Source: Mobula hypostoma (taxonomy: Eukaryota). From it: 64,000 nucleotides of DNA. The stretch spans positions 1,054,001-1,118,000 of the forward strand of contig NC_086097.1 in NCBI RefSeq assembly GCF_963921235.1. The letters run 5' to 3'. Below the pieces are notes generated by a model, which made no database searches, was not told the DNA's origin, and saw only the letters and a list, made by a program, of their open reading frames with translations. Position 1 is the first letter of the stretch, and every line of letters starts with the position of its first letter. A program made the position numbers and the translations under genes. Of the stretch, positions 1 to 64,000 are shown in pieces.

Positions 1-91
1 AGTTTTGTAGTTTTGGAAAGAAAAGGGGCAGTAATTGAAGAAGTATTAGGGCAGAGAATTCCACAGATTAACTACTCTATGCTACTCTAGA

Positions 92-2527
92 CCATAAGAT
101 ACAGAAGCAGAATTGGGCCATTTGGCCCACTGAGTTTTCTCCGCCATTTCATCATGGCTGATCCAATTTTCTACTTGGCCCTAATCTCCTGCTTTCTCCC
201 CTTATCCCTTCATGCCCAGACCAATCAAGAGTCTATCAACCTGTGACTTAAATATACATAAGGTCTTGGCTTCCACAGCTGCCCGTGGGGAGAATTCCAT
301 GGATTCACCACTCTCTGGCTAAAGAAACTCCTCCTCAGCTCCATTCTAAAAGGATGCCCCTGTATTCTGAGGCTGTGTCCTCTGGTCTTAGACTGTCCAA
401 CCATAGGAAACATCCTCTCCACATCCACTTTATCAAGGTCTTTCACCATTCAATAGGTTTCATGAGTCACCCCTCATTCTTCTGAATTCTGGTGAATACA
501 GGCCCTGAGCCATCAGACGCTCTTCATGTGACAAGCCATTCAATCCTGGAATCATTTTCGTGAACCTCCTTCGAACTCCCTCCAGTTTCAGCACATCCTT
601 TCTAAGATAAGGGGCCCAAACCTGTTCACAATACTCCAAGTGAGACATCACCGGTGTTTTATAAAGTCTCAGCGTTACATCCTTGCTTTTATATTCTAGT
701 CCTCTTGAAATGAATATTAACATCACATTTGCCTTCCTCACCACTGACTCAACCTGCCAATTAACCTTTGGGGAATTCTGCACAAGGACCCCCATGCCCC
801 TTTGTGACTCCGTTTTTTGTATTTTCTCTTCATTTAGAAAATAGTCAACCCTTTCATTTCTTTGATCAAAGTGCATGACCATATACTTCCTGACACTATA
901 TTCCATCAGCAATTTCTTTACCCATTCTCCTAATTTAAGTCCTTCTGTAGCCTTTTTACTTCTTCAAAACTACCTGCCCCCTCCACCTATGTTCATATCA
1001 TCGGCAAACTGCAACAAAGCCATCAATTGCATCATCCAAAATGGTAAAAGGAATCAGTCCCAACAAAAACCACTGTGGAACACTGCTAGGCACTGTCAGC
1101 CAACCAGAACAGACTCCCTTTATTCCCTCTCTTTGCCTCCTGCCAATCAGCCACTGCTTTATCTATGCTATAATCTTTCCTGTAACACTCTAGATTCGTA
1201 GCTTGTTAAGCAGCCTCATGTGTGGCACGTTTTCAAAGGTCTTCTGAAAATCGAAGTACACAACATTAACCAATTCTCCTTTCTCTGTTGTGCTTGTTAT
1301 TTCTTGAATAATTTGTCAGGCAAGATCTTCCCTTGAGGAAACCATGCTGACTATGACTTATTTTATCATGACACTCCGTCATCTTCCCAACCACAAAGGT
1401 CAGACTAACTGGCCTATAGTTTGCTTTCTTCTGCCCCCTCCCTTCTTGAGGAGTGGAGTGACATTTGCAATTTTTCAGTCTTCTAGAACCATTCCAGAAT
1501 GTAGTGATTCTTGAATGATCATTAATAATACCTCCATGATTTCTTCAGCCACCTCTCTTAGAACTCTGGGGTTGTACACCATCTGGTCCAGGTGACTTAC
1601 TTACCTTCAGACCTTTCTTTTTCCTAAGAATGTTCTCCCTAGTTATGGTAACTTCACAGACTTCATGCCCCTTGACACCTGGATCTTCCACCATACTGTT
1701 AGTGTCTTCCACAAGAAGACTAATGCAAAATACTTACTCAGTTCGTCTGCTGTTTTGTTGCCCCCCCATTACTACCTCTCCTGCTTTGTTTTCCAGCAGT
1801 CTGATATCCACTCTGGCCTCTCTTTTACCCTTTATGTATCAGGAGATACGTTTGGTATCCTCCTGAATATTATTGGCTAGCTTACTTTTGTATTCCATCT
1901 TTACCTTATTATTGACTTTTATAGTTGCCTTCTGTTGGTTTTTAAAAGCTTCCCAATTCTCTAACTTCCCACTAGTTTTTGCTCTATCATATGCCCTCCC
2001 TTTGGCTTTTACATTGGATTTGACTTCTCTTGTTAGCCATGGTTTTGTCATCATTGCTCTAGAATACTTCTTCTTTGGGATGTATATATCCTGTGCTTAC
2101 TGAATTGCTTCCAGAAATTCCAGCCATTGTTGCTCTGCCATCATCCCTGCCAGTGTACTGTTCCAATCAATTCTGGCCAGCTGCACTCTCATGCCTCTGT
2201 AATTCTCATGACTCCACTGTAACACTAATGCATCTGACTTTAGCTTCTCCTTCTCAAATTTCAGGATGAATTTGATCATATTATGACCACTTGTTCCTAA
2301 GGTTTCCTTTACCTTAAGCTTTCTAATCAATTCTGGTTCATTGCACAACACCTAATCCAGAATAGCTGATCCTCTGGTGGGATCAACCACAAGCTGCTCT
2401 AAAAAGCCATCTTGAAGGCACTCTAGATATTCCCCCTCCTTTAATCCCACACCAACCTGATTTTTCCAATCTGCCTGCATATTGAAGTCCCCATAATGAT
2501 TGTAACATTGCCTTTTCTATCTCCCAT
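92..2527 (-). mobile_element. CR1 LINE, degenerate (3' UTR, RT, part of the APE endonuclease)
   Basis: ORF fragments HLEYCEQVWAPYLRKD, TRGHSLRI...FFSQRVVN, EPLGTSGHNMIKF-type; CR1 3' UTR near 92-230. Confidence 0.9.
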
Positions 2528-3610
2528 TCAATCAGGCTCGTAAGGCACGACCTTCCTTTGACAAAGCTATGCTGACTATTCCTAATCATATTATGCCTCA
2601 CCAGATGTTCATAAATCCTGCCTCTCAGGATCTTTTCCATTAACTTACCAATCGCTGAAGTAAGACTCACTGGTCTATAGTTTCCTGGGCTACCCCCTAC
2701 TCCCTTTCCTGAATAAGGGAACAATATCCGCAATGCTCCAATCCTCCAAAACCTCTCCTGTCCTCATTGATGATGCAAAGATCATCACCAGAGGCTCAGC
2801 AATCTCCTCCTTCGCTCCCCACAGAAGCCTGGGGTACACCTCATCCGGTCCGGGAGACTTATCCAACTTGATGCTTTCCAAAATCTCCAACATATCCTCT
2901 TTCATAATGTCTATAGGCACAAGCTTTTCAGTCCACTGTAAGTCATCCCTACAATCGCCAAGATCCTTTTCCATCGTGAATATTGAAGCAAAGTATTCAT
3001 TAAGTATCTCTGCTGTCTGCTCCGGTTCCATACACACTTTTTCACTGTCGCACTTGATTGGTCCTATTCTCTCATGTCTTATCCTCTTGCTCTTCACATA
3101 CTTGTAGAATGCCTTGGGGTTTTCCTTAATCCTGCTCTCCAAGGCCTCCTCATGGCTCCTTCTGGCTCTCCTAATTTCATTCTTAAACTCCTTCCTGCTA
3201 GCCTTATAATCTTCTGGATCACTATCATTACCTAGTTTTTTGAACCTTTCGTAAGCATTTCTTTTCATCTTGACTAGATTTTCAACAGCCTTTTTACACC
3301 ACGGTTCCTGTACCCTACCACCCTTTTCCTGTCTCATTGGAACGTACCTATGCAGAACGCCACGCAAATATCCCCTGAACATTTGCCACATTTCTGCCAT
3401 ACACTTCCCTGAGAACATCTGTTCCCAATTTATGTTTCCAGGTTCCTGCCTGACAGCTTCATATTTCCCCTTACTCCAATTAAATGCTTTCCTAACTTGT
3501 CGTTCCTATCCCTCTCCAATGCTATGGTAAAGGAGATAGAATATCTCCAAAATGTTCTCCCACTGAGAGACCTGACATCTGACGAGGTTCATTTCTCAAT
3601 ACCAGATTGA
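2528..3610 (-). mobile_element. CR1 LINE ORF2 fragment, different subfamily
   Basis: KENPKAFYKYVKSKR, KSPGPDEVYPRLL, NYRPVSLTS, QHSFVKGRSCLTSL. Confidence 0.9.
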
Positions 3611-6270
3611 CACAATGCCTCCCATTGCCCCAGAAAAACAATCCACCACCCTCCTCTGGGTCCTAGAGACAAAAGCAGTGGGTGGTACCAGCCGGTTACA
3701 GATTATAGAGGTAACCCAGTAGACCCCCCACGTAGAGGAGGGCTGTGGTGCCTAACCCCTCCAGCAGGGAGTCAATGCACCACTGACCCACTAAGAGGCC
3801 AGTTGACCCTTGCAGAGGATGCAGCCGAATAGATCTGCTGGCACTTCTGCATCCTCTGCAAGTCAACAGGGTCAGTGACCATGAGGAGGACATCGTCAGT
3901 GTAAGCCAAAAGGATGACCTCCATGCACGGTTTGCGTAAAACCAAACCTATCAGCTCCTTACAGAGAAAGGACAGGAATGGCTCCATGCTGAGTACAACT
4001 GCCCAGACTTGGGGCACCTCTGACACACCCACCTCCCAAAGTGCAAGGGCACTGCCAAGAACCCATTAACTTTAACAAGGCACTCTGTAGCAGCGTACAA
4101 TGGTCGGACATGGGCCACAAAATATGGAAGCCAGAACACATGCAGGTTCCCAAAAAAAGGTATTCATAGTTTACCATGTCAAATGCCTTCTCCTGGTTAA
4201 GGGACAGAAAAGCGATGGTCAGACCATCCTCAAGGGACAAGTGAATCAGCTCCCAGTCAAGGTGGATACTGTCCTGGATGTACCGTTATAGGGCCATGTA
4301 GGACTGGTCAGGATGGACTACTTGAGCCAGCACTGAGCTCGATGATTGAGCATCGCCCTGGCAAGCATTTTATACTCCACACCAATTCTTTAGGCAATGA
4401 AGACCCCTTGCTTTTTTTTTGGCAACAGGGCTACAACTGCTCTGCGCTAAGAGAGGGGCATCTCACTACTCGCCAGGCTTTCCCCCAATACTCTGGTATA
4501 ATCAAGCCCCAGGATGTCCCAGAAGGTTCAGAGGAATTCTACTGTCAGACCGTCCATCCCTAGAAACTTGCCTCCCTGTAGCTGGTTGAGGGCACTGGTC
4601 AGCTTTTCCAAAGATAGTGGAACATCTATCAACAAACAAGAGAAAATCTGCAGATGCTGGAAATCCAAGAAACAGACACAAAATGCTGGAGTAACTCAGC
4701 AGGCCAGGCAGCATCTATGGAAAAGAGTACAGTTGACGTTGTGGGCCGCGACCCTTTGGCAGGACTCAGCATCTAGCCATCCAGCTCTCCCAGTGGCTAA
4801 CCCTTCCGGAAGTCCTCCCACAGATAGATGGGTCCAGTGAAAACAGAGCCTCATAAAAGGACCTTGGCTAAAATTTTCACTGGATCCATGACAGAGGACC
4901 TGTCTGCAGACACTTCGAGCCTTCTCGAGAGAATAGAAGAGTGAGAAGGGTGAGGCAACCTCACAAAAGCATCTCAGGACCTCTTGAGCTGCAGATGCCT
5001 CAGAGGAGCAGATGTCCAATGATCAGCCCCAGCCCAGACTCCAATCAGCTCTTCTTAGCTGCTCAATCCCAGACTCCTGCTGCTTAGTTGACCAACATGC
5101 AAAACAACTGGATATGAGCCTTGCCCACATCCCACCAGAGTCTCAGGGAGGAGAAAACTCCCCAGTCCTTTCCTCCAGGTTCTCCAAAAATGACAAAACG
5201 ACTACTGGAAGTGGCCATCCACCAGCCAGCAGTTGGAATGCCGGTTTGCGGACCGCACCTGTATAGGCAGTGGATTGAGCTCTGCCAAAACCAAGTGGTG
5301 GTCCGAGCACACAACCAGCAACATGGAGGCTGCTGACACCCGTAAGGTGTGTGCCCTGGAGATAAACAGGTGATCAGTCTGCGAGCCTTCACCCCTTCCA
5401 GAACTCCTTGAGAAAGCACAGGAGTCGGGGTGAAGGCTCCACCAGACAACTACCAATTCAAAGGACACAACCAACTCTCTTAATTTCAGCACCAATGCTC
5501 AGTTACTCTGGGGTTGGAGTGACTTTTGGACTCCCTTTTGTTTCTTCTTTTTCTTTACCTTGCTACCCATTACCAGGACCCAACCCTCACCACCATCCAT
5601 GCCAGAACCATCCTCAACTTCCACCGCCACTAGAATGGAAGTGGGTGGGGGGAACAGGGACAGCAGGGGAAGGCCAAGTGTTGCCGCCCTGGTCTCTGCG
5701 GTAGAGTTGGCAGCCTGGCAGTTCAGGCAATTCTTTTGAATATGCCCAAACTCTTTGCAGGCATGGCATCACGGACAGCCCATAGTCTAAGGAATAGTGT
5801 AATAATGCCCCTCAAATTGTACCTGAGAGTGTCCCTCAGCATCCCCACTCAGCTCCAGCTGCACAGGCAGGTGGTGCTGAAAGGATAAAGGGTGGTCAAA
5901 ACTCCGCAGTGGTGCCCCGTACCGCACTGGGGCTAATTCTGATTGCACCTCACCCAGGAATGAAGGTGGGGTAGGAGGCCACGTCAGGAATATAGGGGTG
6001 GGCCCCACAGAATACAACCATCTGCACGGGTGCCAGAAGACTCCACCTGCATGAAAACCTTCCTCATCCTTAACCCCTACTAAGGGGCAGGAACACATCT
6101 CTCACAGACCAAAGATAGAAAATGGTCTTGCTGTACAATGTACTGAAGTAGGAACAGTACATTACACAGCTTTTTTCCAAAGTCAGCCTTTTGAAAGGCT
6201 AACCCTCTTCACGAGTTGCAAGTCCAGAAACCACAGCCTCTGCATATGACTTCAATGCTGACATCTTAGA
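3611..6270 (-). mobile_element. Tx1-type (L1 clade) non-LTR retrotransposon, heavily decayed: ORF1 with CCHC zinc knuckle plus ORF2 APE/RT pieces
   Basis: CHACKEFGHIQKNC (CX2CX4HX4C, ~5727-5768), LSFQHH...EGHSQVQFEGHYYTI, LRLWWDVGKAHIQLFC, FYSLEK, LSLNQEKAFDMVNYEYL, LLAYTDDVLL...YSAASSARVNW. Confidence 0.8.
4630..4766 (-). mobile_element. Penelope-like element 3' terminal fragment inserted in the Tx1 element (degenerate hammerhead)
   Basis: Reverse complement resembles the PLE terminus at 45820-45955. Confidence 0.8.
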
Positions 6271-6319
6271 GCTGCTGCCTGTCAAGACAATCACTACGCA
6301 ATCTAACATGATGCTTCAG

Positions 6320-7047
6320 AATATAGCAATAATGGCAAGACTCTTGGCAGTGTGGAGGATCACAGGGATCTTGGGATCCGAGTCCATAAGACATTCAAAG
6401 CTGCTACGCAGGTTGACTCTGTGGTTAAGAAGGGATACAGTGTATTGGCCTTCATCAATCGTGGGATTGAGTTTAAGAGCCAAGAGGCAGCTATATAGGA
6501 CCCTGGTCAGACCCCACTTGGAGTACTGTGCTCAGTTCTGGTCACCTCACTACAGGAAGGACGTGGAAACCATAGAAAGGGTGCAGAGGAGATTTACAAG
6601 GATGTTGCCTGGATTGGGGAGTATGCCTTACGAGAATAGGTTGAGTGAAATCAGCTTTTTCTCCTTGGAGTGATGGAGGATGAGAGGTGACCTGATAGAG
6701 ATGTACAAGATAATGACAGGCATTGATCGTGTGGATAGTCGGAGGCTTTTCCCCAGGGCTGAAATGGCTAGCATGAGAGGGCATAGTTTTAAGGTGCTTG
6801 GTAGTAGGTACAGAGGAGCTGTCAGGGGTAAGTTTTTTTTACACAGAGAGTGGTGAGCGTATGGAATGGGCTGCCGGCGGCAGTAGTGGAAGCAGAAATG
6901 ATAGGGTCTTTAAAGAGACTCCTGGATGGATACAGAGAGCTTAGAAAAATAGAGGACTATGGGTAAGCCTAGGTAAGGTAAGGACATGTTCGGCGCAGCT
7001 TTGGGGCCGAAGGGCCTGTATTGTGCTGTAGGTTTTCTATGTTTCTT
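6320..7047 (+). mobile_element. CR1 LINE 3' fragment
   Basis: LYRTLVRPHLEYCAQFWSPHYRKD; tail ttttctatgtttct. Confidence 0.9.
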
Positions 7048-8099
7048 ACCACCACTGGGATTATACACCTGTATACCACCAGGGATGAGGGATGGGCTCC
7101 GCCAGGTTTCAGATGCCCAAGACACGCCGCATGATGAGGACACCAAAAAGCTGGTGCAAAGCTTGTCATAACAGCGCCCCGATAACTCCAGCAGGAGTTA
7201 AGGGTGCAAGAAGAAGAAGAAATACCTCCGGGGAACACCAGCAAACAGGACAGTTCAGAGAGGGGAAGGAAAATAGGAATTATCTGTGCAGAGACGTCTG
7301 TGCGGTGGAAAAATCTTCAGTCCTGCTGCGAAAATGAAGGCATCCCCCAGGCCACTCTTCCTCTGGACAGCAGAGTCCAAAATCCTTTTCACCCATTGTG
7401 CAGTGTACCTACTTCAGTTGGTAGGAATGGCACTTTAAAAGCCAAGGCTGATATTGTGAGGAGTCATGAATGTGTTGCTGCGTCTTGGGCTAGGAACTCC
7501 AAATGACAGGGGTGGATGGTCTCTGCTATTACAAACAGAATAAATCTGTCCCTGCTCCTGACAAAGTTTAAGAAATGAACCTTGGCAATCTGCCAGCTGC
7601 TGCCACTCAGCACTCAAAAGACAAGACTGAAAACTTTACTAAGCAGAATCCATACAGGAAGAGAAACTGCTCTGGTCCACTGCCAAGCTGAGACTCCACT
7701 CTACCAAAACCTTCTCTAAACTTGCTCTTTTGGATATTTCCACAGTTTTCCAACTTTAGGAGGGAGTTTGTACAGTATGACCCTCCTTCAGTTGCTGCCC
7801 CCCCCCACACAATCTGACCTTTCCACAGTGTGACTCCACCCCCCCCCACCTTCCCCTATACTGACCCTGCCCCTATTAGATCAGTATTCTGGAATTATGA
7901 GCAGAGGTGTTTTGCTGAGTCTGGTGAAGTGAGACAACAGTAAACAATACCCAGACACAAGCTAGTATCCTATACACTGAGCCCAGCTCACAACCTATCA
8001 GTATCATCCACACCATAAACACAAATTGTAATCAGGGCAGCAAGATAAAGCATTAATAATTGACAATTCCGTTATTATTTTATTCAGACTAATAGTGAC

Positions 8100-9315
8100 T
8101 CAACACGGCAACAGACTCTTTGACCACACTGGTCCATGCTGACCGTAATGCCGACTTACACTAATTCTATTTGCTTTATTCAGCCCGTATCTCTCTTAAT
8201 CTTTCCCATTTGTATACCTGAGTAAATGTCATTCAAACGTTATGTTTGTACCTACCTTGATTATGTCCTCTTCCACTTCACGGAGTGTTCATATGCTCAC
8301 CACCTTCTATGAAAAACTAGCCCCTTAGATTCCTTTTGAATCTATTCCCTCTCACCTTAAACCTGTGGTGTCTGTCTGTCTGTCTGTGTCTTGTTTTACG
8401 GCGGTTGGCATCCAGCTTAATGGTGCATTACCGCCACCCTCTGCTCCAGAATGTGCACTAGACATACATTCTAAATCCCTTCACCCAATCTCACACACAT
8501 ATATACAAACCTACACTTCACCCTCCCATCTTTGACCATCCTAGTATCCTATTCCTGTTTATTCATCATATTCTATAAAAAACCCCCGTACCCCTTAAAA
8601 ACGCTAAAAATACCCGGACTTGTGCTCTCTCACCCATGCCCAGCAAAAACCTGTGGTGTCTAGCTTCAGAATCTCTTAAACTAGGAAAAAGATTGTGACC
8701 ATCTGCTCCCCCTCAGAATTTTATAATTAGAATGGAACTAATAATGAGATCCCCTTATCCTTCTGAATTCAATCAAGTAGATGATGAACTCGAGACATCA
8801 AAAGCTCTTTATACATTAACACTTTCATTCCCAGTATCATTCTTGTGAGCTTCCTCTGGACCTTCTCCAGGACCAGCACATCTTCCTTTAAACTATAGGG
8901 CCCGAAACTGCTCACATTACCAAATATGGTCTGACCAATGACTTATAAAGACTCAGTATTACATCCTTGCTTTTACATTCAAATCCTCTCAAAATGAATG
9001 CCAACATCGCATTTGCTTTCATTACCACTGACTCAGTTCCCCTATTTAAACTCAAGGGAATACTGAACAAAGATTCCCAAGTCCCTTTGCACCTCTGATT
9101 TATGAATTCTCCTCCCATTTAGAAAATAGTCTATGCCTTTATTACCTCTACCAAGTTCCAAACCTCATACCTCCCACCTCCCTACACTGTAATCCATCTG
9201 CCACTTCTTTGCCCATTCTCCCAATCTGTCGAAGTCCATCTGCAGATTCCCTGCTTCTCAACATTACCTGCCCCTCCATCTATCTTTGTATCATCTGCAG
9301 ACTTGGCCACAAAGC
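8100..9315 (-). mobile_element. Old CR1 fragments
   Basis: KANAMLAFILRG, LYKSLVRPYL and CR1 3' region similarity. Confidence 0.7.
8374..8646 (-). mobile_element. 5'-truncated I/Nimb-like LINE 3' end with (CAGA)n tail and 15-bp TSD, inside an old CR1 fragment
   Basis: TSD aaacctgtggtgtct at 8359-8373 and 8647-8661; ORF end FLAFLRGTGVFYRI*; 3' motif ggtggcggtaatgcacc...gccaaccgcc. The clade call is from recalled resemblance. Confidence 0.7.
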
Positions 9316-9619
9316 TTCTACTTTCTTCCTTTTTTCCCAAAAAAAGTTTTAACATTTTGTTTTTTCTTCTTATTATTGATATATTGTTTAGCTTTGTTAA
9401 TCAGTTATTTGATGATTTAATTCTTATTGTACATATTCATATGTTGATTTGATTAAATGTATTTTTTGTTGATTTTCAATAATAATTAATAAAAAAGATT
9501 TTAAAATTAAAATGAAAGTTTCAGCTTTATTTCCTTCACCCAGTTTATTAATGTAGAAAATGAAACTCCACTAGTCACCAATAGCCACCCTGAATTCCTT
9601 AATTCCCAGAACTAGCACC

Positions 9620-11345
9620 ATTGTTGTTTGTCCTCTATATCAACGATCTGGATAATAATGGGATAGAACAAAGGGATCAGGGAATACAGGTCCACGATTC
9701 ATTGAAAGTGGCATCACAGGTAGATGGGGTCGTAAAGAAAACTTTTGGCACAGTGGCGTTGATAAATCAGACTACTGAATACAGGAGATGGGATGTTATG
9801 TTGAAGTTGTACGAGACATTGGTGAGTCCTAATTTGGAGTACTGTGTGCAGTTTTGGTCACCTATTTACAGGAAACATGTAAACAAGGTTGAAAGAGTGT
9901 AGAGAAAATTTACAAGGATGTTGCCAGGTCTGGAGGATCTGAGTTATAGGGATGGGAGACGCCAGAGAGTAGGGGTGGATAACTGTGTGTCAGATTGGAG
10001 GACAGTGTGTAGCGGTGTGCCTCAGGGATCTGTACTGGGTCCAATGTTGTTTGTCATATACATTAATGATCTGGATGATGGGGTGGTAAATCGGATGAGT
10101 AAGTACGCAGATGATACTAAGATAGGTGGCGTTGTGGATAATGAAGTAGGTTTTCAAAGCTTGCAGAGAGATTTAGGCCAGTTAGAAGAATGGGCTGAAA
10201 GATGGCAGATGGAGTTTAATGCTGAAAAATGTGAGGTGCTACATTTTGGTAGGACTAATCAAAATAGGACATACATGGTAAATGGTAGGGCGTTGAAGAA
10301 TGCAGTAGAACAGAGGGATCTAGGAATAATGGTGCATAGTTCCCTGAAAGTGGAATCTCATGTGGATAGGGTGGTGAAGAAAGGTTTTGGTATGCTGGCC
10401 TTTATTAATCAGAGCATTGAGTATAGCAGTTGGGATGTAACGTTGAAATTGTATAAGGCATTGGTGAGGCCAAATTTGGAGTATTGTGTACAGTTCTGGT
10501 CACCGAATTATAGGAATGATGTCAATAAAATTGAGAAAGTACAGAGGAGATTTACTAAAACGTTGCCTGGGTTTCATCTCCTAAGTTACAGAGAAAGGTT
10601 GAACAAGTTAAGTCTTTATTCTTTGGAGCGTAGAAGGTTGAGAGGGGACTTGATCGAGGTATTTAAAATTATGAGGGGAATAGATAGAGTTGATATGGAT
10701 AGGCTTTTTCCATTGGGGGGGGAGATTCAAACAAGAGGACATGAGTTGAGAGTTAAAGGGCAAAAGTTTAGGGGTAACATTAGGGAGAACTTCTTTACTC
10801 AGAGTGTGGTAGCTGTATGGGATGAGCTTCCAGCAGAAGTGGTTGAGGCAGGTTCGATGTTGTTGTTTAAAGTTAAATTGGATAGATATATGGACAGGAA
10901 AGGAATGGAGGGTTACGGGCTGATTGAAGGTCAGTGGGACTAGGTGAGAGTACTAGTTCGGCATGGACTAGAAGGGCTAAGATGGCCTGTTTCTGTGCTG
11001 TAATTGTTATATGGTTTATATGGTTATAAGAAAGATTGAACAGGTTAAGAATTTATTCCTTGGAAAGTAGAATATCGAGGGGATTAAGGGTGAAAGGTGA
11101 AAAGTTTAAAGGGAACTTGAGGGGAACTTCTTCACTCAGAGGGTGGTGAGAGTGTGAAATGAGGTGCCAGTGCAAGTGGTGCACACGAGCTCGATTTCAA
11201 CATTTAAGAGAAGTCTGGATAGGTACATGAATGGAAGAGATATGGAGGGCCACAGTGCAGGTCGATGGGTGTAGGCAGTTCAAATGGTTTGGCATGGACC
11301 AGATGGGCTGAAAGACCCGTTTCTGTGCCATATTCTTCTCTGACT
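9620..11345 (+). mobile_element. CR1 3' fragment interrupted by a younger CR1 3' part (~9950-11027)
   Basis: 341-aa ORF with SGVPQGSVLGP, KYADDTK, LVRPNLEYCVQFW; (ttatatgg)n-type tail at ~11007-11027, after which the host resumes. Confidence 0.9.
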
Positions 11346-11519
11346 CTATTCTCTGACTTCTGCCAATCAGCCAATCCTCTATCCATGCTAGTATCTTTCC
11401 TGTAATGCAATGGGCTCTTCTTGTCTAGCAGCCTCATGTGTGGCAAAGGCCTTCTGAAAATCACATCTACCGACTTTCCTTTGTCTATCCTGCAAGTTAC
11501 TTCCTCAAACCGGAAGACC

Positions 11520-12975
11520 ACAGTCTGTGCGGATTGGTGATAACATATCCTCCTCGTTGACGATCAACACTGGTTGACCTCAGGGGTGTGTGCTTAGCCC
11601 ACTGCTCTACTCTCCTGGTCAGGTCACTCGTCTGAGTGCTACTGGTACCATGTAACCCAGTACTACCTGTTGCATGGTCGGGTTGTCGGTGACTAAACCA
11701 GCTCCCCTACCAGGCTTGCCTGGTGAGGAGGGTGGCTAGACACCCTGCAGGACGAAAAACAAGTCCTGTCAAAGGGCAGATGAACCCTCTCGTAGGGTCA
11801 ACGGCCATCTAGCAAACACGTGCTGTGAAGCACAGAAAGGGCATCCCTTGCATCGAAGCTTGGTCTGGCTATTCACTGCGACAGACCCCACCATGCCGCT
11901 GGATCCGGGAGGGGATGTCGAGAGGGTGGGTCTGGACCTGTGCAACCCCCCTACTCACCTAAAATCCATTCATGCACATGCTGTTCCTTTCTGAGGAGTG
12001 GAGTATCCCACCCCACTAACTGATTGAAAGGAATCATCATCATCCTATGGGATGGATAGCCAGAGAGAGAGAGAGACAGACAGACGGACTGTCTATATAC
12101 ACGTGACTGTGTGGCTAGGCTCAAATACCATTGATAAATTTGCTGATGATACAACCATCATTGGTAGGATCTCAGGTGGTGACAAGAGGGTGTACAGGAG
12201 TGAGATATGCCAACTAGTGGAGTGGTGCCACAGCAACAACCTGGCACTCAATGTCAGTTAGACGAAAGAGCTGATTGTGGACTTGAGGAAGGGCAAGACC
12301 AAGGAACACACACCAATCCTCACAGAGGGATCAGAAGCGGAGAGAGTGAGCAGTTTCAAGTTCCTGGGTGTCAAGTTCTCTGAGGATCTAACCTGGTCCC
12401 AACTTAACCATGCAGCTATAAAGAAAGCAAGACAGTGACTATACTTCACTAGGAGTCTGAAGAGATTTGGTATGTCAACAAAAAGACTCAACAACGTCTA
12501 TAGATGTACTGTAGAGAGGCTGCATCACTGTCTGGTGTGGGTGGGGGCTGCTGCACAGGATGAAAGAAGTTGCAGAAATTTAGTCGGATCTATCTTGGGT
12601 ACTAGCCTACTAGTCTCAGAAAGGCAGCATCCATTAACAAGGACCTTCAGCACCCAGGGCTGCCCTTTTCTCACTGTAACCATCAGGTAGGAGGTACAGA
12701 AGCCTGAAGGCACACACTCAGCAATCCAGGAACAGCTTCTTTCCTTCTGCCATCCGATTCCTAAATGGACATTGAACTCTTGAACACTACCTCACTTTTT
12801 TAATATATATTATTTCTGCTTGTTTGCACAATTTTTAATCTATTCAATGTACGTATACTGTAATTGATTTACTTATTTTTTTTCTTCTATATTATGTATT
12901 GCATTGAACTGCTGTTGCTAAGTTAACAAATTTCACGACACGTCAGTGATAATAAACCTGATTCTGATTCTGTTT
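11520..12975 (+). mobile_element. Rex1/Babar-like LINE 3' part
   Basis: [22 protein letters not shown], WCHSNNLALNVSxTKELIVD; tail aataaacctgattctgattct; a second tail copy ends near 13177. Confidence 0.8.
11615..12092 (+). mobile_element. Short non-coding retroposon (possibly RTE-derived) inserted into the Rex1-like element, with an (AG)n/(AGAC)n tail
   Basis: Interrupts ctgctctactctc|tatatac...gactgtgtggctagg of the host; microsatellite tail; several internal hairpins. Confidence 0.55.
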
Positions 12976-13773
12976 CTTGAAAGATTACTTTTGCACGTTT
13001 TTTAATAATCTATTCAATATGTGTAATTTACTTTTTATTATTATGTTTTATTTTATTTATTATTATTTTTTTTTTCTGTCTCTGCTAGATTATGTATTGC
13101 TAGATTTTGTTAACTTAACTGCTGCTAAGTTAACAAATTTCACGTCACATGCCGGTGATAATAAACCGGATTCTGATAAAAATGCCTTCACAATCTAATC
13201 AGCTATCTCCATCTACCAATCCCTTCCACACTTCTCCAGCTGACCTAGATCCCGTTGTAACCTTACACAACCTTCTTCAATGTCGCTCCAATATTCTTGT
13301 GCAAATCATTAATACTGATGTGGAATACTAGAAGACGCAGCACCCTGTATCACGAGTCACAAGTTCCCAATCTGAAAAGCAACCCTGATCACAACTATCT
13401 GTCTTCTGTCAACTTAATTTTGTATCCAATTGGCTATCTCCACAGATGTGATGTGATTTAACCCTCTGGATGAGCCTACCTTGTCAAAGGCTTTGCAGAA
13501 GTACAGATTGACAATGCACTTCAACCTCCTTATCAATTTTTCTGGTCACCACTTCAAAAAAGTTCCAACTAATTTGTGAAACATGATCTCCCATGATCAA
13601 CTATGCTGACTATCCTGAATCAATCACTGTCTGTCCAAATCAAAATGAACTCTGTTCTTCAGAATCCCATCCACTAACGATGCCAGGCTTGCTGTCCCAT
13701 TGTTCCCTAGCTTGTCCCTGTAGCCATTCCGAACTAAAGAAAGAACACCAGAATCCCTCCACAACTTCACTCA

Positions 13774-13920
<147 letters not shown>

Positions 13921-13929
13921 TCAGAACCT

Positions 13930-15460
13930 GGGCTCCACTCACCCCCATACCCCTAGAGTCCACCCCACTCACACCCATAACCCCAAATCCATCACACTCA
14001 TCCTCATACCACTGGATCCATCACACTCACCCCAACACCCCAGGGTTCGACACCACTTGCCCCATGCTAGTCACCTCAACTCAGATCCACCCAATACTCC
14101 TGGAATTCACCTCACTTACCCCAACACCTCCAGGGTCTACCCCACTCACCCAAACACCCCTGGGATCCATTCCACTCATTCCAACACTCCTGGGATTCAT
14201 CCCACATCCCAACACCCGAGATCCACCCCAACACGTCCAGGATCCACCCTGCTCACTCTAACATGTCTGGGATCCAGGCCATTCACCCCAACGTCCCTGG
14301 GCTACACCCCACTGGGATTGACCCCACTCATCCCAAAACCTCTAGAATCCACCCCACTCACTCCAACATTGCTGGGATCCACACTACACCACCAATACCC
14401 CTTGGATCCACCCCACTCACCCCGAACACGTCTGGGATCCACCCTGTTACCACCAACACCCCAAGATTCCACACCACTCGTCCCAACACCCTGGGATCCA
14501 CCCTACTCACCCCCAACGCCCGCGATCCACTCTATTCGCTCCAAAACCTGATGTCCATGCGACACTTCTGGGACTCACCCCACTCATTCCAGCACTCCTG
14601 AGATCAATCCCATTTAACACAAGCACCTAAGCACACCAGGAATCCAAACCACTAACGCTAACAACCCTGGGATCTGCCCCGTTCACTCCAACATGCTTGG
14701 GTTCCAAACCACTTACACCAACATCCCTGGGATACACCAGTCATCCCCAACACACCTGGAATCTACCACACTCAACAAAACATCTCTGGGATCACCTGAC
14801 TCAACCCCAGTGCCAATGGGATCAACCCCACACTCCAACATCTGCACTCACGCCAAAAGCCCCTGCACTCCACCCCATTCATCCCAGCCTCCCAGGATCC
14901 ACCCACTCACCGAAATATGCTGGGGAACAACCCCATTCATCCACCCATGTACACCGGGGAACAACCCCACTCACCCAAACTCACCGGGTAACAACCCCAC
15001 TCACCCAAACTCACTGGGGAACAACCCCAATCACCCACCCAAGTACACCGGGGAACAACCCCACTCACCCACCCAAACACGTTGGGGAACAACCCCAATC
15101 ACCCATCCAAACATACCAGGGAACATCCCCACACATCGGGGAACAAAGGAACAACCCCAATCACCCACCCAAACACGTCGGGGAACAACCCCAATCACCC
15201 ACCCAAACACACCGGGGAACAACCCCACACATCGGGGAACAACCCCAATCACCCACCCAAACACACCGGGGAACAACCCCACACATCGGGGAACAACCCC
15301 AATCACCCACACAAACACACCCGGGAACAACCCCAATCATCCACACAAACACATCGGGGAACAACCTCAATCACCCACACAAACATACCAGGGAACAACC
15401 CCAATCACCCACCCAAACACATCGGGGAACAACCCCAATCACCCACCCAAACACACCGGG
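13930..15460. repeat. C/A-rich minisatellite, ~30-35 bp units (ggatccaccccactcaccccaacacc; gggaacaaccccaatcacccacccaaacacacc)
   Basis: Visible tandem units, degenerate on the left and more homogeneous from ~14920. Confidence 0.92.
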
Positions 15461-16615
15461 TGCCACATATGAGGCTACTTAACAAGAGCCCATGGAATTA
15501 CGGGAAAGTTACATACGTGGATAAAGCGTTGGCTGATTGGCAGGAAAAAGAATGGGAATAAAGGGATCCTATTCTGGTTGGCTGCCGGTTACCAGTGGTG
15601 TTCCACAGGGGTCCATGTTGGGGCCGCTTCTTTTTACATTGTACATCAACGATTTGGATTATGGAATAAATGGCTTTGTGGCTAGTTTGCTGATGATACG
15701 AAGATAGGTGGAGGGGCCGGTAGTGCTGAGGAAACAGAGAGTCTGCAGAGAGACTTGGATAGATTGGAAGAATGGGCAAAGAAGTGGCAAATGAAATACA
15801 ATGTTGCAAAGTGTATGGTTATGCACTTTGGCAGAAGAAATAAATGGGCAGACTATTATTTAAATGGGGAAAGAATTCAAAGTTCTGAGATGCAACGGGA
15901 CTTGGGAGTCCTCGTACAGGATACACTTAAGGTTAACCTCCAGGTTTAGTCGGTAGTGAAGAAGGCGAATGCAATGTTGGCATTCATTTCTAGAGGAATA
16001 GAGTATTGGAGCAGGGATGTGATGTTGAGGCTCTATAAGGCACTGGTGAGACCTCACTTGGAGTATTGTGGGCAGTTTTGGTCTCCTTATTTAAGAAAGC
16101 ATGTGCTGACATTGGAGAGGGTACAGACAAGATTCACTAGAATGATTCCGGGAATGAGAGGGTTAACATATGAGGAACGTTTGTCCGCTCTTGGACTGTA
16201 TTCCTTGGAGTTTAGAAGAATGAGGGGAGATCTCATAGAAACATTTTGAATGTTGAAAGGCATGGACAGAGTGGATATGGCAAAGTTGTTTCCCATGATG
16301 GGGGAGTCTAGTACAAGAGGGCATGACTTAAGGATTGAAGGGCGCCCATTCAGAACAGAAATGCGAAGAAATTTTTTTAGTCAGAGGGTGGTGAATCTAT
16401 GGAATTTGTTGCCACGGGCAGCAGTGGAGGCCAAGTCATTGGGTGTATTTAAGGCAGAGATTGATGGGTGTCTGAGTAGCCAGGACATCAAAGGTTATGG
16501 TGAGAAGACGGGGGAGTGGGACTAAATGGGAGAATGGATCAGCTCATGATAAAATGGCGGAGCAGACTCGATGGGCCGAATGGCCGACTTCTGCTCCTTT
16601 GTCTGATGGTCTTAT
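15461..16615 (+). mobile_element. 5'-truncated CR1 inserted within the minisatellite
   Basis: VPHMRLLNK, SGVPQGS, LVRPHLEYCGQFW, 3' UTR ending ggtcttat; the repeat resumes at 16616. Confidence 0.93.
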
Positions 16616-19065
16616 GGAACAACCCCACTCACCCAAACACACTGGGGAACAACCCCACTCACCCACCCAAACACACCAGGGAACAACCCCAATCACCAAA
16701 ACACACTGGGGAACATCCCCACACCCCCAACATACCGGGGAACAACCCCACACACCCCAACGCACCGGGGAACAACCCCACACACCTCAACACACCGGGG
16801 AACAACACCACACACCCCAACGCACTGGGGAACAACCCCACACACCCCAACACACCGGGGAACAACACCAACAACTGAAACAAACCGGAGAACAATCCCT
16901 CTTGCCCAAACACACCTGGGAACAACCCCACTCACTGGGGAACAAACCCACATACCCCAACACATCGGGGAACAACCCCAGACAACCAAACACACAGGGG
17001 AACAACCCCACTAACCCAAACACAGCGGGGAACAACCCCACTCACCCAAACACCCAAACACACCGGGGAACAAACCCATTCACCACCCCCACTCACCCAA
17101 ACACACTGGGGAACAACCCCATTCACCCAAACAAACTGGGGAACAACCTCAATCACCCCCAACACTTCTGGGATCCACCCCACTCACCCTCAACACCTCC
17201 GGGATCTACCCCATTTTCCCCTGAGATCCACCCCACTCACCCCTAACACTTCTAGGATCTATCCAACTCTCCCCTAACACCTCTGGGATCCACCCCACTC
17301 ACCCCTAACACCACTAGGATCTACCCCACTCTCCCCTAACACCTCTGGGATCTACCCCACTCTCCCCTAACACGAGGATCTACCCCACTCTCCCCAACAC
17401 CTCTGGGATCCACCCCACTACCCCTAACCACTGGTATCTGCCCCAATCTCCCCTGAGATCCAGCCAATTCAATACAACATGCCTGGGATCCACCCCTTCA
17501 CCCAAACACCCTGGTATTCACCTCACTCACACCCAACATCCCTTGGATTCACCACATTCACCCCAATAGCCACCCCAATATCCACCCCACTCACTCCAGC
17601 ACTCCTGGAATCCACCACATTCATCCCAACAACCCTGGGATCCACCACAGCACCCCCAGGATCCATCCTGCTCACTCCTGGGATCCACCGCACTCATCCC
17701 AACACCCCTAGGATCCACTCCAACAAAACTAACAGTCAGACACTTCAACAAATGTGCTAAACAGCCTGGGTTCCACTCACTCCCAACAGCACTGGGATAT
17801 ATGCCACTCCCCCCACCCCAAAAACACCCCCCAGGATCAACCACAATCACCCCAATGCCCCCAGATCTCACTCACAAAAAAAAGTCAGACACTTCAACAA
17901 ATGCACTAAGCAGCTTGGGCACCACTCACCGCCAACACCTTTTGGATTCACCTCACTTACCCCAATGCCCCTGGGATGCACCCCACTCACCCCAATGCCC
18001 CTGTGGCGCACCCCACTCACCCCAATGCCCCTGGGATGCACCCCACTCACCCCAATGCCCCCAGGGGCACACCCCACTCACCCCAATGCCCCTGGGATGC
18101 ACCCCACTCACCCAATGCCCCCGGGGTGTACCCCACTCACCCCAATGCCCCCGGGGCACACCCCACTCACCCCAATGCCCCTGGGATGCACCCCACTCAC
18201 CCAATGCCCCCGGGATGCACCCCACTCACCCAATGCCCCCAGGGGCACACCCCACTCACCCCAATGCCCCTGGGATGCACCCCACTCACCCAATGCCCCC
18301 GGGGTGTACCCCACTCACCCCAATGCCCCCGGGGCACACCCCACTCACCCCAATGCCCCTGGGATGCACCCCACTCACCCAATGCCCCCGGGATGCACCC
18401 CACTCACCCAATGCCCCCGGGGTGCACCCCATTCACTCCAATGCTCCCGGGATGCACCCCATTCACCCCAATGCCCCCGGGATGTACCCCACTCACCCCA
18501 ACACCTTTTGGATTCACCCCACTCACCCCAATGCCCCTGGGATGCACCCCACTCACCCCAATGCCCCCTGGGATGCACCCCACTCACCCAATGCCCCCGG
18601 GGCGCACCCCACTCACCCAATGCTCCTGGGGCGCACCCCACTCACCCCAATGCCCCTGGGATGCACCCCACTCACCCCAATGCCCCCGGGATGCACCCCA
18701 CTCACCCCAATGCCCCCGGGACACACCCCACTCAGCCCGATGCCCCCAGGATGCACCCCACTCACCCAATGCCCCCGGGGCACACCCCACTCACCCCAAT
18801 GCCCCTGGGATGCACCTCATTCACCCCAATGCCCCTGGGATGCACCCCACTCACCCAATGCCCCCGGGGCGCACCCCACTCACCCAATGCCCCCGGGGCG
18901 CACCCCACTCACCCCAATGCCCCTGGGATGCACCCCACTCACCCCAATGCCCCGGGGCGCACCCCACTCACCCCAATGCCCCTGGGATACACCCCACTCA
19001 CCGCAATGCCCCCGGGATGCACCCCACTCACCCAATGCCCCGGGGATGCACCCCACTCAGCCTGA
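16616..19065. repeat. Continuation of the minisatellite; 17945-19065 is a homogeneous 29-31 bp array (caccccactcaccccaatgcccctgggatg)
   Basis: Direct inspection; roughly 37 units in the homogeneous block. Confidence 0.95.
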
Positions 19066-19151
19066 TGCATCTACAGAGGAATAAACAGACAATGTTTTTG
19101 GTTGAGACCCTTCAACTGGATTCATGGTATCACTTATCAAGCCAGGCCTAC

Positions 19152-19224
19152 CTGCAGTTGTCCCTTGGTCAAGTCTCGTATTTATCAAGCATGCAATGAA
19201 CTTGTTGTCCACCTGACTAAGGAC
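19152..19224 (-). CDS. MLH3: MLH3 coding exon (human exon 6 equivalent), 73 nt: VLSQVDNKFIACLINTRLDQGTTA(G)
   Basis: Acceptor gtgttttttag, donor gtaggc, phase 0/1; QVDNKFI marks the start of the MutL C-terminal domain; 126-nt intron from the previous exon. Confidence 0.96.
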
Positions 19225-19350
19225 CTAAAAAACACAGATATTACAGAGCTATAGCAAGGTTCAGGGATAATCTGAGGAAATGTCTCCACAGTTCCCTGAT
19301 TTATTAAATGTATGGCACTTACCCAAATTACCTCTTATCCCTGCTCTCAC

Positions 19351-19455
19351 CTGCATTGAACTGATCATGTCCTTTGTAAAACGGTAGGGATACAATACAT
19401 TGTGAATCTTCACTGCCAAATTGTCAGCTTGCTCACTGCTAACATCAACAGCAAC
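19351..19455 (-). CDS. MLH3: MLH3 coding exon (human exon 5 equivalent), 105 nt: VAVDVSSEQADNLAVKIHNVLYPYRFTKDMISSMQ
   Basis: Acceptor attccag, donor gtgaga, phase 0/0; strongly conserved MLH3 peptide. Confidence 0.96.
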
Positions 19456-19919
19456 CTGGAATACCACCACATGTGAAAAGATTTACATATCACACTCTGG
19501 AACCAGATGAACCTTTGAGAACTCTAGACACACTGATTTTCCATTATTACTCACTGTTTCTTTCATAAAGAGTTTACCTGACTTTGTCAGACATTATTTT
19601 GTTTACAATTAAACACTGATGAGCATTTTCATTGCTTCGCTAGTTTTTACAGATTAGAAATTGCTAAGCTAATATCTTCATGGGTGGAATGGCCTGTACA
19701 ATACTGTGTGTTCTATCTATGTAAATCAGGAAGTGTCAATGTACATGCAGGAAAAGACCTATTCAGAAGATGTTTGGCTTTCATAGAAGTTTTTGATTGG
19801 AAGATAAAGTGAATCCAATTAATATATTTACTTAGAATTTTGGAGCCTTAAAATAGCTACAATGTATTAACAATGAAATTGGGCAGTTAAATATCATATT
19901 CTGTCTTTCCAAAACAAAA

Positions 19920-20345
19920 AGTTCAAAAGTAAAAGTACATATATGCCACCGTATACAACCTGGAAGTTCATTTTCTTGCGGGCATACTCAATAAATCCAA
20001 TAACCATAATAGAACCAATGAAAGACCACACCAAACTGGGCATTCAACCAGTGTGGAAAAAAAAAACAGATTGTTCAAATATAAAAAGAAAGAAATAATA
20101 ATAGTAAATAAATAAGCAATAAATATGGAGAATGTGAGATGTAGAATCCTTGAAAGTGAGTCCATAGTTTGTAGGAACAGTTCAGTGATGGTGCAAGTGA
20201 GTTATCCCCTTCGGTTCAAGAGCCTGATGGTTGAGGGGTAATAACTGCTTCTGAACCTGTTGGTGAGAGTCCTGTGGCTCCTGTATCTTCTTCCTGATGG
20301 CAGCAGCAAGAAGAAAGCACGTTTGAGGTGGTGGGGGTCACTGAA
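19920..20345 (-). mobile_element. Rex1-like LINE 3' end fragment
   Basis: Reverse complement shows the ctgccatcaggaagaag...caggttcagaagcagttattacccctcaaccatcagg terminal-ORF pattern, similar to 12680-12760. Confidence 0.55.
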
Positions 20346-20679
20346 ATCACTTGATTTATGAAAGGAACATGATCGTAGAAAACATTTCTCTAAGATCTCA
20401 GAAATCTAAACAGGGTACATCAATTGAGTTATGACATATATTGGTAGTGTATTCCTTTGCAGAGAGAGTGGCATAATGGTGATGTCATCTGCCAACCTGT
20501 GGATGGTGTAAGAACATTCTTGAGTGTGTAGGAGTCTGAGGACACAGCCTTGTGAGACACCAGTGTTGAGCATAATCATGGACAAGATGTTGCTGCATAC
20601 TGTAGTTCATAAGTCAGGAAGTCAAGGATCCAAGCTGATGTCAACTCCCTGGCCATACGCACACCTCTGGAGCATCTCC

Positions 20680-23600
20680 ATAAGACCACAAGACAAAGGA
20701 GCAGAAGTCGGCCATTCGGCCCATCGAGTCTGCTCCGCCATTTTATCATGAGCTGATCCATTCTCCCATTTAGTCCCACTCTCCCGCCTTCTCACCATAA
20801 CCTTTGATGTCCTGGCTACTCAGATACCTATTAATCTCTGCCTTAAATACACCCAGTGACTTGGCCTCCACTGCTGCCCGTGGCAACAAATTCCATAGAT
20901 TCACCAACCTCTGACTAAAAAAATTTCTTCGCATTTCTGTTCTGAATGGGCGCCCTTCAATCCTTAAGTCATGCCCTCTTGTACTAGACTCCCCCATCAT
21001 GGGAAACAACTTTGCCACATCCACTCTGTCCATGCCTTTCAACATTCGAAATGTTTCTATGAGGTCTCCCCTCATTCTTCTAAACTCCAAGGAATACAGT
21101 CTAAGAGCGGACAAACGTTCCTCATATGTTAACCCTCTCATTCCCGGAATCATTCTAGTGAATCTTCTCTGTACCCTCTCCAACATCAGCACATGCTTTC
21201 TTAAATAAGGAGACCAAAACTGCCCACAGTACTCCAAGTGAGGTCTCACCAGTGCCTTACAGAGCCTCAACATCACATCCCTGCACATCCTTTTAAAAAA
21301 GGAGGGAGAGAGAAACCGGGGAATTATAGACCGGTTGGCCTAACGTCGGTGGTGGGGAAACTGCTGGAGTCAGTTATCAAAGATGTGATAACAGCACATT
21401 TGGAAAGCGGTGAAATCATCGGACAAAGTCAGCATGGATTTGTGAAAGGAAAATCATGTCTGACGAATCTCATAGAATTTTTTGAGGATGTAACTAGTAG
21501 AGTGGATAGGGGAGAACCAGTGGATGTGGTATATTTGGATTTTCAAAAGGCTTTTGACAAGGTCCCACACAGGAGATTAGTGTGCAAACTTAAAGCACAC
21601 GGTATTGGGGGTAAGGTATTGATGTGGATAGAGAACTGGTTAGCAGACAGGAAGCAAAGAGTGGGAATAAACGGGACCTTTTCAGAATGGCAGGCGGTGA
21701 CTAGTGGGGTACCACAAGGCTCAGTGCTGGGACCCCAGTAGTTTACAATATATATTAATGACTTGGATGAGGGAATTAAATGCAGCATCTCCAAGTTTGC
21801 GGATGACACGAAGCTGGGTGGCAGTGTTAGCTGTGAGGAGGATGCTAAGGGGATGCAGAGTGACTTGGATAGGTTGGGTGAGTGGGCAAATTCATGGCAG
21901 ATGCAATTTAATATGGATAAATGTGAAATTATCTACTTTGGTGGGAAAAATAGGAAAACAGATTATTATCTGAATGGTGGCCGATTAGGAAAAGGAGAGG
22001 TGCAACGAGACCTGGGTGTCATTATACACCAGTCATTGAAAGTGGGCATGCAGGTACAGCAGGCGGTGAAAAAGGCGAATGGTATGCTGGCATTTATAGC
22101 GAGAGGATTCGAGTACAGGAGCAGGGAGGTACTACTGCAGTTGTACAAGGCCTTGGTGAGACCACACCTGGAGTATTGTGTGCAGTTTTGGTCCCCTAAT
22201 CTGAGGAAAGACATCCTTGCCATAGAGGGAGTACAAAGAAGGTTCACCAGATTGATTCCTGGGATGGCAGGACTTTCATATGAAGAAAGACTGGATGAAC
22301 TGGGCTTGTACTCGTTGGAATTTAGAAGATTGAGGGGGGATCTGATTGAAACGTATAAAATCCTAAAGGGATTGGACAGGCTAGATGCAGGAAGATTGTT
22401 CCCGATGTTGGGGAAGTCCAGAACGAGGGGTCACAGTTTGAGGATAAAGGGGAAGCCTTTTAGGACCGAGATTAGGAAAAACTTCTTCACACAGAGAGTG
22501 GTGAATCTGTGGAATTCTCTGCCACAGGAAACAGTTGAGACCAGTTCATTGGCTATATTTAAGAGGGAGTTAGATATGGCCCTTGTGGCTACGGGGATCA
22601 GGGGGTATGGAGGGAAGGCTGGTGCAGGGTTCTGAGTTGGATGATCAGCCATGATCATAATAAATGGTGGTGCAGGCTTGAAGGGCCGAATGGCCTACTC
22701 CTGCACCTATTTTCTATGTTTCTATGCTCCTATACTCTATTCCTCTAGAAATGAATGCCAACATTGCATTCGCCTTCTTCACCACCGACTCATCCTGGAG
22801 GTTAACCTTAAGGGAATCCTGTACGAGGACTCCCAAGTCCCGTTGCATCTCAAAACTTTGAATTCTTTCCCCATTTAAATAATAGTCTGCCCGTTTATTT
22901 CTTCTGCCAAAGTGCATAACCATACACTTTCCAACATTGTATTTCATTTGCCATTTCTTTGCCCGTTCTTCCAATCTATCCAAGTCTCTCTGCAGACTCT
23001 CCGTTTCCTCAGCACTACCGGCCCCTCCACCTATCTTCATATCATCAACAAACTTAGCCACAAAGCCATCTATTCCATAATCCAAATCGTTGATGTACAA
23101 TGTTAAAAGAAGCGGCCCCAACATGGACCCCTGTGGAACACCACTGGTAACTGGCAGCCAACCAGAATAGGATCCCTTTATTCCCACTCTCTGTTTCCTG
23201 CCAATCAGCCAACGCTCTATCCACGTATGTAACTTTCCCGTAATTCCATGGGCTCTTACCTTGTTAAGTAGTCTCATGTGTGGCACCTTGTCAGAGGCCT
23301 TCCGAAAATCCAAATATACAACATCCACTGCATCTCTCTTCTCTAACCTACTTGTAATTTCCTCAAAAAATTGTAATAGGTTTGTCAGGCAGGATTTTCC
23401 TTTAAGGAATCCATGCTGAGTTCTGCCTATCTTGTCATATGCCTCATCCTCATCCTTGACAATCGACTCCAACAACTTCTCATCTTCAGATGTCAAGCTA
23501 ACAGGTCTATAATTTCCTTTTTGCTTCCTTGCCCCCTTCTTAAATAGCGGAGTGACATTTGCAATCTTCCACTCCTCCGGAACCGTGCCAGAATCTGTCA

Positions 23601-23745
23601 ACTTTTGAAAGATCATCGCTAATGCCTCCGCAATCTCCACAGCTACTTCCTTCAGAACACGAGGGTACATTCCAACTAGCCCTTCCGATCCTATATCACC
23701 TCTTTCTAAAGATTTAGTATCATTTCTTACCAATAAAGCCACGCC
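20680..23745 (-). mobile_element. CR1 (same subfamily as 15461-16615), internally deleted and split by another CR1
   Basis: 3' part at 20680-21284, upstream part at 22726-23745; an APE fragment (ALLVRND...GDIGSE) is fused directly to the RT region. Confidence 0.92.
21285..22725 (+). mobile_element. 5'-truncated CR1 nested antisense inside the previous CR1
   Basis: FKKGGREKPGNYRPV, YLDFQKAFDKVPH, KFADDTK; one stop at ~21739; tail ctattttctatgtttctat. Confidence 0.93.
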
Positions 23746-24399
23746 TCAACAGTAATGACACCAAACAACACACATAAAATGCTAGAGGAACTCAGCAGGT
23801 CAGGCAGAATCTTGGAGGGAGAAGAACAGTCATCAGGACTTCTGTTTATGATTACAGTTTTGCCTTCAATACCATAATTCCAAGCAAACTCATCTCCAAA
23901 CTCTTAAACCTGGGACTCAACACTTCACTTTGCAATTGGATCCTTGATGAGTTTGGATAGGATGCTTGGCACATAGATGACAGAAAAATCGAGGGGCATT
24001 TAGGAGGGAAGGGTTAGATGGATCTTCAAGTAGGTTATAAGGTCCTGTAGTGTTCTATGATCTATGTTCTATGATTGTGTGGAAGGCCAAGCAGCAGTCG
24101 ATGAACAACACCCTGACATACAAGTTCTTATGCTCCATCGCAGTGGAAGAGCCAGAGAAATCACATCTGCTGTTGACCTGTTGTGATAGTAGGCAAACGA
24201 GAGTGGATCCATTTGATCAAGGTCTCAATGTATTCTCAGATAACCTTTTTCACTCTGCTGTACCACCTGGGAATTTAAAACCATTCCATCCCAGTAATGT
24301 CCAATACCCTTTGTTTATTAATGACAATTTCTTTGATGCCCTCTTGACTGACCTATAGTTCCAGTGGTCCAATCAGTGGTGGGAGCAGAGTACAGCCAC

Positions 24400-26482
24400 A
24401 ACGTTCCTCACAGGTCTGTGACACTTGTTTAAAAGGAGAGCTTCGTGAGCATTCAGCTCATTTCGGCGGCCCAAACAATAGCAGGAACCAATCACAGCAA
24501 ATTAAATAAAAGTACAGAAGGGACAAGTGGAGTGGCCATTGTTGGGAGTAGGCCAGTGGTGAGAGTAGGAGTGACATTCTTTGGCTCTGGGTAAGCTTCT
24601 GTTAAGGTTCAATTTCTTCCTCTTTCTGTACCGAGTGTAGTAAATGACCATTGTGCTCTTCATGCTGGATGTTGGGATTCCTAGTGTCTCCCAGGGAACT
24701 ACATCTGCATGAAGTGCTTCCAGCTGGAGCTCCTTGAAGACCGGTTTAGGGATCTGAAGCAACAGCTGGATGACCTTCGGCTTGTACGGGAGATTGAGGA
24801 GATAATCAATCACAGTTACAGGGAAGTAGTCACTCCTAATTTGCAGGAGGTGAGTAGCTGGATGACCGTCAGGAGAAATGTGAGATAGACAGTTAGTGCA
24901 GAGCACCCCTGTGGCTATTCACCTCAATAACAAGTATACCGTTTCGGATACCGTTGTGGGGGATGACCTCTCAGAGAATACTAAAGAGACCAGGTTACTG
25001 GCACTGAGCACGGGTCCATGGTACAAAAGGGAAAGAGGGAGCAGAGGGGAGCAGTAGTGATTAGGGACTCAGTTGTCACCCCAGCAGCAGACAGGAGATT
25101 CTGTGGATGTGAACGCGACACGTGGATGGTATGTTGCCTCCCAGGAGCCACGGTCAGGAACATCTCAGATTGCATCCACGACATTTTGGAGAGGGAGGGA
25201 CAGCACCCAGATGTCTTGGTACATATCTGTACCCAAGACATAAGAAGGAAAAACAAAGAGGTCCTGAAGCTAGAATTTACAGAGCTAGGCAGAAAGCTGA
25301 GAAGCAGAACCTCATGGATAATAATTTCTCGATTGCTTCATGCCACATGCCAGTGAGGGTAGAAACAGGATAATTCGGCAGATAGATGCATGGCTGAGAA
25401 GCTGGTGCAGTGGACAAGATTTCATGTTCTTGGATCAGTGGGATCTCTTCCAAGGGAGGTATCACTGGTAGAAAAGTGACAGGTTTCACCTGAACCCGAG
25501 GGGGACCAATATTCTCAAAGGCAAGTTTGCTAGGGCTGTTGAGGAGGGTTTAAATTAATTTAGCAGGGGGGTGGGAACCAGAGTGGAGGGACTCAGGATT
25601 AGGATGGATGGTAAAAAGCAAAGATAGCATGCAGTCAGACTGTCAGGAAGGGCAGGCAGATGGTAGGACAAAATTACAGTCAGCAGGATGAGTATCAGTG
25701 CATTGGAGATGCAGAATCAAAAAGTATAGCAAATACAACACTCAAAGTGTTATATCTCAATGCACAGAGTACAAGAAATAAGGTGGATGATCTTATTGCA
25801 CTATTACAGATTGTCAGGCATGATGCTGTGGCCATCACTGAATCATGGCTGAAGGATGGTTGTAGTTGGGAGCTGAATGTCCAAGGTTATGCAGTGTAAC
25901 AGAAGGATAGGAAGGTTGGCAGAGGCGGTGACGTGGTTCTGCTGGTGAAGAATGGCATCGTATCAGTAGAAAGATACGACATAGGATGAGAAGATGTTCA
26001 ATTCTTGTGGGTTCAGTTAAGGAACTGCAAGGGTAAAAGGATCCTGATGGCAGTTATATATACACACCTCCCAAAAGTAGCTTGGATGGGGACCACAGAT
26101 GACAATGGGAAACAGAAAAGACGAGTCAAAAGGGCAATGTTATGATAGTCATAGGAGATTTTAACATGCAGGTTGATTGGGAAAACAGGTTGATAATGGA
26201 TCTCAAGACAGTGAGTTTGTTGAATGCCTAGGAGATGGCTTTTTAGAGCAGTTTGTCATTGAGCATACTAGGAGATCAGCTATACTGGACTGGGTGTGTT
26301 GTAATGAAGCGGAGACGACTAGAGAGCTGAAGGTAAAAGAACCCTTAGGAACCAGTGATCACAATATGATTGAGTTCAACTTGAAATTTGATAGGGAGAA
26401 CGTAAAGTCTGACATAGCAGTATTTCAGTGGAGTAAAGGAAATTAGTGGTATGAGAGAGGAGTTGGCCAAAGTAAATTGGAA
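24400..26482 (+). mobile_element. Old CR1 5' half: ORF1 (Zn finger, coiled coil, SGNH esterase) and APE; apparently continues at 30386-30923 and 36301-37770
   Basis: AVVIRDS, CCLPGATVRNI, VLVHICTQD, LKVLYLNAQS, EPLGTSDHNMIEF. Confidence 0.85.
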
Positions 26483-29400
26483 TGGTTTGCAGTATATGGG
26501 AAGTCAGGGTGAGCACAATTATCCCTGATGACTACACCTGTAAAAAGTGCATCCAGCTGCAGCTCCTGACAAACTGAGTTAGGGAACTGAAGCTGGAGCT
26601 GGATGAACTTCAGATCATTCCTGAGGCAGAGGCAGAAATAGACAGGAGTTTCAGGGAGATAGTCACTCCTAAAAGTCAGGAGACAGGTAGCTAGGTGACT
26701 GTCAGGAGAGGGAAGGGGAATAGACAGAATGAGTAGAGCACCCCTTTGGCTATTCCCATCAATAATAAGTATACCATTTTGGATACTGTTGGTGGGGATG
26801 ACCTACCAGGGACAAGTTGCAGTGGTTGCATCTCTGGCACCGACACTGGACCCTCAGCTCAGAAGGGAAGGAGGGAAAAGAGGAGAGCAGTAGTGATAGG
26901 GGTTTCGATAGTTAGGGGGACAGATAAGAGGTTCTGTGGGAGAGATCGAGAATCCTGGATGATCTGTTGCCTCCCTGGTGCCAAGGTCCATGATATCTCG
27001 GATCGAGTTCTCAGTATTCTCAGGAGGGAGGGTGAGCAGCCAGATATTGTGGTCCATGTAGGGACCAATGACGTGGATAGGAAGAAGGAGGAAGTCCTGC
27101 AAAGAGAGTTTAGGGAGTTAGGTGCAACGTTGAAGGACAGGACCTCCAGGGTTGCAATCTCAGGATTGCTACCCATGCCACGTGCTAGTGAGCCTAGAAA
27201 TAGGAAGATAATGCAGTTAAATACGTGGCTAAGGAGTTGTGCAGGATGGAGGGCTTCATGTTTCTGGACAATTGGGCCTTGTTCCAGGGAAGGTGGGACC
27301 TGTTCCGACGGGACGAGTTGCACCTGAACTGGAGGGGCACTAACATCCTTGCGGGAAGGTTTGCTAGTGCTGCTCCAGGGAGTTTAAACTAGATTTGCAG
27401 GGGGAGGGGAACCAGAGTGTTAGAGCAGATAGTGAGGTGGAGGGGGATCAAGGTCATGCGAGAACTGCAAGTATAGTGCATGGAGTAAGGCCAGATCTAA
27501 CATATAAAGAGGCTTTGAGGAAAGAGAAGCAGAATAAAGGGTGTAAAGGTAGTAAGGTAGAAGGGCTAAAGTGCATGTACTTCAATGCAAGAAGCATCAG
27601 GAACAAAGGTGATGAACTGACAGCTTGGATATATACATGGAATTATGATGTAGTGGTCATTACAGAGAATTGGCTGGCACCAGGGCAGGAATGGATTCTC
27701 AAAATTCCTCGATTTCAGTGCTTTAAAAGGGATAAAGGGGGGGAAGGGGAGGAGGTGTGGCATTACTGGTCAGAGATACTATTACAGCTACAGAAAGGGT
27801 GGGTAATGTCGCAGGATTCTCTTTTGAGTCAGTATGGGTGGAAGTCAGGAACAGGAAGGGAGCAGTTACTCTATTGGGAGTATTCTATAGGCCCCCTGGT
27901 AGCAGCAGAGATACCGAGGAGCAGATTGGGAGGCAGATTTTGGAAAGGTGCAAAAATAACAGGGTTGTTATCATGGGTGACTTTAACTTCCCTAATATTG
28001 ATTGGCACCTGATTAATTCCAATGGTTTAGATGGGGCAGAGTTTGTTAAGTGTGTCCAGGACAGATTCTTGTCACAGTATGTTGACAGGCTGACTAGGGG
28101 GAATGCCATACTAGATCTAGTATTAGGTAACGATTCCGGGTCAGGTCACAGATCTCTCAGTGGGTGAACATCTGGGGGACAATGACCACCGCTCCCTGGC
28201 CTTTAGCATTATCATGGAAAAGGACAGAATCAGAGAGGACAGGAAAAATTTTAATTGGGGAAGGGAAAATTATGAGGCTATCAGGCTAGAACTTGCAGGT
28301 GTGAATTGGGATGATGTTTTTGCAGGGAAAAACATGTGGTTGATGTTTAGGGATCTCTTGCTGGATGTTAGGGAAAAATTTGTCCCAGTGAGGAAGATAA
28401 AGAATGGTAGGGTGAAGGAACCATGGGTGACAAGTGAGGTGGAAAATCTAGTCAGGTGGAAGAAGGCAGCATACATGAGGTTTAGGAAGCAAGGATCAGA
28501 TGGGTCTATTGAGGAATATAGGGAAGCAAGAAAGGTGCTTAAGAAGAGGCTGAGGAGAGCAAACAGAAGGCATGAGAAGGCCTTGGCCAGTAGGGTAAAG
28601 GAAAACCCCAAGTCATTCTTCAATTATGTGAAGAACAAAAGGATGACAGGAGTGAAGGTAGGACCGATGAGAGATTAAGGTGGGAAGATGTGCCTGGAGG
28701 CTGTGGAAGTGAGCGAGGTCCTCAATGAATACTTCTCTCCGGTATTCACCAATGAGTGGGAACTTGATGACGGTGAGGACAATATGAGTGAGGTTGATGT
28801 TATAGAGCATGTTGATATTAAGAGAAAGGGGGTGTTGGAGTTGTTACAATACATTAGGACGGATAAGTCCCTGGGGCCTGATGGAATATTCCCCAGGCTG
28901 CTCCACGAGGCGAGGGAAGAGATTGCTGAGCCTCTGGCTAGGATCTTTATGTCCTCGTTATCCACGGGAATGGTACCGGAGGATTGGAGAAAGGCGAATG
29001 TTGTTCCCTTGTTAAAAAAAGGTAGTAGGGATAGTCCAGGTAATTATAGACCAGTGAGCCTTACGTCTGTGGTGGGAAAGCTGTTGGAAAAGATTCTTAG
29101 AGATAGGATCTATGGGCATTTTGAGAATCATGGTCTGATCAGGGAAAGTCAACATGGCTTTGTGAAGGGCAGATCATGTCTAACAAGACTGATAGAGTTC
29201 TTTGAGGAGGTGACCAGGCATATAGAGGAGGGCAGTGCAGTGGATGTGATCTACAAGGATTTTAGTAAGGCATTTGACAGGGTGCCACTCAGTAGGCTTA
29301 TTCAGAAAGTTAGAAGGCATGGGATCCAGGGAAGTTTGGCCAGGTGGATTCAGAATTGGCTTGCCTGCACAAGCCAGAGGTTGGTGGTGGAGGGTGTACA

Positions 29401-30385
29401 TTCAGATTGGAGGGTTGTGACTCGTGGTGTCCCACAAGGATTTGTTCTGGGACCTCTACTTTTCGTGATTTTTATTAATGACCTGGATGTGGGGGTAGAA
29501 GGGTGGGTTGGCAAGTTTGCAGATGACACAAAGGTTGGTGGTGTTTCATATAGTGTAGAGGATTGTCAAAGATTGCAGACAGACATTGGTAGGATGCAGA
29601 AGTGGGCTGAGAAGTGGCAGACGGAGTTCAACCCCGAGAAGTGTGAGGTGGTACACTTTGGAAGGACAAACGCCAAGGCAGAGTACAAAGTAAATGGCAG
29701 GATACTTGGTAGTGTGGAGGAGCAGAGGGATCTGGGGGTACATGTTCACAGGTAGGTAGGGTAGTTAAGAAAGCTTATGGGGTGTTAGCTTTCATAAGTC
29801 GAGGGATAGCGTTTAAGAGTCGCGATGTAATGATGCAGCTCTATAAAACTCTGGTCAGGCCACACTTGGAGTACTGTGTCCAGTTCTGGTCGCCTCACTA
29901 TAGGAAGGATGTGGAAGCATTGGAAAGGGTACAGAGGAGATTTACCAGGATGCTACCTGGTTTAGACAGTATGCATTATGATCAGAGATTAAGGGAGCTA
30001 GGGCTTTACTTTCTGGAGAGAAGGAGGATGAGAGGAGACATGATAGAGGTGTACAATATATTAAGCAGAATAGATAGAGTGGACAGCCAGCACCTCTTCT
30101 CCAGGGCACCACTGCTCAATACAAGAGGATATGGCTTTAAGGTAAGGGGTGGGATGTTCAAGGGGGATACTCGAGGAAGGTTTTTTACTCAGAGAAAGGT
30201 TGGTGCATGGAATGCACTGCCTGAGTCAGTGGTGGAGGCAGATACAATAGTGAAATTTAAGAGACTACTGGATAGGTATATGGAGGAATTTAAGTTGGGG
30301 GCTTATATGGGAGGCAGGGTTTAAGGGTCGTCACAACATTGTGGGCCAAAGGGCCTTTACTGTGCTGTACTGTTCTATGTTCTAT
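26483..30385 (+). mobile_element. Near full-length CR1 (partial ORF1 with SGNH esterase; ORF2 APE+RT with frameshifts)
   Basis: VVHVGTND, YFNARSIRNK, MGDFNFPNIDW, KFADDTK; tail tgttctatgttctat. Confidence 0.93.
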
Positions 30386-33315
30386 GAGGTACCGGCAGGA
30401 GTAACAGCACAGTAGCAAAGGCATGAATTTATGGAAAAATGAGGAAGGTGCAGAACTGATACATTCCAAAAAAAAGAAATACTCAAAAGTACAACAATGC
30501 AAAAATTAGTGGGTAGTCAGAGGACTGGGAAGCTTTTAAAACCCTGTAGGGAGCAACTAACAGAATCCTTAGGAGGGAAAAGATGAATTACGAAAGCAAG
30601 CTAGCAAACAATATCAAAGTGAAAAATAAAAGAGATGAGAGTAGATATTGAACTGCTAGAAAATGAGACCAGAAATAAGGAGATGTCAGTTGAACTAAAT
30701 GAGTATTTTTCATCAGTCTTCATTGTGGAAAATAATAGCAGTGTCCCAGATGTTGAAGAGTGTGAGGAAAGAGAAGTGAGTGCAGTTACTATTACACGGA
30801 AGAAGTTGCTCAAAAAGCTGAAAGACCCAAGGATACACAAGTCACCGGACCAGATGAACCGTACCGTAGGGTTCTGAAAGAGGTAGCAGTAGAGATTGTG
30901 GAGGCATGAGTAATGATCTTTCACTTTCAGGCGCGGGCAGTGCCGGTGGGGGAGCAAGGAGTGCTCGAGGTCGACGGACAACTGGAGATCGGAGGATCAG
31001 CCGTTGTAGGTAGGCCGAGGAAGATCGGGACTACCTAGGCATTACCTGAGGAGGAAGGTAAAACTGCGCAGGCGCGGGTGACATCAGCGGCGAGCGTGGA
31101 GTTTAAAAAGAGGCCCACTTTCAGGTGCGGGCAGCAGAGTGCTGGACTTTGGCTCAGTGGGCTTCGGCGTAAGGGGGTCTTCGGTGAAAGGTAATCAGTG
31201 AGCCTGAGTACGTGCTTGCTGAGGAAAAAAGGGAAGGTCGGTAGGTACTTTTTCATTTATTCTGATTAATCTGGGATCAGGTAATGGGGGAGATAGTTAG
31301 AGCAGTGGTGTGCTCCGTATGCAGTATGTGGGAGGTCAGGGTCAACGCAGTTGTCCCTGATGACCACACCTGCAGAAGGTGCATCCAGCTGCAGCTCCTA
31401 TCAGAGCGAGTTAGGGAATTGGAGCTGGAACTGGATGAACTACGGATCATTCGGGAGGCAGAGACAGAGATAGATAAGAGTTATCGGGAGGTAGTCACAC
31501 CGAAAAGACGGGAGGTAGGCAACTGGCTGACTGTCAGGGGATGGAGGGGGAGCAGGCAGAGAGTGTAGAGCACCCCTGTGGCCATTCCCATCAACAATAA
31601 GTATACCGTTTCGGATACTGTTGGCGGGGATGACCTACCAGGAACAAGTTGCAGTGGTCCTGTCTCTGGCACTGAGGTTGGACCCTCGACTCAGAAGGGG
31701 AGGAGGGAAAAGAGGACAGCGGTAGTGATAGGAGATTCTATAGTCAGGGGGGCAGATAGGAGATTTTGTGGGGGAGATCGGGAGTCTCGGATGGTATGTT
31801 GCCTCCCTGGTGCCGGGGTCTGGGACATCTCAGATCGGGTGCAGGTTATTCTCGAGAGGGAGGGCAAGAATCCAGATGTTGTGGTCCATGTAGGGACCAA
31901 CGACGTGGGTAGGAAGAGTGAGGGGTCCTGCGTAGTGAATTCAGGGAGTTAGGTGCGAAGCTGAAGGGCAGGACCTCCAGGGTAACAATCTCAGGATTGC
32001 TACTTGTGCCACGTGCGAGTGAGGCGAGGAACAGAAGGATTATACAGATCAATACGTGGCTGAGAGGATGGTGCAGGAGGGAGGGCTTCAGGTTTTTAGA
32101 TAATTGGGCTTTGTTTCAGGGAAGGTGGGATCTGTTCCGATGGGACGGTTTACACCTGAACTGGAGGGGTACTAACATACTTGCAGGAAAGTTTGCTAGT
32201 GCTGCTTGGGGGGGTTTAAACTAAATTTGCAGGGGGCAGGGATCCAGAATGTGAGAGAGGATAGCGAAATGAAGTATAAAGGGCAGGTGGGGACTACACG
32301 GTTCTGGAATATTAAGTGTGAAGTAGAGAAAGGTGAGGGGGAACGAGTGATAAGGAGGATACATGTGCAGAGGGATGGTCTGACAGAGCATGGAGTTAAA
32401 TGTGCAGAAAGAGTAAGTAAATTTAAGAAGGACAACAAAATTCAAGGGGCGTATAGCCCGGTGAGAGTTCGGGGAGCTGGGTTATGCACAATAGGTAGCG
32501 ATTTAAACAGAGAGAGGAGAAATGGGTTAAAAATTCTATATCTGAATGCACGAAGTGTCAGAAATAAGGCGGATGAGCTTGAAGCTCAGGTGCGAATGGG
32601 TAACTATAATATTGTTGGGATAACGGAGACATGGCTGCAGGGGGATCAGACCTGGGAATTGAATGTACAAGGGTATACGTGCTATCGAAGGGACAGAAAG
32701 GTGGGCAGAGGGGGTGGGGTGGCCCTGTTGGTGAGGAATGAGATTCAGTCCCTTGCAAGGGGTGACATAGAATCAGGAGAAGTAGAGTCAGTGTGGATAG
32801 AACTGAGGAACAGTAAGGGCAAAAAGACCCTAATAGGTGTTATCTACAGGCCCCCAAATAGTAGCATGGATATTGGGTGCAAGTTGAATAGGGAGTTAAC
32901 AATGGCATGTGGCAAAGGAAATCTCATAGTAGTTATGGGGGATTTCAACATGCAGGTGAACTGGGAAAATCAGGTTGGTACTGGACCCCAGGATAGGGAG
33001 TTTGTAGAGTGCCTACGGGATGCATTTTTGGAGCAGCTTGTACGAGAGCCGACCAGGGATAAGGCTATTCTGGATTTAGTATTGTGCAATGAACAGGAAT
33101 TGATAAGTGATCTTGAAGTAAAGGAGCCATTAGGAGGTAGTGACCATAATATGGTAAGTTTTTATCTGCAAGTTGAGAGGGATAAGGGCAGATCAGAAGT
33201 GTCAGTATTGCAGTTGAACAAAGGAGACTATGGAGCCATGAGGGAGGAGCTGGCCAAAGTTGACTGGTCAGATATCCTAGCAGAAAAGACAGTGGAACAG
33301 CAATGGCAGGTATTC

Positions 33316-33898
33316 CACCATAGAAACCATAGAAACTACAGCACAGAAACAGGCCTTTTGGCCCTTCTTGGCTGTGCCGAACCATTTTCTGCCTAGTCCC
33401 ACTGACCTGCACACGGACCATATCCCTCCATACACCTCCCATCCATGTATCTGTCCAATTTATTCTTAAATGTTAAAAAAGAACCCGCATTTACCACCTT
33501 ATCTGGCAGCTCATTCCATACTCCCACCACTCTCTGTGTGAAGAAGCCTCCGCTAATGTTCCCTTTAAACTTTTCCCCCCTCACCCTTAACCCATGTCCT
33601 CTGGTTTTTTTCTCCCCTTGCCTCAGTGGAAAAAGCCTGCTTGCATTCACTCTATCTATACCCATCATAATTTTATATACCTCTGTCAAATCTCCAGGGA
33701 ATAAAGTCCTAACCTATTCAACCTTTCTCTGTAACTGAGTTTCTCAAGTCCCGGCAACATCCTTGTAAACCTTCTCTGCACTCTTTCAACCTTATTAATA
33801 TCCTTCCTGTAATTTGGTGACCAAAACTGAACACAATACTCCAGATTCGGCCTCACCAATGCCTTATACAACCTCATCATAACATTCCAGCTCTTATA
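33316..33898 (-). mobile_element. CR1 3' fragment nested in ORF2 of the full-length CR1
   Basis: Near-identical to 49047-49645; the host sequence caatggcaggtattc|ttgggaataat is interrupted. Confidence 0.92.
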
Positions 33899-34314
33899 CT
33901 TGGGAATAATGCACAAGGTGCAAAATCAGTTCATCCCCCGGAGAAGGAAGGATTCAAAGGGGAGAAAGTGGCCACAGTGGTTGACAAAGGAAGTCAGAGA
34001 TAGCATAGCACTAAAAAAGAAGTATAACAGAGCTAAGGTGAGTGGGAAGACGGATGATTGGGAAATTTTTAAGGAGCAACAGAACTTAACTAAAAAGGCA
34101 ATACAGGGAGAAAAAATGAGGTATGAACGCAAGCTAGCTAGGAATATACAGGAGGATAGCAAAAGTTTTTTTAGGTATGTGAAGAGAAGGAAGATAGTTA
34201 AGAACAATAAAAACAAAAACAACAGGAATTCTGCAGATGCTGGAAATTCAAGCAACATACATCAAAGTTGCTGGTGAACGCAGCAGGCCAGGCAGCATCT
34301 ATAGGAAGAGGCGC

Positions 34315-34350
34315 AGTCGACGTTTCAGGCTGAGACCCTTCGTCAGGACT
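34315..34350 (-). ncRNA. Minimal type I hammerhead ribozyme motif (inverted copy)
   Basis: Reverse complement AGTC-CTGACGA-AGGGTCTCAGCCT-GAAAC-GTC-GACT. Confidence 0.7.
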
Positions 34351-34399
34351 AACTGAAGGAAGAGTGAGTAAGGGATTTTTACTCACTCTTCCTTCAGTT

Positions 34400-34435
34400 A
34401 GTCCTGACGAAGGGTCTCGGCCTGAAACGTCGACT
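34400..34435 (+). ncRNA. Minimal type I hammerhead ribozyme motif (PLE-associated)
   Basis: AGTC-CTGACGA-AGGGTCTCGGCCT-GAAAC-GTC-GACT. Confidence 0.7.
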
Positions 34436-36300
34436 GCGCCTCTTCCTATAGATGCTGCCTGGCCTGCTGCGTTCACCAGCAACTTTGATGTATGTTAGTT
34501 AAGAACAATGTTGGGCCCTTGAAGAATGAATTGGGAGAAATTGTAATGGGAATCAAGAGAAATGGCAGACGAATTTAATAAGTACTTTGGATCTGTCTTC
34601 ACTAGGGAAGACACAAGCAATCTCCCAGATGTATGGATGGGCCAAGGACATAGGGTAATAGAGGAACTGAAACAGATTGACATTAGGAAGGAAATGGTGA
34701 TGAGTAGACTGATGGGACTGAAGGCTAACAAATCCCCAGGTCCAGATGGTCTGCATCCTCGTGTACTAAAGGTAGCGGCTCTGGAAATTGCGGATGCATT
34801 GGTGATCATTTTCCAATGTTCCTTAGATTCAGGATCAGTTCCTCAGGATTGGCGAATGGCTAATGTTATCCCACTTTTTAAGAAAGGAGGGAGGGAGAAA
34901 ACAGAGAACTATCGCCTTGTTAGCCTAACATCAGTAGTGGGGAAGATGCTAGAGTCCATTATTAAAGATGAAATAGCGGCATATCTTGATAGCAGTGATA
35001 GGATTGGGCCGAGCCAGCATGGATTTACCAAGGGCAAATCATGCTTGACTAATCTATTGGAGTTTTTCAAGGATGTAACCAGGAAGATAGATGCAGGAGA
35101 TCCAGTGGACGTGGTGTACCTTGACTTTCAGAAGGCATTTGATAAGGTACCACATAGGAGATTGGTGGGTAAAATCAGAGCTCATGGCATTGGGGGGAGG
35201 ATATTGACATGGATAGAAAACTGGTTGGCAGATAGAAAGCAAAGGGTAGCAGTGAATGGGTGTTTCTCGGAATGGCAGGTGGTGACTAGTGGGGTGCCAC
35301 AGGGCTCGGTATTGGGACCACAGCTGTTTACGATTTACATCAATGATTTAGAGGAAGGCATTGTGAATAACATCAGCAAGTTTGCTGATGATACTAAGCT
35401 GGGTTGCAGTGTGACATGTGATGAGGATGTTAGGAGAATTCAAGGTGACTTGGATAGGCTGGGTGAGTGGGCAGAAACTTGGCAGATGGCGTTTAATGTG
35501 AATAAGTGTGAGGTTATTTACTTTGGGAGCAAGAACAGGAAAGCAGATTATTATCTGAACGGTGTGGAGTTAGGTAAGGGTGAAATACAAAGAGATCTAG
35601 GAGTACTTGTTCATCAGTCTCTGAAGGTGAATGAGCAAGTGCAGCAGGCAGTGAAGAAGGCTAATGGAATGTTGGCCTTTATTACAAAGGGAATTGAGTA
35701 CAAGAGCAAGGAAATCCTTTTGCATTAGTACAGGGCCCTGGTGAGATCACACCTGGAGTATTGTGTGCAGTTTTGGTCTCCAGGGTTAAGGAAGGACATC
35801 CTGGCTGTGGAGGAGGTGCAGCGTAGGTTCACTAGGTTAATTCCTGGGATGTCCGGACTGTCTTACGCAGAGAGGTGAGAGAGACTGGGCTTGTACACGC
35901 TGGAATTAAGGAGATTGAGGGGGGATCTGATTGAGACATATAAGATTATTAAGGGATTGGACAAGATAGAGGCAGGAAATATGTTCCAGATGCTGGGAGA
36001 GTCTACTACCAGAGGGCATGGTTTAAGAATAAGGGGTAGGTCATTTAGGACAGAGTTGAGGAGGAACTTCTTCTCCCAGAGAGTTGTGGAGGTGTGGAAC
36101 GCGCTGCCTCAGAAGGCAGTGGAGGCCAATTCTCTAGATGCTTTCAAGAAGGAGCTAGATAGGGTATCTTATGGATAGGGGAATCAAGGGTTATGGGGAC
36201 AAGGCAGGAACCGGGTATTGATAGTAGATGATCAGCCATGATCTTAGAATGGCGGTGCAGGCTTGAAGGGCCGAATGGTCTACTTCTGCACCTATTGTCT

Positions 36301-37770
36301 AAAAATCATGGTGTCAGATGACTGGAAAATTGCAAATGTCACTCCACTCTTTAAGAAAGGAGGAATGTAGCAGAAAGGAAATTATATACCAGTTAGCCTG
36401 ACCTCAGTGGTTGGAAGATGTTGAAGTCAATTGTTAAGGATGAGGTTATGGAGTAGTTGGTGACACAGGAAAAGACAGGACAAAGTCAGCATGGTTTCCT
36501 TAAGGGAAAATCTTGCCTGACAAACATGCTGGAATTCTTTGGATTACAAGTAGCATAGATAAAGGGGATGCAGTGGATATCGTATATTTGGACTTTCGGA
36601 AGGCATTTGACAAGGTGCCACAGATGAAGCTGCTTACCAACCTATGAGCCCATGGTATTACAGGAAATTTAATGACATGGTTAGAGCATGGGCTGGTTGG
36701 TAGGAAGCAGCAAGTGGGAATAGAAGGATTCTTGTGGGTGTCAGTGACTAGTGGTGTCCCGCAGGGGTCAGTGTTGGGACCACTTCTTTTTATGCTGTAT
36801 ATCAATGATTTAGATGATGGTATAGATGGCTTTGTTGGCAAGTTTGCAAATGATATGAAGATTGATGGAGGGGCCTGCGGTGTTGAGGAAACAGATAGGC
36901 TACAGAAGGACTTAAGACAGATTAGGAGAAAGGGCAAGGAAGTGACAAATGAAATACTATTTTGGAAGATGCATGGTCATGCACTTTGGTAGAAGAAATA
37001 AGTGTGAAGATTACTTTCTGAATGGGGAGAAAATCCAAAAATCTGAGATGCAAAGGGGCTTGGGAGTCTTTGTGCAGAACACCCTAAAAGTTACCTCACA
37101 GGTTGAGTCAGTGGTGAGGAAGGTAAATGCAATGTTAGTATTCATTTCAAGAAGTTTAAAATACAAACAGGGACATGATGCTCAGGTTTTATAAGGCACT
37201 GATGAGTGAGTATTGTGAACAGTTTTGGCCTCTTCATCTCAGAGAAGTAGGGGCTGGCACTGGAGAGGGTCCAGAGGAGGTTCACAAGGATGACTCCAGG
37301 AATGAAAGGGTTATCATACAAGCAACGTTTTATAGCTCTGGTTCTGTTCTCATTGAAATTTAGAAGGATGACAGGGGATCTCATTGAAACCTTCCAAATG
37401 TTGAAAGGCCGAGACAGAGCAAATGTGGAAAGGATGTTTCCCATGGTGGGGGAGTCTAGCACAAGAGGGTACAACCTCAGGATAGAGGGGCACCCATTTA
37501 AAACAGAGATGAGGAGAATTTTTTTTAGCCAGAGGGTGGAGAATTTGTGGAATTGGTTACCACAGGCAGCTGTGGAGGCCAGGTAATTGGGTGTATTTAA
37601 GGCAAAGACAGATAGGTTCTTGATTGGACACAGGTCAAAGGTTACAAGGAGAAGACCAGGGAGTGGAGCTGAGGAGGGGACAAAAGGATCAGCCATGATT
37701 GAATGGCAGAGCAGATTCGATGGGCCAAATGGCTTAATTTTGGTCCCATGTCTTATGGTCTTATGATCTA
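36301..37770 (+). mobile_element. Old CR1 3' half (host of the nested array)
   Basis: SGVPQGSVLGP, KFANDMK; tail tcttatggtcttatg. Confidence 0.88.
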
Positions 37771-38383
37771 CAATCTTACACTATTTCCAGAGACTTTCTA
37801 GATTTTTGAAGACACGTGAAAAATAATTGTTTAATTTCTCTTTCCATATAACGGAACGCTATTTTTCTCATTTGCTGAATTACGAAAATTTTCCACCCTT
37901 GTCAACAATACAAGTCTTTTCCTCTACAAGAAAGCCGCAATTAAACTAGAAAGAGTGCAGAAATTATTTACCAGATTGTTGCTAGGATGTGGGGTCCTGA
38001 ATTTGCAGCAGTGGAGAGTTTATCTTTCTCTCTTTTTATGGCTAATCCTCTGGTGCACCTCCTTGAGGAGGAGGGGTAGAAAACGCCATCTATTCTTATT
38101 CCACCCAGCAAACAAGAAGACACTTTATCCACGTAAACACGAGGAAGAGTCAAAATGTGGTCGAAAAGTTAAAGAGCCAAAGAAATTACTGATGGGGAGC
38201 AGTGAGAGATGGTTTATCCAGACGGGGCACCACTTCTGTTGAGTCTGACCTCTATGTACGGGCAAATTCTGTTCAATGTGACTACTATGTATGTGCAGCA
38301 TGGTAGAAAGTGGTTAGTTTAGAAAGTGGAAAGTTGGTATGTTTGGGTTGCACAGTAGCATATGACCAGAATCAGAATTCAGA

Positions 38384-38580
38384 TTCCTCCGGTTGCTCCG
38401 GTTTCCTCTCATATTCCAACGACATATGGGTCAGAGTTAGTGAGTTGTGGACGTGCTTTGTTGGTGCCGGAAGCATGGTGACACTTGCGGACTGTCCCCA
38501 GAACATCCCTTGCTGATTTGATGCTAATGATACATTTCACCGTTTGCTTCAATGTTCATGTGATAAATAAAGCTAATCTC
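38384..38580 (+). mobile_element. V-SINE-like fragment
   Basis: ttcctccggttgctccggtttcctctcatattccaacgac resembles the conserved V-domain core; ends in aataaagctaatct. Confidence 0.55.
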
Positions 38581-39029
38581 ATCTCAGTATGAGTCAAAGA
38601 CAGAGTGCTATTGTCTATGTGTTCATGTTCCTTTGAACTCAGTTGACTGCCCTGCGTGGAATTAAGCGCTATTTTCCACTTGTCTATATGCTTTAAAGTT
38701 GGCTCCCAGCTTTCTGCATTTGCTATGCCAGACCCTGATAGCACTGATTTGAGCAGATGTGAATGGTAGAGAGAAGGCATGCTCAAATTATTCCAAAATC
38801 TCAGTACCCCTGACTTCGAAGACTGTTTTCTTCATGTATGAAGTGTAGGAATCTGAACCTACACTGTCTAAATAGCAAGGTGCCCAACAGAAGTCCTTTA
38901 AAGCCTCAGAATGCATGAAGACATCTTAATGTTCTTTACAGGTGCATGAACAAACAATATCTGACTCTAAACTACACTTGTGCCCTAGAATTTGATGGTA
39001 AAAGATTTGGACACAAAAAGACAAACAAT

Positions 39030-39600
39030 AAATTAGAAACAACAGAAAATATGCAGATGCTGGAAATCCAAGCACCACACACAAAATGCTGGAGGAACTC
39101 AGCAGGCCAAGCAGCATCTATGAAAAAAAGTACAGTTCATGTCCCTTCGGCAGGACTGGAGAAAAAGAAACAAGGAGTGGATTTAAAAGGGGAGAGAGAA
39201 ACACAAGGTGATAGGCGAACCAGGAGGGGGAGGGATGAAGTAAAGACCTGGGAAATTGGTTGACAAAAGAGATACAGGGCTGAAGACAGGGGAAGCTGAT
39301 AGGAGGGAACAGAGGAAGGCCAGGCCATGGAAGAAAGAAGAGGGGAGAGGAGCACCAGTGGAGGTGATGGGCAGGCAAGGAGATAAGGTGAGAGAGGGAA
39401 AAGGGGATGGGAAGGGGGCATTATCGGAAGTTCGACAATTCGATGTTCATGCCATCAGGTTGGAGGCTACTCAGACAGAATATAAGATGTTGTTCCTCTA
39501 ACCTGAGTGTGGTCTCATTGCGACAGTAGAGGAGGCCATGGATTGACTTATCAGAATGGGAATGGGAAGTGGAATTAAATAAATCTGGAACTGAAAAAAT
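39030..39600 (-). mobile_element. Penelope-like element 3' part (end of GIY-YIG ORF and 3' region)
   Basis: SIHGLLYCRNETTLRLEEQHLIFCLSSLQPDGMNIELSNFR*, homologous to 45380-45535. Confidence 0.88.
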
Positions 39601-39752
39601 ACACAATTTGGACTGGTAAGGCTGGAGAAGATTCCAGAAATGTGGAGAATAAAGATTACAGAGAGATTTGAAAATAAGGATGATTTTAAAATTAAGCCAG
39701 GTAGGGGCAGGTAATGGTGATTATACAACACCCCACAAGCAACAAGACTTAC

Positions 39753-39832
39753 CTCTGGAGGTCGGAAAAAGACTGGATTCCTCCACTCCAGGAATAAAGA
39801 ACGCAATGACTCACTTGACCCCAGCTGAGCAT
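39753..39832 (-). CDS. MLH3: MLH3 coding exon (human exon 4 equivalent), 80 nt: (D)AQLGSSESLRSLFLEWRNPVFFRPPE
   Basis: Acceptor gtttgaacag, donor gtaagt, phase 1/0; matches MLH3 SESLxSLFxEWxNPVF. Confidence 0.93.
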
Positions 39833-39931
39833 CTGTTCAAACAGTACAAACCGACATTGTTCCTTTTACCAAAATGCATTATCATACATTTCCTAACACT
39901 GTTACTACCCCTCCACCTATCGTCATATCAT

Positions 39932-40285
39932 CCAACACACATCAAAGTTGCTGGTGAACGCAGCAGGCCAGGCAGCATCTCTAGGAAGAGGTACAGTCCA
40001 CGTTTCGGGCCGAGACCCTTCGTCAGGACTAACTGAAGGAAGAGTTAGTAAGAGATTTGAAAGTGGGAGGGGGAGGGGGAGATCCAAAATGATAGGAGAA
40101 GACAGGAAGGGGAAGGGTGGAGCCAAGAGCTGGAGAGTTGATTGACAAAAGGGATATGAGAGGATCAGGGGACAGGAGGCCTAGGGAGAACGAATGCTCC
40201 CTGGGGGAGGGGGAGGGGGGAGTGTGGATGAATGGTAGTGGAGAGGAACAAATGAGGGAGAGGGAGAGAAAGAGATAGATAGATC
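39932..40285 (-). mobile_element. Penelope-like element 3' terminal fragment (hammerhead with GTG at the cleavage triplet)
   Basis: Reverse complement homologous to 45600-45920. Confidence 0.88.
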
Positions 40286-40504
40286 TCTCAAAAGCAGAGG
40301 TGGAGGAGTATGCCTCATGATCAAATATTCTTGATGCACAAAATATCAGTGCTGTCCCAATACTGCTCACCAGATTAGGAATAGCTAACAGTTAAATGTT
40401 GTCCATTTTACCTACCGCGAGAGATTTCTGGGATCATTTTGGTAGCGGTATACATTCCACCTCAGGCCAATGGTGGACTGACGGTAGACTTGCTCTAGAG
40501 AGAA

Positions 40505-41469
40505 CTTCAGTGTCTGGTACTTTATCAGCCATCTGATGCCTAATACTCTGCGAAGACAAGTCATGTGGAAATGGTTGAGCTGTCTTGCACGCCTTCAATA
40601 CACAGTCCACGTTTCACAGGCATACAAGAGGGTAGTGAGTACCACGGCTCTGTAGACCTTCAGTTTTATTGTTGGACTGATTCCTCGACGTTCCCATACC
40701 GTGGAGTGCAATCTACCAAAAGCAGGGCTTGCCTTTGCTTTTCTGCCGTTAACTTCTGTATCAATCGTCACTGCTCAGGAGGGGGTGATGCCAAGTAAGT
40801 AAACTGGTCCACTGCCTGTAGTTTCTGTCCTTTGATTGTGATTTTGGGTTCTGTGTACGGTGCATGAGGAGCAGTCTGGTGCATGACCTAAATCTTTTTG
40901 ATGTTGATGGTGAGTCCAAAGTTGTCACCAGCCATGGAGAATTTGTCCATATTGACTTGCATCTCTGGCTCCGAGCCAGCATACAGGGCGCAGTCATCAG
41001 CAAAGAGGAAGTCTCTCAGAACAGTCTCCTTCACTTTGGTAATAGCTTTAAGTCTCCTCAGGTTGAAGAGCTTCCCATCCACTCTGGACTTGAGGCTGAT
41101 TCCAGCATCACTATCCTGGAAGGCATCATTCAGCATGGCAGTAAACATCATGCTGAACAGTGTGGGTGCGAGCACACAGCCCTGTTTGACACCACTGGTG
41201 ACTGGAAACGCCTTAGAGGATTCTCCACCATCCAGTCCTCTGGCCATCATGCCATCATGGAACTGGCGTACCATCTGAATGAATTTGGCAGGGCAGCCGA
41301 ACTTTGACATGATCCTCTACAGGCCTTGTCGGCAGACAGTGTCGAAGGCTTTCGTGAGGTCAACAGAAGTTGTGTAGAGTTTGCAATTCTGTTCCTGACA
41401 CTTCTCCTGAAGTTGGCGCGTGGCAAAAATCATGTCAATAGTCCCACAACCTTTGCGAAAGCCACACTG
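40505..41469 (-). mobile_element. RTE (BovB-like) LINE RT fragment inserted into a Rex1-like element
   Basis: KFGCPAKFIQMVRQFHDGMMAR, GVKQGCVLAPTLFSMMF, DFLFADDCAL, FGLTINIKK. Confidence 0.9.
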
Positions 41470-43500
41470 TGACTGCAGCACCAGTAGTGAGGATCAAGAA
41501 GGTATGGACAAGAGAAGCACAGGAGCATCTACAGGACTGCTTTGAATCAGTGGACCTGACTGCATTCAGGGATTCATCTTCCAACATGGATGAGTATGTT
41601 GCAATTGTTATCGACTTCATTAAAACCTGTGTGAATGAGTCGGTGCCTACAAAGACTTACTATACATTCCCAAACCAAAAGCCGAGGATGAACCAGGAGA
41701 TATGTCATCCGCCGAAGGCTAGATCTGTGGCATTCAAGTCTGGCAACCCAGGTCTGTACCAGAAAATCAGACATGATTTGTGGAGGGCCATTTCAAGAGC
41801 AAACAGACAATTTTGAATGAGGTTGGAGGCGACATCGGATGCATGACAACTCTGGCAGGGTTTGCAAGACATTACTTCCTACAAAGCGAAACCCAATAGC
41901 ATGAATGTCAGCGATGCTTCACAACCAGATAAACTCCACATCTTCTATGCCCGCTTTGAAAGGGAGAATATAACTACAGCTGTGAAGATCCCTGCCACAA
42001 CTGATCTCTGTCTCAGAGGCCAATGTTAGGCTGTCTTTAAAATGAGAGAACAGGTGGAAGGTCCCAATGGAGTGCCTGGTAAGGCCCTGAAAACCTGTGC
42101 CAACCAACCGGTGGGAGTATTCAAGGACATTTTCAACCTCTCACTGCTACGGGTGGAAGTTCCCACTTGCTTCAAAAGGCAGGAATTATACCAGTGCCGA
42201 AGAAGAATAATCTGAGCTGCCTTAATGGCTATCACCCAGTAGCACTCGCATCTACAGTGATGAAATGCTTCGAGAGGTTGGTCATGACTAGTCTGAACTC
42301 CTGCCTCAGCAAGGACCTGGACCCACTGCAATTTGCCTCTTGTCACAATAGGTCAACAGCAGATGCAATCTCAATTGCTCTTCACATGGCCTTAGACTAC
42401 CTGGACAACACAAACACCTACGTCTGGATGCTGTTCACTGACTATAGTTCAGCATTTAACACCATCATTCCCACGGTCTTAACTGAGAAGTTACAGAACC
42501 TGGGCCTCTGTATCTCCCTCTGCAATTAGATCCTCGACTTCCTAATCAGAAGACCACAATCTGTACGGATTGGTGATAATATCGCCTCCTTGTTGACAAT
42601 CAACACTGGTGCACCTCAGGAGTGTGTGCTTAGCCCACTGCTCTACTCTCTGTGTGGCTAGGCATAGTTCAAATACCATGTATAAATTTGCTGATTGTTG
42701 GTAGAATTTCAGATGGAGATGAGAAGATGTACAGAAGCGAGATACGCCAACTAGTGGAGTGGTGTCACAGCAACAACCTTGCAGTCAACATCAGTAAGAC
42801 GAAAGAGCTGATTGTGGACTTCAGGAAGGGCAAGAGGAAGGAACACATACCAATCCTCATAGAGGGATCAGAAGTGGAGAGAGAGAGCAGTTTCTAGTTC
42901 CTGGGTGTCAAGATCTCCGAGGACCTCACCTGGTCCTGACATATCGATGCAGTTCTGACGAAGGCAAGACAGCGACTATACTTCATTAGGAGTTTGAAGA
43001 GATTTGGTACATCAACAAATACACTCAAAAACTTCTGTAGATGTACCATGGAGAGCATTCTGACACATTGCACCACTGTCTGGTATGGGGTGGCAGCTGC
43101 ACAGGACCGATAAAAGCTGCAGAGGGTTGTAAATTTGGACGGCTCCATCTTGGGTACGAGCCTACAAAGTACCCAGGACATCTTCAAGGAGTGGTGTTTC
43201 AGAAAGGCAGTGTCCAATATTAAGCACCCCCAGCACCCAGGGCATGCCCTTTTCTCACTGTTACCATCAGGTAGGAGGTACAGAAGCCTGATGACACACA
43301 CTCAGTGATTCAGGAACAGCTTCTTCCCCTCTGCCATCCAATTCCTAAATGGATATTGAACCCGTGAACACTACCTCACTTTTTTAATATATATTATTTC
43401 AGCTTTTTGCACAATTTTTAATCTATTCAATAAACCTATACTGTAATTGATTTGCTTTTTTTTTTAAACTACATTTTTTTCTTTTTCTTCTTCTATATTA
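41470..43500 (+). mobile_element. Rex1/Babar-like LINE (RT and 3' UTR); upstream APE piece at ~40385-40505
   Basis: [52 protein letters not shown]; upstream PFYLPRE...VAVYIPPQAN. Confidence 0.88.
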
Positions 43501-43504
43501 TGTA

Positions 43505-44380
43505 CAGTGCCATGTAAAAATTTGGGCACCCCGGTCAAAATTTCTGTTACTGTGAATAGTTAAGGGAGTAGAAGATGAACTGATCTCCAAAAGTCATAAA
43601 GTTAGAGATGAAACATTCTTTTCACATTTTAAGCAAGATTAGTGTGTTATTTTTGTTTTGTACAATTTTAGAGTGAATAAAAGGAGCGCCATGCAAAAGT
43701 TTGGGCACCCCAAGAGATCTGAGCTCTCAGATAAATTTTACCAAGGTCTCAGACCTTAATCAGCTTGTTAGGGCTATGGCTTGTTCACAGTCATCATTAG
43801 GAAAGGCAAGGTGATGCAAATTTCAAAGCTTTATAAATACCCTGACTCCTCAAACCTTGTCCCAACAATCAGCAGCAATGGGCTCCTCTAAGCAGCTGCC
43901 TAGCACTCTGAAAATTAAAATAAATGATGCCCACAGAGCAGGAGAAGGCTATAAGAAGATAGCAAAGTGTTTTCAGGTAGCCATTTCCTCAGTTCGTAAT
44001 GTAATTAAGAAATGGCATTAACAGGAACAGTGGAGGTCAAGTTAAGGTCTGGAAGACCAAGAAAACTTTCCGAGAAAACTGCTCGTAGGATTGCTAGAAA
44101 GGCAAATCAAAACCCCTGTTTGACTGCAAAAGACCTTCAGGAAGATTTAGCAGACTCTGGAGTGGTGGTGCACTGTTCTACTGTGCAGTGACACCTGCAC
44201 AAATATGACCTTCATGGAAGAGTCATCAGGAGAAAGCCTTTCCTGCATCCTCACCACAAAATTCAGCGTCAGAAGTTTGCAAAAGAACATCTAAACAAGC
44301 CTGATGCATTTTGAAAACAAGTCCTGTGGACTGATGAAGTTAAAATATAACTTTTTGGCTGCAATGAGCAAAGATATGTT
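43505..44380 (+). mobile_element. Tc1-like DNA transposon, left half (IR/DR-type end and truncated transposase pseudogene from ATG 43878)
   Basis: TA|CAGTGCC terminus; inner direct repeat gccatgcaaaagtttgggcacccc at ~43688; GEGYKKIAK, SGRPRK, VLWTDE; stops and a frameshift; truncated by the PLE. Confidence 0.92.
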
Positions 44381-45960
44381 AAGGGTCAGCTCCTGGGCCC
44401 TCAGAGGCTCCACCTTCCTCTCACCCCAAACCTTCCCTCTCCACTGACACCACCAGCCTCTTTTCCTTCTCTACATTGACGACTGCATTGGCGCTGATTC
44501 CTGCACGCATGCTGAGCTTGTTGACTTCATTAACTTTGCCTCCGACTTTCACCCTGCCCTCAAGTTTACCTGGTCCATTTCTGACACCTCCCTCCCCTTT
44601 CTTGATCTTTCTGTCTCCATCTCTGGAGACAGCTTATCTACTGATGTCTACTATAAGCCTACGGACTCTCACAGATATCTGGACTATTCCTCTTTTCACC
44701 CTGTCTCTTGCAAAAATGTCATCCCTTTCTCGCAATTCCTCCGTCTCCGCCGCATTTGCTGTCAGGATGAGGCTTTTCATTCCAGGACGAAGGAGATGTC
44801 TTCCTTTTTTAAAGAAAAGGGCTTCCCTTTCTCCACCATCAACTCTGCTCTCAAACGCATCTCTCCTATTTCACGCACATCTGCTCTCACCCCATCCTCC
44901 TGCCACGCCACTAGGAATAGGGTTCCCCTTGTCCTCACTTACCACTCCACCGGCCTCCGGGTCCAACATATTAGTCTTCGTAACTTCTGCCACCTCCAAC
45001 GGGATCCCACCACTAAGCACATCTTTCCCTCCCCCCACCGCTTTCTGCAGGGATCACTCCTTACGCAACTCCCTTGTCCATTTGACCCCCCCCCCCATCC
45101 CTCCCCACCGAACTCCCTCCCGGCACTTATCCTTGTAAGCAGAACAAGTGCTACACATACCCTTACACTTCCTCCCTCAACACCATTCAGGGCCCCAGAG
45201 TCCTTCCAGGTGAGGCGACACTTCACCTGAGTCGGCTGGGATGATATACTGCGTCCGGTGCTCCTGATGCAGCCTTCTATATGTAGGTGAGACCCGACGC
45301 AGGCTGGGAGACTGTTTCGCTGAACACCTGCACTCTGTATGCCAGAGAAAGCAGGATCTCCCAGTGGCCACACATTTTAATTCCACGTCCCATTCCCATT
45401 CTGATATGTCTATCCACGGCCTCCTCTACTGTCAAGATGAAGCCACACTCAGGTTGGAGGAACAACACCTTATATTCCGTCTGGGTAGCTTCCAATATGA
45501 TGGCATGAACATTGACTTCTCTAATTTCCGTTAATGCCCCACCTCCCCTTCGTACCCCATCCGTTATTTATTTATATATTTATTTTCTTTCTCTCCTTTT
45601 TTCTCCCTCTGTCCCTCTCACTATACTTCTTGTCCATCCTCTGGGCTTCCCCCCTCCCCCTTTCTTTCTCCCTGGGCCTCCCGTCCCATGATCCTCTCAT
45701 ATCCCTTTTGCCAATCAACTTTCCAGCTCTTAGCTGCATCCCTTCCCCCTCCTGTCTTCTCCTATCATTTTGGATCTCCCCCTCCCCCTTTCAAATCTCT
45801 TACTATCTCTTCTTTCAGTTAGTCCTGACGAAGGGTCTCGGCCCGAAACGTCGACTGTACCGCTTCCTAGAGATGCTGCCTGGCCTGCTGCGTTCACCGG
45901 TAATTTTTATGTACGTTGTTTGAAATTCCAGCATCTGCAGATTTCCTTGTGTTTGCGCTC
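44381..45960 (+). mobile_element. Penelope-like element: RT C-terminal part, GIY-YIG endonuclease, 3' region with hammerhead
   Basis: YIDDCIG, FTWSISDTSLPFLDL, YYKPTDSH.YLDYSS.HP, IPFSQFLRLRRIC, IYCVRC...LYVGETRRRLGDCFAEHL. Confidence 0.93.
45821..45856 (+). ncRNA. Minimal type I hammerhead ribozyme motif with intact core; predicted cleavage after C45852 (GUC)
   Basis: Stem I AGTC/GACT, core CTGACGA(A), stem II GGGT-CTCG-GCCC, GAAA, palindromic ACGT stem III. Confidence 0.78.
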
Positions 45961-46049
45961 ATAGACAGTAGATGTTTAAAGTAATGAAGGCCAAATGCAG
46001 ACAAATGGAACAGCTTGGGTGACATGGACAATTTGGATGTGTTTTCATG

Positions 46050-46360
46050 TTAGAAACATAGAAAAGCTACAGCACATATGGGCCCTTTGGCTCACAAAGT
46101 TGTGCCGAACATGTCCCTACCTTAGAAATTACTAGGCTTACCCATAGCCCTCTATTTTTCTAAGCTCCATGTACCTATCCAAAAGTCTCTTAAAAGACCC
46201 TAACGTATCCACCTCCACCACCGTTGCCGGCAGCCCATTCCACGCACTCACCACTCTCTGCATAAAAAACTTACCCCTGACATCTTCTCTGTACCTACAC
46301 CCCAGCACCTTAAACCTGTGTCCTCTTGTGGCAACTATTCAGCCCTGGGAAAAAGCCTAT
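46050..46360 (-). mobile_element. CR1 3' end (same family as 6320-7047)
   Basis: Reverse complement resembles 6750-7047; tail agaaacatagaaa. Confidence 0.85.
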
Positions 46361-46401
46361 ACTGTAATACTATAACAGGACAGGTGGGAAATCACACTCA
46401 C

Positions 46402-46515
46402 CTCTTCCATCACCAAGCCCTTCATCAGCTTTGCCTTCCTGTCTTTCTTCTCGTGACCGAGGCAAGAATGGGATCAGGTTTTCACTGCGGAACGGGTAGC
46501 ATCGGTATGTGACAC
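46402..46515 (-). CDS. MLH3: MLH3 coding exon (human exon 3 equivalent), 114 nt: (G)VTYRCYPFRSENLIPFLPRSREERQEGKADEGLGDGR
   Basis: Acceptor ctttcttgttag, donor gtgagt, phase 1/1 continues the frame; resembles vertebrate MLH3 YRCxPFRSxLxLPFLPR. Confidence 0.93.
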
Positions 46516-46689
46516 CTAACAAGAAAGCAGAAAGCTTAAACCCGCGTGCAGAGGCAGAAGCTGATCACAGTTCCTTATTTCCTTTGACACGGGAAGGTAT
46601 TTCAACCCATCAATTCTAGAATGATTTGCAGAATAATCCTTACAAAGAAAATTTTCCCTGACACTCTAAACCCTGTATTCAGTACTTTG

Positions 46690-47215
46690 GTTCTCTAAAT
46701 CAATATACTGAGTATAGGAGTTGGGGTATTATATTGAAATTGTATAAGACTATGCTGTAGCCCACTTTAGAGTATTTTGTCCAGTTTTGGTCACTTCCCT
46801 CTGTTAATAAGATTGAAAGAGTGCAGAGCGAGAATGTTCCTGGGGCTTGAGGCCCCAAGTTACAGGGAAAGGTTGAGCAGGTTCAGACTTTATTCCCTGG
46901 AGTGGAGGAAAAAGAGGGGAGATTTGACAGAGGGGTATAAAATTATGAGCGATATAGAGAGGGTAAATGCAAGTAGGCTTTCTCTACTGAAGTTGGTTGA
47001 GACTAGAATAAGAGATCATGGGTTAAAGGTGAAAGGAGAAATATTTAAGGGGAACATAAAGGGAAACTTCTTCACTCAAAGGGTGGTAAAAGTGTGGAAT
47101 GACCTTCCAGTGGAAGTTTGACTTCAACATTTAAGAAAATATTCTAATAAGTATATGGATAGGAGAGATACAGACGGGCCAAAGGTTGTTTCTGTGCTGT
47201 AGTGTTCTATGGCTC
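46690..47215 (+). mobile_element. Old CR1 3' fragment
   Basis: SYRERLSRFRLYSLE, FKGNIKGNFFTQRVV. Confidence 0.75.
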
Positions 47216-47869
47216 CATGATACCCATTCTCTTCACATTCCCCATCAATTTCCCCAGATTCTAACAGTCACCTACATACGAGAGGCAACTTACAGTTGCC
47301 AAGCAACTTGCACAAATGTGCTAGCGAGGGCGTGCTTAGATGAATGTGTGGCTGAGGATTTGATGCAGGGGGCAGTGATTCAGGTTCTTATATCATTAGG
47401 CTGTCTTCTGAGGCAGAGGAGACCTGTACAATTAGGACAAGTTGTCTTTATATTGATAAACAATGACTCCAGATTGTCAGCACAGCCTTGTGCATGGTAA
47501 GTCATCTCACACACATAACACCCGGTTAAGATTTTTACTGATATGGCGTAACTATTTCATTTTAGCAGTTCTGTAACAGCAGTCTGTTCTGCTTTTTATA
47601 TGTTTGGTTTTGAGCTAAAGATAAGGGGCTATGTTGTTCAACTTAGGAATGCTGTGTCAGGCAATCAAGATGGTGGAATTGGAAAAGGTTCCAGAGAATG
47701 TTGGGTGGAGAGGTTTTCAGTGATGGACACTGGTGTGGGTAGAGGACTTTTTGGTGGGAACTGGGAGAAGACAAGAGGGAAGATGGCAAAAGATGCCATC
47801 CCTGTTGCACAAGGTGCTTTGTGCAGATGAACAGCTTCAAAGGAGAAAGGACCAATCCTCCCATGGGGA

Positions 47870-48785
47870 AACAGACACAAAATGCTGGAGGAGCTCAGCA
47901 GGCCAGGCAGCATCTATGGAAAAAAGTACAGTCGACATTTCGGGCCAAAACCCTTCGGCAGGACTCCATGCCAAACCAGTTGAACTGCTTACTCCTATTG
48001 ACCTGCACTGCCACCATAGCCCTTCATACTCCTACCATCAATGTACCAAACTTCTCTTAAACGTTGAAACTGCCCTCACATGCACCGCTTGCGCTGGCTC
48101 TCATTCCACACTCTCATAACCCTCTGAGTGAGAAGTTTCCCCTCATGTTCTTATTGCACTTTTCACTCTTAACTCGTGACTTCTAGTTATATTCCCTCCC
48201 AACCTTAGAGGAAAAAGCCTGCTCGCATGTACCCTATCTATGCCCCTCATAATTATGTATACCTCTATCATATCTCCTCTCAATGTTCCAAGGAATAAAG
48301 TACTAACCTATTCAATCTTTCCTTGTAACTCAGTCATCCAAGCCCAGCAACGTTCTTGTAAATTTTCTCTGCATTCTATCAACCTTGTTTACATCTTTCC
48401 TCTAGGTAGGTGACCAAAATTGCAAACAAGATTCCAAATTTGGCCTCACCAACATCGTATACAACTTCAAAATAACATCCCATCTCCTGTACTCAATACT
48501 TTGGTTTATGTGTCAAAAGCTTTCTTTACAACCCTACCTACCTGTGACACAACGTTCAACAAATCATGGATCTGTATTCCCAGATCCCTTTGTTCTACCA
48601 TGTGCCGCACCACACACTGTGTACGACCTACCCTGGTTGGTTCAACACTTTGCATTTGTTTGCATTAAATTCCATTCGTAATTTTTCAGCCTAATTTTCC
48701 AGCCGGTCCAGATCATACTGCAAGCTCTGATAGTCTTCTTCACTGTCCACTACATCACCAATCTTGGTGTCATCTGTAAATTAAC
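47870..48785 (-). mobile_element. PLE terminal fragment (47870-47965) followed by an old CR1 3' fragment
   Basis: Similarity to other copies in the window. Confidence 0.75.
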
Positions 48786-49046
48786 CCACGGGACCACAGA
48801 CCCACAGACCCAAGGTTGTTAATGCCTGGTTTAGAGGGACGAGGGCCAAATGGGAATGGCTCAGGTTGGGAGGTTGGCCTGGTTTCCATGGTGTATAACT
48901 CTATAAATGGCCAGATGGCAAATCACACTCTGGGTATGGATCAGTTGAGCTGAAGTGCCTGTTTCTGTGTTTATGGCTCATTTTAATTATCACAGAATTA
49001 CCAAGGCATTCATTATCAAAGTTCAGCACCAAGCCTCAAGGTGAGA

Positions 49047-51342
49047 TAGAAACCATAGAAACTACAGCACAGAAACAGGCCCTTTGGCCCTTCTTGGCTG
49101 TGCCGAACCATTTTCTGCCTAGTCCCACTGACCTGCACACGGACCATATCCCTCCATACACCTCCCATCCATGTATCTGTCCAATTTATTCTTAAATGTT
49201 AAAAAAGAACCCGCATTTACCACCTCGTCTGGCAGCTCATTCCACACTCCCACCACTCTCTGTGTGAAGAAGCCCCCACTAATGTTCCCTTTAAACTTTT
49301 CCCCCCTCACCCTTAACCCATGTCCTCTGGTTTTTTTTCTCCCCTTGCCTCAGTGGAAAAGCCTGCTTGCATTCACTCTATCTATACCCATCATAATTTT
49401 ATACACCCCTATCAAATCTCCCCTCATTCTTCTACGCTCCAGGGAATAAAGTCCTAACCTATTCAACCCTTCTCTGTAACTGAGTTTCTCAAGTCCCGGC
49501 AACATCCTTGTAAACCTTCTCTGCACTCTTTCAACCTTATTTATATCCTTCCTGTAATTTGGTGACCAAAACTGAACACAATACTCCAGATTCGGCCTCA
49601 CCAATGCCTTATACAACCTCATCATAACATTCCAGCTCTTATACTCAATACTACAATTAATAAAGGCCAATGTACCAAAAGCTCTCTTTACGACCTTATA
49701 TACCTGTGACGACACTTTTAGGGAATTTTGTATCTGTATTCCCAGATCCCTCTGTTCCACTGCACTCCTCAGTGCCTTACCATTAACCCTGTATGTTCTA
49801 CCTTGGTTTGTCCTTCCAATGTGCAATACCTCACACTTGTCAGTATTAAACTCCATCTGCCATTTTTCAGCCCATTTTTCCAGCTGGTGCAAGTCCCTCT
49901 ACAGGCTCTGAAAACCTTCCTCACTGTCTACTACACCTCCAATCTTTGTATCATCAGCAAACTTGCTGATCCAATTTACCACATTATCATCCAGATCATT
50001 GATATAGATGACAAATAACAATGGACCCAGCACTGATCCCTGTGGCACACCACTAGTCACAGGCCTCCACTCAGAGAAGCAATTCTCTACCACCACTCTC
50101 TGGCTTCTTCCATCGAGCCAATGTCTAATCCAATTTACCACCTCTCCATGTATACCTAGCGACTGAATTTTCCTAACTAACCTCCCATGCAGGACCTTGT
50201 CAAAGGCCTTACTGAAGTCCATGTAGACAACATCCACTGCCTTCCCTTCATCCACTTTCCTGGTAACCCCTCCTCAAAAAACTCCAACAGATTGGTCAAA
50301 CATGACCTACCACGCACAAAGCCATGTTGACTCTCCCTAATAAGCCCCTGTCTACCCAAATACTTGTAAATTCTGTCTCTTAGTACTCCCTCCAATAACT
50401 TACCTACTACTGACGTTAAACTCACCGGCCTATAATTTCCCGGATTACTTTTCGATCCTTTTTTAAACAACGGAACAACATGAGCCACTCTCCAATCCTC
50501 CGGCACTTCACCCGGAGACAGCGACATTTTAAATATTTCTGCCAGGGCCCCCGCAATTTCAACATTAGTCTCCTTCAAGGTCCGAAGGAACACCCTGTCA
50601 GGTCCCGGGGATTTATCCACTTTAATTTTCCTCAAGACAGCAAGCACCTCCTCCTTTTCAATCTGTACAGTTGCCATGGTCTCACTACTTGATTCCCTCA
50701 ATTCCATAGATTTCATGCCAGCTTCCTTAGTAAATACAGACGCAAAACACCTATTTAAGATCTCCCCCATTTCCTTTGGTTCCGCACAAAGCCGACCACT
50801 CTGATCTTCAAGAGGACCAATTTTATCCCTTACAATCCTTTTGCTCTTAATATACTTGTAAAAGCTCTTTGGATTATCCTTCACTTTGACTGCCAAGGCA
50901 ACCTCATGTCTTCTTTTTGCCCTCCTGATTTCTTTCTTAAGTATTTTCTTGCACTTCTTATACTCAAGCACCTGATTTACCCCGTTTCCTATACATTTCA
51001 TACAACTCCCTCTTCTTCTTTATCAGAGTTGCAATATCCCTTGAGAACCAAGGTTCCTTATTCCTATTCAATTTGCCTTTAATCCTGACAGGAACATACA
51101 AACTCTGCACTCTCAAAATTTCTCCTTTGAAGGCTTCCCACCTACAGATCACATCTTTGCCAGAGAACAATCTGTCCCAATCCACGCTTTTTAGATCCTT
51201 TCTCATTTCTTCAAATTTGGCCTTCTTCCAGTTCAGAACCTCAACCCTAGGACCAGATCTATCCTTGTTCATGATCAAATTGAAACTAATGGCATTATGA
51301 TCACTGGAACCAAAGTGCTCCCCTACACAGACTTCTGTCACT
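49047..51342 (-). mobile_element. 5'-truncated CR1, relatively young
   Basis: EHFGSSDHNAISF, KSPGPD, YMDFSKAFDKV, KFADDTK; tail tttctatggtttctat. Confidence 0.93.
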
Positions 51343-52132
51343 TGGGCAGATTATCAAATCTTGGTTTAAGGGTAGGTTGTAATGATTCTTAAAGGTGGAA
51401 GGAAAGGTAGAATGTCTCAGCCATTACTGCAAGAGCCACTAAACTCGGGGTTGGGCAGAAGGTAAAGTCAGAGCACCAATTTCTTATAAAGTTGTACATC
51501 TTGACATCGGCAGATGGACAGCAGGTATCCAAGGATGAAGTGTCCAACACCAGAGGGCATACATTTGAGATGGGAAAAGATAAGTTCAAAGGAGAAATGC
51601 AGGGCAAGTTGTTGTCTTTTTTTAAAAAAACACTGAAAGTAGTGGGGCGGGTGCCTGGAAAGTATTACCGGGGTTGATGATGGAGGCAAATATGATACGG
51701 GTATTCAAGAGGCTCTTTAATAGACACATTAATGTACAAGAAATAGAGGATATGGACTGAATGAAATAGTTTAATTGGGCATTTGATTATTTCATTCAAC
51801 ACATGGGCTGAAGGGTCTGTTCACTTGCTGCTCTGTTGGACCATAAGACACAGGAGAATTAGACCAGTCAGCCTCTCGATTCTGCTTCTATAGTATTTTC
51901 CTGCCTTCTCCCCATAACCTTTGAAGTTCCATTCTATATTTTATCTCTACAAGGTCATGCAGGGATCTGTAAACAAGAGCGAAAACTGATCAAATCTTGG
52001 TACTGCTTATTTGTACAATGAAAGCTCTCAGAAACTAATGTGATTAAAACAAGATAATTTGTTATTACCTAATAGGTTGATTTTTCTTCCTGTGTAGAAA
52101 GAGATACCATTGTATTTCTTTAAAACACTCAC

Positions 52133-55100
52133 CAGTCTTCATGAGGACGTTAACTGCCATAGTTGTGAAGTCTTTCGTGCAGGCAGCATGTGTCTGAGAC
52201 TCTGGTGCAAGTTCATAGCTGCTCACTCCAGTCACACTGTTTACATACACCGTCTTCCCCAGAGATCCGTCAAAATACTGCAGCCATTGTGAAGAAAAAC
52301 CTTTCAAAGTATTGACACCTTGACGGGTGCCCACACCAACATCTGCTTCAGCAGCTCCTGGTACTGTGGGAATCCATGAAGGGTCAAATTCCTTACTGCT
52401 GGCCACAGCATCATCCTGTTGGCTTAAGTGCTCTTCAATTGTTTCATCTGTTTGGGGTTGGTCTCCAGGGTGCAGCTCAGGCTGTGAAACTGCTCCATCA
52501 ACTGCCCTTTCCTCAGTTGTAGCACGAGACAATTCCTCTGAATTAGACTTTTCATTAATCATAGCAAGGTTGCATATATTTCCAGCACCTGTACAACTTC
52601 CCTCTCCACCAACTCCCGCACAGTTATCAGAGTTTGCTTCAGCTCCTGAGAGCTGTGGTTCTGGAGATAAACAGTGTGGAGATGCATGTTCCAGCTCCGG
52701 AAGCCTCTCTAGGCTCTGGAAAGGTGAAATACAGTCTGCAAAACTCCTTGAATTGCACTCCCAACTCTTCTCTCCTTGTCCAAGGTATTTTAATCTGGAC
52801 AATTTTGCAGCCAAGGTTTTTGGAAGCCCCTTGGAAACAGGGGTAATGTTTTTGTTTTGTGAATAAGTAGCTTGTGCAATAAGACTGGGCTGCACTTGGG
52901 ATATGTGTCCAGCTATTGACCTAGAGCCACAAGTATGCAAATTCCTTTGGAAGCCAACAGACTGGCTGTGCAGTAAACTCTCACTGCAGACATTAGCTCC
53001 AAAGTCTGGGCATCTTGCACCTACATTCTGGTTCAAATTGTCTGCTTCTTTAATTACCGTGGCATCCTCTGGTATCGATTTCATGGCTAGACTACCATCG
53101 CCATGTCGAGTGACCTCAGTATGTTGGGAAGAGTTGCTTCCATCCTGACCACTGGCCCTCCCATATTCTCTTCTAAATGCATCCAGCGAAGCAGTTATCA
53201 GAGACATACTTAGCTTGCTGCGGAATCTAGCTTGACAGGAGATAGGTTCACAATTGGCAACTTTTCTGCACTTGGAATTAACATGATCTTTCAGTGACAT
53301 AATCTTCCCAGGTGTCATCACTGATTCAGTGAGGCTCCCAGACTGATTATGATACTGGGAAGTACTCTGAACTTTCTGACAAAGCCTGTTGGATCTTCGG
53401 GGTTCGGCCTTCCCACATTCCCTAGTGTCACTCAAGTGCATATTGCCCCCAGCCATAAGCCGAGTACATCCCCTTTTCAATCTCTCATTAATATCCCAGG
53501 CACTGACTGGGCCTAAGTGAAAGGTACGTCCCCTCTCTGTATCGTTTCCACGTTCGAGGTCAGAACCTTTCATTTTCATAGGGATCACATGGGTTATAAG
53601 ACCTGTGACACCAAGTTCCACTCCCTGACTCTCCTTGTGTGTCTGTTTTCCCGAGAGCTCCTTTCGCCCTGTCTGCAGTCCACTAACCTCCCCTTCTGTT
53701 GTCTGCACCTCCTCTTGAGGTGAGACACTGCTACCTGATGAGCCCTCACTCTCATAAGCAACAGCAATCTGATAAATTCCATCTCCTTTTGTGAGCACCT
53801 GCTCTCTGCTGGGCTGCACCAGCTTCATTGGCTGTGTCTCAGGGCTATCTGATGTACTCAGGCCGCTGAGGGAACTGCTGTCTCCTGACTCTTTCCACAG
53901 AGACTTGTTGCAGGCAGTTGTCCGCTGACCAGCAATGTCTAAAATGGGTTTTGGAGCTTCAGTAGAGTGTAGCGCAATGCCTGAATGTTCCGAGACTGGT
54001 TCTTCATCCTCAGCACCCAACACCCCAACCTTCTCAATTGTTGCAAGCCCCTGATACACAGCATTTTCCCTAGAGGTTTCAGGTAGTACTGCCTGCCTAT
54101 AAACAGATTTGGACTGGACTGCAGCCATTTCATGTGAGAACACAGGTTTTGAGCTGAGAAGAGGTGACTGGGGATGTTCCTGTTCCTCTAAAGGCTCCAG
54201 TAGCAGTTTCTCCTGTAGCAGGAAGGCATGGACTCCCTCCTCCAAGCAGCTCAGCAGCAGGTCCCAGGAGCTGAACTCCAGCAAGGTGCGACCAGTCTCC
54301 CAGCAGGCATCATACTGCCTATGGTCACACCTGACATTGATGATATAAACAGGGTGGAGATCAGGGCTTCCACGGGACCCAGTAGAGCATCCTGACCTAC
54401 ATATCAGGCTGCTTCGCCTGATCAGCAAATCCAGTTGCACATGTATACGGGTTTTTAGCACCAGTCGCCCATTGACAAACACCTGCCGCTGTGCCTTGGT
54501 ATGGTGGCCCTGTCGGCTAATGAAACCGCTGATATGGAAACAGTCATTTGAGTGCTGAACAGGGCCAAGAGCTGCTGCCTTCTGTGTACCGTAGATCTGA
54601 GCAAAGCGAGCCGGCAAGCTGCTCGCTTTCGGCAGCCTGACTACAAGCGAGCCTCCAGCTGTGGAAGAGGCTTCGTTCCGCAAGGTGAAGGAGACTCCAG
54701 GATGCAGAAGACTCAGGGCTTGAACTCTGAGACGGATCTGCTCCCACTCCAGGGTTCGGATCATACGGCGTCGCCTCACTGGCAGTCGGTAAAAGAGATT
54801 GCATACAGTGACAGTGGTGCCGGGGCTGGGCCTGGCTACCTCGGCCCTGTACACCTGCTGGGCCTGTCCATTGCGGAACAACTTGACCCATGTCTGGCTG
54901 CCACCACCTCGTGGCCTGCTCACTATCTCCAGCAGACCCGACAAGTGTGCAATGCTGGCCAGTGCCTCACCACGACACCCAGGCCCCACTTCAGGCTCCT
55001 CCTCCAATCCTTCTCCAGGGCCCTCTCCACCCCCGAGTTCTTCTCCCTGTCCACTCCCGGGATTCTCTTCCTCTGTAGAACCCCCGGAACCCCCTCCCTG

Positions 55101-55436
55101 TCCATCCCAGGGGCAGTCTGGCCGTGTATTCCAGGGAACCCCACCCTGCCGGGCCCCAGGCCTTTCCCCAGACCCAATGGCGCGGCTACTGTGGTAGCGC
55201 GCTCCCGCCAGCACCAGCGCCGCGCGCTCCAGCCCCACGCCGTTATCTGCCACCTGCACGCGCCCGATATCTGCGTTAACGCGAGCCGCCACGCAACCGC
55301 AGCCGGCTGCCAGGCTGTTCAGCAGCAATTCTTCCAGGCAGTGGGCGAGCGACGGCACTTTCACTGCCGAACGAAGTCCGTCCTGTACGGTCACCGACAG
55401 CGAGCGCAGCTTCTGCGGCGGCATTTCCTTATCCAT
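52133..55436 (-). CDS. MLH3: MLH3 large first coding exon (GHKL ATPase domain, transducer domain, long linker); equivalent to human exon 2
   Basis: 1127-aa ORF with MutL N-terminal motifs (LRSAVKVPSLAHCLEELLLNS, VQVADNGVG, RGEALASIA, GTTVTVCNLFYRLPVRR, VFVNGRLV) and the MLH3-type WLQYFDGSLGKTVYVNSVTG segment. The ORF-track start at 55448 is GTG; the first ATG is at 55436. The exon ends at ...ATGAAGACTG|GTGAGT (donor 52132-52127, phase 1). Confidence 0.95.
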
Positions 55437-55620
55437 GCGACCCGACACCAGAACCAGAGCCAGGCCGCCTCCAGCCCCCTAGGCCCCGTTACCGTAGCAA
55501 CCGGAACCGCCCTCGACGCAGGCGCTTGCGCCGCACTGCGGGCGCCGCGAGGACTGCAGGAAATGTGAGGGGAGGGGAGGGCAGGGCGGGAGGGTCGAGT
55601 CGGCTGGTGCTGTGGAGGGG
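55150..55620 (-). promoter_or_regulatory. CpG island / probable MLH3 promoter with an RFX X-box (GTTACCGTAGCAAC, 55488-55501), NRF1-like CGCAGGCGCTTGCGC (~55517-55531) and a GC box (GGGCGGG ~55584-55590)
   Basis: The most CpG-dense stretch of the window, overlapping the start codon; motif matches read directly from the sequence. Confidence 0.75.
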
Positions 55621-55918
55621 GAAGCTGTCTGGGTGGTATTGAGTGAATCTCCCTCATAACTGGGAGAGAGAATGGCTCATAATAGTATGTTAATGAGGTA
55701 AACCAGGCTCCTGATGGGAGATACAGTGTGTTAGACCACCAGACATAGGTCATTTGGTCCATTGAATCTGATCTGCCTTTTCATCATGACTGATTTATTT
55801 TCTTTCTCAACCCCATTTTCCTGCCTTGTCCCCAGAACCTTTGATATCCTGACTAATCAAGAACCTATCAATCTCCAGTTTAAATATACTGAAAATCAAA
55901 TTGTTTAATTATCAGTTA

Positions 55919-56585
55919 CAGACATTCCACCCTGCAAAAACTCATTTCAGGGAGGTAGCACCATCAATTTGCTAGAGACTCTTGGAACTTATGGGGGAGG
56001 TGGGATGTTTGCAATAGAGTAGCTCCTTAGCAGCTAGCCAGCTAGTTTAAATAACGTTAGCTATACTAATGAACGAATGACACCTGTTAAACTCACCTCA
56101 ACATGTCTTTTACAGTCTTAACCCACCATAGGCAATAGAAAAGTCACTGTTACAAACCGCAGCAAGCAACACTGTCATTATTTTTTTTTACCCCCTAGGC
56201 AGGGGTACACTTTAGGGTAGGCAGGGGTGACGTATGTTTTATATTAAGCAACACACATCAAAGTTGCTGGTGAACGCAGCAGGCCAAGCAGCATCTATAG
56301 GAAGAGGCGCAGTCGACGTTTCAGGCCGAGACCCTTTTTGGAACACTCTGCCATGGCGTGCGCATGCTCTCTCACTCGCGCTCTCTCGTCATTTTCGCTT
56401 GCTTTCTCTCGCTCGCGCGCTCTCACTTGCTTACTCTCTCTCTCGTGGTCGCTCTCTTGCTTTCTCTCTCTGGCTCGCTCTCAAAAAAATTGATTTCCGT
56501 GATATTGTATATAATTTGCGGGCATCAGGGAGCCACCATTGATATAAAGGAGACTCCGGAACTTCCGGCAGGGGTGGGATGTCTG
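55919..56585. mobile_element. Non-autonomous DNA transposon (MITE) with ~17-bp TIRs CAGACATYCCACCC(C)TGC; contains a PLE fragment (~56247-56335) and a (TCTCGC)n-like microsatellite
   Basis: Left cagacattccaccctgc at 55919, right gcaggggtgggatgtctg ending at 56585; subterminal direct repeat gagact..ggaactt...gtgggatgt; TSD unclear. Confidence 0.7.
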
Positions 56586-56802
56586 CAGTCAGACCATACA
56601 TGGATACAGTTGAACAGCCCAGGTGTATATACATTCACAATAGCGAGAGAGAAAAAAACACACATTACACAAGAAAACACGTGTGTAATCCAGGTCCCTG
56701 AGCAACATGCAAATTGATGGTACAGCTATGGGCAATCCAGCCTGTCCTTCTGCCAGTCGATCACTGGAGGGCAGCACTTACAAACGAGGTTAGCTCCCAA
56801 AT

Positions 56803-58875
56803 TAGTCCGTGAGCCAGGACCCCAAATTTGGGCCACCTGTACCATCTGGGGGGAATAATTCTTATAGTGATTTTTGGCAAGGTATACACCCATAGTGCTA
56901 GAAAATATGTGATAGTATTGCAGTGATGGTAGCTTGCATGATCACCGTCATGCTATAAGAACCATGATCCTATGGTGCTTTGCCTATGATAAGATGAATT
57001 ATGCCAGGTACCTGTCCCCTTACTTTGCTCAGATGATGAACCTCCCAGAGAAGAATCCTTCTCTGTCTGAGGCCTTCAAGACAGGCCAATTCTCAGTGCA
57101 GCTGTCAAGTAACAACCTCTTTGGGCAGATCCCTGTGGACCAGGCTATTGAAGCCACAGTGAACAAAGACACACAGACTCCTGGAGGCACATCACGGTTC
57201 AGCCTGAATGCTGGAGCCATCAAGCGTTACTACGTAAGAGCTGAGCACGCAGTGCATTCCTGGGACAGTTAAGGGAGATGGTGCAAGGCAACAAGTCAGA
57301 GCTTTGTCACATGGAGCTGCAGCAGCCAAAAATCCAGAAAGATGAGGAGGCAGTTTCAGCAGTGGTTAGCCTCATACATGGTCAACCCATTTGCAGAGAA
57401 GCAGGACCTCATTAGCATCTCTATGGCAAAGGCAGCCCCCAAGGACATTGCCTCTAACCTGATGAAGGCATATGAGATTGGTGAGCAAAGCTATGCAGCC
57501 TTCAAGGATGAGAGACTAGAGGAAGACCCACCAACAAAGAAATTCCATGACCCAATGAAAACCAACAAGCTGAAAACATTCAGTAAATGTGTAAGAAGAG
57601 AGAAGTGAAATCAAATGGGAGGGTGATCATCTTGAAAGCAGACAGGTCTTTGTTTAGATGCATCATAGTGATGGCACAAGGGCTCAGTCTACATATGGAG
57701 GATATCCTTTCTCGTCCCCTTGGACCGTTGTCCTGGGCCCTGTCCACACCAGAAGGATTGCTGAGAAAGACAAATAAAGCTACTTTAGCCACAACCTTGC
57801 AGAAAAATGTAGCAGTAGAAGAGCAACTCCCAGGAAACTCTGCTAGAGTGGTTGATGGAATGAACTTGGTCCAAAGAGTGAAAGGTGATCAAGTTACTTT
57901 CAGAGATGTTGCCACGACAATTCTGGGTATAGCTCTGAGGGAAGGCAGTCAGAGTAGCAGAATAGATGTTGTGTTTGACACATACAAGGAGAACTCTATC
58001 AAGAATAGTGAAAGGTCTCTACGGGGTGAAGATACTGGTCATGAGTTGCAAGGTATCACATGCACACAGATGGTGAGGCAGTGGAGGAGCTTCCTGACCA
58101 AAGTCAGTAACAAAAATAGTCTCATCAGCTTCATAGTCCATGAATGGAAGAAGGCGGAGTACAGAGCAAAGCTACAGGAGAAGATTCTGTATGCAATTGT
58201 GAATGACAAATGTTACAGAATCACATCTCAAGACAGTGAGGAGGTGTCAGCTCTTCAGTGTCAACAAAAAGAAGCAGATGGCTGCCTACTTCTCCATGCT
58301 GCCCATGCCACGAGAGGGATACCAATCTGTAGTGATCTGCTCAGAAGACACAGATGCCTTTATCATGTCTTTAGCATTTTGTGACAAGATTGAGGCCCCA
58401 TTGTTCCAGAAGTGTGGGACTAGAGAACCCGTACAAGGCTTGTAGCATCAGGAAAGTTGCTGCCACTGTTGGCATAGAGGTTTGTAGGGCTCTCTTCGGG
58501 TTGCACGCATATACAGGATGTGACACTGTAAGCGCTTTTGCAGACAAAGGGAAGACAAGTGCCCTAAAACTTCTGACCAGCAACAGGGAAACTCAGGACA
58601 CATTCTTAGAGTTGGGTCAGGAATGGGACCTCTCCCCAGAACTGATGGACAAACTGGAGGCACTTACATGTCTCCTGTATGCCCCCAAAGCATCGACCAC
58701 TGATGTTAATATGGAATATATACAAAAAGTGATTACTTATTTGAAGTAATAAAGCTGCCACTGGTGCAATGCTATCGCATATTTTCTAACTCTAGAGATG
58801 TATACCTTGCCAAAAATCACTACAAGCATTATTCCCCTCAGATGGTACTGACCAACCCCACTGGCTCACAGGCTA
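56803..58875 (+). mobile_element. Academ (AcademX-type) DNA transposon, internally deleted; decayed transposase C-terminal part plus XPG/FEN1-like nuclease domain
   Basis: TAG...CTA termini, ~125-bp imperfect TIRs, AAT TSD (56800-56802 and 58876-58878); NYARY, DQAIEATVNKD, VDGM, RIDVVFDTY, EAD..LLLHA, SEDTD, TGCDTVSAF..KGK. Confidence 0.85.
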
Positions 58876-59579
58876 AATGAGCACAGATTCCACACTACAC
58901 CGCCTCCAGTGTTTTCTCACTTGGACTGCATCAGCAGGCAAGCCCACGGCTTGAGGCCATGTCCTCGCTACACCGAGCCCTTGCTGTTCCCTTGTCATCT
59001 GTCTCACGACCAAACAGGGGAAACAAGCCTGCAGCATCTCACATTATCAATGTCCAACAGGGTCTTGAGTTTGCGAGAGAAACATCCAAGACAGTTACAG
59101 TTATGCTGCACGCTGCTTTTGCGCACCAACTCCGATGTCTTTGAGTAGCAGGCAGCAACACTGTCTGCACGCAGGTCAGCCCCTCCAAACCTTCTCTGGT
59201 CCACCTGCCAGCTTCTTCTCCAGCTCAACCGATGGCTTCTCCTTCTAGCCATCCACCAGCTTCTTCTTCGACTCTTCCACGGTCCGTGCAACACCCCGGT
59301 CGGCAGCTCCAAAGAACGAACAGATCACAGACGTTTTAAACTTGCTGTACCCATTGGTCTTGGAGTACTGTATGGTCTTTTGATCATTAAAAAAATCACA
59401 TTTTAAAAAGAAAAGTGCACCTTTGGTTAGCTCCCAAGAGGCTGCTGCGTTGGAACACACCACCAACTTACCAGCGTGTTTGAACTTACTTAGCCTCTTC
59501 AGCAGTCTGATTCACCACCTCCTGGCTAAAGAAATGTTTCCTTATCTGGGTCCTAAATGGACATCCCTCTACTCAGGCT

Positions 59580-60070
59580 GTGAATGTCGTGAAATTTGTT
59601 GTCTTTGCAACAGTGGTACACTGCAATACATAATAACAGAAAAAAGTGAATTACTGCAAGCCTATATATACATTAAATAGTTATATTAAGTAAGTAGTGC
59701 AAAAATAGAAATAAAAAAGTACTGAGGTAGTGTTCAATGTCCATTCAGAAATTGGGTGGCAGAGAGGAAGAAGCTATTCCTGAATCACTGAGTGTGCCTT
59801 CAAACTTCTGTAGTTCCTTCCTGATGGTAGCATTGAGAACCAGCCATAACCTGGTTGACAGGGGTCCTTGAAGATGTCCTGAATACTATGGAGGTTAGTG
59901 CCCATGATGGATCTGACTAAGTTTACAACTCTCTTCGGATTATTTCAACCCTGTGCTGTAGCCCGTCCATTCCAGATGGTGATGTAGCCTGTTAGAATGC
60001 TCACTGTGGTACATCTGTAGAAATTTGCAGGTGTCTTTTGTGACGTACTAAATCTCAAACTCCTAATGAA
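59580..60070 (-). mobile_element. Rex1-like LINE 3' fragment
   Basis: Reverse complement homologous to 43000-43400. Confidence 0.7.
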
Positions 60071-60539
60071 ATCCCAGTCAAGGTGGCGCCAGCAAACAAT
60101 GATTCCTCAGGTGACAGCTTCCAGAGAGTCAATTACTTATTTCAATTATCTCATTTTTTCTATGCCTTTTACTTATGCTTTTTATCTTAATTCTGCTCAG
60201 GAAACTGTGGAAGTCTATGACTTACAGTTTAGCGTTCAATCAAGTGACCTAGTGCTCTGCTGTCCCCAAGGAAGTTCCAGGACAGAACCACAATCATGCG
60301 CTGTCCTGAACAGGAGACCAGAGATGGGGCGCAGGGACATGATCAACCTTATTTCTTGCTGATCAAAGCTTTGAGGAAAATTGACACACCAAGGGGAAAT
60401 CAGAGGAGGCCGGATCAGTGGTTGCTCTTAACAGGTCAGGTCAGGGGTCAAGTGGCGGCGTGAGGCCAGAGGTCCATCTCCACGGTAGGTCACATCAGGC
60501 TGGAAGTCGCTCCCTGGGGAGGCCGCGTCGGACCAGAGG

Positions 60540-63500
60540 GATGTTATGTATAAGTTGTATAAGATGCTGGTGAGGTCTAATTTGGAGTATCGTGTGCAGT
60601 TTCTCTCACCTACCTACAAGTGAAATGTAATCAAAGTTGAAAGAGTACACAAGGATGCTGGAATTGATGGTTTTAATGCAAAGTTTGCAGATGATATGAA
60701 GATAGGTGGAGGGGCAGGAAGATTTGAGGAAGTAGAGAGGCTACAGAAAGATTAGACAGATTAGGAGAATGGGCAAATAAATGACAGTTTGAATACAGTG
60801 TTGGGAAGTGTATGGGCATGCACTTTGGTAGAAGAAATAAAAGAGTTGACTTTTCTAAATGGAGAGAAAAATACAAAATACTGAGGTGCAGAGGGACTTG
60901 GAAATCCTTGTGCAGGAAATTTGCAGTTTGAATCAACGACAATGAAGGCAAATGCAATGTTTGAATTCATTTCAAGAAGACCAGAGTATAAAAGAAAGGA
61001 TGTAAAGTTCAGACTTTATAAAGCACTGGTGAGGCCTCACGTGGAGTATTGTGAGCAGATTTGGGCCCCTTATCTTAGAAAGGATGTGCTGATGTTGGTT
61101 AGGGTTCAAAGGAGGTTGATGAAAATAATTCCATGATTGAATGGCTTGTCATATGAAGAGCGTCTGCTGGCTCTGGGCCTGTATCCTCTGGAATGCTAGG
61201 GCTTTATAAGTCACCGGTGAGGCCTCACCTTGAGTATTGCAAACAGTTTTGGGCCCCTCATCTTAGAAAAGATGTGCTGGCATTGGAGAGGGTCCAGAGG
61301 AGGTTCACAAGGATGATTCCAGGAATGAAAGGGTTACCATACGAGAAAGGCATTCTCTGTAGGCATTTAGAGAATCATGGTCTGATCGGGGACAGTCAGC
61401 ATGGCTTTGTGAAGGGCAGATCGTGTCTAACAAGCCTGATAGAGTTCTTTGAGGAGGTGACCAGGCATATAGATGAGGGTAGTGCAGTGGATGTGATCTA
61501 TATAAATTTTAGTAAGGCATTTGACAAGGTTCCACACAGTAGGCTTATTCAGAAAGTCAAAAGGCATGGGATCCAGGGAAGTTTGGCCAGGTGGATTCAG
61601 AATTGGCTTTCCTGCAGAAGGCAGAGGGTGGTGGTGGAGGGAGTACATTCAAATTGGAGGGTTGTGACTAGTGGTGTCCCACAAGGATCTGTTCTGGGAC
61701 CTCTACTTTTCGTGATTTTTATTAACGACCTGGATGTGGGGGGTAGAAGGGTGGGTTGGCAAGTTTGCAGACGACACAAAGGTTGGTGGTGTTATAGATA
61801 GTGTAGAGGATTGTCGAAGATTGCAGAGAGGCATTGATAGGATGCAGAAGTGGGCTGAGAAGTGGCAGATGGAGTTCAACCCGGAGAAGTATGAGGTGGT
61901 ACATTTTGGAAGGACAAACTCCAAGGCAGAGTACAAAGTAAATGGCAGGATACTTGGTAGGGTGGAGGAGCAGAGAGATCTGGGGGTACGTGTCCACAGA
62001 TTCCTGAAAGTTGCCTCACAGGTAGATAGGGTAGTTAAGAAAGCTTATGAGGTGTTAGCTTTCATAAGTTGAGGGATAGAATTTAAGAGTCGCGAGGTAA
62101 TGATGCAGCTCTATAAAACTCTGGTTAGGCCACACTTGGAGTACTGTGTCCAGTTCTGGTCGCCTCACTATGGGAAGGATGTGGAAGCATTGGAAAAGGT
62201 ACAGAGGAGATTTACCAGGATGCTGCCTGGTTTAGAGAATATGGATTATGATCAGAGATTAAGGGAGCTGGGGCTTTACTCTTTAGAGAGAAGGAGGATG
62301 AGAGGAGACATGATAGAGGTATACAAGATATTAAGAGGAATAGATAGAGTGGATAGCCAGCGCCTCTTCCCCAGGGCACCACTGCCCAATACTAGAGGAC
62401 ATGGCTTTAAGGTAAGGGGTGGGAAGTTCAAGGGGGATATTAGAGGAAGGTTTTTCACTCAGAGAGTGGTTGGTGCGTGGAATGCACTGCCTGAGTCAGT
62501 GGTGGAGGCAGATACACTAGTGAAGTTTAAGAGACTACTAGACAGGTATATAGAGGAATCTAAAGTGGGGGCTTATATGGGAGGCAGGGTTTGAGGGTCG
62601 GCACAACATTGTGGGCCGAAGGGCCTGTACTGTGCTGTACTATTCTATGTTCTATGTTCTATGTAAACATTTGATGGTCTGTACTCACTGGAATTCTGAA
62701 GGATGAGGAGGGATCTCACTGAAACATTTCAAATGTTGAAAGGCCTTGACAGAGTAGATGTGGAAAGGATATTTCCCATGGTGGGGGAATCAAGGACAAG
62801 AGGGCACAGTTTCAGATAGAGGGGTGCCTCTTAAAAACAGAGATGCGGAGAAATTTCTTCAGGCAAAGTGTAGTGAATTTGTGGAGTTTGTTGCCACGTG
62901 CAGCTGTGGAGACTAGGTTGTCGGGTGTATTTAAGGCAGAGATTGAGAGGTTCTTGATTGGACATGGCATCAAAGGTTATGGCAAGAAAGCCAGGAACTG
63001 GGTTTGAAGGAGAAAAAAAGGATTAGCCATGATTGAATGGCGCAGCAGACTCGATGGGCCAGATGGTCTAATTCTGCTCCTATGTGCTACGGTCTATGGA
63101 ATTCAGAAGAATGAGGGGTGACCTCATTGAAACCTATGGAATGGTGGAAGCCCTTCATAGTGTGGATAGAGAGGATGTTTTCTATGGTGGGAAATTCTAA
63201 GACCAGAGGACACAACTTTGGAATAGAGGGGTGTCCTTTTAGAATGCAGATGAGGAGGAATTTCTTTAGCCAGGCAGTGGTGTATCTGTGGAATTCTGTG
63301 CCAGGAAGCTGTCCAGGGCAAGTCTTTAGAAATGGTGACATAGGGTCAGAGAATGTTGAATCTTTGTGGGTGGAGTTAAGAAACTGCAAGAGTGAAAAAA
63401 ACATTATGGGAATCATATATAGGCCTGGACGTAGTAGCCAAGATGTGGGTTTGAGATTGCAAAGGGAGCTGGAAAAGGCATGTAATAAGGGTAGTGTCAC

Positions 63501-64000
63501 AATTGTAATGGGGGACTTCAGTAGTCAAGGGGATTGGGAAAATCAGGTTGGTAATGGATCAGAAGAGAGAGAATCGGTTGAATGCCTACAAGCTGGCTTT
63601 TTAGAGCAGCTCGTGCTTGAGCCTACTCAGGGAAAGGCTCTCTTAGATTGGGTGTTGTGTAATAACCCAGATCTTAATAGGGAGCTTAATGTAAAGGAAC
63701 CCTTGGGAGGCAGTGATCATAATATGATTAAATTCATATTGCATTTTGAGAGGGGGAAGCATAAGTCACATGTTTCAGTATCGCAATGGAATTAAGGGGA
63801 ACTACAGAGGCATGAGAGAGGAGCCCAGGTGGATTGGAGGAGGATACTGGTGGGGATGATGGCAGAACAGAGATGGCTGGTCTCTGAAAACAGTTCACAA
63901 GGTGAAGGATAGATATGTCCCACAGAGGAATAAGTTTTCAAATGGTAAGGGTAGGCAACCATGGCTAACAAATGAAGTTAAGGACTGCATAAAAACCAAG
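60540..64000 (+). mobile_element. Mosaic of CR1 fragments, including a younger 5'-truncated copy (~61360-62664) of the 26483-30385 subfamily
   Basis: RT and APE motifs; (ttctatg)n tail at 62643-62664. Confidence 0.9.

Follow-up and report, generated by a model that had tools for sequence, protein, structure and literature searches.

The window analysed here, a stretch of 64,000 nucleotides of Mobula hypostoma DNA, carries MLH3 on its minus strand (Table 1). Based on the ORF list and translation, the first coding exon is held within a 1137-codon open reading frame (52065-55478). A protein search returned 294 matches at E <= 0.001, 120 of which were listed; the best were named Mlh3, with Mobula birostris Mlh3 98% identical over residues 1-420 (E 1e-274). 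By its best sequence relatives the gene is the MLH3 orthologue, as had been proposed from the sequence. The 120 listed matches are without teleost, lamprey or named holocephalan MLH3, and the comparison set below consists of the 104 non-chondrichthyan matches listed, the named ones being from tetrapods, coelacanth and bichir. The C-terminal metal-binding motif of the MutLgamma endonuclease subunit, DQHA(X)2E(X)4E, was located by tblastn (13881-13804), and a TIGR00585 profile search of the genome revealed a single MLH3 locus. Ends of the RNA contigs lie at 55465-55524. The CpG observed/expected ratio of the CpG-island-like promoter and 5' coding region, 0.96, compares with 0.28 in the lid insert described below.

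Table 1. Features of the MLH3 locus in the window (positions are those of the 64,000-nucleotide stretch)
Feature	Position	Strand	Basis or remark
CpG-island-like promoter and 5' coding sequence	55181..55650	.	CpG o/e 0.96, G+C 0.67
MLH3 first coding exon	52133..55436	-	ATG at 55436; donor ACTG/GTGAGT, last exon base 52133
GHKL motif I, EELLLNSLAA	55305..55334	-	Catalytic Glu and Mg-binding Asn kept; Asp of NS.DA replaced by Ala43
GHKL motif II, DNGVG	55233..55247	-	D64, N65, G66 and G68 invariant in alignment
RYHSSR, N-terminal base of lid	55182..55199	-	Alignment; SSR replacing TSK
67-residue lid segment, net +54 residues, Gly/Pro/Glu-rich, predicted disordered	54981..55181	-	Translation, alignment, AlphaFold2
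Canonical G-quadruplex motif, coding strand, within insert	55081..55108	-	Regex scan
Decayed duplication inside the insert: two 33-nt copies (73% identity) separated by 51 nt	55029-55061 and 55080-55112	-	Repeat search
G2 box / motif III, GCRGEAL	54960..54980	-	Cys replacing Phe, which is invariant in other matches
Motif IV, GTTV, conserved	54810..54821	-	Alignment
ETGRT, transducer domain	54285..54299	-	Aligned with EPAKT/DPAKT of other matches; Lys replaced by Arg
MLH3 exon 2	46403..46516	-	tblastn; acceptor read from sequence
Exon with endonuclease motif	13804..13881	-	tblastn

The N-terminus of the protein has the GHKL (Bergerat) ATPase fold followed by a transducer domain, as judged by AlphaFold2 with Foldseek and by phmmer against the PDB (E 2e-11). 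The AlphaFold2 model resembles the N-terminal domains of MutL, MLH1 and PMS2 (Foldseek E 7e-16 to 1e-11, TM 0.5-0.7). The scores for HATPase_c (18.5 bits versus 26.4) and DNA_mis_repair (23.5 versus 26) fell below the Pfam cut-offs, and TIGR00585 gave 104 bits against a cut-off of 180, this being a six-frame match to one exon. The MutL-family domain of ray MLH3 is recognisable, though diverged. Motif I retains E36 (catalytic Glu) and N40 (Mg-binding Asn).

The original prediction described 67 in-frame residues (AIGSGERPG...EPEVGP) between RYHSSR and GCRGEAL, and translation confirmed this exactly: residue 86 begins at 55181 and residue 152 finishes at 54981, giving 201 nt in frame. That the insert is free of stop codons is not evidence by itself, since it is G+C-rich here and none of the three minus-strand frames contains a stop. 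What supports a coding insert is that it runs in frame into about 970 further codons, together with the RNA contigs and the orthologues. Transcript contigs from four runs align down to 52130 and then carry letters located elsewhere; the first three bases of exon 2 are GTG, which accounts for the three extra aligned bases past the donor. The RNA nature of these contigs was deduced from their splice behaviour alone. Spliced contigs from three studies keep 54981-55181, so that the segment is retained in mRNA: X3 record 32 covers 52130-55482 in one piece, insert included, X1 records 7 and 8 span the insert with 0 differences, and X17 covers all but 4 nt. The X2 contigs leave 54930-55114 uncovered and are no evidence in either direction.

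The three open frames, and the GT and AG dinucleotides within the segment, could raise the suspicion of a small intron that went unrecognised (an exitron), of an assembly error or of a pseudogene. The insert as an intron was rejected because contigs spliced at the exon-1 donor, from runs of three studies, still contain it; an intron defined by one in-frame GT..AG pair of the insert would span only 72 nt. The independent assembly and gene model of Mobula birostris has an equally long segment, and the Hemitrygon akajei model carries it as well. The exon is open over its 1137 codons, the downstream endonuclease motif is intact and only one MLH3 locus was found. With spliced contigs and named ray orthologues both carrying the segment, it is neither intron nor assembly error, and the chance of an artefact of any of these kinds is very slight. 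That reading is largely refuted already, the exception being a minor spliced isoform, which assembled contigs are unable to show; the contig comparison here covers the joints listed, with 427 further joints and most indels beyond that list. The segment is genuine coding sequence.

Its position is that of the ATP lid, as originally proposed: GHKL motif II precedes it and the G2 box follows. In the phmmer alignments to solved structures, query residues 85/86 to 150/153 were set against residues 85-99 of MLH1 (4p7a) and 82-92 of E. coli MutL, and the TIGR00585 match on the genome falls into two parts (model positions 20-76 and 91-352), which lie 204 nt apart. Measured from RYH to the G2 box, the lid of the ray counts 70 residues against 16 in Chinchilla and Latimeria, an excess of 54. 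The 70 residues include G 21, P 8, D+E 14 and K+R 4, for a net charge of -10. The structure prediction for which the original prediction had called was run with AlphaFold2, and it agrees with a disordered, acidic segment: residues 81-154 had pLDDT values below 50 and were without secondary structure, while core blocks reached 83-94. The lid segment is thus predicted to be disordered. The near-repeats noticed earlier are also real. The 11-mer TGGACAGGGAG occurs twice (0.04 expected), a count reached in 0 of 100 shuffles, and TRF reported a period of 24 with 2.2 copies in the insert. G makes up 46% of the insert's coding strand, and the G-quadruplex motif overlaps the TGGACAGGGAG copy at 55094-55104.

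Across the sequences compared, the distance from motif II to the G2 box was 35 in 104/104 of the other matches listed, a single fixed spacing, so that a lid of the ray's length is not general. In 15 cartilaginous-fish sequences the same distance was 29-37 in seven and 75-126 in eight. Their lids comprise 10 to 107 residues and are Gly/Pro-rich (40-69% G+P) where the other matches listed have DLEN..FY. Long lids (56-107 residues) were found in all four informative batoid species besides that of the window, and in three hemiscylliid (bamboo/epaulette) sharks; lids of only 10-18 residues were found in six shark species from five other orders and in one further sequence. The Narcine bancroftii sequence (P0016) was excluded from the length counts because its model jumps out of the lid and is without the G2 box, and P0015 is without the N-terminus. 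The insertion is not private to this lineage: it represents one state of a hypervariable lid, the canonical residues of which are lost in every cartilaginous fish sampled. All eight long lids have a negative net charge (-2 to -10). Among batoids, an E/D-V-G-P-G end before the G2 box is a recurring feature, as is the presence of at least one Trp. The Pristis lid contains clear tandem units, and the linkers of shark MLH3 hold other coding tandem repeats.

The changes extend to the residues around the lid. In place of the MutL-type arrangement of TSK, about 13 residues and GFRGEAL, the ray has SSR, 67 residues and GCRGEAL. None of the 16 cartilaginous-fish sequences covering the region has the motif-I Asp (NS.DA), the TSK triplet or the GFRGEAL Phe; the Asp is present in 104/104 of the other matches listed. 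Rays have Arg at the Lys position of TSK. At the ETGRT site, Arg was found in 17/17 cartilaginous-fish sequences versus PAK in 103 of the 104 others listed (not found in P0095); the Lys of this site is, we assume, the gamma-phosphate sensor (MutL K307). Retained in cartilaginous-fish MLH3 are the catalytic Glu (15/16), the Asn that binds Mg, DNG.G, Arg-Gly in the G2 box and GTTV. The catshark model, which is of low quality, shows Gln in place of the catalytic Glu, together with GERGQA, and Mustelus has GGHGEA. Precomputed PF13589 was found in 0 of the 15 chondrichthyan-type matches P0002-P0016, and PF02518 among them only for Cetorhinus; P0017 carries both. GARP content in the N-terminal domain was 36% versus 21%, and the C-terminal domain was without such a shift.

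Divergence was compared between the window protein and its orthologues for the folded N-terminal domain, the insert and the linker, respectively. Identities were 95-97%, 81% and 86% for Hemitrygon, 81-91%, 55% and 61% for Pristis, and 71-79%, 31% and 42% for Leucoraja. The insert diverges about as the disordered linker does, which argues against a finely tuned regulatory surface, and the original idea of an added surface of that kind is not favoured. Between batoids and sharks the N-terminal and C-terminal domains of MLH3 are 78% identical each; conservation of the former equal to that of the latter indicates strong purifying selection after the remodelling.

Published mutants bear on the MLH3 ATP site. 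In a study of the human proteins, the E28A mutation of MLH3 affected nuclease activity in manganese much less than MLH1 E34A did, whereas the full magnesium ensemble reached maximal cleavage only with the ATPase motifs of human MutSgamma and MutLgamma, four in all, intact (bioRxiv 10.1101/2020.02.12.946293). In yeast, the mlh3 ATP-site mutants N35A and K80E are null and mlh3-K83A equals wild type (PMC3538346). By spacing arithmetic, K80 would be the TSK lysine and K83 would lie three residues into the lid. With N35A and K80E null, the MLH3 ATP site is thus not dispensable in the organisms tested.

The explanation which we consider the likeliest, with moderate confidence, is that the insertion is a slippage-born, weakly constrained disordered loop, tolerated because constraint on the MLH3 lid was relaxed in cartilaginous fishes. 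From the comparison of species, the MLH3 lid of this lineage would have lost its canonical residues and fixed length while the N-terminal domain concurrently shifted to amino acids with G+C-rich codons. A G-rich low-complexity tract may then have expanded in the weakly constrained loop, through replication slippage or tandem duplication; this would have happened in batoids and hemiscylliid sharks at least, with later drift in length and sequence. A slippage origin is suggested by the repeats of the insert, the tandem units of Pristis, the linker repeats of sharks and the G-rich coding strand. The loop is predicted to project from the surface, which would leave the folded core intact, along with the main catalytic residues. 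Taken together, these steps would make the expansion most likely a tolerated spacer which at most makes the ATP-gated closure of the lid on the MLH3 subunit looser; most of the nucleotide switch of MutLgamma would probably fall to MLH1, which has a canonical lid in this genome. Insertions of low complexity into loops occur widely in eukaryotic proteins. The spacer explanation is favoured by the smaller effect of human MLH3 E28A than of MLH1 E34A and by the wild-type behaviour of yeast K83A. Against it stand the need for all four human ATPase motifs in the magnesium ensemble, the null yeast N35A and K80E mutants, the uniformly negative charge of the long lids and the 81% insert identity between a mobulid-like ray and a dasyatid, which is not free drift; with the recurring Trp and the E/D-V-G-P-G end across batoids, some selection on the loop is possible.

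Selection could have gone further, making the segment an acidic disordered arm beside the nucleotide pocket, the N-terminal dimer and the DNA groove, where it might autoinhibit MutLgamma by mimicking DNA, offer a docking surface or serve as a gate under phospho-regulation. The arm would account for the in-frame presence of the segment in the four batoid species and three hemiscylliid sharks, for its negative charge, for the recurring Trp residues and terminal motif, and for the close agreement with Hemitrygon. We nevertheless regard it as unlikely, since insert identity drops to 31-55% between batoid orders, length ranges from 56 to 107 residues, the insert diverges slightly faster than the disordered linker in 3/3 comparisons, short lids (10-18 residues) occur in the six sharks of the five other orders and in one further sequence, and a G/E/W/R-rich composition is the expected yield of a 46%-G coding strand. 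A little less probable again is a degenerate (pseudo-)ATPase, in which the MLH3 lid of cartilaginous fishes has ceased to bind or enclose ATP and the N-terminal domain persists solely for its part in dimerisation, in DNA binding or in contacts with partners. The insertion would then be a symptom of ATPase loss, a reading that overlaps the tolerated-spacer explanation and differs in degree. The three canonical elements missing throughout, the Gly/Pro-rich lid, the catshark and Mustelus sequences, the sub-threshold HATPase_c score, the scarcity of PF13589 and PF02518 (P0017 excepted) and the null phenotype of yeast K80E all point in this direction; however, the catalytic Glu, Mg-binding Asn, DNG.G, G2-box Arg-Gly and GTTV are retained, rays have Arg at the positions of both the TSK and PAK lysines, and the N-terminal domain is as well conserved as the C-terminal domain. 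Less probable still, though conceivable, is that the MLH3 lid of cartilaginous fishes is no longer a lid, that gating has passed to MLH1, and that rays and bamboo sharks have put the freed loop to new use as a disordered arm, acidic and bearing Trp, controlling access of DNA or partners to the N-terminal clamp, either as an autoinhibitory DNA mimic or as a docking site.

Judged by the sequences compared, the lid is variable and degenerate in all sampled sharks and rays and fixed in the 104 other vertebrate matches listed. An old vertebrate clade would appear to have let the ATP-lid loop of MLH3 alone degenerate and expand, the remaining gene being conserved. This constitutes a natural experiment on the importance of the ATP switch of the MLH3 subunit for crossover resolution, with natural lid variants of 10 to 107 residues ready for biochemical comparison. 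The expanded MLH3 lid, a comparative sequence observation, also illustrates how a G-rich, slippage-prone 5' exon may remodel a catalytic-site loop.

In overall layout the ray gene is like MLH3 of tetrapods, coelacanth and bichir, with a huge first coding exon, GHKL and transducer domains, a long disordered linker and the C-terminal endonuclease motif. It differs from the 104 others listed (spacing 35, Asp of NS.DA, TSK, GFRGEA) by a lid 54 residues longer, and identity to them is about 49% in the N-terminal domain and about 61% in the C-terminal domain. Degenerate motifs and long, Gly/Pro-rich lids are shared with Mobula birostris, Hemitrygon akajei, Pristis pectinata, Leucoraja erinacea, Chiloscyllium and Hemiscyllium, but the interior sequence and length of the lid differ by order, Pristis having fresh tandem units. 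E. coli MutL LN40 (1b63), human MLH1 (4p7a) and human PMS2 (1h7s) have the same fold (Foldseek E 1e-15 to 1e-11) and motif order as ray MLH3, whereas their lid is short, with about 10-14 residues from the Lys to the G2 box as compared to 74 residues predicted to be unstructured in the ray. The lid was reportedly found by Ban, Junop and Yang in 1999 to order on nucleotide binding and to contribute to N-terminal dimerisation. Paralogue loci of the ray were taken from the TIGR00585 genome search, in which weak matches may be missing owing to a stricter first pass; a PF01119 genome search returned two paralogue exons only, and four PF13589 loci were set aside as being without MutL motifs. In the ray genome, MLH1 and two PMS-type paralogues have TSK, 13 residues and GFRGE, gap-free against human MLH1 or PMS2, with NS.DA readable in both PMS-type genes and SLDA in MLH1. 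Since all three are canonical, the lid change is specific to MLH3.

The product of the window's MLH3 gene, P0001, is the translation of the large first coding exon, which lies in a long open reading frame and ends at a consensus splice donor. In a protein search with its residues 1-420 the top matches listed were proteins named Mlh3, those of Mobula birostris (98% identity) and Hemitrygon akajei (93%) being followed by other rays, skates and sharks, and next by birds, mammals, reptiles, amphibians, coelacanth and Polypterus at 37-50% identity.

Features of the MLH3 region in window coordinates
Feature	Position	Strand	Remarks
MLH3 open reading frame	52065-55478	minus	1137 codons
ATG of P0001	55436	minus
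Lid segment	55181-54981	minus	67 residues between RYHSSR and GCRGEAL
Canonical G-quadruplex motif	55081-55108	minus (coding, non-template)	four G3+ runs, loops 7, 1, 4
First-exon donor	52133 (last exon base)	minus	ACTG/GTGAGT
Exon 2	46516-46403	minus
Further exon	39833-39744	minus
Further exon	about 19440-19150	minus
Exon with intact endonuclease motif	13881-13804	minus
Interspersed repeats, intron 1	47636-51000
Interspersed repeats, just upstream of promoter	55652-56300
Open frames upstream of MLH3	56916-58384	plus	111-265 codons, e.g. 57587-58384

Translation returned exactly the segment described in the original prediction. It follows GHKL motif II (DNGVG) and precedes the G2 box, the place of the ATP lid in the GHKL family (Dutta and Inouye 2000; Ban, Junop and Yang 1999). 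In phmmer comparisons with solved structures one flank aligns as far as residue 85 of human MLH1 (4p7a) and residue 82 of E. coli MutL, the other starting at 99 and 92, respectively; in both alignments P0001 jumps from 85/86 to 150/153. The NCBIfam MutL profile matched the window's assembly at model positions 20-76 and 91-352, two matches separated by 204 nt. Based on these alignments and on its position between the two motifs, the segment is an insertion in the ATP lid, as had been proposed. The proposed excess of about 54 residues was also obtained, the lid from RYH to the G2 box measuring 70 residues in the window versus 16 in Chinchilla and Latimeria (net gain 54).

In the same genome, MLH1 and two PMS-type genes have lid exons with TSK, 13 residues and GFRGE, which align without gaps to the human structures (MLH1, contig C1 near 111.49 Mb, best solved relative 4p7a, E 1e-15; PMS-type genes, C18 and C36, best solved relative human PMS2). 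The lid change is therefore confined to MLH3. One more lid exon, PMS2-like and standing alone on another contig (locus L020, G000:C78:32325191-32325268; TSK ... GFRGES), differs by substitutions from the C36 gene and is possibly an extra PMS2-derived copy or pseudogene.

Assembled contigs of four sequencing runs from three studies (library type on record a guess, "RNA?") were aligned to window positions 46300-56300. In each run a long contig aligned down to exactly 52130 and continued for 442-1314 letters located elsewhere. Because exon 2 and intron 1 both begin with GTG, a spliced transcript is expected to align three bases beyond the donor, to 52130, as observed; exon 2 is covered by the same contigs (the depths at position 46474 match those of the contigs), and the contigs are therefore spliced RNA. 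The segment was covered in a single piece in run X3 (record 32, 52130-55482, 45 differences, 3 gap letters) and by paired records in X1 (7 and 8, 52130-55103 and 55084-55465, 0 differences) and, except for 4 nt, in X17 (15 and 16, 54526-55056 and 55061-55492); contigs of X2 gave no coverage of 54930-55114. Retention in mRNA, proposed earlier as a check, was thus found in assembled contigs, to which rare isoforms are invisible, and no joint removing the segment was among those listed for the four runs over 46300-56300. The segment is also present in independent gene models of M. birostris (66/67 residues identical) and H. akajei (54/67). The open frame proves nothing by itself, each of the three minus-strand frames being free of stops across the segment. 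The lid expansion is in frame and transcribed.

In all four runs summed contig depth reached up to about 150,000 in parts of intron 1 and just upstream of the promoter, with numerous short contigs aligned at 90-95% identity and an abundance of odd joints; MLH3 is flanked here by interspersed repeats that are transcribed and present in high copy. The plus-strand open frames farther upstream look like mobile-element ORFs.

Lid spacing, counted from the DNG.G Asp as far as the first G2-box Gly, was measurable in 119 of 121 proteins (P0001 and the 120 matches listed, which include no teleost), leaving out P0015 (no N-terminus) and P0016 (no G2 box). It was 35 in all 104 proteins from outside the cartilaginous fish among the matches listed (where named, tetrapods, coelacanth and Polypterus), so a lid of this length is not general in vertebrate MLH3. 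The 15 cartilaginous-fish sequences measured fell into two groups, 29-37 (n=7; Heterodontus, Cetorhinus, Mustelus, Pristiophorus, Heptranchias, Scyliorhinus, one unnamed sequence) and 75-126 (n=8; the window, Mobula, Hemitrygon, Pristis, Leucoraja, a skate, two Chiloscyllium and Hemiscyllium). By taxonomy records, and with Leucoraja as a skate, long lids occur in three batoid orders and one shark family, Hemiscylliidae, which by parsimony suggests at least two expansions. The insertion is not private to the window's lineage: long lids extend to other batoids and to Hemiscylliidae. P0016, the Narcine bancroftii Mlh3 model, departs from the lid some 20 residues in and picks up again at RRYRMVRTLEWE, lacking GTTV as well, through either a gene-model or assembly fault in the G-rich tract or a real deletion.

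The canonical lid residues are gone in all cartilaginous-fish sequences, short-lid and long-lid alike. The motif-I Asp (NS.DA) and TSK, each present in 104/104 other hits, were found in 0/16 cartilaginous-fish sequences; the former is replaced by Ala (9), Glu (5) or Gln (2), and Arg stands at the TSK Lys position in 7/16, including all six batoid ones. GFRGEA was present in 104/104 versus 0/15 measured, and at PAK of the transducer domain (103/104, not found in P0095) cartilaginous fish have Arg in 17/17. Gly/Pro-rich sequence (40-69% G+P) occupies the place of DLEN..FY of the other hits. Judged by these residues, the degenerate lid is lineage-wide in the cartilaginous fish sampled. Identity between cartilaginous fish and other vertebrates is 49% in the N-terminal domain and 61% in the C-terminal one, versus 61% and 62% for Polypterus against other bony vertebrates. 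This extra divergence of the N-terminal domain is accompanied by a shift to Gly/Ala/Arg/Pro (36% versus 21%), which the C-terminal domain does not show. Both domains are 78% identical between batoids and sharks, so the remodelled N-terminal domain has been under purifying selection since.

The coding strand of the segment is 46% G, and its CpG observed/expected ratio is low (0.28, versus 0.96 for the CpG-island-like promoter taken with the first 255 coding nt). The near-repeats noted earlier are a decayed duplication, and the G-quadruplex motif falls within the insert, some 330-355 nt past the ATG; the whole window holds one other such motif on the minus strand and six on the plus. The Pristis lid has fresh tandem units, and in shark MLH3 the N-terminus and linker hold additional tandem repeats in coding sequence: P0013 (Heptranchias perlo) has an N-terminal repeat of about 15 residues four times and a 10-residue linker unit more than ten times, and the hemiscylliids P0007, P0009 and P0011 carry repeats too, those of the bamboo sharks lying in the linker and being of GESQGEQ type. 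In-frame repeat expansion seems to be a general tendency of cartilaginous-fish MLH3.

We favour a sequence of events in which constraint on the lid would have relaxed first and slippage in the G-rich tract followed, the product being mostly a tolerated spacer. A selected acidic regulatory arm is an unlikely alternative. In the AlphaFold2 model (41-sequence alignment), which matches the N-terminal domains of MutL, MLH1 and PMS2, the GHKL and transducer core is confident (blocks at pLDDT 83-94), and residues 81-154 have pLDDT <50 and no secondary structure, in agreement with the disorder originally predicted. Divergence of the segment is about equal to or slightly above that of the disordered linker and far above that of the folded core (identity to the window for segment, linker and core: Hemitrygon 81%, 86%, 95-97%; Pristis 55%, 61%, 81-91%; Leucoraja 31%, 42%, 71-79%).

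A degenerate pseudo-ATPase, which overlaps the tolerated-spacer reading, is somewhat less probable still. Against the lost lid residues stand Asn, DNG.G and GTTV, which are kept, the catalytic Glu, kept in 15/16 sequences, and the G2-box Arg-Gly, retained except for His in Mustelus. The exception for Glu is Gln in P0014, a low-quality catshark model (Scyliorhinus canicula) with GERGQA in the G2 box; P0010 (Mustelus asterias) has GGHGEA there, and these changes, if real, would be further ATP-site erosion in carcharhiniform sharks. With the segment in spliced contigs and in other rays, an artefact is very improbable.

In the titles and abstracts listed (subscription journals outside coverage) no report of MLH3 ATP-lid expansion in elasmobranchs or cartilaginous fish was found, and MLH3 with ATP lid returned PMS2 work only; the available part of a review (PMC12733681) treats the lid in general terms only. 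According to the accessible portion of one study of human MutLgamma (bioRxiv 10.1101/2020.02.12.946293), the effect of MLH3 E28A in manganese was much smaller than that of MLH1 E34A, and maximal activity of the magnesium ensemble required all ATPase motifs. For yeast, the available part of PMC3538346 gives mlh3-N35A and mlh3-K80E as null, R96A and G97A as intermediate and K83A as wild type. Since K80 and R96 are 16 residues apart, K80 would be the TSK lysine and K83 would lie inside the lid tip. On these results the lid tip may be tolerant, but the ATP site as a unit is needed in the organisms tested.
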